A model generated the notes under the pieces. That model saw only the letters and a program-made list of their open reading frames with translations, had not been told where the DNA came from and searched no databases. A stretch of DNA of 63,323 nt, the filler included, from Perkinsus chesapeaki ATCC PRA-425 (lineage: Eukaryota > Protista > Perkinsozoa): NCBI GenBank assembly GCA_013115145.1. It is 4 parts of 4 records of this genome, joined end to end, with 100 filler letters (N's around TTAATTAATTAA, not from the genome) between each part and the next. Parts side by side here need not be neighbours in the genome. Positions count along the whole stretch, not along the records: positions 28,831 to 49,903 come from JAAPAO010000604.1; 3 more parts are not named here. One strand, 5' to 3'. Numbering within the stretch: the first letter of the stretch is position 1; each line of letters opens with the position of its first letter. Position numbers and translations under genes: made by a program. Positions 1 to 63,323 of this stretch are shown here, one piece after another.

Positions 1-1201
1 TATCTTCCGTGGGCGAGCGAGATTGCATCTTCACGGACTTGCGGGACGCGTGCAGCGTCACGGTACGTGACACCAAGCCTAATACATTTAAGGGGTACTC
101 GTCGAGACTACTCATAGCAAGGTCTAATCTTCTTTTGTTAGAAGATATCTAACGTTATTCGGTATTATACTGATAACTATTATATATGGAAGTTACATCA
201 TCCATTAGCATTCTCGGTTTATGAAGAGATATGTGTAAATACGTTGTTATTGTTGGAGTCTTTGCTTATTCCAATGTAAATAATGAGTAGGAGAAAGTTC
301 CATCTCGGTTTTGCACGCAGCCATTGCATTCTTCTCTGAAGGAGAGTGTGCAGTGCGCGCACAGTCTATTTGAGGCCTATCATATCTGCACGTCAGATTC
401 TCAATGCCTCGTTCCTGAACTTGTTGTTAAATTGGTGACTGCCAAATTTTCCCGGTCGTCCAGAGTGCAGTTGGAGTATCACTCTTGCTCGATAATAGTA
501 ATTGCCGGTGTTATCGGCAGAACCCTCCAAGGCCATGCGGTGCCCTGCACGTTAGGATCGCTTGTCTAGGAGTTCCTCTGCCGTAAGTTCTATAAGTTCC
601 TCCCGCTATTTTATCCGAGGTGTGTTACGTCGATGTATCACCCCTTACAGTTTCCGTGACGATATTCACATGTGAGATCGTATTGTGTTCGTAAGTGTCA
701 TCACTCGCATCATCAAGGTGCGCACGAAAGCTGACTAAGCTGAGTTAGGGAATCACTAATATTGACCTTTGAGTTGATTTAGAAGCATTTGTAAAGCCTC
801 TAGTCGACGAGTCGTTCATTAAGTACTAATCAAATGGTGAGATTGCTAACCTAGATTCGGGAAGCAGATACTAGGGGAATCATGTCGCATGCGTGCTAAA
901 GGTGGAAGCCACCTTCGACAATAAAGCGCATGCGTGCACGGGGGATGCGCCAAAGGGCTACGATATGGCTGCGAGCATCGTAGTCCCTCGTAGTACGAGG
1001 GGATACGCTTGTGGGGTATGATGGGACTATGGGGGAAGTGAACTGGTCCCTAGTTAAGGTTTTTTTGAGGAGTTACTCTGGGTTGGCTTTTTGTAGTGCA
1101 TAAGACTGTTTGTGGCTCCTGCAGACGGGAAAGAGCATGGGTGCTGGTCGTTAAATCTTTGGATTGAAGGCAATCATTTTAGGCTGCGTAATCCCATTCG
1201 A

Positions 1202-2584
1202 ATGCCTTGGAGCGAAAAATCAACGAGTAGCGGAGTCAGCACCGTGGAAGTCTTCAAGAGGAATGGCCCACTCATGTTCAAGTTGGGTATAGGGTTCTTC
1301 GCTGACGCGTACGACCTATTTGTAATCGACTTGGTTCTGGCTATACTCGAAGTACTTAATGTTGATGACCCTGGCGCCATTGGTCTCAATGCTAATACCA
1401 AGGGGCTTGTTGCAGCAGCGACGTCGGTTGGGGCAGTCGTCGGTATGCTACTCTTCGGTATAATTGGTGACCGTCTTGGTCGTCGTGTCGCTATACTAGT
1501 AACCGGCACCCTTGTCGCTGTAGGTTCTATTGCTTCTGCATGTGTTCAGAAGTCCACAGCCTTTACTCTTTCCCAACAGCTATGCTTATGTCGGTTCATA
1601 CTAGGCATCGGTATAGGTGGGGAATACCCCTTATCTGCGGCAATGGCTTCAGAAAGGTCCAGTCCTGCCATCAGAGGCCGAGTGATAGCCGGAGTATTTT
1701 CCATGCAAGGCGTGGGAATGATCGTGGCGTCTCTTGTACCGCTCATCTTCCTTGAAGCCGGCGCCTCGTTGGAGGTTAGCTGGAGAGCTTCCTTAGCCTT
1801 GGCAGCCCCTCCTATTCCGGTTGCCCTCTATCAAAGATTCAAGATGTCAGAATCAGTGGCCTTTACCGAGGCTCGGCAAGGCCGAGACGGTTCCTTCGGC
1901 AACCAGGTTTGGGTATTTATATCGACAATTGGCACATTTCTGGTACCTCTGATGGGAACGTCTTTATCGTGGCTATTTATGGATATCAGTTTCTATGGGA
2001 CCGGAGAATTTAAGCACTCAGTCTCTGGAGATATCTTCCCCTCTCGATCGGGACGCGAGAAAGTTATTGATGCAGCGATATTCGCAATGATAATATCATT
2101 CATTGCTCTTCCTGGTTATATATGTGCATGTATTTTTATAGATAAACTAGGAAGATGGATATTACAAGTTATCGGCTTTATAATGATGATAATATTCTAT
2201 GTAGTTATGGCATTATGTACTCAATTTAATGCCAATGCGTATCTAAATCTAGTCGTATTTGGGGTTACATTCTTCTGGACTAATTTTGGACCTAATACAA
2301 CTACCTTTATTATACCATCAGAAATATTCCCCACTGAGGTCAAGACCACGTGTCATGGCTTCTCTGCGGCTATGGGTAAAGTCGGTGCTATTATTGGTAC
2401 GTACTCATTTCCTGCTGTACAGGAAGGCATTGGCTTGAGCGGTGTGATGTATGTATGCGCTGCTGTAGCAGCCTTTGGTCTCGGCGCCACGGTTATCTTC
2501 TTGAGAAGACAGTTGGTGAGTGAGGCTCCAGACGTTTCTAATAGCGGTCTTCCATCAAGTCAACGTGAGTTTGTTAAAGCTTGA
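1202..2584 (+). CDS. PHT1/PHO84-type phosphate:H+ symporter (MFS), copy 1, intronless
   Basis: Uninterrupted 460-aa ORF from ATG 1202 with about 12 hydrophobic segments. Motifs GFFADAYDLF, GDRLGRR, GIGGEYPLSA, FSMQG, WLFMDISFY, FWTNFGPNTTTFIIPSEIFPT and HGFSAAMGKVGA match the PHS family. Confidence 0.93.
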   Translation: MPWSEKSTSSGVSTVEVFKRNGPLMFKLGIGFFADAYDLFVIDLVLAILEVLNVDDPGAIGLNANTKGLVAAATSVGAVVGMLLFGIIGDRLGRRVAILVTGTLVAVGSIASACVQKSTAFTLSQQLCLCRFILGIGIGGEYPLSAAMASERSSPAIRGRVIAGVFSMQGVGMIVASLVPLIFLEAGASLEVSWRASLALAAPPIPVALYQRFKMSESVAFTEARQGRDGSFGNQVWVFISTIGTFLVPLMGTSLSWLFMDISFYGTGEFKHSVSGDIFPSRSGREKVIDAAIFAMIISFIALPGYICACIFIDKLGRWILQVIGFIMMIIFYVVMALCTQFNANAYLNLVVFGVTFFWTNFGPNTTTFIIPSEIFPTEVKTTCHGFSAAMGKVGAIIGTYSFPAVQEGIGLSGVMYVCAAVAAFGLGATVIFLRRQLVSEAPDVSNSGLPSSQREFVKA

Positions 2585-2992
2585 TAAGAGCTCATATTCA
2601 GGTCGAGTCTTGAACGCGCAGTTCGCACGACGAATCTGCCGTTAACTGTACTGACGTCTTACACCAAGTTATTACTTTTTTCCCACGGGCCTCCTCTTTT
2701 GCCGATTCTTGCGAGGTTATTTAGAGCTTATAGTGTATCGTTAGTGAGCCCGTCTTCTGCGGGGCATATATTAGACGGCAATACGAGGCTTAATGTCGAC
2801 TTTACTGTGGCGTTTGTGTTGTCACTCGGGTTTATCGGGGCGAGAAACAGCACGACATGTGGACTGCGAGAAATATATCCCCCTTGAGTCAAAACACGGG
2901 AGGCCAATTTGGCGAAGTGACCGTTCCTTTCAACCATCCATGAGCGACACTGAACACTACGCGCCTTTGGCGTTAAGTAGTTTATTACCCTA

Positions 2993-4393
2993 ATGCAGGA
3001 ACCATTTCTCAATAGTTCCCCTAGGATGGCGAATGAGCTACGCGGTGGTCATGAACACTACAGCGAGAGATATGGGTTGATACTGAAGCTAGGATCCGGC
3101 TTCTTTGCGGACGCTTATGATCTCTTCATCATAGACCTTGTCCTTGCGATACTGGACCAGTTTCCGGAATCAGCCGGTCTTGGTCTAACCGACAGCACGC
3201 GTGGTTTAGTGGCCTCTGCAACTTCGTTCGGTGCCATTGCGGGTATGCTATTTTTTGGCGTTATAGGCGACAGAGTTGGTCGGCGTGCAGCCATATTGTG
3301 TACCGGCTCCCTGGTGTTCATCGGTTCGGTGGCGTCGAGCTTAGTAGTGAGATGGGATACTTTTCCCCTAGCCTATCAACTATGCGTGGCGCGCTCTGTC
3401 CTGGGTTTTGGAATCGGAGGAGAATACCCGCTTTCGGCTGCCATGGCTGCTGAGAAGGCCCACCCAGAAGTACGTGGTCGAGTGGTGGCGGGAGTGTTCT
3501 CTATGCAAGGAGTTGGTATGATAGCTGCGGCTCTGATTCCTATGGCCTTGCTTTCCTTTGGGTTGCCATTAGAGTTAACGTGGCGTCTACTCATGGCATT
3601 CGCTGTGATACCAAGTGGAGCCTCTCTTTACTGGCGATTCGGGCTCGAAGAATCCGCAGCCTTCAACGAGGTTGACATGAACAGAGCGGTCGATATCTGG
3701 ACTAATTTGACCTCGACAGTTGTAGAGTTGAAGTCCCCGCTATTGGGGGCGGCCCTCGCGTGGCTACTTATGGACATCACCTTCTACGGCACAGGCGAAT
3801 TCAAGCATGTCATTGCGAGCAAGCTACTCGAGGAGCAGCAGGGTTTTGCGCAGGTTCGCAGAGATGCTGTGTTTGCGTTGATTGTCTCCCTAATAGCACT
3901 GCCTGGTTACCTCTGTTCGTGCTTCTTCATTGACAAGATCGGGCGCTGCCAGCTGCAAGCCCTCGGCTTTTCTATGATGGCGTTGTTCTACTCTATCTCG
4001 GCCCTTTGCATCGGCCTCGGAGCTGCAACTTGGGTTAATCTGTTCGTCTTCAGTGGTACCTTCTTCTGGACCAACTTCGGTCCGAACGTTACAACCTACA
4101 TAATACCGTCCGAAACATTCCCAGTGCAAATTCGCACCACGTGCCACGGTATCTGCGCCGCCAGCGGCAAAGTCGGTGCGGTTGTCGGAGCGTACTTCTT
4201 CCCTGTAGTCCAGAGTTCGCTGGGAGTGCCATCTGTTCTGGTTATATGCTCTGTTATAGCTGTGCTTGGGTTGGTATGCACACTTAAGCTGGTGACGGAT
4301 ACTCCTATTCGGCTGGATACAAGCACCTCAACTTTGTCAACAATTGAGATGGGGAACTTCCAGGGATTGAGAGAGCGGCCTGGCGGCAAGTAA
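2993..4393 (+). CDS. PHT1/PHO84-type phosphate:H+ symporter, copy 2, intronless
   Basis: 466-aa ORF with the same motif set (GFFADAYDLF, GGEYPLSAAMAAE, WLLMDITFY, NFGPNVTTYIIPSETFP, ASGKVGA). Confidence 0.93.
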   Translation: MQEPFLNSSPRMANELRGGHEHYSERYGLILKLGSGFFADAYDLFIIDLVLAILDQFPESAGLGLTDSTRGLVASATSFGAIAGMLFFGVIGDRVGRRAAILCTGSLVFIGSVASSLVVRWDTFPLAYQLCVARSVLGFGIGGEYPLSAAMAAEKAHPEVRGRVVAGVFSMQGVGMIAAALIPMALLSFGLPLELTWRLLMAFAVIPSGASLYWRFGLEESAAFNEVDMNRAVDIWTNLTSTVVELKSPLLGAALAWLLMDITFYGTGEFKHVIASKLLEEQQGFAQVRRDAVFALIVSLIALPGYLCSCFFIDKIGRCQLQALGFSMMALFYSISALCIGLGAATWVNLFVFSGTFFWTNFGPNVTTYIIPSETFPVQIRTTCHGICAASGKVGAVVGAYFFPVVQSSLGVPSVLVICSVIAVLGLVCTLKLVTDTPIRLDTSTSTLSTIEMGNFQGLRERPGGK

Positions 4394-5711
4394 GCGGAGA
4401 ATCTTCCAATCGTGCTGGGGACTCTGAGCACGAACGCTGTTGAGAGCGGTTCTGTCTGAATGGTTCCGTCGATGCCGCTCTGAAGTCGTTCTTGTCAGGT
4501 ACGTCCGTCTTTCGTCACTGTCCGTCGGTGTACCCTCCAACGTGGACATGTATACAGCATGCGAGTGAAGACCTGCTAACATTTATAGTGTGTGTTTCTA
4601 AATCTCTGTGGTGTGGCGTTCTGGTAAGTCTCTGCTCTTTGTTGGGTAGTTTTACGAACCGTCCACAGCAAAGTGTCATTTGGACTGCCTTTACTTATAC
4701 AACCAGGCAGCAGCCCGGTCAGTGATAATACCGCGATCCTCACGTAGCATTTAAGCTTTTGCTTTTTACTGCTGGGATCGCTTCACACAACGTTCAAACT
4801 CAACAACACGTAACTGAACCGAAACCAAAACCTTGCATGCTCCCCCACAGCATCGCTGCTCATCTACCGTGTCGCATCCACTTGCGGTACTTACGAACGA
4901 TTGAACAAACTGAAAGAGGGTCAACTGTATGGATTAAGATGGAGGTAGCTCACGTGGTCCTGAACCATGGCCAGCTCTTGTGGGCCATTTCGAGCCGGGT
5001 GACCGATGCTTGCACCATATGTCGAGGGCACACGCCTGCGTGGATGGCGCTATAACTGAGACAGGAAGATGTGGTGAGAAGGAGCGGTTCTAGCGAGTGT
5101 CTACGTAATGGAGGAGCCTCGTCTCTCATTTCTCATCATAAATACCGATGATGTTTACAAGAAACGACTACGGATATGTGGCTCGCCAGCGTACTTCCCA
5201 TTTGATGCCATTTATGCCACCAATTTTAGATTAAGCGGGATCGAGGAAAATGTAGGAATTGATCCCTCACCTGTGGGAGGTAGCACTGACCTAGTGGCCA
5301 GCTGAGTGGAACGACTCAGAACATTCAATCGCATCGTAGATTGAAGGAACTGCCGTTACCTATACAAATGGTCGCACCGCAAAGCGTCACGCGCCACACA
5401 ATAGGCAGAGCGCGCGCGCCCAGGGCATAAACAGCGTTGTCGTGTGGGGCCTACAGTTGTCAGTGGGGCTAGCTTTTTCATTCGTGTACTCACCTTCTCG
5501 ATGAGCTAGCTGATGCTCGCCTAGCCGATTAGATAGAGGCTCTCTAGGGCCGAGAGAATATTACTACTGTGAAGGTGTTACCGTGACCATTTCGCGAGTT
5601 TCTTCGCTGTGCAGTGTCAGCGTGTTGTGGATGATTGCAGTATTAGGTAGTTGTAATAGTATTATTTTTGTTGTAGACGTGTTGTTTGCGGTTGTGCTTT
5701 ATAGACATTAA

Positions 5712-7337
5712 ATGGCCAGTGACGATGGTTCCTCTTCCAAATCTGTGGTTGGAGCCGGCCCCCAGGATGATGGTGTGGCGGCCGCTCCTGCTGAGGAGCA
5801 TATAAGCACACTACATGTGTTCACCAAAAACTTCCCTCTTATTTGCAAGCTTGGTGCCGGATTTTTCGCCGACGCTTACGATATGTTCGTTATAGATATC
5901 GTTTTAGCTATTCTCACTGAGATGCAAGAGGAAGACCCAACTGGATTGGGTATGGATTCCAGCACTAAGGGTCTAGTGGCTTCAGCAACATCTATTGGTG
6001 CTGTTGCAGGCATGCTGTTCTTTGGTGTTGTCGGTGATCAAGTTGGGCGTCGTATAGGTATCTTGTGTACTGGTGCGTTTGTGGCACTAGGTGCTGTAGC
6101 TTCAGCATGCATCCAAAGGTCTACAACCTTCTCCTTGGCTCATCAGTTATTCGTATGTCGATTGGTTTTAGGGTTTGGTATTGGTGGTGAATATCCTCTA
6201 TCTGCTGCAATGGCATCAGAGCGTTCTGATAACGCTACCCGAGGGCGTATCACCGCCGGTGTATTCTCTATGCAAGGCCTCGGTATGATCTTCGCCGCTG
6301 TCTTGCCTCTCATTCTCCTTTATGCCGGGTGCCCCATGGAAATCACTTGGCGTGTTCTTGTGTGCTTCACTGTTGTCCCTAGTCTCACTGCCTTGTACTT
6401 GAGATTGGGTATGAAAGAATCTGATACTTTCAAAGAGCAGCAAGCTCATAAGAAGAAAAATACTACCAGTTTCAGTTCGCGAGTGAGAGCTTTCCTAAGG
6501 ACCTTGCAGGTATACATCAAACCGCTTATCGGCACTACAATGTCATGGTTATGTATGGATATCACCTTCTATGGTACCGGTGAATTCAAGCATTCAGTTT
6601 CGGCTGAGCTTTTCCCGAATGGTTCGGGAGAGAAGGCCGTAGAGCAAGATGCGTGGTTTGCATTGGTTGTCTCATTGCTTGCTTTACCTGGTTATATCTG
6701 TGCCTGTTGGTTTATTGATAGCCTTGGACGTTGGAAGATTCAAGTTCTTGGTTTCTCTATGATGATTATTTTCTATGTTGTTATGGCTATATGTACGCAG
6801 TTCAACGCGAACAAGTATCTTAATCTCATTATATTCGGCATCACTTTCTTCTGGACAAATTTCGGTCCCAATACTACGTCTTATGTCATTCCCTCGGAGA
6901 TCTATCCCACCAGCGTTAAGACTACCTGTCACGGTATGTCAGCTGCATCAGGAAAGGTCGGTGCCATTATAGGATCATTTATCTTCCCCACTTTACAGAG
7001 TTCTATCGGCCTTGCTGGTGTTATGTACGTATGCACAGGTGTGGCTGCTGTTGGTCTAATAATGACACTTATATTCCTCCCTAAGAAGCTGGTTGAAGCC
7101 GCTGCTAAGGGTATTACTTTAACTGCTTCCTCGTCCCCAACTACTCCAGAGGATGAGCAGGATAGTTCTAAGATCAATTCGACATCATCATCAGCCTCTA
7201 CGGTATCCGTAGATGGTGAAGGAGAGGTGCATGATATCGAAGAGGGTCGGGTTCACAGCGAGTCTACTAACGGCTTTGGTGGTGGTGAAGCTGCTAAGAT
7301 TCGGTCGGGTAATAATCCTATAAATAGTACTGTTTAG
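5712..7337 (+). CDS. PHT1/PHO84-type phosphate:H+ symporter, copy 3, intronless, with long Ser/acidic C-tail
   Basis: 541-aa ORF with the same motif set plus a roughly 80-aa low-complexity cytosolic tail. Confidence 0.93.
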   Translation: MASDDGSSSKSVVGAGPQDDGVAAAPAEEHISTLHVFTKNFPLICKLGAGFFADAYDMFVIDIVLAILTEMQEEDPTGLGMDSSTKGLVASATSIGAVAGMLFFGVVGDQVGRRIGILCTGAFVALGAVASACIQRSTTFSLAHQLFVCRLVLGFGIGGEYPLSAAMASERSDNATRGRITAGVFSMQGLGMIFAAVLPLILLYAGCPMEITWRVLVCFTVVPSLTALYLRLGMKESDTFKEQQAHKKKNTTSFSSRVRAFLRTLQVYIKPLIGTTMSWLCMDITFYGTGEFKHSVSAELFPNGSGEKAVEQDAWFALVVSLLALPGYICACWFIDSLGRWKIQVLGFSMMIIFYVVMAICTQFNANKYLNLIIFGITFFWTNFGPNTTSYVIPSEIYPTSVKTTCHGMSAASGKVGAIIGSFIFPTLQSSIGLAGVMYVCTGVAAVGLIMTLIFLPKKLVEAAAKGITLTASSSPTTPEDEQDSSKINSTSSSASTVSVDGEGEVHDIEEGRVHSESTNGFGGGEAAKIRSGNNPINSTV

Positions 7338-9064
7338 AGTGGTTGTAATAGTTGTAGTGGTATTCAATGGTAACGCTTACATTTTATCGCTGTTGGATGA
7401 TGAAGTAGTTGTACTAAGGATATTTTATTTACTCTTTGTTGCTGTTCTTACTAGTACTACCACTTTAGTGAAGGTCCAGTACTATTACTTTAATAATAAT
7501 AAGGCTGTGATGCATGGGACCGTATTGTCTATTTACACCAGTCATTTGGAGCAGCTGCTTGGGCGATAGCCATGACCATCTATAATGATGATAATGACCA
7601 ATAGAATGTTATTACTCTTAGGAGTATTATGAGTGGAAAGATGCCATCTCTATGGCTATCTGCGTGCAATGGTCTCAGCAAGCTTCAATTCTGTCCGTCG
7701 TAATAATATTTGTCTCACCCCCAAAGTCTTCAAGCAACGTTATCGTCAGCCTTTAGTCGAAATTTAGTCATTCCTCTGATGCCCTCAAGCATGTTCGAGA
7801 TATAAGCACCACTTCGTAAACTTAGCCTGCTGTCACCATCTACTGCTAAACTCCTTCGATGCGCTTCGTATCGTGTCCTATTGGCATTTTATCACTCCAT
7901 TGCATTATGGATGTTCTTGCCATTGTAGAACGCGGTCATTTTCTTTTCCGTTCGACGCGTGAGTAGAGTGATGCCGCCGCCGTTCTTACTGGTCAACTGC
8001 TTCAGTTGTCCTTTTGCTGTCTTATATTTGGTGTCGACAGGCTAAGTAATGTAGTGTGGACGTTTTAAAGGTCCGCTGTTGCAAGGGCTAAAGAACCGTG
8101 CCAGTTAATATCTCTGGGCCTGCTAAGGGTTTGACTGACGTCTATTGCTATCTGATGTTCATATTTCGTATGGTAAAAATCACCATGTTTCGATTATACC
8201 ACTGTTCAGAGCCCACAGGCTCCCAGCACCGCTGCTATTGTGCTATGATTTGGACTGGGGCTCAGGCGACCTGCACGACGGGTCGCAAGCACCGTCCTCA
8301 TTATCAAAGTACCAATCAAATTGTCTGATTACTTAGTTCCTAATGATTGTTGTTCTTAATCTCTGTCGGTTTCTTTTCACGCCCCGAAATTGCAGTCGGT
8401 TGCGGTTCGGAGACGTATCATCGCGCTCTTCTCGTTGTTCGTAATAATGAGAAAGTACACCGTCTTTAGCTTCATCGGTGCTTCTACCTCTGTCTAAGGT
8501 CTGGTGCTGAGAGGCTGCTGCTGGATGGCTGAGCCGGATCGACATAGCACTGATGGTTTCTGTACCAGCCGGTTTACTTGTTACAAATTGCTATTATTAT
8601 TTACCATTGACTTGTGTTGTTTCCAGTTCAATATGCGGAGGGAGCTGAGGACGGTGTGAGACTAATCAGTGGTATCTTTCCGTTTCTTCAGAGTGAGTAA
8701 GATATCTTGCAGTTTCGGATACCACGGCACGGTTGAAACGACCGGGGCATACTCTACTTCACTCATCAACCGTTCCTTTCTGTCAGTTGCCTAATTTCAG
8801 TATAGCACGTCCGCCGCCATACACAGCACGAGGAGCTCCCGTCCCTCTTCGCTCCCAGTCGGTACTCGATCTCCCTGGACTGACAACGCTCTCTCCAACA
8901 GCCTTCCCGGTGACTGGAAGATGCCAGGTGGTAAGTCAGGTTACTGGTTTGCCTTAAGATATCGTCGTTTCAAGCAGGTGCTGCAAGGGCCTGCCCGAGA
9001 AGTTCATAGCGATAAGTCCAAGGTAATGCTCTACCCTTAAGTTATACTACCTGATCACGCTTAG

Positions 9065-10867
9065 AAAAGGGCCCAACCTGTGAGTCTTACTGTAGGAGAC
9101 TCTGTAGAAGTCGCTGGTGCTACATACATCATTGAGAAGCCGCTTGGATCTGGTTCTTTTGGAACTGTGTGGGCAGCTCGTAGTGGGGAGGAGCGTTTCG
9201 CCATCAAAGTCACCGACGATTCTGGCGTGCGAGAAGCCGAAGCTATGCAGGCGTGGAAGGGATGCTCTCCCGCTATTCGCATCAGTAGGCTCGTCGCCTT
9301 CGACAAGCGCAGACGGCTGCTGGTCTTGGGGCTCGTCGCTGACTCGGTACCGTTGGATGAATGGTTGAGAAGTAAGGTTATGATGCCGGTGGTGAGAGAT
9401 CTGAGGGGAGTGGTGGGCGTGTGCAGGAGAATGCTGTTGCAAATGGCGGAGGCACTAGATCTGACCGCTAAAACTGTGGTTCACCGAGACGTATGCTCTC
9501 ACAACATTCTTGTCAATGAAAACACCGGTGACTTCACCTTGATTGACTTTGGCCTTTGCGCACAGAAGCGAACGTTTAATGCCCGGCAGGGCATGGCGGG
9601 CGATTGTCGGTACTGGCCTGCATGTGAGTGGCTGCTGTTCTTGCGGGGCCACCGATATGTGGAGGGGTGCCCGGCAATGCTGCAGGATTATCTGCAACGT
9701 CTGGATCATCATGCCTTGGCCTTGACGGTAGTAGAGGTGTTTTCCAAGTTGTACCGGCGGCTTGAGGAAGGGCCGTCAGAAAGTCCTGTAACGGAAGAGG
9801 ACGGCTTGTGGCAGTCGAGCGATTTCTCGACGGCTTTGTCGAGCGTGAGCGACTACCAGTTAGGCAGCAGTAGCGTGGCTGTGAGCGCGCGATCGTCGAG
9901 ATGTGCTTCGCCAGAGCAGAGCGAAATTGTGGGGCTGGACTCGCCGGTTCGATCGGAGATGAGCGCGTGCGGTGACGATAGTACTGTAGAGGTGGTGGAA
10001 GCATTCGAGAGCTATTGGAGGGAAGTTACGCCGTTTTGGAAGGATCTGCTTGGGACGTTTAAAGGCGAGGGCAACTGGGAGGCGCTGCAGCGAAGGCTGG
10101 ATAATCAGATGGTAGTGCTGGATTGAGACGTCGGGAATCGTGCGTGGACTTTGAAAATGAGATAGTACTGTGGATCAGAACTTATAGGTGTGAATTAGCA
10201 GCAGCAGACTGGATCGCTATGGTCGCTTGAGTATGCAGACTTGCTTGGACAACATCCAAGCCAGTCTGCGTATATCCAGTGGATATCTGCCTTCGGCTGT
10301 GGGTATGTCTTACTGCAGGCCCCCAGTCGAGTGCACGAAGCATTGGTCAGAATGAAGGATAGTATATTGGAGGTGATTAACGCACCCGATGTTGGCTCGG
10401 AGGTATGTGGGATGGTTTTGGATGGCATTTCTGGATCTCATGCGATTGCTTGGGGCTCGCTGTGTCCCGAAACTCGGTGGGAAGTGCGTCTGTCGTTTCA
10501 GGTACGCTCTCTGTTCTCGGCAGTTATGGGGCTGCTGCTTTGTGCGTCACCGCCACTATGTCGGCAGATATCCTTCCGAGAAGCCATTCATATACTAGAA
10601 GGGACAGTAGTTGCGTCACCGGTGGTCGTGGAACACGCCATTGCGCCGGTGGGACTGCCAGTGCCGCTAGTGGGACACGTCCCTAGTCATATGCGGTTGT
10701 GGACTGTGGACAATCCTGTGTCACTGGCACGGAACTTGACGCCGATTAGAATGTTCCCGGGGCACCATCAAGATACAAGTCCTGTGGGCATCACCCCTCC
10801 GTTCAGTAGGCGGCCTTTTTTCGGGACTGCTCTGCCCCAGCGATTGACTTTCAACGGATCATCGTAG
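9065..10867 (+). CDS. Protein kinase, divergent eukaryotic kinase fold (short upstream exons from about 8630 likely)
   Basis: GSGSFGTVW Gly loop, FAIK, alphaC Glu (REAEAM), HRDVCSHNILV, LIDFGL, subdomain IX LDHHALA. The 10241-10867 ORF is a probable last exon; its splice junction is not fully resolved. Confidence 0.85.
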
Positions 10868-10981
10868 CAGATTCTGAGATTGACTTCTTGAAACATTATG
10901 CATGCCCTTATAACTGTACAGGTTACATTATTATTTCTGCTGCTTGGAAATGACCGATCATGGGAAAGCGTGATTTCCAAA

Positions 10982-11320
10982 ATGCTCGGCAGGCTTTGTT
11001 TTTTTACAGAGAAGGAGGGACTTGGTGACCCGAAACCCGAACATACTCTGCTGCGAATTCGCTTGGTCCGTTTGGCATTCGAAATCTTCAAATGGCAAGT
11101 GGGTAGAGCGAAGGGCAGTTGTATTTTGCCCCACATGCCGCATTCGGTCCTACGAGCCGCGTCTATCCGGTATGACGTGGCCAGAGCAGTGAAAAAGGAG
11201 AAGAAGCTACAGAGAGAAGAGAGGAGGTTGAAAAGGCGGAGGCATTCTGTATCGAACGGGGATGATGTGGTATGTTGGGGTGACACAGTTGTGTCGACGT
11301 CTCCATCGGCTACAGTGTAG
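10982..11320 (+). CDS. Hypothetical basic protein
   Basis: Open frame MLGRLCFF...KKEKKLQREERRLKRRRH with an NLS-like basic stretch, filling the space between two same-strand genes. No family recognised. Confidence 0.4.
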   Translation: MLGRLCFFTEKEGLGDPKPEHTLLRIRLVRLAFEIFKWQVGRAKGSCILPHMPHSVLRAASIRYDVARAVKKEKKLQREERRLKRRRHSVSNGDDVVCWGDTVVSTSPSATV

Positions 11321-11375
11321 CTGCTGCTCCTGTGCAGCCCGAGCACCATCCCCGTAGTTGGCGAATCTATCTCAG

Positions 11376-12546
11376 ATGCATGGCGCTGAGTCTGAACTCC
11401 CGCCCACTAATAAGCTGAACGAGGAGGGGAAGTCCAGCGGCTCGTCATCATCGAGTAGTTGCCGAGCGAATCAGCCCAATGAGGAGCACAGCTCCAGCTC
11501 CACAGTACCTGTGCAGGGTAACTACTTGGGGGAGGCACTTCAGATTTGCCGTTGTATAGGAGACTTGCTGCGCCAAAAGCTCCTGTTAGAAGGGTTAGAA
11601 GGTGAACTGACGAAGGACATATCGTTTGCAGTTGAGCAAGGGTCAGCGTCTAGGGCTGCAATTGAAGGAGTGCTGGAGGCATGATCTTGGCAGATACATG
11701 CCAATGGCTAATATAGCGAACATAGTGCAAAGCGTTCTGCCAGATGGGGCTGGGAGTATAGGGAAGTGCTTCAAGCTCACACTTCAGGTATAGTGGAAGT
11801 CTCGGATGAAGTCGCACTGGGTTAGCGTTATGAGCTCAGGACTGTATCAGCGAGTTTCTAATGCTTGTGACTCATTTGGCAGCGCAACGGTGCAGTCGGG
11901 AAGGAAGAAGAATAATGCTGGCCGAGGACATACTGTGGTGAGACTCCTTGGAACTTTGTGATAGATTCCGCGTGTCGTATTGTTTGCACTCTTTTTTCTG
12001 GATTTCAGGGCATTGGATCAAGCTGGGTTGTGCCAGTATCGCTCGACACTTCGACTATTCCTCGGGAAGTTGCGTGAGCACTTGAAGAAGTGCAAGAAGA
12101 CGAGCACAGAAATGGTCGAAAGTCTGGAAGCCCCTCCGGAACTGTTGGAAATCGAGAACGGCTGTTCGTCGTTGCCTAACAGCTCGTCCATGTTCCCCAT
12201 GGTAGTATGACAGGGAGGAAGCGTGTAAAAACCGCTGTAGCATTACTGTAACGGATCTCTTCTGCGATTGGCTCTACGGACTTGCTCGTTCTGCTCACTA
12301 CTGGTCTTGTCATATCTCTCGATAAGGTCAGTCCATGGTGTCGCGGCTCAGATGCCAATGTCCCCTACTGAAGTGATGAGCATGACAGCAACATCAGCCC
12401 CACCTGATCATCAGGCCCATGAGAAGAAACAGAAGCCAGCAGCAGCAGGGATTGCGGAGGCAACCATGCAGGCCGGTTGGCTAGATGAGGATGACGACGC
12501 CAGTGATGTTTCATTCATCGATATTGTGGAGGGGGAAGTTGTTTAA
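11376..12546 (+). CDS. NF-YB/HAP3-like histone-fold CCAAT-factor subunit
   Basis: Spliced core DLGRYMPMANIANIVQSVLPDGAGSIGKCFKLTLQ|DCISEFLMLVTHLAAQRCSREGRRIMLAEDILW|ALDQAGLCQYRSTLRLFLGKLRE aligns with NF-YB (DRFLPIANVARIMK...ECVSEFISF...RKTINGEDIL...LKIYLSKYRE). GT-AG introns join in frame. Confidence 0.85.
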
Positions 12547-12763
12547 TTTTAAATGCTCGACATGTATTATTTTCTCTACCTCAACCTGCCATCGCGTTTG
12601 GTTTGGGCGCCGTGGATTCTCCATCGGAACCCGCTGTGTAGTATTGCTTTATATAGGAATAGACGGCGGCGGCTACGCCGGTGTCTGGGATATGCTCTGA
12701 TTCTTTCTTGAGGTTGGTTGGTTGTGCGCCTTGTTCCTCCGGGACTGGGGCCATTCAGTTTCT

Positions 12764-13415
12764 ATGGGCTGTTCTCCAAGTCTACCCATCTGCTGCAACG
12801 CCTTCCACGCCGACGAGGAGTCCTACGGCGATCGTTGTAGCTCTGTTCCGAGCGTGCTGCATATCTCGATCGACAGACAGCGCCTGTCGAAGTCCTACTC
12901 TGGTAGTACCAGTCTACTATAAGGGTGATGCTGGCCGACGTGATTTTGCTGCTCAGGTGCATCTCCGAGCCCGAGCGCTCAAGAAGGATCCGTTCGCAGC
13001 CTCGTAAGCCAGTCGGATGGGCGCCGTTGGAGCGAGGAGATCTTTGAACGAAAATACTCCACCAGGCGTCTGGAAAGAGCAGAGTAGTGGGGCAGCGGGG
13101 CGGATCCGGAATTTCGCGTGTCTTTCGCTACTGTCATCAGCTATGATCTTGTGGCCTTTCAGTTCAATGCACACGAGAAGGCACAATGAGCAGCAGTATA
13201 CACCGGGGCCTAAGCTTCGGCGTAGCGGTCCAGCAAATCTGCCGCGAAGCTCTCCCGCATCGTGCAGAGGTCCAGCAACACCTGGAGCGGGTGGTTCTAA
13301 CAGAAGCGGCGGCAGTCTTCGTTATCGAAAGTTCAGACGGCAACCGATAGGCGAGTTGCCCAGATCCTACACGCTTAAGCTGTCCCACACCGATGAGAAT
13401 ATCAGCTCGGTTTGA
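12764..13415 (+). CDS. Hypothetical MGC-start protein A (putative myristoylation/palmitoylation); 3' end uncertain
   Basis: Exon 1 MGCSPSLPICCNAFHADEESYGDRCSSVPSVLHISIDRQRLSKSYS, then a GT-AG intron joining in frame to GASPSPSAQEGSVRS. Confidence 0.55.
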
Positions 13416-13946
13416 CTACTGTTGTGGCTGATGGAAGGCTCAATCAAAGTGTTGTTCCGCCTTCTATCTTCATTGTAATTTATCACGTCACGCCCTTAGG
13501 TTAGAGCATGCTATGTAGATTTCACTAGCACCTTGGGCTAGGCGAGACGCTTCTTCCTTAACCGCAAGAAAGATGGCGTCTCCGTCTGAAAATGTTTACT
13601 CTCGTTCATCGATCAATACGAATCGTCGTCCTTGCGGCAAAGTAGTGGGATGTATCCCCTATCTTTGGCCGCCGCCTACCCTAAACCTCGTATGGTACAT
13701 TTTTGTTGATGAGCATCGATTAGTATAAGTGAGTTTCTATCCAGCAAATGCCCTTCACTTTGAGTTCTCCCGACCTCAGAGTGGCGCTATGCGTAAAGGC
13801 TGAAATTCCGACAAAGACACCTGTGGCTATTTCCTTCTTTGTTTGCCATTTGTTGCACTATTTGTAGCATGAGTCGACGGTGGATGAAGCCCTTGAGTAG
13901 TTTGTTTTCCACCTGATTGTCCTCCATCCGATCATCTCCTTGATCC

Positions 13947-14914
13947 ATGGGGTGCTGTGGCAGTGACTTGAGTCGGGCAGATGAGACCGGTATACTTACC
14001 CGCCAGGATTCTGACTGGTCGGTCCCCAGCGTCGTCCATCTCGAGTTGACCATGCAGCCTTCGAAGGCTTACTCGGGTAGTGGATACCATCGACGATCGA
14101 TTTACTATCAAACGCTCAATCGACGATCAGACGGTTGTGTATTAGTCCCAGCAGTGCAATATCGGACACATTAGTGATAAGAAGGCTTTAGCATTTCAGT
14201 TGCGTCGCCGAGTCCGAGAGGTAATGCCTCAGTAAGGAGTTTGCTAAGCCAGAGCAACGCACGTAAATGGAGTGAGGAGATGTTCGAAGAGAGGCTGGCG
14301 AATAGGCGCCGTGATCGAGCACAGTAGTATCCTGTTCCAGCGCTATCAACGCAGCACTGTTTCGGTCGCCTCCACGGGGATTGTGAATAGTGATGGTTAT
14401 CGTTATTAGTATTCATTTTCGTGTCGGACCTGTAAAACTTCCCGAGCGACGAGGATGCGTTGTTTCACTTATCAGCTCCATACAGTCTAATCGAGGGGAC
14501 CAGACGAATCGGTCGACTAGGTCATATTGGACTTCCACGGGCTACTACCGTGCCGGAGGGGATACCAATCGCAGCGGCAGCTTCAGCGTCGTTGGTAGTC
14601 GACCTCATATTTCCCGGATCTCGTCCGCCTCTCACGTCCAATATAACGGGGACATCACCACCCGAAGTAGCAATAGGTACTACAGTTAGTACAATATTGT
14701 GGCGCGCGACGCACGCTTCTTTAGGTCAGTGAGTTCACGTAAGCGAGATTCATCTGACACGTGCTACTGGGGAGAAGGTGACTTTGATGAGAGCACCATA
14801 AGGCGGAGAGTCGGCAGCGGTTTTCCCAATGTAGGGGATCGCCCGCTGAGTCCCTGTGTCTTATTGCATCTTTCCATCATCAGAGTCCCCATCGGCCCCA
14901 AAGGCAGAGCCTGA
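13947..14914 (+). CDS. Hypothetical MGC-start protein B, probable paralogue of A
   Basis: Exon 1 MGCCGSDLSRADETGILTRQDSDWSVPSVVHLELTMQPSKAYSG. Ser/Arg-rich downstream exons; the join SNR|SVSSRKRDSS is in frame. Middle exons are uncertain. Confidence 0.55.
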
Positions 14915-15541
14915 GCGTGAGCTGCTCTAGTGGTCATTATATGCCAAGTCCTCGAGGAACGATACTGTCCCCACGCATACTCGAGGACAGTTATTGCTCA
15001 GCGGGCTAAAGGGTGGTGTCCCCGCTGCTGCCTACGCAGTCCCATTCTGGTCACACAAAGTCGTCGGATCTCACTTCTTCGACTACTCACTCTACAGTTG
15101 TAGATTTCTCACGAGTTATCATCGGATGATTTCCGTGATATTTTTGTGGCGCGTCGAAAAGTCGCCATTTTGCTTGTCATATATATTAATCATCACTATA
15201 ACATCATCATCTTTTTCGTCGTTGTTGCTGTAGCCTACCTTCTGTACACTCACAATTAAGTCTTGCTGATCTCGTTCATTCTGAGACGCTCTTATCATAT
15301 AGTAGCCGCACTGGTTCTGATGATTAAGTATTGTACCCTCTTGTCTGCCAGCTGAAGACGCCGTTCCAGTTCCGGAAGCTGTGGTGGGTCAGCCTGAACT
15401 CGCGCATCTCTTTGTCCTCTACCATGTCCTTATTCCTTCGTTGGACATCTCGGCGGCAGCACGGTCTCGCAGCATCTTTCGATGGTCTTGAGTTTCGGGG
15501 ATGCACTAGGAGCTTCACAGGTATCTATTTCATCCAGCATA

Positions 15542-16165
15542 ATGTCAGCAGAGCAGCTTCCCGTGGTTGAAGTGATTCCCGTTGGTCCTACATGCGACTC
15601 CTCTCCAGTGGTGAAGTCTCTCGGGCTGGCGGACGCCCAGGAGACCATCACTCTGGATACAAAATATTATACCTGCAAAGTCCGAGTTGAGTGTCACCGG
15701 GATTTGAGCGTTTCAGCTGCGGAAGCGGTGGTTCTGGTGGTAGACAGGTGCGGAGCGTCCCTCCTACCCGAAGACCGACTCGAGGAGCCGAGCGTGAAGC
15801 TGTTGGTGACCTTGGACGCTCCGACAACTCGGATGGAGGAGTGGTGCTGGGATCGAGGCTTCGAGTTGATCGAGTTCAACGAAGAGCCTGAGCGTGTCCT
15901 GGAGGCGTTGAAAATGCACAACTGGTCTAATGCGAAATTGAAAATCGCTGAGCACAAAGACGAAGCGGAGCCTGCGCCGCGGCATAAGAAGGCCAGTGAA
16001 GTGTCTATCGACGAGCTAGACGATCTTATGAGTCAAATAAAAGCTGCTCACGATTTAGCAGCCAGAGGAGCCTGTGATGAGGAGCGAAGGCAAAGGGCAG
16101 AGCAGCTGGCAATGCGTTTAATGCAAGTTATGGATTCTGATAGCGAAGATGACGGTAAAGTCTGA
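15542..16165 (+). CDS. AAGAB: Alpha/gamma-adaptin-binding protein p34 (Irc6 family), intronless
   Basis: ITLDTKYYTCKV (cf. TIDNKYYSADI), EEWCWDRGFELIEF (QEWCIKHGFELVEL), ERVLEALKMHNWSNAKLK (KRIVQALNANVWSNVVMK) and the C-terminal ERRQRAEQLAM helix. Confidence 0.85.
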   Translation: MSAEQLPVVEVIPVGPTCDSSPVVKSLGLADAQETITLDTKYYTCKVRVECHRDLSVSAAEAVVLVVDRCGASLLPEDRLEEPSVKLLVTLDAPTTRMEEWCWDRGFELIEFNEEPERVLEALKMHNWSNAKLKIAEHKDEAEPAPRHKKASEVSIDELDDLMSQIKAAHDLAARGACDEERRQRAEQLAMRLMQVMDSDSEDDGKV

Positions 16166-16398
16166 TTGTTTCCACGCCCGCTGCTTTGAGTATCTTTTCG
16201 ATTCCATATCAACAACCCTGGGCCTTTAGTGGCGACTGAGACTGCGCCAAGAAGGACGGGCTTCTGGTCGCTTGGATCTCAGCAATAATTCAGCAGAGCA
16301 AGTTGTCGATACCCCGAGTAGTCTCATCCGGAAGGGTTCCGGTATCCATCCCGAGTGAGTTCTTCCATTCGTTGAAGCCGTTGATTTTTATCACTATC

Positions 16399-18143
16399 AT
16401 GCAACACGGTCGTCGCAAGCTGTCTCATGACGAGACGCCTCTGGAGCAGAAAGCGTTGGACAGGGAGAAGGCGGAGAAGGCTTTGAAGCTGATGCATAGT
16501 GTGCTGGAGGCACGGAAGACGTGGTGAGTCACCCGGCGCCGCGCCGGGAAATCGCTAAGATGCACTCGCCGGAGAATGAGTACGTCGTTTTCCTGCTCTG
16601 GCGGTTCTTGATGAACATTCACGGTGTTGCGGTCGTCGCTGGCAAAGCCAGGCTTCTCTCTCCTCAGTAAAGAGTTCACCCCGGAAGTCAATCAGATGAC
16701 GATGAAGGCGCTGCAAATCAATCCAGAGGTCGCCACGATATGGAATTTCCGGTATAGCCTTTATCTGGTGTTTGGCGATTACGTAAACTCTCAGGCGAGA
16801 TCTTCTCTCACGTTTGGCACCCGAAGCTCGGGTAGGTGCGTTGAAGAAAGAACTAGACTTGTTGAATATGGCAACCAAGTTGTAAGATACATCATACTCA
16901 AGATAATGATGGCGCTTCGCGATGCGGCAGCACCTCCTAAGGAGGCTTTTTTGCAATACGTGAAGGGCTGCATTATTGATCATCCGTTCCTTCGCCGTCG
17001 AATATGCCAACTCCCTGTAGGATCACAAAGTCTTACTGTGTGTGGCAGCAAAGGAAGTGGGTCGTGACTGAGTTACTCGACCTCATTCCTGCTCAACACC
17101 AGACGCCAGGAGAAAAACAAGGTGTGCCTCGGTTCGCAGCATGTCTTCTATTCCCGAAGTAGGGCCCACTGGGAAGGAAAGCCAAGTCGAGACGGCCGAG
17201 CAGCTAATATCGGACGAGTTGGCGGTCATCGAGAAGCTTTTGTCGTATGACGGGCGGAACTTCCACGTCTGGAACTACAGATCGTAGGGCTGGCAACGAG
17301 CGTGAGTTGCCGCCGGCAAGAACCACTGCTGAATCTCAGGTTCCTCCTGTCGAATCCTGCCTACAAGGGAGATAAGAACAAGCTAGACCGAGAGACCAGC
17401 CAGAGGCTCATCGACCAGAATTTCAGCAACTATTCTGCGTGGCATCTCAGAAGTACATTAAAGGATCTGGACGTCGAGGAGGAGCTCGATCTGGTAGGTG
17501 CTCGTTGACGATCGCTGAATGTCAAGGCTCTAATTGGTTCCCTGGTAGGTCCGGCAAGCATACTACACCGAGCCAAATGACCAGTCAGTTTGGCTTTATC
17601 ATAATTGGCTTACTATAGCGGCCATGGGCAAGCATAGATATGGCGACGAGTAAGTGTAGCTGTCTCTCGTCTGCCGTTCATTTCGATAATGTTCTATTTA
17701 ATCGCGCCTCAAACATTTTTACCGTCTCCGACATCCCGTAGTAGTTGATGGGTCTTGGAAGAGTTAGCCCTGACTCCTGCAGCTGCATCACCGTTGGGAT
17801 CATTGGGGATCGTTGGGATCATAATAAGTCATCCTCTTCCCATCTGCAGATACACGCCCGAAGAGCTTAGTGTGCTGAAGGAGGAGCTGGCGTCAGTTGA
17901 GGAGCTATTGCAAATTGAGCCCGATGCCAAGTACAATAGAGACACTTGCTCTCGCCCTTCTTTCATCGTCGACCGTGGAGGAGTGCTTATCTCAGATACG
18001 CCTTGTTGACCAAAGCAAAGATACTTCGAGCTCTCGATAGGGAAACTTCGAAGGACGAGGTCAGAAATATATTTGTCAAGCTCGAAGAAGTCGATCCTCT
18101 ACGGCGAGGGTTTTACCAGGACTGGATTGACTATCGAGTATAA
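16399..18143 (+). CDS. RABGGTA: Rab geranylgeranyltransferase (GGTase-II) alpha subunit, multi-exon
   Basis: N-terminal MQHGRRK; PPTA repeats LQINPEVATIWNFRR, KSYCVWQQRKW, DGRNFHVWNYR, DQNFSNYSAWHLR, YTEPNDQSVWLYH; C-terminal LEEVDPLRRGFYQD. Confidence 0.92.
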
Positions 18144-18965
18144 CAGTTTCACCCGCCAGTCTCTGCCGTCCTCGAGTTATTAGTGCCGTCTGAGCTTTCA
18201 ATTCGCCATCGCTACGCCGGTCCTATTTTATGCTGGGCGGCGGTTCCCCTCCGCGCAGTGACCGTCGCGGTTTCGGAAATGACGTTTCAGAGTCCGCGGC
18301 ACTACCGAGACAGACGAATCAGTTTTCTGTTCTCTTGCTCATAAGAAGCTTCAAGACGCTGAGGAGGGCACAGCTAACTTTACCTCTCCGTTGGGAGAAA
18401 CCCTTATTGTCTGACGCTGGCCTCACGACGCCATTTTCAGCGAAAGTCGCCGCTGCAATGGATAGAGACAAACTAGTCGGTGTCACTGTCGCAGCTGTGT
18501 CACTAGAAATGAGACAGCATGCTAATCGCGGGCTGTCGTGTAGTTCAGAGTTATCATTTCTGGTGTTTCACTAAAGGCCCTTAGCGCTCGCTATGGGCTC
18601 GGTGGATTCGCGTTGCGGCAGCCTGTGTACAAATCACATCGCTGCTGGAGGATAGAAAGCTGCATTGTCAACTTTTAGTTCCCTGCGAACGCGCACGTGC
18701 TGTACCCTTTGTTCATCCCCCGCAGCTTCGCTATTACTCTGTTCGCCAATTAAATGCGTAAAATGCAACCTACTCATCAACGGCGATCAGCCGTCTGGGA
18801 AGGAGACAGCGTTGCACAATTAGTCCGGTGGCATCCTATAGCCTTTCAGTTCTCGGTTTCATTTTCCCCTCCCGTGAACTTACATTACTTTTCTCTATCA
18901 AGCGCCGACTACACGTATCCCTGCTTTGATAGTTTTTTGGTTTCCTCTCTTCTCCCTGTCCAGCC

Positions 18966-20801
18966 ATGCTATCGCTTGTCCCCAAGCCACGGAGCAATAT
19001 TCCGGAGTTGGCCTCGAAGGTGTGCCGGAGAACTCCGCCTGGTGTCGTTACTCATCGGTTGGTTCAGATATCCGCTCGCATCAGCAAGAAGTCGGGGCCA
19101 CCAGTCGTGGTCCACAGCGTTGGTGATTTCATCGCCCTTCACAACACCGACGTCTTCAAAGGCCTCAGTGTCGGCTTCGTAAGTCCCCATAACAGCTAGT
19201 CCATAGGAAGGCTTTCCTTGAGTCTTCCAAATCTTCTCGGGGGTTTATCATAACGCTCTCCGTTCTATTGTGAGACTTCGCAACTGCCAGATCGAACCAT
19301 CCACGTTAATTTCTAGTTCTTGCGGTGCCACCGGGTTTTAAACTGCTTTCGATTATCTACTGTACAGTTATAGTAGGTTCCCACGATGGGTTCACTTCAC
19401 TCTGGCCACATGAAGCTAATCGCTGCGGCCAGGCCCAGTCATGATGTCCTTGTAGTGTCTATATTTGTCAACCCGGCCCAGTTTTCTCCTGAGGAGGACT
19501 ACGAGCAGTAAGTGGAGGGTGGAGATGGACTCGTATTCTGAACCTCGATAGGACTTTCCCGTCGTATAAATCGCTCACTATTGGTCAGCCGTTGCACGAA
19601 TATCTCATCCCGATTCAACTTCGCTGAATAGGTCCGAGCGAGCCAAATCATGGTTGCTATATAGTTCTCCGTCACAGCCCGTTCTCCTTGTTATAACTGC
19701 TTAGATACCCCCGTGATCTCGAGGGTGATGTTAAGAAGCTCGAGACACAATCAGCTGGAGTGGACGTCGTGTTCGCCCCCGACCCGGAGGACATGTACCC
19801 GAAGAACCCAAGGGCTATAGTGGTACTAAATACTAGGGGCTGGTAACGAGTTGAAGCGAGTGAGCGAGTTCAATTCTTCCTAGTTCGTCCGTTAGGCTTG
19901 CATCGCTTTTTCCTCTAAGATTACTCATTCACCTCGCTTTTGTCTCAGCCTACCGTAACAGTCGAGCCCAACTTCGTGAATGGACTTTCGGAAGCAGCCT
20001 GCAGACCAACATTCTTCCGCGGGGTGGCTACAGTAGTTTTGAAGCTCTTCAATATAGTCCGCCCGGCCAGAGCGTACTTTGGCCAGAAGGTACTGTCGGG
20101 GTTCATAAAGATACGCTTTTGCGCACAGTGAAGAATTGTCAGGATGCCATGCAAGTGAGCGTTATCATATCGATGGTTAAGGACCTCAACGTTCCTATAG
20201 ATCTCCAGGTAGCCCGGAGTCCCAGGCCGCTCAGCACGGTGTATAGTTTGGCTCCACTGTAGATTGTTCCCACTGCGCGCGAGGCTGACGGTCTCGCCTC
20301 TAGCAGCCGTAATGTCTATCTCACCCCAGCTATGCGGGAGAAGGCACCGATCCTGTACAAGTAAGATAGATTGATAACAACGAGGCCGATGGTAGAGAAG
20401 CTCTTCTGCTGCAGGTCATTGTGCGCTGCGTATGAAATGTTGAAGGAAGCAAAGGAACCGGTGAAGGCCTCGGATGTCCAGGAGGTTGTGAGGAAGGTCT
20501 TGGTAACCGAACCCATGGTCCTAGAAATTGAGTAATACCGCCTGATCTAGTGGCGCTAAAGCTACATTGTGACTTTTCCGTTAATTAGGTATATTAGTGT
20601 GGCATCAGTGGAGACAGCTCAGGAGGTGGAGACCGTGCAGTTCGGGCCCGATGCGGATCCGGTACTATCGACCGTTATTTGGGATTTAGAGTTGTGCAGT
20701 GCTGTCCCTATCAGGTTTTGGTAGCAATTGCGGTGAAGTTCGGTGCCCCAGGCTTACGGTTGATCGATAATATGTGGATGGACAACCAAGAGCATCAATA
20801 A
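18966..20801 (+). CDS. panC: Pantoate--beta-alanine ligase (pantothenate synthetase), multi-exon
   Basis: GF|[55 protein letters not shown]|[28 protein letters not shown]. Confidence 0.95.
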
Positions 20802-20965
20802 GATATTCCCCATTATAATAATAGCAAGGAAGCTTACTCGTCCTTTACCAACTGTTCAAATGAGTTTGTTGCTTATTCGCCAAGACGTCATTGCGTTAGT
20901 GAGTTCGGTCACCAGCGGGGTCGGCGTTCAGTTGGAAGATCCTCGGGCATCACATCGTTGCTCGT

Positions 20966-21187
20966 ATGCTGTGGCCGTTGCTGCTGACCGGTGGCGGGCT
21001 GGTGGGTCTTAACTATCATGCAGCCAAGGAGCTCGACGACAAGCAGGGATCGACCAGGTACGCCCACGAGCTGCATCTGCGACAAATTAACCACGCTCGG
21101 AAATGCAGCGGCGTCTGGGATTTGCGAACATGGATGCATAAATCAGCAGTCCGTGGGCCCTTCCAGAAGGGGATTATTCGCTATTAG
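20966..21187 (+). CDS. 73-aa single-exon protein with N-terminal hydrophobic segment
   Basis: Clean ATG-to-stop ORF between two same-strand genes: MLWPLLLTGGGLVGLNYHAAKELDD...RGPFQKGIIRY. Confidence 0.5.
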   Translation: MLWPLLLTGGGLVGLNYHAAKELDDKQGSTRYAHELHLRQINHARKCSGVWDLRTWMHKSAVRGPFQKGIIRY

Positions 21188-21626
21188 AAGACAGCAGTGC
21201 CGTCCGCAGCCATACGCCTCGAAATAAATGCTTTATATAGCGCTATAAGAGTGAATTTGAACAACAACATACAGTACAGCGAATGCACTCGAGTGCAGTG
21301 GAGTTAAAGGGCACTGGTGTGCTGACCAGTGTTGGGATGTATGCATATGTTCGCTTACACAAGATCGTGAGGAATAAAAATTTCGAGGAAATTCCAGAAT
21401 GTCGATTTTCGCATCTCCCTTCACCGAAGTATGTTTTCGATGGCGATTCGACGTGGAAACGGTGATGCTTCTCAGCTAGGAAAGAGCGAGAGATAGTCCA
21501 AAGCTCGATGGAAAAACTCTCGATTTTGATCTGTATCTATCCTATATAGGGTTGTGCTATTATTTACCAGTCGTTAATACTATTAACTTAATAGGTCGTC
21601 GGCTTCCATCACTCATAACATTTCAG

Positions 21627-22011
21627 TTCCTCTCGAGCATCAACATTCGCCCCAACGTTCGTCTTGGGCCTCATCACCGGTCTATGGGTTGGAGTAACGT
21701 TTGGACCATGGTTCACTCGGGTAGGGCCACATCCCTCCTTCAAGTGTTTATGCTTTCCTCAGACCTGGTCCACAGTCGACTCTTGGATGCGCTGGCTGCG
21801 TCTGGCTCCTCCCCTTCCCCCTTCAAGACCCAACGATCCTCACCGCACCGAGGGACACTACCCCTACGGCGGCCAGTACCCATCCCAGCCCATCCCGCCC
21901 GGGTATGGGCTGTCTTACGGACCGCCGCCGGGCAGCCATCCCTATGGTGGGGATCCTCACTATCAACAACAGATGAGCGGTGGCGGAGGACAGGCCCCTC
22001 GATACGCCTAA
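21627..22011 (+). CDS. Hypothetical single-pass protein with Pro/Gly/Tyr-rich tail (last exon; 5' exons uncertain)
   Basis: After the acceptor at 21626: FVLGLITGLWVGVTFGPW hydrophobic segment, then HYPYGGQYPSQPIPPGYGLSYGPPPGSHPYGG. Confidence 0.5.
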
Positions 22012-22143
22012 TTATTCGATTGCCAATATAGAACTGTTAATGTTATAGTAATATTAGCCAACATTCATTTGCCTCGTCTTGTGTTTCGTCAACTAAGTAA
22101 CGCAAAGGGCAATCTCGAGTCACCAGAGACGTGCAAGACATGA

Positions 22144-25100
22144 TTATCGCCTTCGACCGGAGCGTGGGCCACCGTCAGCATGCTGCGGCATGTTAGAAAG
22201 CCTCGAAGGCCGGGACACCACAGGTTGTCCTATACGGCGGCCCGAACCAACTGCCTGGCAGCCCACACGTCCAAGTGGCGGAGGCAGACGTCTCACTTGC
22301 TTCCTCTTCGGGTCACTCTTTTGCCGCCTCGGCGATGTCTTGTAGAGAGTACTCCTTATCAGCGGCAGTGAGTCGCTGTTTATCTGACAGAAACGCTTTA
22401 CTTGCCTCGTCGAGCTGCTAGTGTCACCACCTTCTTGATGAAAGAAGAGTATCTTGCCTGCTGCTTGCTGTTGGCGGCCTTCCCTTGGATTGTGGATGGG
22501 TCGATACCGAAATGGCAGACTATCATGTCATTGGGAGGTAGCTGCCTCCAATGCTTGATGAGCAACGGCGAGAGATCTTCCTCGGACAGATAGCACGCCG
22601 TGTCAGTGGCATCGTCCTACACAAACAATTCGTACTAGTATCACTTCGCGTTCGCCACCTCTGGTCGTCGGTCCATAAGATAGTCGGCTGGCGAAGGCCC
22701 GCGCTGTTTCAGACGGCTCAGCAAATCTCGGAGTTGACAGGCTAGGTGGTCACTCTGTGGATCGCCTGAGATCGCCGCAAGTCGCCATCGACACGGTTTG
22801 AGGGACTGTACGAGATATAACGTCCAGCTGGTCTTCTGCAGCTTGCACAATTCCCAGCGCTTCAAACTCTTGCATCACAGCAACTGAAGCCATTAATAAG
22901 CCCCTACAAGAGGAGCCGCGCTACTGGAAATGTCCTGAGGCGCTCCAACGAGGAGGTAGCCGATGAGCTCGTAGGTTGACTCGCAGATGTAGTTGTCATC
23001 GGAGGACATCAGCGACACCAAAACCTGCCATTAGAAAATCACGGCCTGTTGCCCACACGTAACGAACTTCCAGAAAGCCGCGGTCACTGCTGAGACGCTT
23101 AATGCCTTCCTGCCGATTGCACAGACACACCACGAGGGCCAGGCCCCAGCGGACACCGAATCGGGACAGCATTCCGTTCTCTATCCGAGTCATCATATTC
23201 TCTATCACGTCTGATCGAAGAAGCTCGATAGGAACCCGTTAGTTCGCGTACTTTCACGCAGCATAACCGTCTGCGCGTTGTAGCGCATCGAGAGCCTTTG
23301 CAGGGCCGCCAGAGAGTGCATGAACGCAGGCGAGTCGGACGGCGCTTGAAACATGTTATGGACGAGCTGTGTGATAACCTGACCAGACATGCCAATAGAA
23401 GCATTAGGCACAACCTACGTTGGATTCGGCGGCCATGAACCAGCGGCCAATGGCTTCGCATGAAATAATGGCTATGGTGCACGCAGTGAGGTCAGATACG
23501 ACGACATCCGGGCAGCAAAGGAGATCTAGAAGGATCGAGTCACCGGTGCTGATCGGGTCACCGAGTGCCTGGTGGTGATGTCTATAGGTAGGTCAAAACA
23601 TGTATTACTCCGAGACCGATGAGACCGTAGATGCAAGAGCGACGCTTTCTGATGGGCTCGTACGGGGACGCTATGTGGCGGATAATAGAACGCAGCTAAG
23701 ATGACCGTGACCGGATGAGACATCGCGCGCATCTCACAGCAGGAATCATCGCCTCGCTGGAGTCTCGCATGCTGTGTAGATAATGCGAGAGTTGCTGCAT
23801 ATCAATTGGAGGACACTGGACGGGCGGAACGGAGGAAGCTGCTAGCTTGTCTTCCTCTTGGTTCTGACATGAAGCAATTACGTACTCGAGAAGTGCGGTA
23901 AATCTTTTGGGTGTTGTATTGATTACAGTAGTACAGTTGCTGCACAAATACGGGCACTGTATAGAAAAAATACCTGGAAACGTGCATTTTTCAATTCCAA
24001 GTTACGGCTGCCCATCGATTGCCCGCTTCAGATGACTGGTACTGTACCAATCAGCAGCAATTGAAAAATGTTAATCTCGAAACTTATTTGGTATAAGTAG
24101 TAGGCTTCAAGCTAAGATACCCTAACCTGCCTGTCTGTTCCTAAGCTCTCTTCGTCTTGCCGCCGATCCCGCACTCGAAGGCGTACCTGCCCAGTCTCTG
24201 TTATAGCAGTGCGTGGCAACAGTGGTAATAGTGAGTCAGCTATAGCAACCTACGTGGCACAGGCATCCTGCTAAATGGCATCTCGTCGAGCGCAGGAGCC
24301 GTTGCTTCGACATCCTCTTGGGGATCGTCCCTTGCATGCTCGACAGACGTTGCTGTACCTTCACAGTGCAGCAGCAGCAGTAGCATGTGGAGACTCGAGC
24401 TCGAGGGAATCCTCACCAAAGAGGAGGGCCTGTGAGCCAGATCTCATACGTTCTAGCTGGTGATGAGCCTCCATGACCTGCCGGCAGCGTAGGGAACTAC
24501 TAAAGTGACCGTCATTGTTTACCATCCGAGGATCATGCGAGAACTCCGAGCTCGGGTCGTTCTGCAGCGCCCTGATACCGATTTCCGCTAGTCGATAGAG
24601 ATCTGCTGCCATCTCAGGATCGGCCTCGTCCTTCCTAGTCCCGTGTGTCGCCGTGTATGCCGGGCTCTATCGAGGGGATGCATGCTCGCTGGCTTCCCAA
24701 TGCTCACCGGCACTTGACCGTTGATCTCAGCCGCTCGAGCCGCGTGAGATGGGGAGAAGCCATGGTCGACCTGCTGGATCTTGGCTATTGAGTAAAGCAA
24801 GGGAATCTGACAAACTATCCGTCATAGGCAAGCCACCAAGCCAGGGAGTGCACTCGTCGCCTTCGTGGAGACACGGAACGGATGGTCTCCTCGAGCTCCT
24901 TGCGTAGGCCAGCTCTCCATTCGTCGGTGAAAATCTGCCAACCAATATCGTCGGAGGCCTTCAGCAGCGGGTCACATGTTTTGTGAGGTCATGAGTCTGC
25001 GGTGCGTCTATATAAGGCAGGACGTAGTACGGCATGAGCTCCTCGAGACTCTCGTTGCTGAGGCGCCGCTGTCGACCAAGAAAAGCGGTGAAGGCCATCC

Positions 25101-26043
25101 AGTCCTGGTCCCCTTGGGACCTGCCTCCTCAGTGCCCGGGAGCTCATGGACGAGGGGCACGTACCGGTTAACTCTGGAGACAGGGCGATGGTCCTTCCTG
25201 TCCAGACAGGCCTTTGCGAAGAAGTGAACGCGAAGGCGAAACTCCAGAAGGAGCTTCTTAACTCGAACCTTGCATCCCAGACCCACTGCGACTCGCTCTC
25301 CGTCTCAGGCAACTTACCGTTGGCGGCAGCGATGACTGCCACAGCTGGAAGAACAGTGTCTGATCCTCTTTGTCGAAGGCGGCCAGCAAGCCACTACCGA
25401 TTGGCTGCGGCTCGTCGCCAGAACCACCTTCGGTACCTATTATGGTGCTACTTTGATCAGCCGAAACGACTTGGATGATGCTCACTGGCCGCCAGGGTCT
25501 CGCTTTCGCGCACCTTCAAGGCTTTACTTTCTCTGCTGAAGACATCCAGTGTTTCTATCAAACCATGGTGAGCAAGATATCTGCCAATAAGCTACACCAC
25601 GGCAGACTCAATCCTTCATTCGACTGTACTCTTTCACAGCCTCTATCACTATCAATTCTGTCATTTGGTTGCCGAAGTCCAACGTGGCTGAGGAGCAACT
25701 TCGATCGACCAGTAATGTTAGGCCCTCTCACTCCAGCCATCTAGCTCAAGCGTCTCCCCGACCCCTTTGCCATCGTCCACCTCCTCTTCCTCGTCCCTGC
25801 TCATTATCTGCAGCAGGCTCTCCTGCCGTTCTTCGTCCGACGGTGCTTCGTAATAAACAGTTCCCGACAGTGCTGGTAAGGCCGATGCCTACCAGGCTCA
25901 GTGGTCGGCTCTGAGGAGGGATCCTTAGCCCTCTCCATCTCATTCATGTCTCCATCAGTGAGACCAGCGTTGTTTTCCTCTTGCGAAATATCTGAGTCTG
26001 CCGGCACCGGTGTGTTCTCCGCAGTGATCACAGTCGATGCCAT
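22144..26043 (-). CDS. ARMC9: ARMC9-like LisH/armadillo ciliary protein, multi-exon
   Basis: Collinear blocks: LisH YLAHHGLIETLDVFSRESK; AFDKEDQTLFFQLW (FDNGDQKVFFDLW); LEFRLRVHFF (LEFYLHIHFA); LMPYYVLPYIDAPQTH (FLPFYALPFVPNPMVH); IFTDEWRAGLR; LAALQRLSMRYNAQTVM (LGALQKFSLRRPLQTAM); LALVVCLCNRQEG; VLVSLMSSDD. Confidence 0.85.
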
Positions 26044-26112
26044 CTCGACACTTGGAGTCACTCCATCAAACACACCATTGACAACACGATCGCATGAGAC
26101 AACGAAATCGCT

Positions 26113-27194
26113 TCACTGGAAAGTATAGTTGACATCGTACTGATACTGTTGGTCATTGTCATCGTTATAAATATACGAGCTCTCATCCAGCGCCTCATAA
26201 CCTGACTGTGAGTATGATGCCCCCGGCGGTGTCCTCCAGCACTCGAAGCCATCATAGCGGCCTTCAGAATACAACTGATAACTCCCGATGCTCTGCTCTG
26301 TCGGAGGTATTTCCGTCGAGGCGTAGTAGCTGGAGGAAGAGCTTGAAGGCGCGTACGAGTAGGGCAGCAGGCTTCTCCCTGGAGCGTCGTCGCTCGTGGA
26401 GCTCGCTGTCACGGTGTATTTGCCGACGACGCACAGGCCTCCCTTTGTCCGGTAGATGACGTCATCCGACAGCTCTATACGATTATCTCGAGTTATCCGT
26501 TCCATAGTCTGCACTGAAGCGTCCTTCCTCACCTGCAACGATGCCACCTCGTACGCCGCCATTGCCAATCTTGCTCACTGCGGTACGGCTCCGTCTGGTC
26601 TCTGCCATGGTCCTCTCATTGAGCTCAAGTTGAGCCCGGAGGAGCTCGCTCCGAAGCGAATGCTCTCTGTTGGTTGGCAAGTCATCACACTGCATTCCCA
26701 CTGATAATCGTGCGGCCATGGTTGATGCCTGGCGACCGAGCCTCCCAGCTTGGAGGCCTTTAGTGTCTTACAGCTGAAGGTTTGTGATCATCCTGTGATG
26801 TCCGGAAGCCAAGGGAGTTCACAGACTTCCGCAGATCGTTGCACTGGTCCTTAAGATTCCTAATGTCAGCTCGCTGTGCCTGAGCATCTTATATACGATA
26901 TTGTACTGATAATAAAGTGCACAGCAATAAAAAACAACAACACAACTACAAGAACAGTGCATTTGTAACACATGAGTATCGAAATACGTCCTCCACGCCA
27001 CTGACCAGTATCTCATCGACAAGCATATGATTAGTCCTCAACAGAACGTCCATCTTCCCCTTCAGCTCTTCGATGGCGTTCGCGTCACTTCCTGAGTCCG
27101 GACAGCGCAGAAGCACTCTATCTTCAGGGCCCGCCAGGCTAGGCGTCGGCTCTGATTCTGGGTCGTTCTGGTCAAGTGGTCCCTCCTGGTACAT
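26113..27194 (-). CDS. Hypothetical coiled-coil protein, multi-exon
   Basis: In-frame splice IEELKGKMDVLLRTNHMLVDEIL|AQRADIRNLKDQCNDLRKS; later LRSELLRAQLELNERT and a Tyr/Ser-rich last exon. One junction is unresolved. Confidence 0.5.
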
Positions 27195-27353
27195 TATCAA
27201 GCATGAAGGCAGTCAATCTCAACAGATTAGATATCCCTCGAACTAGCGCAACTCCGGAGATGGGTTATGAAAAGACTGTGTCGTGTACAGCCGTACTGCG
27301 CAGGAAGGGATGAACACTATAAGAGGCTCGCTGTGAATGGGGCCTCTAACTAA

Positions 27354-28541
27354 TCAGTTGACAGCAGTGGCGTCTTGAATGTTGTCCTCCTCTTGAGATG
27401 CATTTGACCGGCGGCTAGATGCCACTTTAAGCTCCTCGTTCCGGAGCTCCTGCATGAGAAGCTTCATCCTTTGCTTGGTGTTGCCACCGTCCATATCCTT
27501 GCCCCGTCTCGACTGCTGCTGCTGCTGTTGGCCTCCTTCACCGCTGCCTAAAGACTCGATGCTGCTTCCACGAGCGATCGTCTGGAAATTGACGTGATGA
27601 GTGATAACAACCCAGGGCCTACGACAAGGGCAAAATTCCCAGAAATTCGGTCGCAGTGGGCCTCAAGGCGTCCGCCCTTCTTCCTATTAAAACTGCAAGC
27701 TGCCCTATATAGTAAATCCTTACGTCTCGTTAGCCGTGGCCTTGGCCCAAGTACTCTCCTTGCTCTTCAATAGCTTATCCTGCTCGTTGAGATTTGCCTT
27801 CTTATTTTCATCTATACGAGACTGGCGTGTGGCATAGAATGACCTGAGCCACCTCGTGTCGCCAACGCGCTGCGTTCCTCCGGCTACTTCAAGGCATCCT
27901 GAGCCTCTCTTCGGGTAGTCTGCTTGGCCGTCTCCTCCTCTTTAACCATGGTCATGCACTGCTCACTGCTCAGCATCGAGGCCGCCCTCGCCTGCCCGGA
28001 GGAGCCCTCCTATCCCTTTCAAAATGGAGCCCACTACATTTCTATATTGTTTCTTTTCAGGCTCTTCCTCCTCTGAAGTAGTCTCATGGGAGTTGGATAC
28101 GCTCTCCGTACCACTGCCACTGTTAATTGCCGCACCAGTAAGATTCTCCTGCTCCACTTTCTCCTCAAACAGCTATGCAAAACCATCCAACTACCTCTGG
28201 ACGCTCATAATGAGCTGATGTCTCCGAGCGCTTATCATCGTCGGGCCCTCCGAGCCCGGTCGCTTGGTTCTCATGGGGAGAGTCACCCCAGCCACTATCT
28301 GCCAGATCGCCTAGGGAGCCACTGTCGGAGGAGGGGGAGAGCATTGCCTGCGCTTCGTGCCGGACAATAACCTGCCTCGACCACAGGAGATCGGTGTCGC
28401 TTCACTCAACGCAACAAGCGGTGCTTTGAAAAATGATTTCGTAAAATTAGACCTTAAGCTCGATAATAACGGAAAGAAAATGGGCGGCGTAAAGTACTGA
28501 CGCGGCATAGGGGTCAGGGAGCCAGTTGATTTGGAAGTCAT
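27354..28541 (-). CDS. Probable clathrin light chain (start may be 28344)
   Basis: Acidic disordered N-terminus; helix KEEETAKQTTRREAQDALK|SFYATRQSRIDENKKAN; ET|PWVVITHHVNF with the same W...F spacing as WERVAELCDF; C-terminal RMKLLMQELR (cf. RMRSVLISLK). Confidence 0.6.
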
Positions 28542-28730
28542 CTGCGGCTCCTCTGCCAAGAAGAGTGGTTACTTATATCATATAGACCAGATACCAAAAG
28601 TTTGAACTCATCAGGACTTAAACGGATGCTCGAGACCGCGGTAACCATGGCATAGTCCTTAAGTGAGGTTTACGAAGTAGACAAGTTTAGTTGTGGTCGT
28701 CAATAAGCGGCACGCGTGCACGGACAGCAC

Positions 28731-28830
28731 NNNNNNNNNNNNNNNNNNNNNNNNNNNNNNNNNNNNNNNNNNNNTTAATTAATTAANNNNNNNNNNNNNN
28801 NNNNNNNNNNNNNNNNNNNNNNNNNNNNNN
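28731..28830. other. Assembly gap (44 N + TTAATTAATTAA + 44 N)
   Basis: Same 100-nt format at all three gaps; the spacer places stop codons in all six frames. Confidence 0.97.
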
Positions 28831-28839
28831 TGGTAGGAA

Positions 28840-30760
28840 TATATCATTGGTCAGTTTACTAATGATGACCTGGTGGACGTCAAGACATACACCGTTTGAT
28901 TAAACGGTGGTACATCGAATCTGAGGCGCTCTACCGGCGCCTTGGCATGTTAAGGGTATTACTGACCCTTAACGTGTCTCTAGTCTTGCACTGTATTGAC
29001 ATGGATAACCGAAACCCGAAATACTCCTCAACCTTTGGGGTGTTCGGGCTTCAGGGTTGTGGTTTCCTCCCGCACTCCCGTGTTCGTTGGGATTTTACAC
29101 TCCGTTCCTGAAAGGGAACTCCACGTTAGGAAAATACAAGAGTGCATAAGTGTAATAGTCACGAAACGGTTACTAGCTTAACGCTAGAGAAACGCTTTGT
29201 GCACACTTACAGCACAAAGAGTATTGTGACAAAATATTGCGCAGCGCCATGGAACAGTTGTGCCAGTCACTGCCTGTAGTAGATCCGGATACCAATATAG
29301 AACCTACTGGGCACCTATTGGGTGTTCTGGCAATGCCGACTGGCATTGTGCGCTGTTGAGCCAATGACAAATTGTGTTATGGTGTCTCCATTTCGATCCA
29401 CTGTATTTCAATACCGACAATAGCATGCTCCTGAATCCCCAAAGTTCAAGGGTGGCGGTAGTGTCCATCGTATGCTGCTTGTATGCTGACGGTGTCAGTA
29501 GTAGATCTACGCTTCGTTGCTGCTCGCTTCACGGTCGCGTAACTTCGGGATCTCCATCCAGTGGCCACATTGAGTGAAGAGATGTCGCAACGTTCTCTTT
29601 GGTTGCGACCAGCTGATGAGCTCTTGATAAATGATAAATGATGAACTCTTGATGAATACTAGTTTATAAGTCATTTATAGTTTTTTGCTCAACTATATTC
29701 CGACAGTTTCGGAACTCTACGAAATATAATGACATTTGGATTAGGACGTAGGGAAAGGCATACCCTACCTTCAGAGGTTGAAATATAGCTCAAACAGAGT
29801 ACAATGTACTCAGTACATGGCAGGCTAATTTTTCCCTGCCCCCCGAGTGTTTGCGCCCTCTGGGTGTCCAACCGGTTGGGCCCCTATGCTGGCCACTGGC
29901 AGGGCAACAGCAGAATTTCAGAACGGGTGTATCCCATCTGATCCAGTATAATTACGTCCAGTGGCCAGTTAGTCCAGTGGTGCCATTTTCTCTTCTCTGT
30001 TGATCCATCATCATTTGATCCATCTTTATTTCATCCAGCTTGGCAGTTTTCCATTCGTTTCAGAAGAAAAAAGGTGTTCGTCCAGTACCATTTCAATGAA
30101 ATTTTCATCCAACGTATACGTCCTACTCGACTCGACTGTGGTAGAGCATAGTATGAACAGTTCGTATTACAGCATAGCCTAGTTCATAGTCTGATACAAC
30201 TTTAGCAACCACGACTATACGGCAATACACGTAGTTTAATGAAGCTCACATATATTAAAACATCAGAAAGATGCGGCTGCAGAAGAGCTGTTGGAGCCTG
30301 TTGGCAACAGGCTGTTGCAGGCCCTGCAACAGGGTGAACCTGCAATGCAGGGTGAACCCCATCGTAGGCGTCCTGGGACGTTCTCAGCTCTGGTTAGAAC
30401 AGAGCTGCAGGTTCCAAGATAAGTGATACGTATATAAATTTTCTAGCAAAATTTCTATAATATCTTCGCACTAGGAACACCCTTTGATCCCCGAGGGTCA
30501 CATTTCCGTGAGGCTATATGACTCCTCGGTCGGAGACGAGTATGGTGCTATGTATCGGAAATCCACCGCTGAACAGTCGCCTTTTCTGTCCATGGACGGA
30601 GACTATCTTAGTGATCACCAAAAGAGGTAGCGGACCCGTTTTTATTAAAAACTAAATTCAGATAGATCATTGTGGAGCTGCTCAAGTTGAGAAGCTAGTT
30701 TTAGTGCACAGTCATGCATCTTCAGTCGTAGCATCATCCGCTCATACCAACTTTTATCAT
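28840..30760 (+). mobile_element. Possible decayed hAT-like DNA transposon remnant
   Basis: Broken frames with collinear hAT-like fragments: WWTSR, SLVLHCID, CAHLQH, and C-terminal STAEQSPFLSMDGDYLSDHQKR...VEKLVLVHSH (cf. SERxFSxxG...RL...VEKLVF). Repeated CCAGTGGCCA motifs. No TIRs found. Confidence 0.3.
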
Positions 30761-30790
30761 AAAATACAGAATTATAACAGCATTGACAAA

Positions 30791-32780
30791 TCAGGAGGAA
30801 TCTTTCTTATTCCTGCGGACCCTCTTCGGGCTCGACCTGCTGCACTCTCGTACATAGTGTGAGCCACACAGAGCTACCTCTCTGATGAAGACTGCCCTGT
30901 TATCCTCTTTAGAAGCGAGCCAATCGAAGAGCCCACACCATTTAATATACCAGGAGATGATACTGCATTGCCTGAAATAACACAGATACGCCCATTTGTT
31001 AGAGTGTGCCGCCCCATGTGAAGACATATACAGAACATTCTATGGTATAGATAATAATAATACTCATCATAAGTGTATACAATTTACATATCACTATAAA
31101 TCGGATACTATCAATACTCGCGGAAAGATCTACATGACACATTCCAAGCACGTCACGTTGGACCGCCTCGAGAAGCAGGAATTGATAATGAAGTGACCAA
31201 AGTACGTTATGGAGAATACGAGATGGAATTCACGAGCGGAAGTATGTCGCAGTGAAATAAGTGATCCTGGCCGGGTTCGAACTTGCCTTTGGTGAAGGAT
31301 CTTTGCGCGGTGCTTTTCCTCCTCATAAACCTAACTCCCTTCACACTCTTTCTCTTCACACCCTTCACCCGTTTATCATTCAACTCTTGGCTTGGTGATG
31401 ATCTCAGACTCACTGGTCTAGAGGACGCCATCGATGAAAGCATGGAGGAACTCTCAGAGACAACAGTTGTGTTGTTAGCCGAGGGGCTCATCACCGAGCT
31501 TGCCAGGCTTGACCGATTCGCCGGAGAACTAAATAACGGAACAGCTCTAGCAACACTGAGGGGAATGGGACATCACCTGATCCTCCGGTGAAATTGGTCG
31601 TTCACCTGAGGACAATAAAAATGAAATTACTTGCGGAGTTAGTAGCTGCGCTGCAACAACGCCTGCGGTTGAAAATTAAACACCGACTAGTGACTAGTTT
31701 GTCCCAAAAAGCTGATAACGAAATACTAAAATATTAACATTTGCATGATTGGCAGTGTATTTTACAATGCTCTATCAGTAGCCTGAGTTGTACAACATTC
31801 CTTTAGTCGATAGCTCTTATGGTCAATCTATCTAGTTTGAACTCTATGATGCATATATTCTGACACTTACCTTTTCGAGGAAAAAGCCACCTCAGCCCTG
31901 TAAAACACACACGCGGCAATAATGTAGTTTCCAAGGCTCACAAACACCCTTACAGAGGTCTCCCCGCCGTTGCTGCCTTCCTTCCCTCTCAACTCCTTGA
32001 CCTCCTTCTCAAGACTCTCCACAACAGTTTTATGATAGTTAAGCTCATCTTGGCTCTGATTAAACAGAGTCTTCCAATACTCCACATCACATTCGAGTGA
32101 TTCCATCTCGCATTCTGAGAGACTGCCAATCGGACAATCGTCTCAGAGGAAGAATTCCAGTCTAATGCGACTTCATTATCAGACATAAAATGTCAACAAT
32201 CAACCCTTTCGAACGAGAACGACATGATGGAATAGCTTACGCTCAGATCGAGCGCTTCGCAGAGGCCTCACAGAGATGTCCTCCTTGAAGACCAACAAAT
32301 CTTCCTAATGTGACGATATATTATTGGAACAGCTAGAAGCAATCTTGCTAGACCAAAATGATGCGCCAAATTCGTTCCTCCTGGTAGGGCTCCATGACCC
32401 TCCACGGAAATGGTAGGGAGCTCATACCCGCACATTAATGCGGCTTCCGAATCCCGAACGAGAGGACGCTCACCTAAGAGATCAATGAGATCGTCCACTT
32501 CCTCCTTGCCATAGAAGGCCTTCCCTCTCTCCTCAACTTCATACGGTGCAAGCCTCACCATACAAGAGAACGTGCTTCCGCTGCTGCTACCAGTGCCGCG
32601 CTCCGACACACACCTGGCACCAAAATGCTGAGGTCAGTTATTCTCCGAATCTTTACTCCTCAGTGGGGTTGTCTTCTTGGGAAAGAACTCCGGGGTCGGA
32701 CACAGAGCGGACCTTCCCCTCGATCACGTCTTCTTGAGACTGCCAAATCTTGCGGAACAATTCTTAGATTGCCAAGATTA
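30791..32780 (-). CDS. Hypothetical multi-exon protein with coiled coil; boundaries approximate
   Basis: Coding-like exons with GT/AG edges, e.g. YWKTLFNQSQDELNYHKTVVESLEKEVKELR, VEERGKAFYGKEEVDDLIDLL and NDKRVKGVKRKSVKGVRF. No family recognised. Confidence 0.45.
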
Positions 32781-32943
32781 ACACTATCAACTCATCACCG
32801 CCCTTCCGATTATTAAACGTCATCGATAACAATGTATCAGCGACAGCAGCCCGCTTACGGCAACTGCCTTAATGTTATACAGTACGGCCAACAGGAGAGT
32901 AGGGTCGGATCGCCGAGCCCGCGATCGGTCATCTAATCGATTT

Positions 32944-35900
32944 CTAATGCCGACGGCTTCTCCCTCGACTGCGGCTCCGACTAGATCGCCTCGACCGTCT
33001 TGGAGAGTGATGCTCGCGCGGCTCCGGAGGGACCCCGCAAATTTGCATGTGCTTGTAGATGAGCAGCTTCCACATTTTGAGGACGAAAGACTGACAATGA
33101 TTAAAAATAATGATAAGTTTAATATCGAGGGAGATTGCAAGTAGAGCAGCGTAAAGCTGGGAATTTCGTCAACTGCGTGCCGCCGGCTTGAGCTGTAAAG
33201 GGATTGAGGCAACACAACAAGCTTGAGCCAAGATGGCTACATTAGCGATAGACCTCTCCTCTAGTGCACATAAGCCTCTAAAGTACTCAAAGCGGGGGAC
33301 TACTACAATTGAGTAAAATATGAGTAAAATGCGCACGCCTCTAAATTGCTCGATGCGAGCAGCCTCTGAAGATGATCGCTAATCTTAACATGAGCAACCA
33401 GAAGGGAAAGGTTGCGAGGCTTTACAGTTGCGTTATAGAAGAGCGCTTTCCCAGAATACCAAGCTATTCCAAGCGGTATCATTATTACTTCAGTTTCATC
33501 ATCTAAGAAAGGCTTAAGGTCGTTGATACACTGCTGCACTGGAGTCTCGGCATCCATCCTCTCCAGTATAAGATTAAGCATTCTAGGCTCCATCACACCT
33601 GAGAAAAGATTCTCCCGAGGTTGAATAGGATCAGAGGAGTGACTCTACTCAACAGCACTCAAGCCAAATCGGTCTGATCTAGGATAACCAAACGGAAGCC
33701 CCACAGGCATCTGTCAGCCTTTGGTTGCACACATTAATTTCCCCACCAAATATACCCTATCATGCTTGAAAAGGTAAAAAGAGATCTCGGACTTTGTTAT
33801 ATAGCAAAAAGCGGCGGCGCTTCCTTACCAAAGTATTCTGTGAGCTTCTTCTCCAACCATGGCTTCAATTGTAAGCGTAAAACATCAGACTCTTTAAGGG
33901 CATGCCAATCCAATTCGAAGTTCATTATTCCACTTCTAAAGATTAAGGATTACCAAACCCCAACAATTTTGTTATCTTACCTTGATCGAGGCATCGCCCG
34001 CAGGAGAGCTTGAGACTGCCGGAGAGCTGCTTCCTTAGCTTCGTGATCACGAGGCGCTAAAATAAAAATGTCACCCTGCTCAACAAGTAGCTCAAGTTGA
34101 TTGTTATCTACAACTTATCAAAACCGTATAAGTAACCTTCTATTTTCTCCCTTTCCCTATTGCCCTCGACTCTCACACATTTGTAATATATGAATATATC
34201 ACCAACGTTCCCACCTCGAGCACAAACTAGCACTCATAGATCTCATTGCTGAAAGCCGTTAATAATGCCAAAGGCGATCATGTTACTACCCTACTCCCAC
34301 AGACTTTGCAACTTTCCAACAGATACGATAGAAAAACTTTTGTGAGCCCCCTGTTGTAACTTCATTATGTGAACTCCGCATCGTCGTTTTACCCTCTCTA
34401 CCTTCCATCTGTTGTTGCTGTTGTATCCTTTGCTGCCTGACATGATCCTCAGCTCTGGTCTCAGCAAACATCTCCTTCGTTTTCTCGATGGATGAACCTG
34501 AGATACTCACCAATCGGAGCTACTGTACCAATGGCGCTCTATAAATTTTCATTTAACAACTATCGCTACCAGGATTTGCCTCATCTACATATTCCCTCCC
34601 AGGGGGCCATTGGGACATATAGGGCCAAACGAGGCCAGCGCACAAGAGCCGGAAGGATAGCCTCCGCATGGTAACGATTATACGACGATAATATACAACT
34701 ATAATAAATTTATTATGATAATAAAGAAGCTAATAGTCAATTATAACTACCAAATTCACTATTTCAGGTTACGGCTGCCAAACAGTGCACTCGCAGGTCC
34801 TATAAACCTATCCCCATATTCGCCGTCATTCCGCCTTACTACCGCTCTTCCTCTCAGCTTGCTGATCGCCACCAAATCCGAGCTTAGATCGATGATCAAT
34901 ATTTTGTTTCTTTCTCCGTCTAAGCTCCTGCATCTCCTCCAATAGTTGCCGTCTGGCCTCCTCTTCTCGCCTTTTTCGAGCCTCTTCTTCCTTCCTTCGT
35001 CGCTCCTCTTCCTCTTTAATCTCGCGGTGCTCGGCCGCTCGATCTCTGAAAGAATAGCCGTACAAAAATAACAAACAAACGAATGATCGAAAGACTTTGA
35101 TGCATCATACGTGACACGACAACGAGTACTAGTATTACTACAATAACGACTTTACTACACGCCTAACTTTGCCTGTTCAAGCCCTTGTTTATATCAGCAC
35201 CGTGGCTACACGGTAAAAGGATATAGGCCACAACAAGCCGCAATATACAACCCTGAATTCCCCTGTGCCCCTAGACATGTCACACTTCCATTGTGCAAAC
35301 TGTCCCCCTCCTACTCATCATCAAGCTCCTCTTCTCTTCTCCGATCCAACCGTCTCGAGCATCGTACAGGACCTTCATTCGGGTTGCCGTCCTAAGATCG
35401 CAGACGTGACAGACACAATAATCCAAATCGATCACCTGATCGATAAGCTCGAACCTCTCGCTCTCCTCCTGCATTTCCTCCTCGTTCTGTTTCTCCGACT
35501 CCAGCTCCCGATCCCTCTCGGTTCTTTCCCAGTTTCCTTTCCTCCTTTTATATCTACCAAATCTCATACCGCTCTCTCCTCCGAAATGCAGTACTCTTTC
35601 CTAATAGATTCCCTCAAATCCGCCCTTCGCCTCAGCCGTGCCATCTCCCTCGCCGAATCCCTATACCGTTTCGACAACGCCGACTGCGCAGCTCCGGACT
35701 CTCCACGGCCACTACGCTCGGCAGATGAGGCCCGACTTTTCCGGTCACCTCGAGCTCGGGATGCTTCCTAAAGATACTCCATCGCAATACATGGTAAAAA
35801 CCTTGACAGTGCGCACTCTCGAAGATACTCCTCCGGAAGTCTTCTCCTTCAACTGCTGCTCCTTCCATTCCTTATTCGCCTCAGTCACCAACGCTTCGAC

Positions 35901-37126
35901 GGCGGCCGCAGTTTCCTTCTCTCGTTGAATATCAATATCCTCCTGAAGACCACCGTCACTGCGCCACGAAACTCCCCCTTCTACCCTTGCTGTATAGTCA
36001 TCCACAAGCCTCTGGGCTCGTTCATCGCACTTGACCAGGATGCTCTTCCCACCGAGCTCCCGGCCATCGAGCAGCTCAATCGCCCTCCACACGCCACCAG
36101 CATCGGCAAACTCACAGTAGCCGAAGTTGAGCTCTTTCCCAGTAGAAGGGTCAATCTGTCGGCTCCAATTGACAACTGAGTAATGACAAGCTCCATATCG
36201 ACAACAAACGCAAAAAAAGCCACCTACTTGTTCCGCACTGGTCCAACAGTTTCCTAACAACAGAGTCATTGATAGCCAAACTGAGCCTGCCCACGTATGC
36301 CCGACAGGTCTCCTTCCTTGGGGGCGGCGCCGTCCTTATCGTCTCCTTCAATTCTACACTGTTATGTGACGGAGTAGCCTGCGGAAGGCCAGAGACCATT
36401 CCAGGAAACATGGAGGATTGAGATGACCCTGGGGGTGGTGGCGGCATGGCTCCACCGAAGAGGCCTGGCGGAGGGGCGGGCGGCTGAGGCAGACCTGGGA
36501 TATCTGAAATGAAGAGGAGAAATAGTGAATGACAAACCGACCATCGAGTGCAATTGCGAACGCTTTGGCAAAGCAAGGCGCCAGTCTCGACCTCTCGACT
36601 TTCTCGAAGCCTTCCTTTCAGACTTCCCCCCAGAAATAAGTGTTTCAGAGCCGGCCTTCTCACACAGTTTCTCTGGCATCGATGCCAGCTGCTGATGGCA
36701 TTTACTATATAACACATTTTTCCCACATAGACACCTTCGATGATGACTCATAGGTCCCCTGTATGAGGCCATGTCGATAATAAGTTCCTATCGGGCTCCA
36801 GAGCATCTGGAAACCTCTATTGCCCAACAGGAGATACGAAATAAGTAGTATCATTATTATTGTATTATAATTGTGTATATTTTTACTCAAGCCACAATAA
36901 ATGGTCATCCCCACTACTCACTCATGGGCATGTGTGGCATACCCGGTGGCATCATCCCTGGCATCATCCCTGGCATAGGGAACGACGGCGGTGGTCCTCC
37001 TCCACCTGGTGGAGGGGGAGGCGGAGGTGGAGGGAACTGTTGTTGATGCTGTTGTTGCTGGTCCGAGTTCGGGAAAGGGAACCCTCCAAAGCCCGCGGGG
37101 AACCCCATGCCTGGCGTTGGTAGCAT
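32944..37126 (-). CDS. RBM25: RBM25/Snu71 U1-associated splicing factor (Pro-rich, RRM, RE/RD repeat, PWI, RS tail)
   Basis: RRM RAYVGRLSL...WSRQIDPSTGKELNFGYCEFADAGGVWRAIELLDGRELGGKSILVKCD; RE-rich middle; PWI MLNLILERM...CINDLKPFLDDETE|SFVLKMWKLLIY; terminal RSRSRGRSRRH stop. Confidence 0.92.
33222..33240 (-). other. Relict spliced-leader sequence GTAGCCATCTTGGCTCAAG inside the last RBM25 intron
   Basis: Exact match to the last 19 nt of the Perkinsus long SL (ACCGTAGCCATCTTGGCTCAAG). Followed by CT, not a GT donor, so it is not an intact SL RNA gene. Confidence 0.85.
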
Positions 37127-37280
37127 TGTGGCAGCAAGGAAAACAATTAGCAGCCTATAACATATCCCAGCAACAACAGCAGCAGCGGCATTGGTACTAC
37201 ACGACACTGGATACTAGTGAGGTAGAAACATCATTAGGAATGATAGGCCACCACCACAATCAGCTTGGACATCAGTTATT

Positions 37281-40200
37281 CTACTCCCTCAACCACTCCA
37301 AGAATGGCTCCAAGGTAATCTCCAGCACGGATGCTGGGAAGGTCATATCGAAGTTCTCGAGCACCTGTGGGCAAGAGAAAGGTCCCGAGTTCGATCCCGG
37401 CACCTGTCATCTCACCTCAGGATGAAGCACACCCAAAATGCCTATGCAGACATCACCGACCATGACCTTTGCCTGTCGGCCCGGGAACATAGCCGAGTCG
37501 TTGATCTCCTCAAGATGGTATCGCCTCTGAACCCTCTTGTTCACATTCTCCTCGAAATCTGCTGCCAAGTTAAGTGACCACATGATTTGGTTCAGTAAAC
37601 CATGGATGGTCTCGAACCCACTAGTGGTGCCTGGAATGGGGACAGATTGCACAATCGCCACCCTCCCGCCTCCCTACCTGCAATGAGTGCTGCCAGCCTT
37701 CGCTCGTTACGAGCTCCGGTCTCAGCCAGGGAAGATTGTATAACAACATCAGATACCTGACAGCATTTCCAGTGAGTTAGCGGCGAGAGCGGTATGAGCC
37801 TATCCTGACCTCGAACAGCTTGATCGGAGGCGGGTTGTGCTTGTTTGACTGCAAAACCTTGAGGAGGCATGGAATCAAACTAGTTCGGCAAATCTCGAAA
37901 TCCCTGGTCTTAGGGTTGGACAGCTGCACCGGCACCGGGTTGATCTCATAAGGGTAATACTGGGACACCGCATCTGATAGAAAAACCGTATTCCACCACA
38001 ACTGGCATCGCGGGTATCACCGTGCGCAGCTAGCTTCGACTTCGGGCTCTTGGAGCCGACAGGCTGCTTCTGATAGGCTTTCGGGATCGGCTCGTTACCG
38101 GTGAGCTCCAGAACGACATCCCTGCCCAACGGTATGCGGCATGGCTTCACACCCAAAGGTCCCGGGTTCAATACCTCCTCATGAAATCATAGTTCTCCTT
38201 CGTATTTAACAACACCCATGTTAGACATTCACAGAACCCAGCCATGGCGCATTCCGACCTGATAGACAATTCCTACCACACTTCCTTCAAATCATCCACT
38301 AACCTCATCATGTCCGATAACCTATTGATAGGTTGCTCCTTAGGGAAGGTGACTGTGAGAGGGACAGTAGCATCCAAGTTGTTATAACCATACCTAACAA
38401 CAACAGAATAATGACGACAATAAAAAACAACACGACGAACAAATTATTAATGAGAATACAACGCGACAAAGTATACCGGGATATCGACCCTCCTCGAATG
38501 GTCACCGAGGCAAAGAAGAGGGACTATCACCATTTAGGGCGTACTAGTTATAAACCTCCATCACCTCTTCTCATTTTGTATCAGCAAGAGAGGATTATTA
38601 GCTCATTGTGATGGCAATTTCTCCGCTCGAACGCATGTCCTATTAGAGCCGGCCGCCCGAGTACCAATAATGATCAAAAGGGAAATGCTCATGATCATGG
38701 GCCGCCGCACAGTCTCCGCCAAATGATGAATGAGCATGGATAGTTGAGCAAGAGCGACGAGCATCCAACCCCACGCTTACGAAATAGCGAGATCCTCTAC
38801 AAGATCACACTCGTGCATGACATCGCTTCTCGTAACAGGTATGGTGACCTGCAATGTGTGGTTCGCTGCATCAATAACCTTCGATGGTAGGAACCTACAG
38901 CAAAGCCACATCGCAACCGAATCTTCATACCGCTCTTTTGCTACATCCTAGTCAGATCACTCGCAACCTGCTCATCATTGATTTTCTTCTCGATAGCGAG
39001 TGTCTTCCGAAGGTTCAATCCAGAGACCTCAATAACCCTCGAACTAAGGTCAGGGGTAATCATCGTCCTGCCAGCCCACTTCGAGGCATGGGCCGCCGAA
39101 TAAGTCACCGGCACGGGCTCCACCGTGAAGGGCTTCGCAGCATACTGTGAGAAGGCCGTCACCTGTCAAGGCCAAGAAAGTGCAACTCCCCTACCGATTT
39201 CCACAATTATTACCAACATGTTAACAGCGGTTTTGCCCTTAGTGAGATCAGTACATGTGCACTCGATGAAGACATCCCGAGTGTCCAATGTAATCTTGGA
39301 GAAATCAGAATTGATGATCGGAGGTAGAGACAGAATACGCCTGAAAGAGGTCCTCCCTCTCCAGCCTCAGACTCAGAATCGGCAGACTACTTTTTAGCAT
39401 CCCTAATAACAGGGTACAGCGGAGCGTCCTTTATGATAGGCAAATAGGCCTTCAGTTGTTGGTGATGGGACAGCACCTGACACAAAAGGGTGTGAAATGA
39501 CGAGCCTGGTATCATACTAATCATAAAAATTTCTACCGATATTATACGAATTCCCCACTAGCTTGTTAAGCGACAATATAGTTCCTCTGTAAAAGCACCA
39601 TACATAATACCACACAATAGCCTATAGGGATACTGCCACGGAGATAATAATTTAACACTCTATACCAGACCGGCCACCCTCTAGAGTGGCACGGAAATGT
39701 TCATTGATGACTCTGGCAGCAATGTTTTACCTCCATCATACGATTGCCGTCCATCTCCTCAGTCTGACCGAGTGGAATGAACTTGAATGAATCAGGTGGT
39801 AGAGCATCATAGGTGAAGGGACCTTGGATCTTAGAGAGGTCATGAGTACCTATCAACAATAATACGAAGAGGGCAGGCACCAACGACAATACGACAAGTC
39901 CGGGAAAATATAAAGCTACCAAAATTCCTCAAAGCAAATGATCTCGTCTGAAGGACACCCCTAACGACCATCTGGTCTCGTTCAACTTTAAAAAGCGTAC
40001 ACCAACACCGTGGGGTCAAGCATGGCAATATAGAGGGGATATGTGTCGAATCATCAGAGTTCATGATGATCGCGGAAGTACCGAAATCATGTATACCATC
40101 ACAACTACTCACCCATGCTTGCCAAAGTCCTCCTTCTGCAAATATTCTGATGAAGCTTATCTTGTAGGTCAATGAAACTCTGGTATCTAGCTTGATCGAA

Positions 40201-40734
40201 TTCAATACCTCTCAATATAGCACAAACCACATAGGGCCTCACTTGGGCCGTTTCAGGGGAGACCTAGTAGCACCACCAATTATCCCATGTTCCCCTCCTG
40301 ATCATTACCGTCATTGTGAGAGCTTTATCGGTCTGAACTGCTGGGCTCAAAGAGTAGGTTGGAGGCACCATGAGGCCCTTGAAAACCTATGTGAATAGCA
40401 TTACGATTTCGTGTTACTATTTGCCCTACCTTAAGTGCAGTAGTGAGGCCTTCTAGACATAGGAGATCGTACCGATTGGCAGGCACATCCACTTTATAGA
40501 TCACTCTCTTAGACTTCTTATCCGCCTCCTTGGCATCATAACCGCGTTCCCGAGTAAACATTTCGTATCTAAGGTTGAAGCTGGTATTTGGGGCGAATAA
40601 AAGATACCCTACTCGCTGGTAACCTCATCGAGCTCTAAGCCAAACTCGAAACAAAGGTGATCAAAGGATTCTTCGGTTAGGTCCTCGCCTAGCACTTCCT
40701 TCAATTCATCCTCGAAAACAGATACGGTAGGCAT
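37281..40734 (-). CDS. FARSB: Phenylalanyl-tRNA synthetase beta subunit (cytosolic type), multi-exon
   Basis: MPTVSV...[63 protein letters not shown]|[37 protein letters not shown]|VLENF. Confidence 0.97.
37370..37409 (+). pseudogene. tRNA 3'-half-like fragment (Ala-like) antisense within a 51-nt FARSB intron
   Basis: GGCAAGAGAAAGGTCCCGAGTTCGATCCCGGCACCTGTCA reads as anticodon-loop end, 3' anticodon stem, AGGTC variable loop, CCGAG-TTCGATC-C(T)CGG T-arm with a 1-nt deletion, and acceptor strand. Confidence 0.55.
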
Positions 40735-40979
40735 ACTACTAGTTAATAAATACCCAGGACAGGGGAGAAAGAATACTGACTTAGCCACCAACTCTATCGA
40801 CCTTTCTTGCATCTTTCACGCATCAACCTAAGATTCCGCCCATCGTCCACCTTATTACCAATAACCCCCCATTTAACGCGTAGTCTCTTTAGTACCATTC
40901 CTCCCCACCATTTCCCATACCATACCTTTCCCCCACCTAAGAACCACTTAACCAAACACCAACCAGCCAAATCGATTAG

Positions 40980-41550
40980 ATGGGCGCGCGCGAAATACAA
41001 ACGCGATGTCCTTTCCGCTCATTCATTCGTTGCAACTCCTCTTCTCAAACAATGACCACTTCGAACTATCGTAAATCCACCAGCAAACACAAAGCGGAAA
41101 TATTACGCAAGTGAGGCGCACTAGTAATCAAAGCGTTATTAATTTCGTTATAGAACGCTGTCGGCAACTCGACTACATCGAGCTCCGCTGTCTCACGCTG
41201 AAAGAAGGTTTTATCAACCACATATGAATAGCGATCCGCCAAGGCTACTAAGAACATGGAGATCTGAAGTGAGAAATTATAAAGGGGCTTAAATTTCATG
41301 TGTACCCTGTTCCTCGAGGGGCGTCAAAAGCACCTCAACCCGAAGTCTACTGTGATGGAAAATGTTTTCCTAGTGAAAGGGGGAGTTAATATTGGAGGAT
41401 ATCTCTGTATCGCCTTAGTTAGATTATGGGAGAACTGCGAATGGATTTCACTTCAAAACCATCTAAGAACTTACTCCAACTCCCAGACTGTATTCAGCCG
41501 CCACATAATTGACTTCCCAATCCGCCGAGTCTCAGTCCGCAACTCATCTA
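40980..41550 (-). CDS. Hypothetical protein; weak resemblance to a GINS (Psf3/Psf2) subunit; boundaries approximate
   Basis: Exon ISMFLVALADRY...VVELPTAFYNEINNALITSAPHL bounded by AG/GT. The similarity is only suggestive. Confidence 0.25.
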
Positions 41551-41980
41551 CACAGCAATTGCTGACTTGTTATGATAAACCTTTTTATTTAAACTCCCGA
41601 CCTTCCACGACTAGAGCCACGAAAATCGAACTCGATTCTTCAAAATTTAGTCATTCCTAGTGTGATCAAGCATCTCCGACGATCCTAGTACTAGGCAATT
41701 CGATGCGCACTCTCCGCACTTAGGCGTTTCTCCATAAAGCATCGGCCAGCCTGCTCCCTCCGATCCCCGTTCTAGCTAGACACAGAGCCGATAGCGTGCA
41801 CGGTATTATTGAAGGTGACCATCACTCTAAGAACACTAATGCTGGATTCTCCCGCAATGTCCTCGGAGGATTCTACACATCTTAACGAGAAATCTATCAT
41901 GTTAATGAACTAGTGATGTTCACTGTCATGTCCATGGGTTCGAGTTCAAGTCAACTGTATTGGAAGTCAGCCTACCGTCA

Positions 41981-43008
41981 ATGTCAAGCGAGTCACTGAA
42001 CCTTGGCGGTGGTTTGCTAACAGACGAACAGATCGATGAGTTCAAAGAAGCATTCGATATGTTTGATAAAGACGGCGAGGGTACCATAGGTCCTGACGAG
42101 TTCACGGTGAGTTGGTACTTAGTATAAGATACTAGCTCAAGATCAGAGAGGGCTGCTTCCCAAAGCTTGACTTGCTCCTAATAAAGTCTACAATAGTCAT
42201 CGAGAACCACATTCATATAATTTTGAGGGTTGCCCATCCGAACAAGCTGAAGGGTTTCGGATGCTTTCCACTGCATCTCTACCCAGACTTAACAGGACCC
42301 GACGGCAGCCTCGTGCAGGTTTGATGAGCTCTTAGATGACTCGCTCTGGAAGGGTTTATTGTGGTTAGAAGGTTCATACTCTGCGGGAGGCTCAATTGGC
42401 ATTGTCTAGAACATTTTGATATAGACAATGCAAAGAAAGTAGCCGAGTGCGGAGTCGACCACGGATTTACGAAGTTGAATGAAAATGGCGTGAAATCTCC
42501 AAATCAGAGAGCATGTTTATTATAAACGTCTGATAAAGCCAATAACAGAGCGGAATTCTCAGTCTATGATGAAAACACTCGGCCTGGAGTTGACAGAGAA
42601 GGAGGTTTTGCTTTTACTTCAAGAGGTTGATGAGGATAAATCTGGCGAGATCGAGTTCGAGGAGATGCTCAGCGCCTTGGTAGGCCTGTGAGTTGTAATT
42701 CGGCGCAGGTTCGATTCTCAGGTGCGGAATATGCGAGAAACCACAATTGAAGAACAGATGGAAGAAGCTTATAGAACTTTTGACAGAGACGACAAGGGCT
42801 ACATTGACAGCAAAGATCTCTCTAGAGTGGTTTGTGAGCTGGTAGGGAACCTGCGACTAGGCATAAGGAGCCTCAATTGCAGGGCGAGAACGACGTGACT
42901 GTGTCAGAGGCTAGAGTGATGATGCAAAATACGCTTGATGGGAGAGATAAAGTCACAAAGCGAGAGTTCATGGTCATGTTGAAAATGAGCGATGATCCTT
43001 CTACTTGA
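41981..43008 (+). CDS. Calmodulin-like EF-hand protein, 4 exons
   Basis: LTDEQIDEFKEAFDMFDKDGEGTI, VDEDKSGEIEFEE, FDRDDKGYIDSKDL; fourth EF loop degenerate (LDGRDKVTKRE). Introns join in frame. Confidence 0.9.
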
Positions 43009-43540
43009 ATGTCGAAGAGATTTGTGTTGAAATAAACAAGTGACGCGACAGATACTGAAAGGGAATTCATATGAAAGTAGCAATTGTGCAGAGTATTCCA
43101 CAATGCAAACGATACAACGGAAACTGAGCATCTTAATTCCAGTTAAGTGTATCGAATATTGCTTCCTCATAAACAAAAAGTTAACCTGGTCAACAATAAG
43201 TTAGCAGCTTCTAGAAACCCTTCCGCTGCGCTATGATTTCCGGCATGTAGGATAAACTCGAATCTGCGTGCCCTTCAAGGAACGACTCGTGAAACCGCTT
43301 GAAGAGGTTCGATAAGGCCCTTATCATAAAGGCGGTTCCTACACTTGTAGGTCCTTGTGACTTCTGACTCTCAAAGCCCAAGTTATGGCCGGGCTGCATT
43401 GTTCAAGTTGGCACCATGAACCGCGGTATAGTTTTTGTGATTCTTTTACCGGACAGGATTGTCACTCGATGGAACCGATGTATCTTTCCGATTCTTTCGT
43501 CGCAGGACGATACTGTGCACTACTACTACTACTAGCTAAC

Positions 43541-45657
43541 TCAAAGCTTGGGTATCATACGCGAAACACAACAATGCATCGTAAAGAGCTTAATCAGCAA
43601 CTGGCGGGGACCGAGGGATCATCTGGAGCTCTAAATTTTCTGGTGTATACGTGAAAGTCTGAATTGCACGAACAAGTGATATATCATGACTATGTTCAAT
43701 ATTATCAAAATGTCTAAGTATCATGGCCAAGAGTACAGTAGCTTCTTTCAAAGCCATAACTTGACCAGGACACTGTCGAGGGCCTCCACCGAATGCAAGA
43801 TGATCTCGGGCACGATCCTTGTCAATACCGCAACCATTGGACGATAGCCAACGTTCCGGCCTGAGTCAAGATAACTTGCCGGCAAGCTCTATCGCAGCCT
43901 TAGGGTATTTTACCCCTAGCAAGGAAAGCGACAGAGTACTCATAATTAGGAACCTATTAGGCGGCCAGAACATCAGCTTACCAAAAGGTTGTTCCGCCAC
44001 AGGACTCAGCAACCATAGCCTTGTGCAATAACGTCACAACAACGGCTCCGGGTAAGATATCTTGGCCAGCGAGTGTCGTATTGCGTATGCAAGCTTGGGG
44101 AAGAAACCCAGTAGCTGGTTTAAGCTGAATGCTAAGAACATATCACCGCACACGAACCGGTAAACTCACTCTTAGTGTTTCGAGAATACAACCCTGCGTA
44201 AAGGTGAGGAGCTCAAGATCAGCATCTACTGCTGGATCACGGCCCAGCTTATCAACTTCAACCCTGGCTTTGGTTTGGATATGTGGGTAAAGGCATAAAT
44301 AGTAAAGACACCACGCCACAGTAGTTGATGTGGTCTCACTACCAGCTATCAGAAATCTACTCATAGAGAGAAATGATACATCGAATCATGATAGACTGTC
44401 TCACGTGATAAGGTTGCCTTGTAAATCATCCTTCTCAAGATGCATTAACTTATCTAAAAGATCATCCCTTTCTTTGGATTCTCCTCGTATCTTCTCAGCT
44501 CGTCTCATCCCGATAATCTCTTCGCAAGTGGATCGAAGTCGTCTCACTCCTGTATGTAACTAAGCAACATAATGACCCAGAGACCCATCACTGATCCACC
44601 TTCCTTATCATTGGATTAAGATTCCATGGGAACCTATCTCGAGTCGCCCATGGAAGAGCTGCCCATTGCACGGCATATCCGGCACCAGCGAGGGAGTCCA
44701 TTATAGCTCCCTGGACATCTTCAAAGTGCTGGCTCAGTTGGATCTCTGAAAACTCAGTTTAAATTGATACGCTAAATCACGGCGGTGATCACAACTACTA
44801 CGGTATGACAGCAACTTACTCTCAGGATTCAAGAAATTGAAGTCCTTCCCTAGAGTCGCAGTACATAGGACATCTAGAGTACAAAGATGCAACAACTGTG
44901 TCGGAGACCAAACAATACGACCGTCCGGCTCACTGGCGAGGTGCTGTAGGCATCGCACCTACTGATAACGGGGTACCAGAATGGCGAAGCGTCGAGATGT
45001 ATTACTAGTTTAGCTGTAACTTTAGACATGGCATGGACCATAGCCGCCGAGTTGCTATCATTAAAAGCTGGAGCACCCAATCTTCTATTCCGCTTCCACT
45101 CATCTCCTTCAGTTGTAAACATACCCGAAATAGGCAACACCTTATCCTTATTGAAGGACCTCGTATAAGCGTTCGGCCGCTCCTTCAACACTTGGCGGAT
45201 TGAGTCTTGACTCGATACGACCACCATATCTTGTCCGAAAGCTCTGAATGATTGGTGAGCGAGCAGCATGAGCTCGAACTAGCATTTCAAAAGGCTGGTG
45301 TCACATGCCCTACCTGATATAGTAAATGCCACCATAGGTGTCGGCGAAGATTTCAAAGGCATAGAGACATTGCTCTAGAGTCCTCGGCAGAAACCCCCAG
45401 ATCGAGTTGAACTGACATACACTTTTAATGATGATGTGTTGTGTATTTGGTATGAGGCTTGATTGATCTATAAACCTCACCTGGGTGGGCCCACCGAATC
45501 GAGCGTGGAGATCGATGGTTGTTTGCTTTATACGTCTGAGAATTCTCAAGCCCAGTACCGAGATCACCCCAGTGACAAGCAACAAGCCACCACGTAAACC
45601 TAGGATGGCTTGGCACTTCCCTAACACTTTGTTAGTCACGGGGGATAGGATAGCCAT
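43541..45657 (-). CDS. Cytochrome P450, copy 1
   Basis: N-terminal TM anchor, GDEWKRNRR C-helix, FLIAGSETTS I-helix, ETLR, FW|PERW, FGGGPRQCPG haem motif. Confidence 0.92.
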
Positions 45658-45946
45658 GTGTGGAGTGCGGATAGTGATTAATTATCGTCGATACTAAAGA
45701 TGAAGTCTTGCGGCACTGAGTGACCGCATGACTCAAAAGGGTAGTGGTTCAACAATACCAACTCTACTTTGACAACTAGAGTGTCCTTATCGTCGTTGAC
45801 TGTTCGACTAGCTTGGACCAAGCATCATGCAATCCACGCGAGAGCACAAGTTTGTGAGAGGCGTAACAAATGAGATAAAACGTGTTGCACCGAATGCGTT
45901 GTTGGGACTCCCAACTTGGGAGAGTCTTGGTCGTACCGTGGACCTG

Positions 45947-46002
45947 CAGGGTGTCCCCCCAAAAAATGTGCTCTTTTGAATAGTTTTTTTCGGGACACCC
46001 TG
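45947..46002. mobile_element. 56-bp Tc1/mariner-type miniature element
   Basis: Terminal inverted repeats CAGGGTGTCCC...GGGACACCCTG (11 bp perfect), with inner A6/T7 tracts extending the symmetry. TA on the right flank, TG on the left. Confidence 0.6.
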
Positions 46003-46288
46003 TATATAGTAACAACGGAGTCGTTTTCTCTCAACAGTCGAATAGTGGAGAGCATTGCGGGTGTTGATGGAGGAGTGAATGCCACTTTTGACTGCCCGAA
46101 TGCCACTGATTGAGGAATAGATGTCAGTTGCGCTCGTGCTCAGCCATCTCTTCTTGTGTTTTCGATATTGACCAGAGCGTACCGGCCCGACTTCTCAATT
46201 CTGAGACAACGCAAAGTCACAATGAGGGAAAAGAATGAAGGGGCAATAGCTGCCGTTGAATAGAAATGATGACTGCAAAGCAAACGAA

Positions 46289-48380
46289 CTACACATGACC
46301 GCTGCCGGTACGAGCGGACATACGAAGCTCCAGTCCTACGGGATGGTACGTGAAAGCCTGCATTCCACGCACAGCTGACAAATCGTGACTATGTTCAATA
46401 TTATCAAAATGTCGAAGTATCATGGCCAAGAGTACAGTGGCTTCTTTCAAAGCCATAACTTGACCAGGACACTGTCGAGGGCCTCCACCGAATGCAAGAT
46501 GATCTCGGGCACGATCCTTGTCAATACTGCAACCATTGGACGATAGCCAACGTTCCGGACTGAGAAACAAATATTCCCTCATCAGTTTCAGTAAGGGTAC
46601 AGATAGGCGGCTTGCTTCGAGGTTGCACTCCCACAATAGTGGACAGATTGCTGCGAGTTGCTTACACGTAACTAGTGCCACCTTCTTCCACAGCTTTCAT
46701 TGCCTTGCTCATCACCGTTAATACTATCGTACCAGGTAAGATTTCATACTTACCAAGTGTTGTTTTGATCATACACTTGTGGGAAAGCACCCTTCCTGGG
46801 AGTTCCAACTGCAATAAGCTGTGAAGAATACCACCAGCATACTGAAAAAGGGACTCACTCGGAGAGTCTCCAGAATACAGCATTGGGTGTATGGGAGGAG
46901 GTCGAGATCAGCATCTACTGCTGGATCACGGCCCAGCTTATCAACTTCATCTCTGGCTTTGGTTTGGATATTTGGGTAAAGGCATAAATAGTAAAGACAC
47001 CACGCCACAGTAGTTGATGTGGTCTCACTACCAGCTATCAGAAATCTACTCATAGAGAGAAATGATACATCGAATCATGATAGACTGTCTCACGTGATAA
47101 GGTTGCCATGTAAATCATCCTTCTCAAGATGCATTAACTTATCTAAAAGATCATCCCTTTCTTTAGATTCTCCTCGTATCTTCTCAGCTCGTCTCATCCC
47201 GATAATCTCTTCACAAGTGGATCGAAGTCGTCTCACTCCTGTATGTAACTGAGCAACATAATGACCCAGAGACCCATCAATGATCCACCTTCCTTATCAT
47301 TGGATTAAGATTCCATGGGAACCTATTTCGAGTCGCCCATGGAAGAATAGCTAAGTTCAGTGCGGCATCCCCACCAATCAGAAAATCCTCAATAGTCTGA
47401 CGCACTTCTTTAGAACTATTGTTCAGCTCTTCGCCTGACATCATAATAACCACCTAGCGGCCGGGCCCTAGCCTCTACGCAATTCATGACTCGTCATGAA
47501 GGCACGAAAAAGCAAGCGAAGATGCCATTCACCTTTCGGGTCCAAGAAATCAAAGTCAATGCCAAATGTAGTAGCACAGAGAACATCAAGAGTGCTCAAA
47601 GGGAGTAGCCGCGTCGGCGTCCATACAACATAACCATCGGAATCGTCAGCAAGATGTTGCAGATGGCTTATCTGATTATACGGAAAAGCCAAATACCTGG
47701 ATAAATTAATGTAAGACAAATTACTAGTTTAGCTGTAACTTTAGACATGGCAGGGACCATAGCCGCCGAGTTGCTATCATTAAAAGCTGGAGCACCCAAT
47801 CTTCTATTCCGCTTCCACTCATCTCCTTCAGTTGTAAGCATACCCGAGAATGGTAGTATCTTATCGTCGTTGAAGGACCTCGTGTAGGTATTCGGGCGAC
47901 TTCTCAGCACTTGGCGCATTAGGTCCTTATCAGAAACCACCACAAAGTCTGACCCGCAAACTCTGAAAGACCGCCACTACCAGGTCGAAAATCTCAACGA
48001 AAAGTCGCGTGAGATTAGCTAAGACTTACTTGATGTGGAAGATGCCTCCATAGCTATCCGAGAAGATATCCATGGCGTGCATGAAATGAGATGGGCCACT
48101 AGGAATAAGACCAAGAATACGGTTCGTCTAAAAAATTCCTTCCTAGATGACGGCAGCTGTCGTAGAGATCCTATGAGTTTAAAAACTCATTTGAACTTAC
48201 CCAGGTTGGCCCGCCAAATCGAGCGCGAAAATCATCGCTTTTTTTCTGGATAGGCTTGATGCTCTTAATAATTATAACGGTGACAATGCCGGCAGCCACG
48301 GTCAAGCCAATGCGACGATCGATAAACGTTCGGAGCCCCTCGGATCTTCTATATATACCCGAGAGCCAGGAGAAGTTCAT
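46289..48380 (-). CDS. Cytochrome P450, copy 2
   Basis: Same architecture: TM anchor, GDEWKRNRR, FLIAGSETTS, ETLR, YV|PERW, FGGGPRQCPG. Confidence 0.92.
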
Positions 48381-49016
48381 GAGTTTTGGAGAACTGAACT
48401 TATCAACTTGGATAAGACGTGGTGTAATATTCACCTGAAGTTCAGGTCCTGAACCGGTGAACTATGGCATACAGCCCGCTGCAAAAAACCGGCTCCGACA
48501 TTGGAACTTCGCAGGCAGATTGAAAAAAGCCGTTTTTGATATATCAAGAAAAAGCTGTCGCGCGCCAAGCATGGAGCACCCTAGCACAGCAGCCTAGCAA
48601 GCCTCGTGGATTAGGCTGCGTACAGCTTCCGATCGCGTCACATTTCGGCATAGCATACAGCTACCGGGCCAAGAGGGCCCGCCCGGACACTCCCCGATTT
48701 TACTTCGACACCCGTATTTTCTCTCGCACGCGCTTGTTTAATGCGTGGCTCCCCTGCAGTGTGAGGTCCTGCACCTGCTGTCTTCCCCTTCCACTCCTGT
48801 TTGTTAAAGACCTCGAGATAGCGATTTTGACCTGAGGAACTCTAACGACCGCGATGAGCCGTTGGTGGTCCTCCTTCTGTTTTTATCTGTTTCTTGATGG
48901 CTCGTGCATTCGAGACCCCGTTTTCCGCGAGTAAGGCCCTTCGCCCACAGGCGCGATGCGCCGCTCATGGAATGGATAGTCTAACTAAGCCAATTTTCGG
49001 CGTTGGACTATAAACT

Positions 49017-49060
49017 CACACACACACACAAACACACACAAACACACACAAACACACACA
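49017..49060. repeat. Interrupted (CA)n microsatellite, roughly 10-nt AACACACACA units
   Basis: Directly visible. Confidence 0.9.
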
Positions 49061-49903
49061 GAGACCCAATACGCCTCCATGGCCGCCCTGCGCTGAGCTT
49101 AGGCGAGGCGCTTGCGTGTATAAGAACACCCTTTAATCATTCATAGCTCGTGTAGTTGAAGGCGCTGTGCCTGATATCTGAGCTCGCATTAGTCGCTATT
49201 TCTCCCATTTCCTAATGAGTAACCAAAACATCCCCGAACTGTTAGAGTTGTCACTGGGAAGACTCGATTTAGAGCCACAAGATCACTCTGTCCATCACAT
49301 CAGTATAAACTTGATATGGTTATTGGTGTCGCATGCGGCAAGCCGTGAGAGTTCGAACCTCCGTTGTCAGCAAAATGGGATAACCATGTTGTCTCCTCTG
49401 GACTTAGTAGTCCAATACTGGAACATTTAATGTTCAACATTATACTACTTGCAGCCGCTGACTGAGGGAACTGTTTATTCCAGTGTCTGACACCGCGATT
49501 GAACGCCAGATTTGGCGCTCAGTCAAGTCTGCTTCTCCGGGGTACCCTTCTCATGGGCTGGTCTACAGGGCCCTACAGCCTGCCCTGACAGGGGCTCCGT
49601 AAAGTGTCCTGATCTACACTCTCTTCGACGCCGGGCAAGCTATCCCCATTGTTAGCCATATAAATTGACTCGTAACGAGAATGGTTCACGAAACCCGGAC
49701 GGCGGCACACCATCGATGCGCGTCGTTAACAACGACTCGCTTTGTCGATCCACACTGGATGAGCAGATGGCGCCAACCCTGCGCGACTACGAGATACTCA
49801 CCCTTGCAATTTTCCTTCCGTTCAGGGGCATATGTCTTGGCCGGTTCTGTTCTCTATCTGTGCCGGTAACTCTACAGTTGATGCCATAGAAAACAGGGGT
49901 TGA

Positions 49904-50003
49904 NNNNNNNNNNNNNNNNNNNNNNNNNNNNNNNNNNNNNNNNNNNNTTAATTAATTAANNNNNNNNNNNNNNNNNNNNNNNNNNNNNNNNNNNNNNNNN
50001 NNN
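49904..50003. other. Assembly gap with TTAATTAATTAA spacer
   Basis: 44 N + 12 nt + 44 N. Confidence 0.97.
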
Positions 50004-50112
50004 CTCCTCCTCCGTATCACTAGTAACATATTTTATATTATATCTCCTCCTCCGTATCACTAGTAACATATTTTATTTTGTATCTCCTCCTCCGTATCAC
50101 TAGTAACATATT
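50004..50112 (+). repeat. 40-bp tandem repeat (about 2.7 visible copies, truncated by the gap)
   Basis: Core CTCCTCCTCCGTATCACTAGTAACATATT recurs at 50004, 50044 and 50084. Confidence 0.92.
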
Positions 50113-50289
50113 CCGCCTCCCCATCGATTTCACTCCGTTTTCCTCATTCCACTTATCCCCTCTACATCCTACTCGCTTCTAAGGAAAACTCACACCATCC
50201 CAGCAGCAGCACCAGCGGCAGCAGCATTTCCAAATTGATTAACTCAACTCCAACCAAATGGTAAATCGTCAATCAAACATCATCAGCCC

Positions 50290-51644
50290 GCCACCACCAT
50301 CGTCAGAAATCTTCCCTTCCTCCTCCTCCTCCTCGTCGACGACTCTATTAACACAAACCCGACATCGCCGAGACGCCATGGACCTCATCGCCGTGAGGGA
50401 TGCCCAAAGCAACTGATGCGGGCGAACTCTATCCAAACGCCTAAGAATTATAAGTCAACTAATCAATAACAAGAATAATACAAATCAATCAATTCTCAGT
50501 GAGCGTAACCTTCCTGCGTTCACTTCCTAATGGAGCCGAAAGAGCTCATCAATCTATCTCACTAATGTCCAAGACCTAATGCCAGATATACCTCAGCATT
50601 ACCTACTCAGTTAATATTTCTATAATACTTAATATACCTTCAATAATATGAGTTACAACGTATTTCGAGATGATTTTTTCGCGATTAGTATCCTGGTTGG
50701 TTTAATAAACGATCGCGATGAAAAAACATTGGGTCGAAATTCCCGAGTTTTCGACCTACCGGAAAATTTTCACCCGCAGAGCTCGTGTGAAGGAAGACCA
50801 GAGGTCGAGTAGCGGCACATAATTCCGCCAGTATAATTTTGAAACACCTCCGAATATACCTTCAAAATTGCATCATCAAACACTTCCTGGTTGGGGAGAA
50901 ACTCTCATTCGAAATTGGATGAAAAGTTATGGGACACCCTTTAAAGTCACCCTTCACTTAGCTGGTCCGATACAACAACAACAACATCATTACTATTTTA
51001 CCAACAAAAACATATCATTCGAAATCGCCACGTTTTCAAGCGTGCAAGGCAGCAACCCATTCCGCGACAATTCACAAATCCACCAACTCCCGAAAAACAC
51101 ATTGAATCATTTTCGCGCTGCGCTTGGATTCTCCTCACCTGTTAGATCTGCTCTTAGGCCGCTTCCGTTCCTCTTCCATCACTTTCACGCGCGCCACGAA
51201 ATCACCCACAATAGAATCTTCCACCGGCTCTACCTTGACCAAACTCCAGTCGACCTCCTTCGACCCTACAGTAGTGACAATAATACTCTACTCTAAATTA
51301 CATCGTCAGCTGAGAGCCGCCTAGCTCCAAAGTGTTTCTCGAGGATCGGAGAGTGCTCCTAATGCGGAGAAGATACGGTCAAAATTTCGCAGGGACAAAA
51401 ACGTTCCCAGAACAAATGGGTAAACTCTCCAACTGGTTCAATGCTGTTCACTGATTTTCTGATTCCAAACAGTCACGCGCCCCAAAATACTACCCATATC
51501 TCCCAAAAACCGCCGACAAGCGGCGCCAATCGCCGCCTCAACGAACCGATCCTCCGGGATTTCCTTATCACCCGAATCGCTGCTGAGCTTGAACACACAG
51601 TCAAGAATCACTTCAGTTCGAGACAGAGAGGAGCCCTCATTCAT
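50290..51644 (-). CDS. Hypothetical multi-exon protein; boundaries approximate
   Basis: Coding-like exons MNEGSS...FVEAAIGAACRRFLGDMGSILG and GSKEVDWSLVKVEPVEDSIVGDFVARVKVMEEERKRPKSRSNR (AG/GT bounded). The model was not fully assembled. Confidence 0.35.
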
Positions 51645-51912
51645 CAGGCCAACTGCGACGCAACAGCGATTTATCCAGCAAGAACTGGTATATTTATTTG
51701 CCTTCCCCAGTTCAGCGCAAACTGTCCTGAAAATTACTTCATCTCCGCGCTAAGAGTTAGGAATCTTTTCGCACTACAAAGTTTTTCCGCCCATTAACCC
51801 ACTTAACTCAAGTCGCCATCACCTATCTACGCCGCAACAGTCGTAGATTCTGTCGACTATAAAACTGGACTAAATTCTACACTTTGGAGTTTTCAAATGT
51901 GGCAATCTGATT

Positions 51913-54900
51913 TCATCTCCACTGAGGCATCGGATAAGCCTGGGCCACATACCCCGACGCTTGCTGGGGAGGAGGATTCCCATAAGAGCTGTAACTCGAG
52001 CCGACAGCACTTGCCATCGCAGGCCGACTTCGTTGCTGCTCCTGCTCTTCCCTGAAAATGCTAATAATCGAATACTCATCATCAAGCACAACGGAATCTC
52101 CACGTCGACGTCGTCTATGAATCTTCATTATTTCCCGATCGTTAAGTTTATTTAGTTTGTCATTTTGTACGCCTTAGCCTCACCAAAACAAACCACTATA
52201 TCTATACGCTCAATTAAACCGTAATTTTCATTGCCAGGAGCTCATAATAGATTTGAATCGTCCATGATAAATCCTCCACCTTAAGTACTTATATATGATC
52301 GCCGCTTGCAACTGAGTCAACGCCTTTTGCCGAAGCGCTCGAACTTCAAATTGCTTCCTCGAAGTGGTTCTTATCTCTCGGAGATACGCTTCGACATCGA
52401 TAGAATTCGACCTGATAAAACGCATATGAAGAAATCTCCCTAGTGCGAAGGAACAGAAAAGATTCTCCTACCAATAAGAAAACTACTAACCGAAGGCCAC
52501 TTCATGATTTTCGACCCCATTATTCCCTCCCCATCGAAGTCCCCCTAATACTCAACAGCTTCGTACTAATATCACAAGTAGGCCTTAGTGGCGCATGCGC
52601 GGAGCTCACAGAGAGCGCAAATTGTCAAGCTATTTCCTTCAATGTTTGCAAAGCTCTAAGATCTCATCGAAGCTGAGGTTTGACATTCCACCGAGAACCC
52701 TCACAACTCAAAAACCTATTGAATGTCACTTAGGGGGCTCAGGATTATCGCGAGATGTGCCATTGATGCTCCTAAGCTCCCCTATGAGACCCATCTGAAT
52801 TTGCTGCTTTAGAACTCGGGAGTTGGGATCAGTCCTGCGCTGATATCCGACACGTGATGGGACATCTACAGTGTTGACATAGTCAATGAGCTCCTGGAGC
52901 TGCTTTTGATTATCAGCTATTGGCTTTTCGGCGAGACAAGCCTTGCCAGCTTTTAAAGTGGTCATGATGTGATCGTGATGCGTATAAGTAGTAGATCCGA
53001 CAATAACCGCTTCAACTCACATCAACCTCCTTCGATCAAGCTTTGCACGCATGCACAACGTCATTGTAAAGCAACAGTATACGTTTCACTCGCTCCATAA
53101 ATGTATATCATATTATCATCACTGGTAGTCTGCTCCTCGAGCATCACCCTGGCCTTCTTCCCACTACTCCAAAAATGCGAGTTTTACCCCAATAAAAATA
53201 CATACTCTCCACCACCATTATCTCCCTCTCCTCAAAAATAATATTCCCGCGCGCCCCGAAATCCATATACTACTTCAAAGCATCATCTAACCCCAGCAGC
53301 CATTCGTCCAGCGAGCAATCCTCCTCTACAAGTTCCAGAATCTGCACTCGATCTCCCAACAACTACCATCTCTAGAACCTACTTGTGCTCCGAGCTCCGA
53401 ATTGGTCTTTTGTTGCTGCTCTTCAGTTTCAGATGAATCAGTACTTGCTACAGACTTTGGGCCCGACAGCCATTCTTGGGCCTGACAATGAGGTCATCCA
53501 GCTTACTATAATAATATACAGTGTAAAAGCAGTAAGTATTCACATTAATGAGACAAACCTGAATTCAACTTGCTCAAATACGACTAAGGCATTTTTCGTT
53601 TGTACTGAAAGTGTCGCAGGATTAACGCTGTTCTTTATATATGGAGTAATTGTACATTAAAAATGAGGAAAATGGACAATGGAAAAATAACATTATCAAT
53701 AAAATTGGTAATGTGCATCGAAGTATAAGTCGTGTAAGTTTACACGACTCTGAACTCTCCCATCCAGCCTCAAGAGCGGTAGTTCGCCCCGTGAAACACA
53801 TTATTAAGCGAGTTCCTCGAAGGCCAAAAATCAATTCCAAGCACAAGTAAGCTTTAGAGACAAGCAATATTAACATCACACTCGTCCCCAACGAGAACCT
53901 ATTTTCCCTGCAATTCCCTCCTATATCACCTCTTTCACAGCAGTGGCCGCACTTTCCCTCGCAAGAGTATATTCTCGAGTTTTCTCAATCAACTCAGTGG
54001 TGCGATCTTCAACCTAATATGAATCTTTCACCTACAACGAATCTTCCACCATACCTGTTGCAGATGCAGTTTAACCGTATAGGCATTTTGTCGACGATTA
54101 TTATCATAACTCACTGAGTTCTGGCCAACACTCGATCCTTGTGTGCCAACCTATACAAGCACATATTATCACATGTACTTCTTATGATGAATCATAATCA
54201 CTTTCGATTTATCCCCCTCCTCCACATAATACCAACCGAACACCATTCACTACCTATTTTTACACAGCATTGCACTTCACCACAATTTCTCCTGTTGCTT
54301 TTCATCTACATATCTACACGGTTATCTTTCATATGAATTTCACCGCCATACATTTATACATATTTTATATGAATTAAACCGCCAAACATATTTTATTGTC
54401 ATTTCCACGGTGCAATTATTCTAATTCCTCCGATAACCCTCCACACTACTACCTTTGCATTCACTGCTTGCCCAGTAACAGTAGACTTCGGTCCGTTCAC
54501 AGGCTGAATCTGAATAGATATCAATTAACCCACCAAACTGATCAATTCCATGGATACGACCTCTACGTGAGAATACAATCAAATCTACAGCGAGAGTGAA
54601 AGATACTCCCGGCCAACTAGCATCGACCTTTGCCCGACGGTGCCTGGTAATCGCTTACAACATGCTCTGCTCACATCGCGCATGCTGCAATTTAATCTTC
54701 TTGAGCTATTACTACAATCAAGCCACAAACTATAGTATCTCCATATGGAATACACCCGAGAAGAGCGCAAATCTTTCTGAATATTATAAAAATTCCCCCA
54801 ACTTCTCCAGAGCTATAAATATAAAACTATCTAAACTGCCGCTTTACTACCGTCTGAGGCTGTTGTTGTTGCTGTTGCTGAGGACCCGAGCTGTACACTG

Positions 54901-55991
54901 GAGGATCGGCCGAGAAGGTACCTCGGAATAGAATACTACCAAATCGGCTTTGTAACCCACAGAGTGAAATCTATAAAGCTAAGCCGTTGTAGATGTTGAC
55001 TAATCTGAAATCTACAAGATATCCTATTCCATACATCTTTCGCACCACTTTGCCTAGAGGGTTACAAAATGAACTTCAATAACATTCTAGACAGGAGCTG
55101 TATTGTACTGTTCACGTACTCGCGAGCGGTGGTACGAACACTAATTCTCGGTTATGATTGGTCTGGTATGCAGTATCATTCAATATCTCTGTGTCATTAC
55201 TCTTTTTTTATTTCGGGCTTCATAATGACTATTTCTTTTGGACTTTAAGACAAGTATCTCAACTAGTACACCCACACGTCGACGCGAATCAACATACAAA
55301 AATCCGGAAATATGCTTGTGATGAAAAATACCCAGCCGCGAAATTACTCAGTAAGTTCGCCACACTCCTTGATTCCTCCCTTATGAAAGTCCCAGGTAAG
55401 ATCAATTATCGCATTTACAAGCCTAACGTCACTATTTCTTCGCTATCTCCTATACCAGAGTCGATTCCTGGGAAGTCGGCAACCCTTCACTACTTGCTAT
55501 AATAGTGACCAACTCAGGCAATGTACTAGAGTAAGGGCTCCATGCATTCAAATAAGGTAAGTAGACCATTCCATTATGGTCGACGTGTTGATGCCTCGGC
55601 TTGATAGACATTCCCGCGGTAGGTGATACAAAACATCGCGGTGGTACCGATGGATAGGGAGGATCTGCGAAAAGCGAAATTATCACGGCCAAAGATGCCA
55701 GCGAATACCGAAGTAGATGGTCATGGGTATGTTGTAAGTGGCGCCCGAAAACACTATTGGAACAGTGCCATAGAGATAGAATAGTTGAACTTGATTCCGT
55801 CCGCTGCCAAATACGCCTGAACCGATCCTCGTCGAATGAAGATATTCGGGAGACATACCAACATTCGGCCGTAGAGACTGGATAGTCTGCAACAATGAAG
55901 TTATATCTTGGCGGAGCCTAGAAAGATTCGGATAGATGCCTGTTAGCCTAGAGAACAGATGCTCATGCGGACTGTAACCGCTGGTGTACAT
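51913..55991 (-). CDS. TSG101: TSG101/Vps23 ESCRT-I subunit (UEV, coiled coil, steadiness box) with long introns
   Basis: UEV LYGTVPIVFSGATYNIPMTIY, PYPSVPPRCFVSPT, HVDHNGMVYLPYLNAW, IAS|TFSADPPVYS. SB domain ILELVEEDCSLDEWLLGLDDALK|SNSIDVEAYLREIRTTSRKQFEVRALRQKA. Both long-intron joins are in frame; central exons only partly resolved. Confidence 0.9.
52726..53016 (-). pseudogene. Gfo/Idh/MocA (myo-inositol 2-dehydrogenase-like) fragment nested in a TSG101 intron
   Basis: About 96 codons: VEAVIVGSTTYTHHDHIMTTLKAGKACLAEKPI...VGYQRRTDPN...LIGELRSINGTSRDNPEPP. Lacks an intact GxGxxG N-terminus and the catalytic C-terminal half. Confidence 0.75.
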
Positions 55992-56877
55992 TGACAATAT
56001 TAAACAAAGCTGAAGGAGAACCTCCGTCTAGGAAAGCGAGAGACTTTTTGCGCCCTTATAGCACCGCAGGCGGGTGCTATTACGGGAAAATCCAAAAATG
56101 GGCCGATCCAAAAGTACGGTAGTAATGAACTACCAGTGGTCAGGGATGCAGGGTAGCGACTGCCGCCCTATCTACTCTTGGAAATGCGAAGGCGGCTATG
56201 ACAAGCCTTCATTCGAGCCGCTCCCGATATGACATTCGCGAGTGAGCTTCGTTACGAAGTTGTAAGGATATGGGCGAGCGAGATATACGGTCGTTGTTGT
56301 ACTAGCAAGTGCCGTGACACAAAAGTTGTCCCCCTGTCCCGATTTTCGGTTCTATCACAACTCTGTCCGCTGAGTAGGATACGTGTTGCAAGCTAAGCTG
56401 AGTGGTTCAAGCTAGTGAACGGACGCACTACAGAACTACTAAGTTATAGACAAGTATCGTCTTGTATCCTTTGGGTTTGTTCTTACACGTCCGCTTTACG
56501 TGTAACGCTTATCCTGTCACCTATTCGTGCTGGAGTTTGATCTTCAGGAGGTTATATCCCTACAGTCGTTCTTGAACTCTTCGCACCTCCCTCTCCTGCG
56601 CTGACAGTGCCATTGCATAGTTTGCGTATCCCCTAGCAAGGCCTCTCTAACCGTTTCCCCTCTGTATGAGCGGATGAAGCTAGCCGCAAGGTCTGGGATC
56701 ATTCGAGTCGGGTCGGCACTGGGATGCCCGCCGGCCGCAATTCAACAGTTGAATCGCTATCTGCTTCGTTGTGGGAACACATTTAGATCTCCACGCAGCT
56801 CCCTCTCTAGTTGGTTCAAGAGCTTGACCATCAAGCCTTAAAGCTCTGAGCTTTGCCCCAACTCTTCGGGCCCAACC

Positions 56878-56925
56878 CTTTTTCAAGAGCCTTCGCAATG
56901 ACCCATTGCGGAGCCTCTTAAAAAG
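56878..56925. other. Long imperfect hairpin (about 21 bp stem, 3-nt loop)
   Basis: CTTTTT-c-AAGAG-c-CTTCGCAATG acc CATTGCGGAG-c-CTCTT-AAAAAG, with one bulge, one C-C mismatch and one G-T pair. Confidence 0.6.
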
Positions 56926-57866
56926 TCACTGCTAATGGCTTCAACACCTTGCTAAGGGGCGTTATGTGCATCATACTGCGTACTAGTGTTGTTGTCTTAA
57001 ATTATGACTCCGAGTCATTCACCCGTAACTCTGTTCGGGCTCCGATATTTCATGTGTAAGAATCTTACCGTAAGATTGCAAACCCTCTGAACGTCGACTG
57101 TACCCACCCATGTTTCTAACGCAACACTTCCCACCCTTGGCATAGATAGAACGTGCAATCGTGGTGTCGCTCAGCGCATCCACCAAACGTGGGATGGCTG
57201 GTAGTCACACGTGGTAACACTCAGACAGGGTTATCACACAGGCTTGGAGACTCACCATTGCTGTGACGGCAGCCGAGCGAGCGACACACAGACAAGCCTA
57301 CACAATAGAAAGAAAAAAAATCAATCGCACCAGCGACCTGCATACAGGAATCCTTTCTTTAGCAATACGTGTTCCTAGCCTGATCATCATCGTTCCTCAA
57401 TAACACAAGCTAGCAATTCCCGGGCGAGCGCATCCTGCCGTTCTCGTGGGTTTGCACCTCCAAGCACTGCGTGCCCTCCAATCCAAGCTCCCGATCGCGA
57501 ATCCTAGACTAGCTACCGGGTGATGATCCCACTATTACAGTGTGACAGTCACCCTCGACGTCACGCAACATCTAGAGTAGGCCTTCCATTACATTCACTG
57601 TTACCTCTTAACTGTTACCATTCTATCGTACGTTGAATTCATGTGTGTTTGCCAGGCTGTTTAACCCAACAGTAAGGGTTAAGATGATCCTTGATCTATG
57701 GTGTTCGTATATGCGTACATCTGCACGCAGACGCACACAGGCTTATGCACAGTTGGCTGAGCTGAATAACATGGCTTGAGAGCCGCCGGCGGCGGCGTTG
57801 GCCCAGTAGTATGCTTTAGTTTATTTTTGGTCAGAAATGGTTCATACCGGCAGATCCCCGAGACCA

Positions 57867-59009
57867 ATGACCGGCGTGTTGAACTGGCTACTGCGCCGTT
57901 TGCTTCTGGTTCTCACACTTCTTACCATCCGTCGTGAACGTCAGTCGGTTGCGTCGGGAACGGGGGTCCTGAAAGTAGACATCTCATACATGCATATACT
58001 TGGTTACGGCTACAGTGTGTTTGGGCGACTTGCTATTCGCGGAGAGTATTTCTGGGTCATAGTAGATACCGGGTCGCCCAATATTTTCTTCGTTTGGAAA
58101 GAGTGGTATGAGAGCGACTTCGGGAGTTGCTCCTATTTCCGATTTGGATGCTATACCTGCCCAAAAACTTGCAATCCAAGCGAACATAAGCAAGATTTCA
58201 TCAACTTCGCCGATGGCACGGTTGTATGTGTATTTGATTACAATGACACAATCAGCATTGGCCAGGAAGACGTCCCTAATTTGCACTTCGGGCTGGTTTC
58301 CGGCCAAGATCCTCGGCATCGTCTCAAGAAGCCTTTCAATCTCCTTGGGCTTTCGCCGTACGTGAAAGGAGATTTCAACTCGCTATTAGACCAGCTGATG
58401 AGCTCATCTACCAAACCGATAGCTGCCAAGGTCTTCGGATTGTATCTTGTCGAACGTAAAGACTCAATTTCTGGAAAGCTATTATTAGGCGGAGGTGACC
58501 CAGGAATCTACAAGGGTCCGCTGCGATATGTCAAACTCAATAGCAAAGATGATTACACAGTGACGGTAGCCGCAAAGATTCAGGTAGGTGTTGACCTTCT
58601 GGACTTGGGTATAATCTGTGATGCTCTGTTGGACACTGGAGCAAATTCTATCCGAGTTCCGCAGGCTGAAGGATGCTTCCAGCGGCTCATTAAGGGAATT
58701 CAACAGGAGGCTTCGAGGGCGAGCATTGACGTCCCTTTCACTTGGGATGCGGAAGCTGGTCTTTGGACCTTTCCATGCGCATACCATGCCACTATGCCAC
58801 GGTTGACATTCTGGTTGGGTAGCAAAGGGGATGTCCCGCTTACTCTTACTTACACTAACTATGTTCGTAATATAGGCAACAGCTGTGCCTTAATAATACG
58901 CCAAACAAAGAAGACAAGGTGGACTTTGCCGGGTGAAGCCATTATTGGAAACTATGTCGAGTTCCGACCTGAAGAAGGCCGAGTTGGTATTGCACCACTA
59001 GCTGTCTAG
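57867..59009 (+). CDS. Pepsin-like (A1) aspartyl protease, intronless, putative signal peptide
   Basis: Two catalytic motifs (VIVDTGS, ALLDTGA), LLLGGGDP, C-terminal VEFRPEEGRVGIA and an N-terminal hydrophobic LLRRLLLVLTLLTI segment. Confidence 0.92.
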   Translation: MTGVLNWLLRRLLLVLTLLTIRRERQSVASGTGVLKVDISYMHILGYGYSVFGRLAIRGEYFWVIVDTGSPNIFFVWKEWYESDFGSCSYFRFGCYTCPKTCNPSEHKQDFINFADGTVVCVFDYNDTISIGQEDVPNLHFGLVSGQDPRHRLKKPFNLLGLSPYVKGDFNSLLDQLMSSSTKPIAAKVFGLYLVERKDSISGKLLLGGGDPGIYKGPLRYVKLNSKDDYTVTVAAKIQVGVDLLDLGIICDALLDTGANSIRVPQAEGCFQRLIKGIQQEASRASIDVPFTWDAEAGLWTFPCAYHATMPRLTFWLGSKGDVPLTLTYTNYVRNIGNSCALIIRQTKKTRWTLPGEAIIGNYVEFRPEEGRVGIAPLAV

Positions 59010-60695
59010 GTCACCTATAATCAAGTCGCCTAAGGCAACCTATAATAGACCGTTCTGCACGAAGTTGTACCGTGAGGCTATGTTAAGGTCTGGCTTACTA
59101 ATATTGGATATCAGTGATATTAACCCGCAACTTGTTGATATTTTTCCAATTGTTCTTATTTCATGATTCAACTAAAAATCTGTTGGGAGCTATGCTCAGA
59201 TTACGGAACATATAATGTTCAAAACTCATTGCAAGCTTTGAGAAAGCTTTTGTTCTGACCCCTCTTCGCCTATATCTTGCGTTGTATTCAAGGATCTCTA
59301 GAGGAGAATCTTTGAAGGTGTTTCCTGAGGGAATTCAAGTAACATGCGGTACACAGTGTACCACACGTATACTCCAGTCTGGAGTTTCCAGACGCTGAAC
59401 TCTAATACGGTATAAGTATTACCCCTTATGAACTCTTATTAATAACGCCAGTAACAACGATTGCCATTGAGTGACCTAACTCAAGTACTTACCGACAACT
59501 TGTTGGTTATTGCTAGGCGAAAGCTCCGGGAGTATTTACGGAATATAAGACGAAATTTGAGATGCATTACCACGATCGGAACTTCCCCAAAATATGAAGC
59601 GCATATGAAAATATCATAAATTTGTAACAATATGCGGCATAACAGCCAAGATGATACAAATGTCAACGGGGCTGGCCGCATGAATAGTTCTTGATGAAAT
59701 ACAGGGCGCACCTGGGGGAATTTCAAATTCTGAATTTGATTTTCATCAGAAAGTATTGACATGTAGATCTTGGGTTGTCGCCGTCACCGCGAGGACCCGC
59801 CCATACGGAGACAAATAATAGAATAATGTCGCGCATCGCGCAGGTGGCTCTTTTGGCAGCAAAGGTTCCCATGATGAGAATCCCATTCGATAGCACATTT
59901 CCGCCAGAAATTCTCCGGATGTAGAAGTTTCTCCACACTCTCCCTGCGCAATCTCTCCGAGAATCGCATGGAATGTCGGCAGGCTACGAGACGTGATAGC
60001 CTATCACTGGTAGGAGTGAGCGATACCAGCGCGTCACGCGTGTCTTGATTTCAGTTAAACTAATATCGTCACACAATCAATATACTTATCAGTGTTTGTG
60101 ACGTAATTACTTCTTGTACTACACCATAGAGTGTAAGATGCATACCGCGTCTTACGCGTACAGTAGCTCATGAAATTTTCGTGATTTACGTCATCACCTA
60201 AATTACGTGTAGTGAAATGTGGATAATGCATTTCTCTGTTGTTTTTATTACGCGGGTACATCTTCAATGAAGTGCATTAAACGCACTGAATGCATGTCAG
60301 GTGTTTGCAACAGGTCCTCGTTCTAAGCAATATACTGATTTGTGTAATTCTCTACTACGGTTAAGATCTTCAGAAGATCACCTCCTTGTCTGGTGTCACC
60401 TCTCCATTTTACTCGTCCCCATAGACTATGAGCCATAGTGAACTACTATTAGCAATACTCATTTCTTGAATACTCGTTTAAATGGATTTTCTATTATGGA
60501 GAGCATGCCACAAAACTAACTTGGCCATGTGGAGCCAAACTGGTACGACCAGTCAGGAATTTTCGTTAAACAGATTGGCAAGGAATAGGTAAGGATTGGT
60601 ATGAATGAGCTCTGAAAGAATTCTCATCACATAGCGTCCGAGTTTCCAACTCTGAATCTGTCAAAGATACCATCTCTATCATTGAGGACGATATT

Positions 60696-60724
60696 GAATA
60701 TCCGAGTTATTAACTCGGATATTC
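60696..60724. repeat. Perfect 14-1-14 palindrome GAATATCCGAGTTA-T-TAACTCGGATATTC
   Basis: The arms are exact reverse complements. Confidence 0.9.
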
Positions 60725-61094
60725 CGATAGATGCTGCTCTCTCAGCTGCTTCCTGAGTCAGTTGCGTTGGGATTAATCGCGATTGTTCTACCGCTGAGTA
60801 CTTAAGTGTTGTATTTTAGACCAGATTTGGCGCTATTGTTGGTTTGTAGTTTTCACTGGAAATTTACTAATTTATAATCTCCCGTTGCAACGAAGGTGTC
60901 TGCGCTGTCCACTTCAGAAACACAACGATAAGGCTCGCGTCTCTGAGAAGCATGAGGCTTAAGAAGGGCTAATGCCAGAAAGGCCGAATAATTGTAAATC
61001 ATAATTAGTATCATTGAAGCTCAAGAGTTATGTGCTTGGCGCAAAGATCTTCTAGCACCGAGGCTCCAGCGAGTACATGAATAACTCGAACCGA

Positions 61095-61995
61095 TCAAAA
61101 CTTCCCGCTCATGACGACTGTTGTCACGCTGCGCTGTTCGACGTTCTCAAGTTTAATAGAAGAGTAACGGCCTCCACCAAGATTGAGTTCAACCAAGAAT
61201 TCTGATATGGTCGCATTGTTCTTGTGAGGGTTATCGCACAGAACCTGTAAGCTGTCACGACCACTGTGTTCACCAGACCCTTGAGCAGACGAAGTATTAG
61301 CAGACTTCTTAGCAACGCGACTCGCGGGAGGCATGAGAGATCAACAAAAGACTCTTATTTTGGAGTGGCCCGAAGCGCACAGGGTTCCCGCGGGAATAGC
61401 ATAGCTATCGGTCGCGATCGCCCAGATGGTGGCGCTACAACTATGGGCACAGATACAGACTAATATAGGGTGGAGACTCCACCGTGGAGTAGTATTTAAC
61501 GATAGACAGAGTTAACACAGCTCACCTGAATATAAGCGAGTTACTAAGGACATAACTACTGTGAGACATACTGTGAGAACAATTTCCGCTCCATCTGGAC
61601 TTATTGCTGCCATTGCTTCTATACCAGCAGGAAAGATGCCGTCAGGAAGCCGACCCGGATCGGGTATACCAAGCGAAGTCAGAAGACGATACCCCGGCTT
61701 GAAATACTTGGTGATTTGCCCAAATACATAGTGTGGCGTATCAAGCTGAGAATTAGAAAAGAAGCATTCAACCAAACGCATAAATGGGGCATGTAGAATA
61801 GCCCAACTCACCACGAATGTCTCGCTGTCTTTTACTGCTATCAGGTTGGTATCCTGAAAATACCAGCGGTCCTCATTGCAACGCTAAGCCTTGTTGTGCC
61901 CGTATAAACTACAACTTACCCCGTTGATGTCGTGTGCCCACTAGGCATGACGAGCTATGATGATAAGTTATGTAGGTTTCAGTATATCTGCCTTT
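61095..61995 (-). CDS. 3' part of a GH30 glucosylceramidase-like glycoside hydrolase (5' end lost in the gap)
   Basis: DTNLIAVKDSETFV (cf. DSPIIVDITKDTFY), TPHYVFGQITKYFKPG (QPMFYHLGHFSKFIPEG), IEAMAAISPDGAEIVLT|V (LDAVALMHPDGSAVVVV), terminal EQRSVTTVV. Confidence 0.7.
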
Positions 61996-62095
61996 NNNNN
62001 NNNNNNNNNNNNNNNNNNNNNNNNNNNNNNNNNNNNNNNTTAATTAATTAANNNNNNNNNNNNNNNNNNNNNNNNNNNNNNNNNNNNNNNNNNNN
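61996..62095. other. Assembly gap with TTAATTAATTAA spacer
   Basis: 44 N + 12 nt + 44 N. Confidence 0.97.
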
Positions 62096-62117
62096 ATTGT
62101 TTGTACTTAATCCAATT

Positions 62118-63323
62118 ATGCCCAATCCAGTTGTTGAGTCAACCAGTGCGAGTGCATCTGCTAATATGGTGGAGAACCCGCTGGCTGAGCTCCTCGAGCT
62201 CCTTGAGATCTCTGAACCTTCTCTTTTACTATGGTTATCCGCCGCAGAGCTGGAGACTGCTATGGAAGACAAGCCCCTTAGCAAGAAGGTCCAACTACGA
62301 CGTACCTTCTTCACTTACATTGATGCCCGAAATACCAGTAACCAAGCCTCACACCATCATCATCGAGGAACAACCAACAACCAGCAGACGGCGAGCCCAA
62401 GTAATACCACTCCTTCAGTTGTTATCTGCCCTCAAGGATCATCACAAGCCCCTCCTAGCACTGGTCAACACCGCCCCTTTGACAACGACATCACCAACGT
62501 GGCCTATTGGTGTGACATGACCAACAACTACGAGCACGAGAAATCCCTCGACAGCACGAAAGCAATCAGTGCTGTTGCCCATCTGAAATGTCCCGACAAC
62601 GAGCCGTACAAGGGAAACTCTGACGCTAGAAGTATCAACTACTTCTTAAGTATCATTCGCTGCGAGGCCAAGCAGACAGCTTCGGGACCCAGACTGTGTT
62701 TCGTGTATCTATCTAACTGCCTCAACCAATCGGTGAAGCGCAAACTACAGGTCTACCTCGAGAACAACATGGATCCCTTACTCTACCTCAAGGACTATAT
62801 ACTCACACTATCACTATCATTATGCTACCTGCAACAGAAATACTCTCTATCAAACTCTCACTCCGAGGTTTTGCGGTACTTCACGGAAGTTGCCATGGAC
62901 GACGGAGACAACGACATTTATGGCTATCTCGATCGCATTGAGTCCGCTGTTACTATGTGCGAAAGCGTCGGCCTTCACCTGCAGCCAAGCCAGATCAACG
63001 AACACTACCGTGAAGGCCTCAATTCTACTCTGAAGTGCACAGCATCTCAGAACTACTCTGCTATTGAAGACATTCAGCAGCTCACTCAGTCGCTAAGGAG
63101 CCATATACGCTGCAACCCCAACATCTACAACCCCAACAAGACTACCAACATCCACAATAACCCTACTCGTGCAACTACAGCTACTGCACCACCTCAAGCA
63201 TCTAAGCCTAAGGTACAACGAGTTGAAGACCCTGCACTTGTCAAGCTCTGCCGAGAACAAGGAGTCTGTCTTGCGTGGACTGCCCGCAAGCAATGTCGCT
63301 ATGCTGAGAACTGCAAATACAAA
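62118..63323 (+). mobile_element. Retrotransposon Gag-like ORF (402 codons, open at the window end)
   Basis: Stop-free intronless frame from ATG 62118 (missing from the ORF track because it has no stop). Capsid-like segments YKGNSDARSINYFL and DIYGYLDRIESAV...QINEHYREGLNSTLK; ends CLAWTARKQCRYAENCKYK (C-x8-C-x5-C). Confidence 0.7.

Follow-up and report, generated by a model that had tools for sequence, protein, structure and literature searches.

The window, that is the whole stretch of 63,323 nt of Perkinsus chesapeaki DNA that was analysed, holds an RBM25-like gene on the minus strand of one of its pieces (Table 1). The RRM exon (an ORF of 174 amino acids), used as query in an exhaustive protein search, led to a 647-amino-acid ortholog in P. 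olseni with 85% identity, and a word search with this protein returned P. olseni KAF4696701.1, P. marinus XP_002772350.1 and P. chesapeaki KAF4656344.1 ("RNA-binding protein 25"). The Pfam domains were taken from the deposited P. chesapeaki model (P0151, 810 amino acids), where RRM_1 covers residues 138-206 (2.3e-8) and PWI residues 553-616 (3.3e-10); the exon pieces of the window were scanned singly and were in agreement. With the RRM, the Glu/Arg-rich region and the C-terminal PWI domain all in order, the predicted protein identifies the host gene as RBM25. Its last intron extends from the GT donor at 33488-33487 to the AG acceptor at 33092-33091 (minus strand), and the exons around it end and begin with ...DDETE / SFVLKMWK.... 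In the deposited model the sequence reads DDETESFVLK, and residue 603 is the last before the junction. Since this residue lies within the PWI match, the intron splits the PWI domain. A 398-nt intron interrupting the PWI domain of RBM25 between DDETE and SFVLK had been described in an earlier note on this DNA, and bounds, GT..AG ends and junction all agree with that description.

Table 1. Features of the RBM25 locus and of the spliced-leader (SL) relic in its last intron; positions refer to the window.
Feature	Position	Strand	Remarks
RBM25-like gene, FOL47_009028 / KAF4656344.1	32944..37126	minus	proline-rich N-terminus, RRM, Glu/Arg-rich region, C-terminal PWI
Penultimate coding exon (...VMEPRMLNLILERMDAETPVQQCINDLKPFLDDETE)	33489..33598	minus	middle of PWI domain
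Last intron of RBM25 gene	33091..33488	minus	398 nt, GT..AG, phase 0; position kept in P. olseni and P. marinus
54-nt repeat core	33202..33255	minus	15 nt upstream + SL 19-mer + 20 nt downstream; exact in at least one other P. chesapeaki locus
SL relic AATGTAGCCATCTTGGCTCAAG	33222..33243	minus	20/22 to L-type SL; exact 19-mer 33222-33240
Possible second, decayed SL relic CTTGTTGTGTTGCCTCAAT	33203..33221	minus	TTGCCTCAA 8/9 to SL 3′ end; suggestive only
Possible third, decayed SL relic, ends GCTCAAG	33187..33202	minus	16-nt unit; suggestive only
Last coding exon (SFVLKMWKLLIYKHMQICGVPPEP..., RS-rich tail)	32944..33090	minus	stop codon 32944-32946

Several further observations concern the gene and its surroundings. 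The deposited P. chesapeaki model overruns the RBM25 stop codon by an out-of-frame splice (32609-32946, minus strand) and is thereby fused to a downstream coiled-coil gene. The C-terminus encoded by the last P. chesapeaki exon, with the RS-rich end ...SRSRSRGRSRRH* and the stop, matches that of P. marinus, so that this fusion looks like an annotation artefact. Two P. olseni models (P0156 and P0158) contain a fusion of this kind as well. The two putative RNA runs of P. chesapeaki gave coverage of the downstream neighbour gene only. There, a contig joins 32114 to 32474 (within 31952-32588) and skips 359 nt, which are bounded on the plus strand by CT..AC and correspond to a GT..AG intron in the neighbour gene on the minus strand; this is the sole transcript evidence in 31800-37400. 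Close to the ends of the RBM25 intron, a 10-nt inverted repeat (AATAATGATA / TATCATTATT) is located at 33477-33486 and 33106-33115, the distances being 2 nt to the donor and 15 nt to the acceptor. In the predicted fold, the intron ends pair via this repeat; it could be due to chance in AT-rich sequence, and no counterpart was found in the orthologous introns. Farther away, three collinear direct repeats of 83-94% identity, spaced by about 2.7 kb, connect 43612-45251 with 46311-47970 and point to the tandem duplication of at least about 1.6 kb.

Within the last intron of RBM25 lies a short stretch corresponding to the spliced leader of Perkinsus. The 19-mer GTAGCCATCTTGGCTCAAG has a single exact match in the window (33222-33240, minus strand), in sense orientation relative to the RBM25 gene; window-wide, no further match was found at up to three mismatches (mean of 0.01 in shuffles). 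By chance, about 1.5e-7 exact matches are expected per 21,073-nt piece and 3.6e-7 per whole window. Both the sense-oriented 19-mer in the intron and a negligible chance expectation (put at 5e-7 in the window) had been part of the earlier note; the former is present exactly as described there and the latter was upheld on recalculation. The L-type SL of Perkinsus is the 22-nt sequence ACCGTAGCCATCTTGGCTCAAG (PMC9399869; PMC3101222), and the 19-mer equals its nucleotides 4-22 without a mismatch (19/19). In the full SL register, 20 of the 22 positions agree, the relic having AAT where the SL has ACC. The SL RNA of P. chesapeaki is known to hybridise with L-type SL exon probes (PMC3101222). The stretch is nearly identical to the organism's own SL exon, as is characteristic of a genomic SL relic, and it keeps the putative Sm site AUCUUGG.

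The sequence that follows the relic has little in common with an SL RNA gene or with the start of a message. Instead of a GT donor, CTTG stands directly after it, and the 131 nt from the relic to the 3′ splice site are free of ATG. An ORF downstream of the relic was not found either; the position at the 5′ end of an initially intronless ORF, which is expected of an SL relic, is not seen here, the relic being located inside an intron. Without a GT donor the relic cannot act as an SL RNA or donate its leader. A T-tract at about +60, as expected of an SL RNA gene, is absent, as is any similarity to the SL intron of P. marinus, which starts with GTARATATCAG.... For the relic and the intron, a search of Rfam with a permissive E-value gave no match, the only hit being a chance-level snoRNA match elsewhere. 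A functional SL RNA gene was rejected on these grounds, namely CTTG instead of GT after the exon-like part, no T-tract near +60 and no Rfam match. Folding of 141 nt (z = +0.48) and of the whole intron (z = -0.97) was not significant in comparison with shuffles. Poly(A) near the relic, a target-site duplication (tandem-repeat and direct-repeat scans) and terminal repeats flanking the relic piece were looked for and not found, and the 21-kb piece contains no second copy of the element. A scan for bacterial promoters and terminators gave nothing, with models that are inapplicable to this host.

Two units downstream of the relic may themselves be related to the SL. The intact relic is directly followed by a 19-nt unit holding TTGCCTCAA, which matches TTGGCTCAA at 8 of 9 positions and was equalled by 188 of 5000 shuffles (p ~0.04). 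Next comes a 16-nt unit with a second GCTCAAG at 33187-33193, 28 nt past the end of the first motif, equalled by 175 of 5000 shuffles (p ~0.04). An ungapped profile places both SL-3′-end-like units in register after the relic. In a way that is suggestive only, they resemble the stacked, decaying relics of recycled dinoflagellate retrogenes (PMC5585692). A second GCTCAAG about 30 nt downstream, as well as the lack of a GT donor and of an ATG-led ORF after the relic, had been pointed out before and were found again here.

The same intron was compared at four orthologous loci, two haplotypes of P. olseni (L001 and L075) and two copies in P. marinus (L002 and L074). All four have an intron at the identical codon boundary and in the same phase (...DDETE / TFVLKMWK...), with lengths of 295 (L001) and 216 nt (L075) in P. 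olseni and 308 nt in both P. marinus copies, so that the 398-nt intron of P. chesapeaki exceeds its orthologues by 90-180 nt. An SL-like stretch was found in none of the four; the best matches reached 10-12 of 22 positions, which is the background of this DNA. Alignment of the introns from the three species, meant to delimit the insert, showed that they are saturated and do not align. Judged from this comparison, the intron is an old one, and the SL piece would either be specific for the P. chesapeaki lineage or have been lost without trace elsewhere. A check for conservation, in P. olseni among others, had been proposed, and the absence of the relic from the P. olseni and P. marinus introns (best 10-12/22) leaves a conserved regulatory role unsupported; by the reasoning of the earlier note itself, it counts against the regulatory idea only. 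Within P. olseni, the intron differs by 79 nt between two assemblies (L075:12916-13131 with 216 nt, L001:3098-3392 with 295 nt), and intron indels are accordingly frequent within the species. An introner or another invasive intronic element was considered and rejected: the intron site is common to three species, the intron is ancient and only 54 nt of it are multi-copy, while as to the hallmarks of introners, the inverted repeat at the intron ends could be chance and a target duplication is absent.

The presence of the relic in genomic DNA is backed by Logan contigs from two studies (X1 from 2020 and X2 from 2022), one or both of which may be the source data of the assembly itself. Compared over 31800-37400, the contigs contain the motif with both flanks and zero differences. 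The 19-mer, for which confirmation by genomic reads had been called for, is thus seen with identical junction k-mers in both studies. Copy number and element boundaries were derived from the contig graph of the two runs. The contigs break exactly at the motif; in X1, one ends at 33231 and another starts at 33226. Both are bridged without differences by a 54-nt unitig with a depth of 225, compared with 116 on either side, and two alternative flanks with a depth of about 100-104 also leave this unitig. From the double depth and the alternative flanks it follows that a second locus has exactly the same 54 nt. An allele was rejected as source of the double depth, given that the flanking contigs keep a steady depth of 116 for kilobases. 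The contig of a third locus (depth 65) can be aligned with 33222-33264 at the cost of two mismatches and two gaps. In X2, the downstream flank is found, with one additional base, in three contigs whose depths add up to 98.4 (local baseline about 14). Whereas the homology of a simple relic would start at the 5′ end of the SL, the copies have in common 15-24 nt upstream of it (at least two other loci) and about 20 nt downstream. The loci share different sub-parts and not one unit with fixed ends. As the flanks carry consecutive RBM25 exons around the conserved intron site, the join in the assembly is right. In X2, a second contig over the PWI exons (33523-33863) is about 10% divergent, with a depth of about 7 compared with 14 and with the intervening intron replaced or skipped; it could represent a divergent haplotype, a paralog or a second strain in the sample.

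Reverse-transcribed, SL-capped mRNA is the accepted ultimate source of genomic SL relics. Taken together, we consider it probable that the RBM25 intron contains a young, neutral relic that was copied from an existing relic-bearing locus. The SL sequence would ultimately have entered the DNA via the 5′ end of a reverse-transcribed, trans-spliced mRNA and would have reached the old and conserved intron in the P. chesapeaki lineage within an insert of about 54-100 nt. This insert is one of a small family of near-identical pieces in the P. chesapeaki genome. The intronic copy may derive from an existing relic-bearing locus or from its unprocessed transcript, for example as a DNA or cDNA fragment captured at a break. 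A relic-bearing source locus is most likely because the homology between the copies begins upstream of the SL. The relic would be removed along with the intron and, as suggested by the lack of conservation and of structure, most likely rides along as a neutral passenger. The perfect 19-mer would fit a young insertion, of which it is expected, and is also compatible with constraint.

A mature, SL-capped mRNA 5′ end that was reverse-transcribed and inserted straight into the RBM25 intron is the strongest alternative, although an unlikely one, and fits less well than a copy of a relic-bearing locus. The SL identity is near perfect, as such an event would leave it, several copies have the same stretch after the SL, as a common 5′ UTR would, and the possible tandem relics downstream also point in this direction. 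The loss of the first three nucleotides fits incomplete reverse transcription at the modified cap, and incomplete SLs are common in cDNA (PMC2868825). However, the 15-24 nt upstream of the SL are common to other loci, where homology derived from an mRNA should stop, and ORF, poly(A) and target duplication were not found. Target-primed retroposition normally keeps 3′ ends and not 5′ ends, so that the kept 5′ end is contrary to the usual outcome. Direct insertion would go with a P. chesapeaki mRNA whose 5′ UTR starts with CTTGTTGTGTTGCC, and it is possible if the other loci are secondary copies. The retro-insertion given as one of two readings in the earlier note is therefore retained in part: there is a genuine SL relic in sense orientation in the PWI-splitting intron (19/19, 20/22), but not a simple mRNA 5′ end, in view of the upstream homology, the three differing first bases and the lack of poly(A), duplication and ORF.

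It is rather improbable that the relic derives, as a fragment or pseudogene, from an SL RNA gene that was copied as DNA, or that it forms part of an undescribed SL-derived mobile element. Homology between the copies reaches upstream of the exon-like part, as it does in gene-derived copies, and the piece is short and dispersed. On the other hand, the relic is not followed by a GT donor or a start similar to GTARATATCAG..., nor by a T-tract at the expected 60 nt. The sub-parts vary between the loci, and terminal repeats and target duplication are missing. A fragment of this origin would go with an SL RNA gene whose upstream sequence is like AGGTCTATCGCTAAT.

The second reading of the earlier note, a regulatory SL mimic, found no support, as the orthologous introns reach only 10-12/22 and neither a significant fold nor an Rfam match was obtained. 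We regard it as very improbable that the relic is a functional intronic mimic, which would tune the RBM25 pre-mRNA as a decoy with its Sm site or by means of GTAG/CC as a cryptic acceptor for splicing or trans-splicing. In its favour, the putative Sm site AUCUUGG is kept together with the AG, which serves as re-splicing acceptor in dinoflagellate relics (PMC5585692). The relic is also in sense orientation in a splicing-factor gene, and the stretch after it contains no ATG up to the in-frame one at 33075 in the last exon. Against this stand the absence of the relic from four orthologous introns in two species, the lack of a significant fold (z = +0.48 and -0.97) and the presence of the same piece at other loci, and an ATG-free stretch of about 150 nt is expected by chance in about 1 in 10 cases. 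Slighter still is the chance that GTAG/CC is in actual use as an internal acceptor, in cis-splicing or in SL trans-splicing, or that the Sm site is a decoy, with part of the RBM25 pre-mRNA being diverted. If so, a truncated message and an SL-capped RNA would arise, the latter with its first ATG, at 33075, at the start of the 43-codon RS-rich tail; a retroposed leader would then have become, recently and in this lineage alone, a brake on a splicing factor. That the motif matches by chance, or is an artefact of assembly or contamination, is hardly credible: de Bruijn contigs do branch at the motif and short-read graphs alone do not fix the pairing of flanks, but consecutive RBM25 exons lie in the right order around an intron site conserved in three species, the 54-nt repeat is shorter than a read, the junction k-mers are identical in two studies, and the chance expectation is 1.5e-7.

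As a young relic copied within the genome, the locus would imply that the copying of SL-tagged sequence within a Perkinsus genome is ongoing and that its possible targets include introns of essential, intron-rich genes as well as sites upstream of retrogenes. Present in P. chesapeaki and found neither in P. olseni nor in P. marinus, it offers a clean lineage-specific marker. For annotation, some caution is advisable, since an SL match in genomic DNA does not amount to an SL RNA gene, nor does it reliably indicate where a gene has its 5′ end. A new mechanism is not revealed by the relic.

In comparison with the functional SL RNA genes of Perkinsus, whose transcripts have 80-83 nt, the relic has in common the exon nucleotides 4-22 and the putative Sm site AUCUUGG, whereas it lacks the GT donor, the SL intron and the T-tract terminator and differs in the first three bases.

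Relict DinoSL tags of dinoflagellate retrogenes were reportedly described by Slamovits and Keeling in 2008. Truncated and decayed further relics follow the tag in multiply recycled retrogenes (Song et al. 2017, PMC5585692). The relic in RBM25 resembles these tags in being a DNA-encoded SL with possible decayed relics after it and a presumed origin from a reverse-transcribed, trans-spliced mRNA. However, DinoSL tags precede an ORF by at most about 500 bp and are the mark of a complete retrocopied gene, whereas no ORF follows the relic, which is hosted by an intron in an unrelated gene rich in introns.

Among public metagenome contigs, we detected the exact 19-mer in 71 contigs representing 58 distinct contexts. 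CC precedes GTAG in 47 of the 58, 33 of these 47 having TCC, and in most contexts an ORF of at least 80 codons lies within 400 nt after the 19-mer. A GT follows the 19-mer in only three contexts, which look like true SL RNA genes. In these (L057:1364-1440, L011:576-640 and L004:840-900), a Perkinsus-type SL exon (TCTT, not TTTT) precedes the GT, and two of the three have a T-tract some 25-35 nt farther on; all three resemble SL RNA genes of uncultured relatives, shorter than the 80-83 nt Perkinsus SL RNA. The environmental contigs share with our locus the identical 19-mer in genomic sequence and a varied downstream sequence, some having second relics as well; the relic in RBM25 is atypical among them in having no CC and no downstream ORF and in being intronic. 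DNA-encoded leaders are thus commonplace in the Perkinsus clade.

The closest parallel is found in the P. marinus genome, where more than 100 sites contain a recognisable SL without an SL intron (Zhang et al. 2011, PMC3101222); numerous genomic copies of the 22-nt SL were also reported by Joseph et al. 2010. The P. marinus sites are mostly T-initial, with variable downstream sequence, some of them lie in protein-coding genes, and none yields an SL-RNA-like transcript (PMC3101222). Like these, the relic described here is an L-type SL exon without SL intron. It differs from them in that it belongs to P. chesapeaki, starts with AAT instead of the usual T/ACC, and lies within a conserved spliceosomal intron with flanks that are common to other copies on both sides. 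The relic is therefore real and ordinary, of a kind already reported in Perkinsus with the more than 100 SL copies of P. marinus.
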